DNA of 20,000 nt from Piedraia hortae CBS 480.64 (lineage: Eukaryota): NCBI GenBank assembly GCA_010093745.1, contig MU005974.1, forward strand, positions 230,037-250,036, read 5' to 3'. Position numbers and translations under genes: made by a program. The notes beneath the pieces are model-generated. The model made no database searches and was not told the origin of the DNA. It saw only the letters and a program-made list of their open reading frames with translations. Positions 1 to 20,000 of this stretch are shown here, in pieces. Every line of letters begins with the position of its first letter. The stretch's first letter is position 1.

Positions 1-1
1 G

Positions 2-1549
2 TCAGGAAACGTGATTGATCTGTGTCCCGTCGGAGCGCTGACGTCGAAGCCGTATGCGTTCAAGGCGAGGCCGTGGGAATTGCAGCATTGCGAGACGGTT
101 GACGTCATGGATGCTCTTGGGAGTAATATTCGGGTTGATACGCGTGGGATGCAGGTTCTGCGTGTGCTGCCAAGGCTCAATGATGATGTTAATGAGGAGT
201 GGATCAACGATAAGTCGCGGTTTGCCTGTGATGGGCTCAATACGCAGAGACTTACTACTCCTCTGATTCGTCAGGGCGGTCAGTTCCACCCTGCTACGTG
301 GGAACAGGTTCTCGTCGAGATTGGGTCTAAGTTCAAGGAGATTGCGCCTAAAGGCGATGAGGTCCAGTTCGTTGCTGGTCATTTGGTGGATACGGAGACG
401 CTTGTTGTGGCAAAGGACTTTGCTAATAAGCTCGGCTCGGAGAATCTTGGACTCGATCAGCCGCGCGGTGCTGAGCCTGTGGCCCATGGGATTGACATCC
501 GCAGCAACTACGCCTTCAACTCGACCATTGCCGGCGTTGAGGATGCGGATGTAATTCTCCTCGTAGGCACGAACCCGCGTTGGGAGGCTGCTCTTCTCAA
601 CGCCCGCATCAGGAAGCAATGGCTGGCATCTGACCTCGAAGTCGGTCTGATTGGAGAGGATTTTGATTCCACCTTTGATTACCAGAACCTCGGATCCAAT
701 GCCTCTGACTTGAAGAGCGCCCTCTCCGGTTCATTTGGGAAGAAGCTGGCCTCTGCTGAGCGTCCCATGATCATCGTCGGTTCATCAGCAGCAGAGCATG
801 ACGACGCAGCAGCCGTGTACGAAACGGTGGGCGATTTCGTCGCCAACAACAAGAACATGGTGACGCCAGAGTGGAACGGATTCAACGTTCTCCAGCGCGC
901 AGCATCACGCACAGCGGCCTACGAGATTGGTTTCTCTGTACAACGGCCTGAGACTGCCAATACCAAGCCAAAGATCGTCTGGCTTCTTGGAGCAGACGAG
1001 GTTGATGCACAAACCATCCCTGCTGATGCATTCGTAATCTACCAGGGCCACCACGGCGACAAGGGCGCTCAGCTGGCTGACGTGGTTTTGCCTGGAGCAG
1101 CCTACACCGAGAAACACGCAACATATGTAAACACCGAAGGAAGAGCACAGATGGGTCGCGCAGCAACCTCCCTCGTCGGCGCGGCGAGAGAAGACTGGAA
1201 GATCATCCGCGCCGTATCCGAAGTCGTTGGTGCACCGTTACCATATGACGATGTGGACATGGTACGAGACCGCATGGATGAAATCTCACCTGCGTTGAGG
1301 CATTACGATGTTGTAGAACCATCATCCCTCGCCCAACTAAGCCTCGTCCAGCTAAGAGATCAGAACCGCGGAGCGAAAGTCTCCGGTGTACCGTTGAAAT
1401 CAGCGATACAAGATTTCTACTTTACAGATGCCATTTCGCGGTCGTCACCGACAATGGCAAGGTGCTCGGCTGCGAAGGCGGCCAAGGACGCACATACAAA
1501 TTTCATGGCACCCGGGGAGCCGCATGCGCAGGTGCAGTATGGACCTTAG
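2..1549 (+). CDS. nuo78: NADH:ubiquinone oxidoreductase 75/78-kDa Fe-S subunit (NDUFS1/NuoG orthologue), 5'-truncated by the window edge
   Basis: Open from base 2: SGNVIDLCPVGALTSKPYAFKARPWEL, NDDVNEEWINDKSRFACDGL, YQGHHGDKGA, ADVVLPGAAYTEK, YVNTEGR and DFYFTDAISRSSPTMARC are hallmark motifs of this subunit. The track's start at 11 is an internal GTG. Confidence 0.97.
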   Translation, partial: SGNVIDLCPVGALTSKPYAFKARPWELQHCETVDVMDALGSNIRVDTRGMQVLRVLPRLNDDVNEEWINDKSRFACDGLNTQRLTTPLIRQGGQFHPATWEQVLVEIGSKFKEIAPKGDEVQFVAGHLVDTETLVVAKDFANKLGSENLGLDQPRGAEPVAHGIDIRSNYAFNSTIAGVEDADVILLVGTNPRWEAALLNARIRKQWLASDLEVGLIGEDFDSTFDYQNLGSNASDLKSALSGSFGKKLASAERPMIIVGSSAAEHDDAAAVYETVGDFVANNKNMVTPEWNGFNVLQRAASRTAAYEIGFSVQRPETANTKPKIVWLLGADEVDAQTIPADAFVIYQGHHGDKGAQLADVVLPGAAYTEKHATYVNTEGRAQMGRAATSLVGAAREDWKIIRAVSEVVGAPLPYDDVDMVRDRMDEISPALRHYDVVEPSSLAQLSLVQLRDQNRGAKVSGVPLKSAIQDFYFTDAISRSSPTMARCSAAKAAKDAHTNFMAPGEPHAQVQYGP

Positions 1550-1610
1550 GTAGCTTTTGTACATTTTTTTTTTCTATCCTTTCAGAAGAGCCGTCTACGT
1601 ACGACTGTTC

Positions 1611-3191
1611 CTACTCGAATTCTATCGTCGCCGGCGGTTTATCCGTTAGATCCACCAGGACTCTAACCACGCCCTCAACTTCGTTGCAGATTCTTCTGAT
1701 GATCTTCTTTAGGAGTTTATAATCCATCTCCACGGCGGTGGCAGTCATGAAGTCATCCGTCTTGACCGCTCTAATCGCAGCAATGTATCCATGGAATCTC
1801 TTGTCCCCCACCACACCCACCGCCTTTCCATCCATCAACGCCAGGACAGCCTGGGAGATGGAATCATACAGTCCCGCAGCCCGCAACTCTTCAATAAAAA
1901 TCGCATCCGCATCCTGCAGGGTCCTGACCTTCTCTTCCGTGACCTCGCCGATGATGCGGATACCCAACCCCGGCCCGGGAAAAGGATGTCTCCAGACCAT
2001 CTCCCTCGGCAGGCCCAGTTCGGTCCCCATCTCCCTAACCTCATCCTTGAACAGCTCCCTTAGGGGCTCAATCAACTTTAGATCCATCTTCTCCGGCAGC
2101 CCTCCCACATTGTGGTGCGTCTTGATCGTCTCACTGGGTCCCTTGAACGAAATGCTCTCAATCACATCCGGATACAACGTCCCCTGCAACAAAAACTCAA
2201 TCTTCCCTTTTCCCCCTGCCCTCTCCGCAATCTCCTTCGCAGTCTCATCAAACACCTCGATAAACAGTCCACCAATAATCTTTCTCTTCCTCTCCGGATC
2301 CGTAACCCCCTTCAACCTCCCAAGAAATCTCTCCCTCGCATCCACAACGGTCAAATCAATCCCCAGCCCCTCCCTCAACGTCCTCTTCACGCTCCGCGCC
2401 TCATCTTTCCTGAGCAACCCATTATCAACAAGCACAGCATGAAACCTCTTCCCAATCGCCTCATGCATCAACCTCGCCGCAACCGAAGAGTCAACTCCCC
2501 CACTCACTGCCCCAATAACCTGCCCCTTCTCCCCCACCGTCTCCCTAATCCTCGCAATCTCCGTCGCAACGAACCTCTTCATCGTCCAATTCTGCTTCGC
2601 CTGGCAAATATTAACCGCGAAATTGCGAAGCAGCCCTACCCCGCACGCCGTATGCGTGACCTCGGGGTGGAATTGGATCCCCCACACCCCCTTATCCGGC
2701 CTCCCTATTGCAGCATACGGCGACGAACTCGTCGTTGCAATAACCTCAAACCCCTCCGGCAACGCCGACAATTTATCTCCATGAGACATCCAGACATCCA
2801 CCTTCTCCCCCAATCCTTCAAAGAGCCCCCCGGCGGTTGTGACCTCTAGCTCCGCGTGCCCGTACTCTTTCTTCGCCCCCGCTACGACGCCCTGGCCGTG
2901 GTGCCATGCTATTTCTTGCAGGCCATAGCAGATCCCCAGGATGGGGATTCCGAAGGTGAATGTTTTGGGGGAGATGTGCGGGGCAGAGGGCGAGTACACG
3001 CTATATGGACCGCCGGAGAGGATTATGCCTTTGGGCGTGAAGGGGAGGGTGGTGGGGTCCACCGTGCAAGGGTAGAGCTCGGAGTAGACCCCTAACTCGC
3101 GCAACCGGCGCGTGATGAGGTGCGTGTATTGAGAGCCGAAGTCGAGGACGAGGAGCGTGTCGAAGAGAGTGTGTGGTGGTGCGGCGGACAT
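1611..3191 (-). CDS. GUA1: GMP synthase (glutamine-hydrolysing), 526 aa from the second in-frame ATG
   Basis: Class I glutamine amidotransferase motifs [31 protein letters not shown]-loop [24 protein letters not shown] and C-terminal KPPATIEFE. Homology begins just after the ATG at 3191 ([21 protein letters not shown]). Confidence 0.97.
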
Positions 3192-3812
3192 GGTGATTTG
3201 GGGTTGGGATTTTGTTTTTTTTTTGTTATTTTTTTTGGTGGGGTGAGGTGACCCCGCCGGAGGGGTTCCGTGGTTTTGTGTGGGATTTGGCTCAGAATGG
3301 GAGGGTTGATGGAATCGTTTTGTGGGATATTCTGCTGAGAGTAATCTACGAACAGTAGGTGCTGCAGATCTCTGTGCTACATACGTGGTCGGACGTACTG
3401 ACAGACGTCGTTGCATTGGTATTGGGGATAAAGTAGAGTCTGCGACTGGCTACTTGCATCCTCAGAAGCAGATTTGCAATGCTCCTTTACGTCTTTGACG
3501 AAAACACAGACGTTCTACAAGGGTTAGCGCGGGATTGTTCCGCGCCGACGCGAACAATTTAATTCTTGGTATCAAACATCGACATCATCTCATCATCGGC
3601 TTGTCACCCGTCAAAGATCTCACATTTCGACGTGTAACTGTAGATGAATGGAGGTGCAGTGCGATTCTCAAGCGATGTTCATGGCTGACGTTGAACGGCA
3701 AGGGCCGCTTCGATGAACTTTAGTGTTGACTTCATTTCATCAGGACTGACCAGAAGCAGGACAAGTGTTGCCCTGTTGAAGAGCTGCGAGGCGGGCTTCC
3801 CTTGCAATATCT

Positions 3813-4010
3813 CATCTCTGTGTGTCTTGAAAGAGGTGATGTAGAAATAAGGTTCAACTGCGGCTTCTCGCCGCTCGACCGCGGAAGATAGAGATGCCTT
3901 AGACATTGCCTCAGTTTCACACCGTACCTTCGTCGATTCCCTGTAGAACGTCAGAAGGTCGTGATAGAGGTAATCTAACGCTGTTGTGCGCGAATTCACT
4001 TCGAAAAGCC
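3813..4010 (-). repeat. Copy 1 of a diverged 198-bp repeat (inverted partner at 17348-17545), inside unidentified 126-aa ORF 3679-4059
   Basis: Ungapped manual alignment gives 175/198 identities; both translate to LFEV.SRTT.LDY.YHD..TFY.ES.KVRC.T...SK.SLSSAVERR.AA.EP.FYITS.KTHRD. Confidence 0.92.
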
Positions 4011-5169
4011 GCATCCCCGGCTGAAAAGCAAATCCCATCCGTGCAAGATCGAAGATCATGCAAGGCCATTAGCATATGGAAGAGATGCTATTAATCTAAG
4101 GCCCATGGTGGACTAGAAGAGGGCCTGACTGTCCGACAGTCTCAATGGCTAACTAAGAGACATGTATGCCACCAATATCGCTCCTCCTGACGCCAGAGAT
4201 GGGGGTGCTGGATGCTGGTTTGAATATTGGAAGTACCCCGATCATTGTATAACAGCAAAATGAATACAGTGCGATTGCATTGTTACAGTTTTGGCAGGAA
4301 TGAGCATGTCAGTTGATGCGAAAATTGTTACATCAAACGAACGTCGAATGCTGAGGATGGTCCCAATCGCCCAAAATTCCAGCTGAGCCGTAGCCATCCA
4401 GCTCAAGATCAATCGCACGCCGAAGGAGTGCCTACTTGACTCAAGACCTCCACAAAGATATCTGGAATGAGTTTACAAATAGTCGATTCATCCCATGATG
4501 GACAACAACAATACAGTCCGAGTTCTGCATTTACATATCGCAGAAACACATGAACTCTCCATGACCACACCAGCTATCGATGCACTCATCAATCTAACTG
4601 GCACACAATGTTCAACGCGGACGGAAGACTACTATGCGGCCTCTGCAACAATCCTTCAAGCCTACCATAATATCTTCAGTGAGATAACCTTGCCCAAGGC
4701 CGTGAGCCAAACAATTCAAGCCCACATAAATCAACATTTTGCTTTTATTACATCAGAAAAACTACATTCCCTCGCTCAAGACATTCTGAGCAATTAGGTT
4801 CCATTACTTCAACAGTTCAGAACACATGATATATAACCCCCCGAACAGCTGCAAGCACAACCCACAACAACAGCCCGAAACAAGCCGTTCCAGACCAGGA
4901 ACTCGTTTACACAGGCACCAGAGCGAGGAAGTACGGAGTTACACAGCAATTCGAAGACCGGTAAAAGCAAAACGTCACCAGCCGGGAGAGACGGACAAAA
5001 GAGCTCCGACCCTCAATGGGCCGGAGCAGGGGACTTGTCACGCCCGACGTTGTGTCCCTTCCCTCTAAGTTCAGTTTCTTTTGGACATGGACCTCGATCG
5101 ATCACGTGTCTCGACACCGATTACAGAACGCATGAGCGATGCCTCCAGACGGTGATGTCCAGCAGGTAA

Positions 5170-5770
5170 ATACCTCGCCATGACTATGCCTGTTACAGCA
5201 CTACCATCCTTCCCGACACTGGATCAAGTTACCACTTCATCAAAGACAAAGCACTGTTCATATCACTGACTGATCGACCAGTTTGGTTTAGTCAGGCAGT
5301 TACAGAAGCAAAATGGTATGGAAAGCAACAGCCGAGATGGGCAAATCTGGAGCAACAATCTCTTCCAATACAATACAGGGGCTTCGAAAGTTGGCAATGG
5401 CGCATCCAGACTGAACGGGGCCATCCAGAAGCCAAAGCCATCGAATTCTTCGTATGTGAGGCCTGCGACGGAGCCGAAATTGTCAAGATTTCCTTACACG
5501 ATTTCTTCCGGCCAGTAGCTTATACCGGCGAATCCATCCACTATCGAACTGAATCGGTCGATGGCAACGAATAGCTAGGACCCGATTGCTACTTCATGCT
5601 TATGGAGTCCGTCTGTGATGGTCACAATGCATGTCTCCCGGTGCTGTGAAGGCAATACACGTTGACGGAGCGAGGGAGCTGGTCAATGGTGTTTCCCTGG
5701 TCGAGTCCTTTTGCAGCGAACGACGATTGGGTTGAGGACTTCAGTGCCGCAACATCATCATCAGAACCTA
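5170..5770 (+). mobile_element. Decayed Ty1/copia LTR-retrotransposon pol remnant (protease, pre-integrase Zn-binding region, integrase core)
   Basis: ATG-less open frame 5170-5574 reads ILPDTGSSYHFIKDKALF (protease D-[ST]-G), WQWR...GHPEAKAI, CEAC and GESIH. After frameshifts it gives VKAIHVDGARELVNG...FCSER (from 5646) and RTSVPQHHHQN (from 5735), resembling integrase xRxDNGxE..FC.E.G and T.PYTPQQNG. Protease directly followed by integrase is the copia order. Confidence 0.75.
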
Positions 5771-6350
5771 TTTCCGATGGGATAGATTAGTCTGATTCTG
5801 ATTCTGTTCCGGACTGGGAGGGTGTTGGGTTTGAGGCAGTATAGGTTCTGAGTAACATGGGGCGCATTGTGACAGGGGCCGGAGAGGAGCGGAACAGGGT
5901 TTGGGAGTGTAAGGCTGGGAGAAAGAAGGACCGACCGGCCGTAAGTTCAGAGCGGTCCCACGCTTTCCCAAGTTGTGTTTTCTCGTACATAGTGCTCGAT
6001 AGACACTTGTCTCGACGCGGGCACACGCATTGGAGCTTCTTTGTATTCTGCTTTGTGGGTTCCCTGGTTTAAACCGGGGAGAGCTGGGAGGGCGATCCTT
6101 TGGTGTGGATCTGAAGGAATGAATGGCTGCCTTGCTGTCGTACTGTGATATAGCGGATCCACCTGATGGATTCGAGGCCATGGCATACTCATTTAGCCTT
6201 TTATGGTGTCCAAATTAGGTCAGAATCAACGAGAGAGTATTGCCCACTAATGAATAATCAATATATCCGTCCCCCAGTCTCCATCTAACTTCATGTCAAG
6301 TATAATGTTGACAAATGCACTAGTGTATGTGGCTTGTGGTCAACATCAGC

Positions 6351-6415
6351 GCCGAGACGTATGGTGTCGCCACGCATCGTCGAGGGCAACCGTCATGCCG
6401 AGACTTATGGTGTCG
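6351..6415 (+). repeat. Short direct duplication (19-bp core, period 46)
   Basis: gccgagacgtatggtgtcg at 6351-6369 and gccgagacttatggtgtcg at 6397-6415 (18/19 identical). Confidence 0.8.
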
Positions 6416-6480
6416 TTGCTCATTGCCTGCTCCTCCTCCTGCTCTTCTTCTTTCACTTCAACATCCCCATTTACTCCTCA

Positions 6481-6712
6481 CGGGAAACTCGCATTACCAA
6501 CAGATACCATCATAAAGTCTGCGTCTCCATCTATTTCGTTTTTCCATGCATGCATGGCCAAGTGCTCTCTCCTATATCATTACAGCTTCGCCCATTCTAT
6601 CGTACTTTCAAAGCATCTTCCATAGCCATATTGTCTTTGAATACCGTCGAATACTCCGATAACATACCCACAGACGGAACCTATCCCTCGAATTCTCACC
6701 AACACCACCTCT
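6481..6712 (+). repeat. 232-bp direct repeat, copy A (partner 10547-10778)
   Basis: Ungapped manual alignment at offset 4066 gives 222/232 identities. Confidence 0.97.
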
Positions 6713-6769
6713 TTTCTTCACGAGGATTAAGAGCTCGAGCACTAAGGAAGAAAGAGCCAAGAGGCAATC

Positions 6770-7334
6770 CTGTTGATGTTAGTCGGGAGCCAGTCCCGAT
6801 AGGCCTAGGGTGACCAGCAACCTCATCTCTAGAGTCTCAGCAAAAAGGTAGCAGCAACAACATTGTCTTTCATGTCACTTCCCGTTCTTATATTCACTAT
6901 ATCCAAGGTGCACTGACCTGGACCCACGCTTCACAGACCTGCTACCTATCTGCGGGTATGTCCACGAGCTACAGGGAGAACTGAAATTTCCAACACGAAA
7001 CCACCAACGAGGATACGAACAATTAAATCTACGATTAGACGACACGTAAGAGAGGACTATGAAAGACATTTGGCGTCTGCGGCACGAAAGCTGGCCCTAG
7101 GAAGTGAGAGGGTGGATTCCACATTTAAATGCCGCAGCTCGATGACGTCTGCACCTGAGTCAAACTCGTGGCGTACCGCTCCATCACCAATCTGACCACG
7201 GTGAACAGTCTTTCCTAGAAGTTCGGGTACCTAATCGCTGGGCAAACATGGCTATCACAATTTCGCAGGCACTCTCAATTCGAACCCTCGTGAAACCTTC
7301 AGCAGCCCCTCTCTACCACACATTGACCAATTAC
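6770..7334 (-). repeat. 565-bp inverted repeat, left arm
   Basis: Reverse complement of 10944-11508; no mismatch found on reading through. The ORF track shows the identical 64-aa ORF at 6875-7069 (-) and 11209-11403 (+). Confidence 0.98.
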
Positions 7335-7399
7335 GATCGCCAAGCCACCCCCCTTGCCATTACAAGGTACCTAACTTAGCTGAGCAAGCCCATTATCTC

Positions 7400-7445
7400 G
7401 AAAGTTAAACTGGGGGTGCGAGACTCGCACCCCAGTTTAACTTTC
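7400..7445. repeat. 46-bp near-perfect palindrome (hairpin/cruciform-capable)
   Basis: gaaagttaaactgggggtgcgag-a-ctcgcaccccagtttaactttc: 22 complementary pairs, one extra G in the left arm, 1-nt centre at 7423. Confidence 0.95.
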
Positions 7446-7726
7446 TCAAGCACAGATAACAGTGACTGCCACCAGACGACACGTTCTGCACACCCCCGAG
7501 CTGCCTAATGCGATGCACAACGGCGCGGTGAGACTGGCAGAAGACTTTGGAGCACATGCTTTTACTGACAGACTGCTTCCGAACTGCTAGCCGAGGGCAT
7601 GGAGGTAATCGTCGCAGTGTCTTCATGGAAGAAGGACACGCTCTCAAATCCCAACGCGCTGTGCAGTCAACCTGGCGTTGTTGCTTCCCTACCCAATTGG
7701 GCCTAGCTTGTGACGTCACACAAACT

Positions 7727-7813
7727 GTAACAATTGACCCGTCCACCAGCAATCCGTAACAATTAACCCATGGCAATCCGTAACATTACCCACCCAGCAA
7801 TCAACAATGTCCC
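7727..7813 (+). repeat. Degenerate minisatellite, about 3.5 units of 23-29 bp
   Basis: gtaacaattgacccgtccaccagcaatcc / gtaacaattaacccatggcaatcc / gtaacattacccacccagcaatc / aacaatgtccc. Confidence 0.75.
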
Positions 7814-8086
7814 TCCCCCCAAAAAAACGTCGGCCCTCAATGCCTCCCAAAAAACGCAACCCCCCTCAAACGAAAATTCCCACCCCTTCACTCCTTCCGC
7901 CTTCCCCAGCTGGATCGAACTGGAATTCGAACCCGCCTTCTTGACCGTGATGAGTTGAAGAGGGAGGAAAGGGAAGAGATGATCAAAGTGAGGAATCGGG
8001 GACACGATTTTGAGGGGTTCGTAAGGACTTGGTTACGTGTCCTGGCGGATAATGGAACGTTGGGGGAGTTGGTTAGGTGGCGTTAG
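7784..8086 (+). pseudogene. Gene fragment resembling the C-terminal tail of a UCH37/UCH-L5-like ubiquitin C-terminal hydrolase (peptidase C12)
   Basis: 100-codon open frame without a usable start, ending DELKREEREEMIKVRNRGHDFEGFVRTWLRVLADNGTLGELVRWR*. This resembles the RRH[ND]Y.PF...L..LA..G.L..L tail of that family. No catalytic domain is visible upstream. Confidence 0.5.
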
Positions 8087-8714
8087 GCGGGGCAGAGTGG
8101 ATGGACGCTGCGACATAGCGGGTGGTGGGGCGGAATGGAAGGGTGCTGAGAAAACAAGGCAGAGATTCTCATGAGTGTGTTGCTCATTGCGTCTCGAAGG
8201 CCACGAATAAACGGTGTAAAATGGTACGGTGAGCAATGGGTTGGTCATTTGGAGTGTAAAAACGTTATTTCCTACACAGAACACCTCAGTACTATCACCC
8301 CAGTACTGTCAGTGTTTTGAGCAAATATCAGGCGCAGTTTAGATAATAACGTGATCAAGGTTACGGAGCTACTTGAAAGGCAAGCCTAGACCCAAAGCCA
8401 TCGGGCTGAGCTGAATGCCGCGCCGCAATTGTGCTTCCTGCCAACCCCTCCAGTTGGGAATAACTGTAGCCGCGCCCCATTGATCCCGGTCCATAAAGGC
8501 GGGGTAGTGTGGAGCAAGTTCGGGCCGTTTGCTGTCTGAGCTGCTACGATGCATCGACTTTATTAATATCCGCCAATTGGAATGGCCGCGCACTTTACCC
8601 GCGCGCGATCGGCGCGTAGTTCAACCTCATCTGATCCAAACGTGCTGAAGTGCGGCGCCTGAGCGAAACCTCGTGACCTATCATTAAACGCCCAAATCTT
8701 AATAGGCACATCGC

Positions 8715-10235
8715 ATGGATGAATCCGACCAGACAGCTGTGATCGGCGGTACCAAACGGAAGCGCGATGGGGACGCATTATTAGAGTCGGACAGACCCCC
8801 GAAACGCTTTGCTACAAGTCTTTCGATTTGTTCTTTTGATATAAGCGGTCCGGATGACCCCGTTGCTCATTGGGTTTCAGCATCCAACTGGCCATCCAGC
8901 ATGGGCGAACCTTCCAACCCCCGAAAGCGGACTGCAGAGTCTATAACCACAGTCCCGATCAACGAATACAAAAAGGTTATTGTTCAGCTTCCAACGAACG
9001 TCCAAAATTTGATGAAGCGGGAAAACTTGGAAAAGTACAGCAAGTATGGGAACGGTGTCTATCTGCCCGTTCCGGATACAGGGCTTGATTCTGCTAAAGC
9101 GTGGGACGAGAGGAAAGAAATTTGCGAAGATTCAAACGAATCCTACCTTGTCCAATATTTGACCAAACTCATCCTGCCATGCCCCGCTGACATACTGACC
9201 AATGACGACCCTGGGAGGACGGAAATTCAGAATCTTCCTGATGTCGACTGGGAATGGAAACTGTCGGATGGAAAACCACCGAGGCCGAACATCACTCTCG
9301 GTTTAATGCCGCAAGTTTTCACCACAACGCAGCTGAGAAGACTTGAAAATTACAATCAAGTAAGACCAGCAGCGTTCGCGAGAGGGCTGTTTTTCCCATT
9401 CTTCGTGTGTGAGGTGAAGGCCCACGACGGCAAATGGGATGAAGGACTAAAACAGGAGTTTGGTGCTGCGGCTACCTATGTTGACGCAATCGTTCAGTTG
9501 TGCGAGGCTGTCAAACCTGATGAGGTTAACCAGCTGCAGGGCCAGATCCTTGGCTTTGGCATGTTGCACAACCATAAGAAAATTGAAATCTATGGACACT
9601 TCTTTCTCAAGGACGATGACGAGAAGGAGATCAACTACTATCGCCACAAGTTTTTCGACATCCAAGTCAGCGAAAACTTTGAAGTGAATCCTGACTATGG
9701 CGTCCCGGGTGGGAGACATCCAGATCGCAGGATGAGTAGTAAATCTGCTGCAATTATTCAGGAGCTGTACACCAAATTTTATGCCTTGCACAAGAAAAGA
9801 ATCATGGACTATGTGAACATGCTGCCTGACGCAACAGATCTACAAGTGGGCATCACCCAGGAGCATCTTGAGGCGACATCTAGCAAGAGACAAAGGACTA
9901 CCGCCAACGCTACCTCCACCGCCCAGGCTAACAATAAAGTGATTGCGGCTAAGGATGAAGTGATTGAAAAGTTGGAGCAGCAAATTCAGCAAGTGCGTAT
10001 GGGTAAGGATGCAGAAATTGAAAGGAACGATCAGGCCAATGCCAAAGTAATTGCGGCTAAGGATGAAGTGATTGCGGCTAAAGTCGCAGAGAACGAGAGG
10101 TTGCTGCAACGGTTGCAGCAGATGAGGGAAGACGCTCAGGGAGACAAGCGCGCTTCTTTGCAACAAATCGAGTTCTTCCAACGTCAATGTGAGAGTCTAC
10201 AAGAGGAGTTGCGCAAGAATCAAAGGCCGAACTAG
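8715..10235 (+). CDS. Fungal PD-(D/E)XK/REase-fold-like protein (resembles the DUF7924-type family) with basic NLS-like patches and a C-terminal coiled coil, 506 aa
   Basis: Intact 1521-bp ORF. Ordered motifs DPVAHW..W P, SNESYL...LILP, PRPNITLG, FT..QL..L, FPFFVCEVK, ILGFG..H, IEIYGHF, YYRH, H.KRI..LP match my recollection of this family. TKRKR/PPKR and PRKR are basic patches, and the last ~110 aa are Q/E/K-rich. Confidence 0.8.
   Translation: MDESDQTAVIGGTKRKRDGDALLESDRPPKRFATSLSICSFDISGPDDPVAHWVSASNWPSSMGEPSNPRKRTAESITTVPINEYKKVIVQLPTNVQNLMKRENLEKYSKYGNGVYLPVPDTGLDSAKAWDERKEICEDSNESYLVQYLTKLILPCPADILTNDDPGRTEIQNLPDVDWEWKLSDGKPPRPNITLGLMPQVFTTTQLRRLENYNQVRPAAFARGLFFPFFVCEVKAHDGKWDEGLKQEFGAAATYVDAIVQLCEAVKPDEVNQLQGQILGFGMLHNHKKIEIYGHFFLKDDDEKEINYYRHKFFDIQVSENFEVNPDYGVPGGRHPDRRMSSKSAAIIQELYTKFYALHKKRIMDYVNMLPDATDLQVGITQEHLEATSSKRQRTTANATSTAQANNKVIAAKDEVIEKLEQQIQQVRMGKDAEIERNDQANAKVIAAKDEVIAAKVAENERLLQRLQQMREDAQGDKRASLQQIEFFQRQCESLQEELRKNQRPN
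9936..10081 (+). repeat. Intragenic coding repeat (KVIAAKDEVI x2 plus a partial third VIAAK)
   Basis: aaagtgattgcggctaaggatgaagtgattg at 9936-9966 and aaagtaattgcggctaaggatgaagtgattg at 10044-10074 (30/31 identical), the latter continuing cggctaa. Confidence 0.9.
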
Positions 10236-10546
10236 CCGCCGGATGTCAATTTAGAATGATTACAGAACGACCAGCGGGAGCACATGGGGAATTTGTATTT
10301 AGAAAGACTCAATGTGTGGTGCACACAGTTGATATTGATCACTTTAGTTGTAGTAGCTGTTGTCATCAACCATCCCCTTCCTTTCCTCCTCGACGACTAT
10401 CCTATTGACCATCAATCGCTCCCCTTGGTCGTCGTGATCTTGGACTATCATGGACCCTGTTTACTGACACCGACTGATTTTTTCCCCATCTAAGCATCCC
10501 AGACCTTGCCATAAGTTAACAGAGGTGCAGTGAGACTTGGGTCTCG

Positions 10547-10778
10547 CGGGAAACTCGCATTACCAACAGATATCATCATAAAGTCTGCGTCTCCCTCTAT
10601 TTCGTTTTTCCACGCATGCTTGGCCAAGTGCTCTCTCCTATATCATTACAGCTTCGCCCATTCTATCGTACTTGCAAAGCCTCTTCCATAGCCATATTGT
10701 CTTTCAATACCGTCGAATACTCTGATAACATACCCACAGACGGAACCTATCCCACGAACTCTCACCAACACCACCTCT
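10547..10778 (+). repeat. 232-bp direct repeat, copy B (partner 6481-6712)
   Basis: 222/232 identities to copy A. Confidence 0.97.
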
Positions 10779-10943
10779 AGTTAAAGGAAACGATGTTCTA
10801 ATAAGCAGCGGCACCTCACAGGTGTGTCAGTATACACGCGTATCTAGGGCTACTTGAAAATTTCTGAGTACTCGAACCCTGGTCAGGGATGTGGGTCATC
10901 ACCTGCGGATCGCTCCGTGGCGAACTGCACAACATTGGCTATT

Positions 10944-11508
10944 GTAATTGGTCAATGTGTGGTAGAGAGGGGCTGCTGAAGGTTTCACGAGGGTTCGAAT
11001 TGAGAGTGCCTGCGAAATTGTGATAGCCATGTTTGCCCAGCGATTAGGTACCCGAACTTCTAGGAAAGACTGTTCACCGTGGTCAGATTGGTGATGGAGC
11101 GGTACGCCACGAGTTTGACTCAGGTGCAGACGTCATCGAGCTGCGGCATTTAAATGTGGAATCCACCCTCTCACTTCCTAGGGCCAGCTTTCGTGCCGCA
11201 GACGCCAAATGTCTTTCATAGTCCTCTCTTACGTGTCGTCTAATCGTAGATTTAATTGTTCGTATCCTCGTTGGTGGTTTCGTGTTGGAAATTTCAGTTC
11301 TCCCTGTAGCTCGTGGACATACCCGCAGATAGGTAGCAGGTCTGTGAAGCGTGGGTCCAGGTCAGTGCACCTTGGATATAGTGAATATAAGAACGGGAAG
11401 TGACATGAAAGACAATGTTGTTGCTGCTACCTTTTTGCTGAGACTCTAGAGATGAGGTTGCTGGTCACCCTAGGCCTATCGGGACTGGCTCCCGACTAAC
11501 ATCAACAG
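10944..11508 (+). repeat. 565-bp inverted repeat, right arm; has solo-LTR-like ends if read as 10943-11507
   Basis: Reverse complement of 6770-7334. Read as 10943-11507 it starts TGT, ends ACA and is flanked by gctat / gctgt. Confidence 0.98.
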
Positions 11509-11758
11509 CTGTCAGTGTCGGAGTGACAGGTGAGTCATATTATTGTTTTAGACTTTTCCAAAAACACCCAAATTCAGAGGTAAAGCTTGGCGTACATTGC
11601 CACCGAAATTCTTGCTAGGAGCTGGGATGATTCCCAAATTTTCGCAAATTTTGAATTTTCGTGCGGTGAGTGATCACGGCCTGCCCCGCAAAGGGTCGCC
11701 CCACGAATCCGAACCCTAACATCACAACTGCTGCCAGCGAGCTCAGCGACAGCATCCC

Positions 11759-12703
11759 ATGTCCAAATTCACCCTCGCGCTTGTGGCGGGCGCGTCGGCA
11801 GCCATCGGGGCAGCTACAACAGCAGTAATCTACAGCTTCAGCGGCGATGAGCGGCGCTCAACGTCCATCTCCAGCGCGTCCCCGTCGCCTATCCCATCAC
11901 AACGGCAACAGGCGCCAGTTGACCCTGCCGGACTCTTCCAGTATGGCTTCCCCGGTCCAGTGGCAGACCTTCACAGCACACCAGCGCTGATATCGTGCTT
12001 CGATCGCGCACGGCGCAACCCTCACTGGGTAGCAGAACACATTACTCCAGCCTCGCTGCTCAGACGCGAAGGCGACCGCAGACTTTCCAATTTCGTTGAA
12101 GATCTTACCATTCCCGAGCACTTTCGCGCTAAGTTAAAGGACTACTTCCGCTCTGGCTACGACCGCGGCCATCAGGTGCCTGCAGCAGATGCCAAATGGA
12201 GCCAAGAGGCTATGGATAGTACCTTTGCCCTCAGCAACATGTGTCCGCAGGTGGGTGATGGCTTCAACCGCGACTACTGGGCCCATTTGGAGGATTTTTG
12301 TCGAAGGCTGACGAAGCGGTATCCGTCCGTCCGGATCGTTACGGGGCCGCTGTATCTCCCCAAAAGGGACGCTGTAGATGGCAAATGGAAGGTGACGTAC
12401 GAGGTTGTTGGCCATCCACCAAATGTCGCCGTGCCTACGCATTTCTACAAGGTCATATTCGCGGAAGATGGACATATCGGTGGCAATGTAAGCCTTGCGG
12501 CTTTTGTGCTGCCAAACGCGGTCATCAAAAATGATACGCCCTTGTCTCAGTTTGAGGTTCCCGTAGAAGCAGTGGAGAGAGCGAGTGGACTCGACTTTGC
12601 GAGATTGTTGCCTGAGAACCGAAAACGGAAGCTCTGCAAAGAAATGGATTGCTCGATTCTTGTAAAAGAGTATGACGACGCGAGGAAGAAACTGACGCAG
12701 TAA
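11759..12703 (+). CDS. NUC1: Mitochondrial DNA/RNA non-specific endonuclease (endonuclease G), 314 aa
   Basis: SGYDRGHQVPAAD (His-Me finger DRGH active site), TFALSNMCPQVGDGFNRDYWAHLE, VAVPTHFYKVI and YGFPGP; hydrophobic N-terminal targeting/anchor-like segment. Confidence 0.97.
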   Translation: MSKFTLALVAGASAAIGAATTAVIYSFSGDERRSTSISSASPSPIPSQRQQAPVDPAGLFQYGFPGPVADLHSTPALISCFDRARRNPHWVAEHITPASLLRREGDRRLSNFVEDLTIPEHFRAKLKDYFRSGYDRGHQVPAADAKWSQEAMDSTFALSNMCPQVGDGFNRDYWAHLEDFCRRLTKRYPSVRIVTGPLYLPKRDAVDGKWKVTYEVVGHPPNVAVPTHFYKVIFAEDGHIGGNVSLAAFVLPNAVIKNDTPLSQFEVPVEAVERASGLDFARLLPENRKRKLCKEMDCSILVKEYDDARKKLTQ

Positions 12704-15367
12704 TATGTATCATAGTGAATTCGATGTGGACCGCCGGAGCTGCCCCAGTTACTTTTGTCTCCGCCCGAGTTTTGAAGTTGTATGATAAAATTACTGCACT
12801 GTGGCCGTTGCTGGTGAATGTACGTTTGGAGGCCTTCACAAGCACTGAATCTTGTATCACAAATGTACCATGTCAATCACTCTTATCAGCTTACGCCCTT
12901 GAATCAATCACTGGTGTAACAGCAATCGAGGGTTTGTCACTGATTCAACAAGAGTGCCACTCGTCTCGGCGCGACCCTAGCCAGCTATAAAATCTCCCCA
13001 TTGCCCCGTCTGCTTTTCCATTAATCCAGTTCAGCTCACTTCAGAATGAGCAATCCATTACAAGATAATGGAACCTTTCACATTTCATCATTGAAAGAAT
13101 AGCCAGGACTGCCGGCAGCTTCAGCTATATTCTCCAATCATAGTCGGAGAGTTACATCGTCCAGTAACATAGCCTTTTTTTCAACAAGGTATTAGGATAC
13201 CTCCATGAAGGCCTACGAAAGATAAAGTGTATCGAGCCAAGATGCGCTTGAGGGATTTATGGGCCACTTCCCGACTTGGAACAAGTCACAACACCCTTTC
13301 AATTGATCAATAACATAGCAAACCTGGCAAAAAACGCTCGAGTATTGGCGTCTATCATACTCATAACGCACCCAACATCAGCTGATTTCAGACCCGAAAC
13401 ATGGGGCGTCTTCACTCTAGTCGGCTTTCTCCGATATCTACCTAATGCTGTACATCGAATGTGCGAAACGCCTCCCTTTCATGCCTGAAACCAATCATGA
13501 TACACTATCCTGGCAAGGGTGAGGACAAATCTTCTTCTCCAGAGAACTTCTCGGCCTTTGAACTCTTCAAACCCATGCCTGCAGACGACATACTATGCAA
13601 GATCATGCTATTTTCTTTCCAGACTAGTGGACGCGATAAGCCCGAACTCCACCCCCTCAAAAGCTTCTTCCCAGGACGATTGCAACAGAGGCACCCATAT
13701 CCGACGACTGGCTTAAGCCACAGCCCTGTCGAGCTCACCCAGAAATTTTCCACAGAATTTTACATAATCCCTCAAAGCACGAAGATGCAAAAGCCGAACA
13801 TATAGCATCTGAAGATGCAATTACACTGGACCATGCACCACGTCCTCCGGCGCCTGTGCACTAACATCGCAATCTTCCGATGTTAACCACAATACACCCC
13901 TCCCAAACGAGCGACATTTTCACGAAATGAAGAATACCAGCGGATTTTCTCCTAATGCACAGACGAGAATTAAGCTTTAGGGCCACATGCCTACCGCCTT
14001 ACATTTTTGATTCTAGCCCACCGTACAAGAGGTCAAGCGCTACGATATCATCAAGTGCGAATATACCATATACTTTCTGCTTGTGCCAGACGACCGTGCA
14101 GAGACAAATATTCACCCACTTCACCGGAAACCCTACTCGTGGGGTCCAGTGTGATAGGCCCGCAGGCCCAAAGAGCCGTGGGGAGAAACTGGGACTAATA
14201 CCCAAGCCCCAGACAGATCTCCGCTGCGGCCGCCTCCGCGTACGTTTGGACCTCTCTGAAGAGTGAAAGCAAGATGGGCAGAAGGTTAAGGGACCTTGAA
14301 TGGAATGCGGAGCCATTTCCACAACCACATTGTTTTCTGGCCACCATTGCGTCGAGTCAATGGGTATCAGAGCGAGATTAATGAAGCATTTTTTGACTTT
14401 GGTACACGCCATCATGCCAAAGACGGCTGCGTTGCGCCTCGGCCTTCTCACCTAGGACGATGAGAGGCCGGTGCCGTCTCTCCAAGTCACGGCGCGTCTT
14501 CTTTGGCTTTCTGTCTGTGGCTTCAACGGGAGGCCAAAGGGGAGACAAGAAGGAGTCATCGCCGTTCACCCTATGTGTTGTGGAGACAGCATCACGTTAT
14601 AAAGAAGGGGAGGGATCAGACACTTTCACACATAAAGATGCGAATCTGTGCACATTCCCATTTTACCTTGGTGTGCGCCAAACTGTGGTATATTTTTTAT
14701 ATGTGGCAAAATGTCAGCCTGCTGGTTTTTTGGATACACGTACCTGCACCTTGGACGAGAAAAGACAGGGACAGGTGTATGGATGAAATGCGAAGGAGCT
14801 GCAACGCTGCTCATCCAGATATGTTTCGAGGGATTCACAGCTCAGGAGCGAAAGCCTCACTCTGAGATCCGCAATCTCGAACAGCCCCTAATCACCCCCC
14901 CACCCATAAAGACGGCATGTCACCATTTCCACTTTCAGAAATTGGCACAATACGACGGAAACAGCACAGTACTCGAAAGCAGCGCTACTCTTCGCTCCAA
15001 CTGCCTGTCTCGTCAGTTCCCTTGACCAATTTTCAGGCGTGCCTGGTCCATCTCCATCGAGATACTTGGGGAGTATACCTCCGTCGTTACAATGACCTAA
15101 ACAAGCAGTTTATTGGCGTGTTATAGCATATTCGCTGTATGGAACGTCCCTCGACTACGGGGAAAAGTTGATGTACACCGAAGAGCTGATAGCTGCATCG
15201 ACAAGCGGCACCCACCAAAGGTGACGTGTGAACCGACGATGGATGCAGTAATATCAATCCCTATCTACATCGATCTAGAAACTGAAAACGACTTGACCAA
15301 GGACTCCGAAAAATCAGTCTTGGCAGATGTGTCTGCATTAAGGACATGATAAGGAGAATCGCCAACA

Positions 15368-15540
15368 CTGACTGGACCGTCGAGGTTCAGGTACATCCAC
15401 CTTAGCCGTTTTCAAGATTTAGAGAGTTCTCACTAGCCCAGAAGATACATGTGGTTTACTCTACGCCATGCCATGAGCGGATCCAGACTGTACCCAGCCC
15501 TTCCAGAGGTATACCCCACTACCTTCGGCTCTAAACCCTG
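15368..15540 (+). repeat. Diverged direct repeat, copy 1 (partner 16584-16759); probable decayed paralogous gene
   Basis: ctgactggaccgtcgaggttcaggt matches 16584-16608 at 24/25, followed by colinear shared words tctcact, catgagcg, cagaggtatacc and cactac.ttcg. Confidence 0.75.
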
Positions 15541-16583
15541 GACCACGTGCGTGCCATAAGCCAAGTACGGAGCCTCCTTTCACCCACAACCAACATCACA
15601 TTCGTCAGGGATTAGGGAAATATAGTGCCTGCAAGCCCATGGACACATTTTGAATCGGGGGATACTGACTAAAAGGAAGGAGTGCAAATCACAGATCGAT
15701 CCCCCCTTCCCATCTGTTGGTCTGTCTGTGCCTTGAAAGGGGAAGGAAATGGTTGGCTTCTTCGAGTGGGGTGAAGTACAACAAATCTACCGCATTCACG
15801 TATTTTTTAGGGCATGCACCGCATGTGGGCCAAGCATACAGCCTGAGTCATTCACGAAAAAAAAAAGCAGAATGGGTATGGCCATGCCAGCTACAAGAAA
15901 ATTGGACTTGTTGCACATCCACATCTCATGTTGGAGAGTTTGCGCAATGCGACAGGTGTGGAATAACATTACCCCGGTGTTGGAGGAACTGCCATTCCCA
16001 CCCTACTTGCTGGATCGCTGTCCCTACCTGCAAAGACATAGGGGCGCTTGGTCCGATCTTTCAAGCCGATTATGAACAAATACCTGGGTGGAAGATTCTG
16101 GGCTCCCTGACATTGTGCAGGCCCTCTTCCTGTCACCTTTGACGCTGCGGCTGTGCGGGATTGGGTGCAGCAGAAGCAAAAAATACTGCGACGAGCGTTT
16201 CCAGTGCGATGTGTGTCTGGGTGCATTACGCGTAAAGCAACCACCTGGGAACCCTGTCACCGTCAAAAGGGAATTAAGCTTCTTTAAGGACCTAAGGAAA
16301 CAGCTGATTGGGCAATTTACAGCACATTCGCTGTAGGATTGCTCCTCGACTACGATCCACAAGCGTAAGATGTGTGAGTACACTGAAGCGCTGATGCTTG
16401 TGTCGATAAATTACTACCTCATTTAAGCTGTCGGTGAGCAAAGATGGTTGCAATAATGTTAACATCCTTTTCACATCCATTCTGGAGGCTAACAAAGGGA
16501 GAATGACCAGAACAAAAGTCCCTGCTGTTGCGATCCACCGGAGACATGATGGAAAAGAAACCACAAACGATGCAGCTGTGACC

Positions 16584-16759
16584 CTGACTGGACTGTCGAG
16601 GTTCAGGTTCCTCTGCTTTCATCTAGGCTTGTTTTATATACCCAGGAATGTCTCACTGAAACCAAAGAACATTGAGACTCCTTCATCCACCATATCATGA
16701 GCGAAGAGGATTTACCCCGGTTCATCAGAGGTATACCACTACTTTCGCTTTAACGCCTG
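16584..16759 (+). repeat. Diverged direct repeat, copy 2 (partner 15368-15540)
   Basis: Same colinear anchors as copy 1, with small indels. Confidence 0.75.
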
Positions 16760-17347
16760 CGGTCGGCATGGATCTCACAACTAATAAACGGAACGCCACC
16801 TTCGCATTTGAGGAAAATCAAAGATGTCCCGAGTACTCATGCTCGAAATTTCCAACCGCATTCCACAATGTACCTATATTGTGTTGAATGCTGTTTATTT
16901 GAGTGTGCTGCCGTCCATAACTTGTGGAGAACGTCTACCACCCATCTAACTCTTCCTCCAAATGTTCAATACAACTCAAGAGGCTCGGGTATAACCTCAC
17001 GACCGAACCCGCCACGGCATTCCTTTGGCAGGGAGACTTGGAAGCAATGTGCTATTACGACATATATCGAATTATCAGCGGATCGACGTTACAGTCCGTG
17101 TTTTGGCAGAGAGACAAGGGCGGGGAGTGGAGGGGGAGAGGTATTTTATGAACCTACTTACCCGTGTACGTTCACAAGTGAGGGGGTTGTTGATCCCTAA
17201 CAGATGACTCCAAGTACTATCTTCATCCATCAGAAACAGAGAGGCTTGAGGCAGGAGGAATTTGGAAGCATACTGGGATCAGAAAAAGGACTTTGCTGAG
17301 TGTCCGCATGATGGCTCAGTCCTTTGGGTTGAAGATGGCGTGTGTGG

Positions 17348-17545
17348 GGCTTTTCGAAGTGAAATCACGCACAACAGTGTTAGACTACATCTATCACGAC
17401 TTTCCGACGTTCTACAAGGAATCAAAGAAGGTACGGTGTGATACTGGGGTAATATCTAAGGTATCTCTATCTTCTGCGGTCGAGCGACGAGGAGCCGCTC
17501 TTGAACCTTAGTTCTACATTACCTCTTCCAAGACACACAGAGATG
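17348..17545 (+). pseudogene. Copy 2 of the 198-bp repeat; disrupted paralogue of the 3679-4059 ORF
   Basis: 175/198 identities to the reverse complement of 3813-4010; a Tyr TAT codon of copy 1 is TAG here (17509-17511). Confidence 0.8.
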
Positions 17546-19692
17546 CTGGACCCGCGTTTTGGCTTCAGGGATACCGGCGACATGCTCTGGACCGGGATCG
17601 TAGAGGTGGCCCCGAAAGGAGCATGCCGCAAGAGCTATCTCAGCAGGCATTCCGGCAGAAGAGCAATTTGATATCTATGCTGCTCAGGACGAAATGTCGG
17701 CCCTCATCTCGGGCGTGCAGTCGGAGAAAGGAAGCTCCTTCCATTACCGGCATGAGGCTTTTCCCCCGGTGCCAGAGAAACGGAAGCGTCGACGTGGTGG
17801 AAGACGGTGGGGCAACATAAATTTCCACGATGACCGCCAGCGACGTCCTCGCAGTACAATCGATAAGCATGTCCGCGGAGAGAGTTTCTTTCGCTAGGGC
17901 AGGTATAGCTTCGCCTTTCGTCAGGCTTATTGGTAATCGCTGGAACCGAAGAGATGGGGCGTTGTATCGTTGGTGGGCATGGAGGAAAAGGGCTAGGATG
18001 TCGGCTGTGCTAGACAAGCTGGGGAGGAAAATGGTGAAAGCGAACTGTCAGAACGGCCGTAGAGCCTGAGCCCTGGTGGTCAGGAACTAAGGATTGTTGT
18101 TGAGAAGTATCAGTGCCATACCTCGGCCTGATAACAAAGACGATACAAAGAAAAACCCTGTATAGCAAGATACTCCAAGAGCATGATAAAGAGGACAGTG
18201 GCGCAATGGAGTAACATTTGAACCTGTTTGAACACAGAAGCTACTTGTATACAAGCTTGCTGTTGAACATCAGGAAAGATAATTTTGTAAAAACTCAATC
18301 TTCAGAACGATTACGCTACGCAAAAACTATCTTCCAACTAAAGCATGGGCACCGATGGAATTCAAGAGATATATCCTCCATCGAATTATGGCCCATTACG
18401 CCAACGACCCTCACCAACTTATACGCAGACTTCAATCTGGATTCAACAGAGAGATGTGCAACGAAGGACAGATGAAGACTTTGAGATGAACTATTGTCTA
18501 CCGACTACCAAGTCATGTCAGGGCTCATCGACAGATTGCTCTTTCAACCAGGATTAGGAGGAGAAATTAAACAGGGAGTTGAAAGCGAAAGTTGCTGCAT
18601 CTCAGCTCGGGTTGCTCCTGCAAAAATATTCTTCCAGCTTTCCATCCCTGCTGTGGAACCGAACCAGACCTGACGTAGAACAGTCCAGCGACTTCTCATA
18701 CGTCTGATCTCATCTAACGGTGCTGCAAGAGCCTCCTTACTTGGTGGGCCCCCTAATATCCTCACTTGAAAAGGAAGAGGAAGAGAAATTGGGAAAGGAA
18801 CCGCCACTCTCGCCATTGCCATGCAATAATCCGCACGATCAAGCGTCTGCAATTCGTATAACGATAACGTGATTGGGAATCTAAACTATATCCGAAAACG
18901 TGTCGAACACAATAATCCGGTGTCACGAGAGGAGAGAACGTACCATGGTGGAGTTTTCCAATACCATAGGCCCTTCTCCCTTATATAAAAGTGTAGAGAC
19001 GCGAAAAAAGGGAGAGGGAAGTGAAATTGTGTCAGTCAATCTTCCATCTCTTGAATGGCTTCGAATTTTGACGGTGGGGATACTGATCGGTTGATAACGG
19101 GAATCGATCCAGCTGGTTCATATGGATGCCAAAACCAACCCCGAGGGTGGATATACTGAAGCGAGATCATCAACTTACTCAGTTTAGGGTTCCGGGATTA
19201 GGGTATCATTATGGATGCGTCGAATTGTAAGAGGCTCTTGGACGGCTGGAAGGACGCCGTCACGAGGCACCACATTTCCATCCGAGGCAAATCCGAGGTA
19301 ACTTCCAATCTTACAAACAGAAGGAGACCACTGTAGTAAAACATGCCCCGAGGTCGGAATGGTAGAATTTGAAGATGCGCTAGTTGCTTCCGTCTGCGCT
19401 GATATTTATAATTCCACTGTAGACGCGCTGGAAATTTCAGACTCTGAAGTGGAGAAATACTGCCTGTATGTATCGTTTCTATCCCACCGTCTAAGTGGAG
19501 AACGACTTCTATTTGATCTTGTTGGTCTCTCCATTCATAAGAGGGTGAGAGATTATCGTGTCAGACTATGATGAAAGAAGGATGGAGAGTGTGGCTTGGA
19601 CACCGGGTTAAGGCAAAGGAGGGAGTTATATTCCCCCAAAATCCATCCGTCAAAAGTTTAGACTGGCGTAGAGAAAATCTTCCCGTATCCCA

Positions 19693-20000
19693 TCACAAAA
19701 CAAACCTAAACCCCGTCCCGTAATCCTCCTTTCCCCTCCCCCCCACCCCTTCATCCCTCCCCTCCAACCTCCCATTCTCCCACCTCAACAACGCCCTCAA
19801 TCCCACCGCCAGCATGGCGGTCAAAAACAAAAACCCCGCGCAGATCGCATGCCCCTTCACGTACCCCGGCCCCTCCAGGTTCGGATACAACCTCTTCCCG
19901 AGCAGCGGACCACACTGCCCAACCAAATTCAACACCACGAACCCCACCCCCCTCCTAACATCCCCACCCTGGTTATTCGCCGTCCACGGTAGAATGTTCG
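19693..20000 (-). CDS. MFS transporter, allantoate permease/anion:cation symporter type; 3' end only
   Basis: Frame open to the window edge: NILPWTANNQGGDVRRGVGFVVLNLVGQCGPLLG..YP...P.Y.KGHAIC, a last TM helix, LRWEN.R and terminal FRFVL, as typical of Dal5/Tna1-like permeases. Confidence 0.9.
   Translation of the reverse strand, partial: NILPWTANNQGGDVRRGVGFVVLNLVGQCGPLLGKRLYPNLEGPGYVKGHAICAGFLFLTAMLAVGLRALLRWENGRLEGRDEGVGGRGKEDYGTGFRFVL

Follow-up and report, generated by a model that had tools for sequence, protein, structure and literature searches.

Identical inverted arms around a DUF7924 gene in Piedraia hortae: a multicopy cassette with a probable extra inverted head

Two identical inverted arms enclose a DUF7924 gene in a 20,000-nucleotide stretch of contig MU005974.1 of Piedraia hortae CBS 480.64 (the window; positions count from its first base). 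The right arm is probably an extra cassette head, inverted and truncated, that was left by recombination between solo long terminal repeats (LTRs) and later homogenised locally. The genome would then carry about 4–6 copies of a patchwork segment of roughly 4 kb, in the order repeat A, some 445 bp of DNA of unassigned origin, hairpin, hydrolase relic, DUF7924 gene and tail. One full copy would lie at about 6771–10778 and may reach further left; the right arm would be the head of a second cassette in the opposite orientation, cut off at repeat B. The features are listed below. Two public runs were used as contigs only: X2, which is DNA, and X1, which is RNA by guess.

6477–6712, no strand assigned: D1-left, 236-bp direct repeat, 95% like 10543–10778; multicopy
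6770–7334, plus strand: left arm, exact over 565 bp, interpreted as the multicopy cassette's head; joints in contigs
6771–6899, plus strand: repeat A, left copy, 129-bp dispersed solo-LTR-like repeat starting TGTTG; ends taken from the loose ends at 11379 and 11507
7335–7343, plus strand: inner 9 bp of the arm homology, two letters private to the left copy; putative edge of the homogenised tract
7400–7445, no strand assigned: hairpin, 22-bp stem with a one-base bulge
7813–8086, plus strand: ubiquitin C-terminal hydrolase relic, an internally deleted, frameshifted copy of a host gene
8715–10235, plus strand: DUF7924 gene, open frame of 506 aa, assigned by Pfam and predicted structure
10236–10542, plus strand: multicopy cassette tail, from contigs; poly(A) loose end after 10355 in X1
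10543–10778, no strand assigned: D1-right, second copy of the 236-bp direct repeat; several X2 contigs with other letters
10794–10934, no strand assigned: repeat B, 141 bp, TGTT...AACA, high-copy, solo-LTR-like
10935–11508, minus strand: right arm, read as the inverted, truncated extra cassette head; exact over 10944–11508
11379–11507, minus strand: repeat A, right copy, flanks ACAGC/TATCC matching at 1/5; read as a recombinant copy
11759–12703, plus strand: NUC1/EndoG-like host gene (PF01223), single-copy control; X2 contig 11479–13334 without other letters, depth 13.1

Arm geometry and copy number

The exact inverted match spans 565 bp (6770–7334 against 10944–11508) around a core of 3609 bp, just as a sequence-only reading of this DNA had described, and the longest exact inverted match across 50 base shuffles was 18 bp. 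Homology continues 9 bp further inward with two mismatches, giving 574 bp in total. The arm is composite, with the 129-bp dispersed repeat A as its outer part followed by about 445 bp; this, and the multicopy state of both arm and core, had gone unremarked in that reading. The other long repeats of the window have diverged, as it had stated: the D1 direct pair is 95% alike and a 201-bp inverted pair 88%.

Copy number was gauged in X2 against the single-copy depth of 13.1 on the contig that carries NUC1. Core contigs reach depths of 60, 64 and 61.1 (4.6–4.9 times single copy) and two arm sites 57.2 and 71.8 (4.4 and 5.5 times), which puts arm and core at roughly 4–6 copies each by contig depth alone; summed contig depth does not equal copy number, minority variants are lost from contigs, and the assembly may itself have been built from X2. 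The ratio of arm to core depth is about 1:1, against the 2:1 expected of terminal repeats. Joints from the inner end of the arm to the left end of the core occur both with right-arm letters (7344–10935, depth 35.6) and with left-arm letters (7335–10944, depth 18.3): in other copies the arm continues directly into the core's left end. The sequence-only reading had looked to other copies of the gene bearing the same arms; one arm does travel with the gene, but the pair was not seen. Among the joints listed, for a compared stretch that excludes the left flank, none represents an empty site.

Against five majority X2 contigs, the window copy shows 32 differences in 1545 letters (2.1%). Given this divergence between copies, the probability of zero differences over 565 bp without exchange is 7e-6, and the identity of the arms therefore points to past exchange between them. 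Window-type arm letters retain 1.7 and 2.7 times the single-copy depth once indel-bearing contigs are removed, as expected if both identical arms are real.

Outside the arms no target duplication was found for k = 2–12, and Pfam matched no transposase or recombinase in 18 read-through frames covering 3450–8714, 10236–11758 and 12704–20000; on both points the earlier reading holds. A non-autonomous element copy does not need a DDE transposase. Rfam gave nothing at gathering thresholds in the window, dinucleotide indices carried no signal of RIP there, and a search of viral contigs returned 93 pattern matches and no confirmed relative. GC content is 46–55% throughout the window, with no AT-rich block; a centromere-type inverted repeat was set aside on this ground and on that of the open gene in the core. 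Contig cover is low at 8135–8334 in X2 and at 8335–8534 in X1.

Contents of the core

The strong palindrome of the sequence-only reading is real (7400–7445, z −6.09, with none of 200 shuffles as good), bulge aside, and its letters at 7410, 7416 and 7423 vary in other copies. So is the host-like gene fragment, in which about codons 1–38 of a ubiquitin C-terminal hydrolase gene are joined to codons 381–425 (42/45 identical), followed by a stop. The host gene itself, P0156 (425 aa), is found on a different contig of 172,704 bp. A Pfam search of 25 open frames gave weak matches only (UCH_C, E 0.039).

The DUF7924 protein has a PD-(D/E)XK-fold domain at about residues 86–375 and a C-terminal coiled coil. 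It belongs to PF25545 at 111.6 bits against a Pfam cut-off of 27 (E 5.6e-32), and PF20516 (PDDEXK_12) is nearest among the other Pfam clusters (0.91). The domain was refolded alone because coiled coils swamped the VIA structure list of the full-length model. With a pLDDT of 92.7, this domain model matched BpuSI (Z 9.1, rmsd 3.6, 156 aligned), DrdV (Z 8.0, rmsd 3.3, 136 aligned) and HsdR (Z 7.8, rmsd 3.9, 128 aligned); Foldseek returned nothing at E ≤ 0.001 with either the full-length or the domain model, and a PDB sequence search with the family profile nothing below E 0.5. The modelled domain has the REase core fold.

The gene had been called intact and REase-like, which is correct for its open frame and its modelled fold but not for its first catalytic-motif residue. 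At position 192 (codon at 9288) the window copy carries Asn, where 136/151 homologues have Asp and four have Asn; E233 (146/151 homologues) and K235 (131/151) are retained. The complete PD...(D/E)xK motif is therefore absent with N192. A catalytic role of D192 is suggested by the motif and by its position on the strand, and Asn192 probably leaves the window copy impaired as a nuclease. On our reading of the locus this protein would be a passenger, probably with little or no DNA-cutting activity. An X2 contig inside the gene (9194–9421) shows no other letters at a depth of 14.8.

The gene is one of at least 10 DUF7924 copies in P. hortae, similar to each other in a patchwork manner, and four close paralogous proteins were identified, three of them on other contigs; P0001 and P0002 retain the Asp. 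In a quick tree, a branch with SH-aLRT 99 separates nine rows from the rest, though long branches may attract. A lineage-specific expansion is suggested, and the Piedraia subfamily is divergent and long-branched. The family itself is widespread in fungi and has the REase fold (405 representatives at E ≤ 0.001). In the literature searched, a single paper mentions DUF7924, ranking it among the most variable families in the Neurospora pangenome. Nothing on PDDEXK_12 in fungi was found in that literature, whose scope excluded subscription journals and supplements.

Origin of the second arm

Repeats A and B are dispersed, with fixed ends (loose ends at 10794, 10934, 11379 and 11507) and many different flanks. 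The loose ends of A are met in at least 11 and at least 8 X2 contigs, and those of B in at least 22 and at least 23 X2 contigs and at least 8 and at least 6 X1 contigs, so that both are free-standing. B runs TGTT...AACA, whereas A starts TGTTG and ends CACTA, which is atypical, the usual LTR terminus being CA. We infer that A and B are solo LTRs; no full-length retrotransposon was seen for either. Left repeat A has a near duplication of 5 bp in its flanks (AATCC/TATCC, 4/5 matching, chance 0.016), and the flanks of B are mismatched (AACGA/TTGGC, 1/5). The end of B is the exact start of the right-arm homology. As for D1, a homologue search among 213 candidates, made with a frame that is not its most protein-like, found nothing, and the substitutions between its two copies favour no reading frame clearly.

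In the reading that we prefer, the extra head would have arrived, or been trimmed, via ectopic recombination through A and B, which would account for the lack of flank matches at B and at right repeat A. Gene conversion between the nearby inverted heads would then have made 565 of the 574 bp identical without reaching the inner 9 bp beside the break in homology. These 9 bp would also fit a fresh local duplication followed by mutation of two bases. Identical over 565 bp, inverted and 3.6 kb apart, the arms are able to recombine, and occasional flipping is possible. Were a crossover to happen in the course of such an exchange, the core would be inverted passively; no dedicated enzyme would be needed, and no effect is evident.

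There are precedents elsewhere. Homogenised inverted repeats with recurrent inversion are described for the flip/flop region of Saccharomyces chromosome XIV, where near-identity is kept by homogenisation, as is proposed here, and re-inversion is possible without a dedicated enzyme; that region differs in its 4-kb arms with sporulation genes, conserved across the genus, and both of its orientations are documented (PMC9731477). The Piedraia arms are 565 bp, non-coding and multicopy, and known here in one assembled orientation. Solo LTRs serve as recombination arms for the wtf genes of Schizosaccharomyces pombe, a family that is likewise multicopy, fast-evolving, dispersed with conserved flanks and, like the DUF7924 copies, a patchwork in similarity (PMC11497594). 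We claim no sequence relation between the two: wtf genes are proven poison-antidote drivers (PMC11497594), whereas any drive or toxicity of DUF7924 is hypothetical.

A non-autonomous gene-capturing element of Pack-type or Helitron-like character is an unlikely alternative, in which a transposase or Rep-helicase from elsewhere would have moved the ~4-kb unit, the hydrolase relic and DUF7924 gene would have been captured, and the right arm would be a broken second insertion. Gene-fragment capture is typical of Pack-type and Helitron elements too, and a unit in 4–6 copies that carries a strong hairpin and a captured host gene with an internal deletion suits this view. The same combination of multicopy unit, captured host-gene fragment and hairpin is described for fungal Helitrons (PMC4289320). 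An inverted pair of ~150 bp, 76% alike, around 10.5 kb at locus L009 of another fungus, in an interval that holds a kinase, a DUF7924 fragment and DUF7025, may also be counted in its favour. However, the hairpin is internal, the plus strand has no CTRR within 29 nt after it, and the sole minus-strand CTRR lies 20 nt away, compared with ~12 nt in the Helitrons described (PMC4289320). No 5'-TC and 3'-CTRR termini, TIR pair or TSD were identified, and the visible junctions fall at solo-LTR-like repeats.

An assembly artefact, with the short-read assembler having merged either a diverged copy or an isolated repeat A with left-arm sequence to give the right arm, is decidedly unlikely. No contig among those listed spans a whole arm, and no bridging piece among the contig pieces listed crosses 10934/10935. 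The outer right junction is bridged into repeat A alone, by X1 contig 11476–11664 with 32 letters inside it and by the X2 contig from 11479 with 29. Mismatched target duplications can also stem from mis-assembly, as they did in some maize cases (PMC4806543). Against this, the excess depth of window-type arm letters persists without the indel-bearing contigs, and the inner 9 bp of the right arm show letters found in other copies, which a simple duplicate of the left arm would lack.

Identical inverted repeats do lie around the core, and the sequence-only reading had proposed an invertible switch. A regulated flip-flop locus of the Sclerotinia MAT type, inverting regularly (e.g. at each meiosis) with arms kept identical for that purpose, is nevertheless very improbable. 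The geometry is alike, with a 3.6-kb core between inverted repeats in Sclerotinia sclerotiorum as well (its arms are 250 bp; PMC3574095), and the exact identity of the arms implies recent exchange. The Sclerotinia arms, as described there, are partial MAT1-1-1, a gene that is truncated by the inversion, which segregates 1:1 (PMC3574095). At the Piedraia locus the arm ends overlap no gene, the arms neither contain nor interrupt one, MAT or otherwise, and there is no sign of regulation. The start of GUA1 is 3354 bp away, and the ATG of NUC1 is 251 bp from the right arm with its first 565 upstream bases unchanged by a flip. The arms consist of a dispersed repeat and multicopy DNA, and the window has neither an AT-rich block nor a RIP signal. 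As far as seen, a flip would cut no gene and move none to silent chromatin.

An autonomous long-TIR element, cut or mobilised by its own REase-fold protein as the sequence-only reading had also proposed, is barely credible: the expansion to at least 10 copies, the SH-aLRT 99 branch, the REase fold and the Asp of P0001 and P0002 would suit it, but the 1:1 depth, the arm running into the core elsewhere, the free-standing 129-bp repeat that begins it, the missing TSD and the D192N-damaged motif do not, and no long identical inverted arms were found at five distinct relative loci (two of them with 7 kb on both sides). If the preferred reading is correct, the locus illustrates how a young long-TIR element can be mimicked when ectopic recombination and local gene conversion act on solo-LTR-like repeats and their surroundings, a warning for scans that equate identical arms with element ends.

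DUF7924 as a candidate selfish nuclease

The lasting lead is the DUF7924 family, which is expanded in this small genome. Multicopy Spok spore killers of Podospora likewise combine a coiled coil with a PD-(D/E)XK nuclease domain; in the account cited, their coiled coil is N-terminal, and they also contain a cysteine cluster as well as a kinase domain on which resistance depends (PMC6660238). In the DUF7924 protein the coiled coil is C-terminal, Pfam matches no kinase family and the model shows a single long helix at the C-terminus, so the three-domain layout of Spok is not reproduced. At the few related loci seen, the neighbours of DUF7924 are DUF7025/AAA, kinase and winged-helix genes.

We regard as quite improbable the joint scenario in which DUF7924 proteins are new selfish fungal nucleases, the Asn192 copy tempers active paralogues and both orientations exist at the locus. 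If it were true, breaks made by DUF7924 would drive ectopic repair via nearby solo LTRs and so spread the cassette, and the same repair would capture pieces of host genes and convert or flip inverted heads. The non-cutting Asn192 copy would act through its coiled coil, giving a poison-and-antidote pair built from paralogues. Natural paralogues bearing Asp and Asn within one genome make DUF7924 activity easy to test. In the RNA-like run X1, the letters of the window copy prevail at three 3' sites.

Identical arms around a multicopy core

The two arms match exactly over 565 bp, as the sequence-only reading had stated, and inverted matches in 50 shuffled windows reach 18 bp at most. The homology continues 9 bp inward with two mismatches; where the homology with the right arm stops (7339–7348) lies the near tandem 5-mer GCCAA GCCAC, which may be chance or microhomology at the break. 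That reading had also reported neither a transposase or recombinase nor an outer target site duplication (TSD), and our results agree: Pfam detected no trace of either enzyme type in 18 read-through frames of the window, and the arm pair has no TSD outside it. The features are:

1611–3416, minus strand: GMP synthase (GUA1), flanking gene
6770–7334: left arm, read as the head of the cassette
8715–10235: DUF7924 gene, 506-aa ORF
10794–10934: repeat B, 141 bp, TGTT...AACA
10944–11508: right arm
11379–11507: repeat A, 129 bp, at the outer end of each arm
11759–12703: NUC1-like nuclease, flanking gene
further flanking gene: NADH dehydrogenase subunit gene

Contigs of two public runs (X1, RNA only by guess, and X2, DNA) were aligned to 7335–13334, covering core, right arm, and NUC1, and gave 202 and 341 records. 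Single-copy NUC1 has an X2 contig depth of 13.1; among the contigs listed, the core has 47–64 and the arm 57.2 (11114) and 71.8 (11289). Arm and core are thus each present in about four to six copies, bearing in mind that summed contig depth is not copy number. The arm:core ratio is near 1:1, where a two-armed element predicts 2:1, and there is on average one arm per cassette copy. The cassette is multicopy and its arm composite.

Two joints connect the inner end of the arm to the left end of the core: the junction present in the window itself, with left-arm letters (depth 18.3), and a second that has right-arm inner letters (depth 35.6) and is found in X1 too. We read the latter as other genomic copies rather than a flipped isomer because contigs there differ from the window at 7410–7530. 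Contigs are blind to core orientation, since a crossover within the 565 bp alters no joint.

Repeats A and B are free-standing, as defined by loose contig ends (A in at least 11 and at least 8 X2 contigs, B in at least 22 and at least 23), and B stops exactly at the start of the right arm. The flanks of left A (AATCC/TATCC) match at four of five positions (chance 0.016), as expected of a copy inserted in place, which suggests that the cassette continues leftward beyond the arm. Mismatched flanks of a solo LTR are a sign of a recombinant copy, and those of right A (ACAGC/TATCC) and B (AACGA/TTGGC), each matching at one of five, are as would be expected of recombinants. Both recombinant and mis-assembled cases are reported in PMC4806543. 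Elsewhere in the genome, B adjoins or sits within A (joints 10934–11378 and 10934–11449, two single-depth contigs), so the repeats nest or cluster.

The DUF7924 gene and the captured relic

The window protein has two matches among 8000 scored candidates, both P. hortae proteins from other contigs (78% and 91% identity); a further piece of 104 aa lies on yet another contig. The window itself is then most probably P. hortae DNA. Six of the eight distant matches checked are also from P. hortae, spread over several contigs, giving at least 10 copies with the window copy included. A quick tree was built from 66 rows, nine of them labelled Piedraia, with P0004 omitted and the organism checked for just 2 of the remaining 57; its branches are long, and the nine all lie on the same side of one branch (SH-aLRT 99).

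The domain model (pLDDT 92.7) matches a restriction endonuclease-like fold (BpuSI, Z 9.1; DrdV, 8.0; HsdR, 7.8), with mitoribosomal chains tying for top; language-model neighbours are PDDEXK_12 clusters (0.91), and Foldseek on the models gave no match at E ≤ 0.001. DUF7924 is scarcely named in the literature searched. Of 151 aligned homologues, 136 have Asp at position 192 and 4 have Asn; both close full-domain paralogues have Asp there, whereas the window copy has Asn but retains E233 and K235. An X2 contig free of other letters covers this codon at single-copy depth. The gene had been described as intact: its frame is open and the modelled fold is REase-like, but the window copy is probably nuclease-impaired because the motif Asp is replaced by Asn192.

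The host-like fragment noticed earlier in the core proved to be a captured relic (7813–8086) of P0156, a host ubiquitin C-terminal hydrolase gene on another contig: codons ~1–38, frameshifted, are fused to codons 381–425 (42/45 identical). P0156 and the DUF7924 gene P0008 each lie on a 172,704-bp contig, with accession numbers 15 apart, and probably on one and the same.

A metagenome scan confirmed 10 DUF7924-related loci from 200 pattern matches (L002 and L003 being the same). Long identical inverted arms were absent from six scanned (five distinct), a weak test with 7 kb on both sides only at L002 and L009. L009, from another fungus, may be a TIR unit with gene cargo: a degenerate inverted pair (260–402/10947–11092, ~150 bp, 76%) surrounds 10.5 kb that include DUF7025, a fragment of DUF7924, and an APH kinase. 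The pair at L002 (22 nt, 82%, 3.7 kb apart) may be chance. A scan of 19 frames near these loci gave hits to DUF7025 (2), AAA, APH kinase, GPIID winged helix, C2H2, RNase HII, and the DUF7924 fragment itself. Unlike Spok, which has a kinase (PMC6660238), the window protein has none by Pfam.

Origin of the arm identity

Compared with five majority X2 contigs, the window copy has 32 differences in 1545 letters (2.1%), at which divergence 565 positions without a difference have a probability of 7e-6. Two letters of the inner 9 bp are private to the left arm, while the right arm has those common to other copies, a pattern suggestive of a conversion tract ending short of the homology end. We favor, with some confidence, a real inverted-arm feature that is an ordinary product of duplication and homogenization. 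Ectopic recombination at solo-LTR-like repeats would have spread and trimmed the cassette; the arms would then have been homogenized through local gene conversion between the two heads, and the core may invert passively. The closest working parallel is the Saccharomyces flip/flop region with its homogenized inverted repeats (PMC9731477), and the spread resembles that of wtf genes, which is LTR-associated (PMC11497594). Recent duplication with clustered mutation could conceivably account for the identity instead.

A gene-capturing non-autonomous element is an unlikely but leading alternative. Slightly less probable is an assembly artefact merging the arms: indels mark the other copies of the arm at 11114 and 11289, and the depth remaining for window-type letters, 1.7 and 2.7 times single copy, fits two real identical arms. 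A regulated switch seems improbable, as a flip would cut no gene: 3354 bp separate the GUA1 ATG from the left arm, the 565-bp arm beside NUC1 would stay the same, and the arrangement does not truncate a gene as the Sclerotinia MAT inversion does (PMC3574095). The new long-TIR element proposed earlier, if autonomous, is the least credible: with near-equal arm and core depth and no outer TSD it fails both of these TIR tests, and the D192N substitution of the window copy also counts against it.

Flanking repeats and transcript hints

Direct repeats D1, themselves multicopy, border a full cassette copy (6477–6712 outside the left arm, 10543–10778 inside the core), which would fit a circle integrating at a D1 copy. 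An older inverted pair (3813–4013/17345–17545; 201 bp, 88% alike, 13.3 kb apart) encloses the entire cassette together with NUC1; the pair resembles coding sequence that has decayed and has no Pfam match. The GMP synthase ORF carries ~76 additional N-terminal residues ahead of a second Met (MSAAPP...), which may represent a targeting extension or reflect an in-frame ATG upstream.

X1 contigs without other letters cover 9427–9757 and 9979–10355, followed by a poly(A) loose end; other-copy letters at 9825, 9836, and 9900 account for only 214.8 of 3393.8 X1 depth, and 8625–8878 shows solely other-copy letters among the contigs listed. If X1 is RNA, this hints at transcription of the 3′ end of the window DUF7924 copy, with no implication for level, strand, or start. 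One X1 contig over NUC1 (depth 308) omits 65 nt of the 5′ leader (11666–11730), where X2 agrees with the window; read one base shifted, the gap begins GTGAGT, contains CTAAC, and ends TG rather than AG, with CAG 7 nt downstream, making a non-canonical GT–TG intron possible. The same contig (11476–11664) overlaps repeat A by 32 letters, so the NUC1 leader or promoter may begin inside the right arm.
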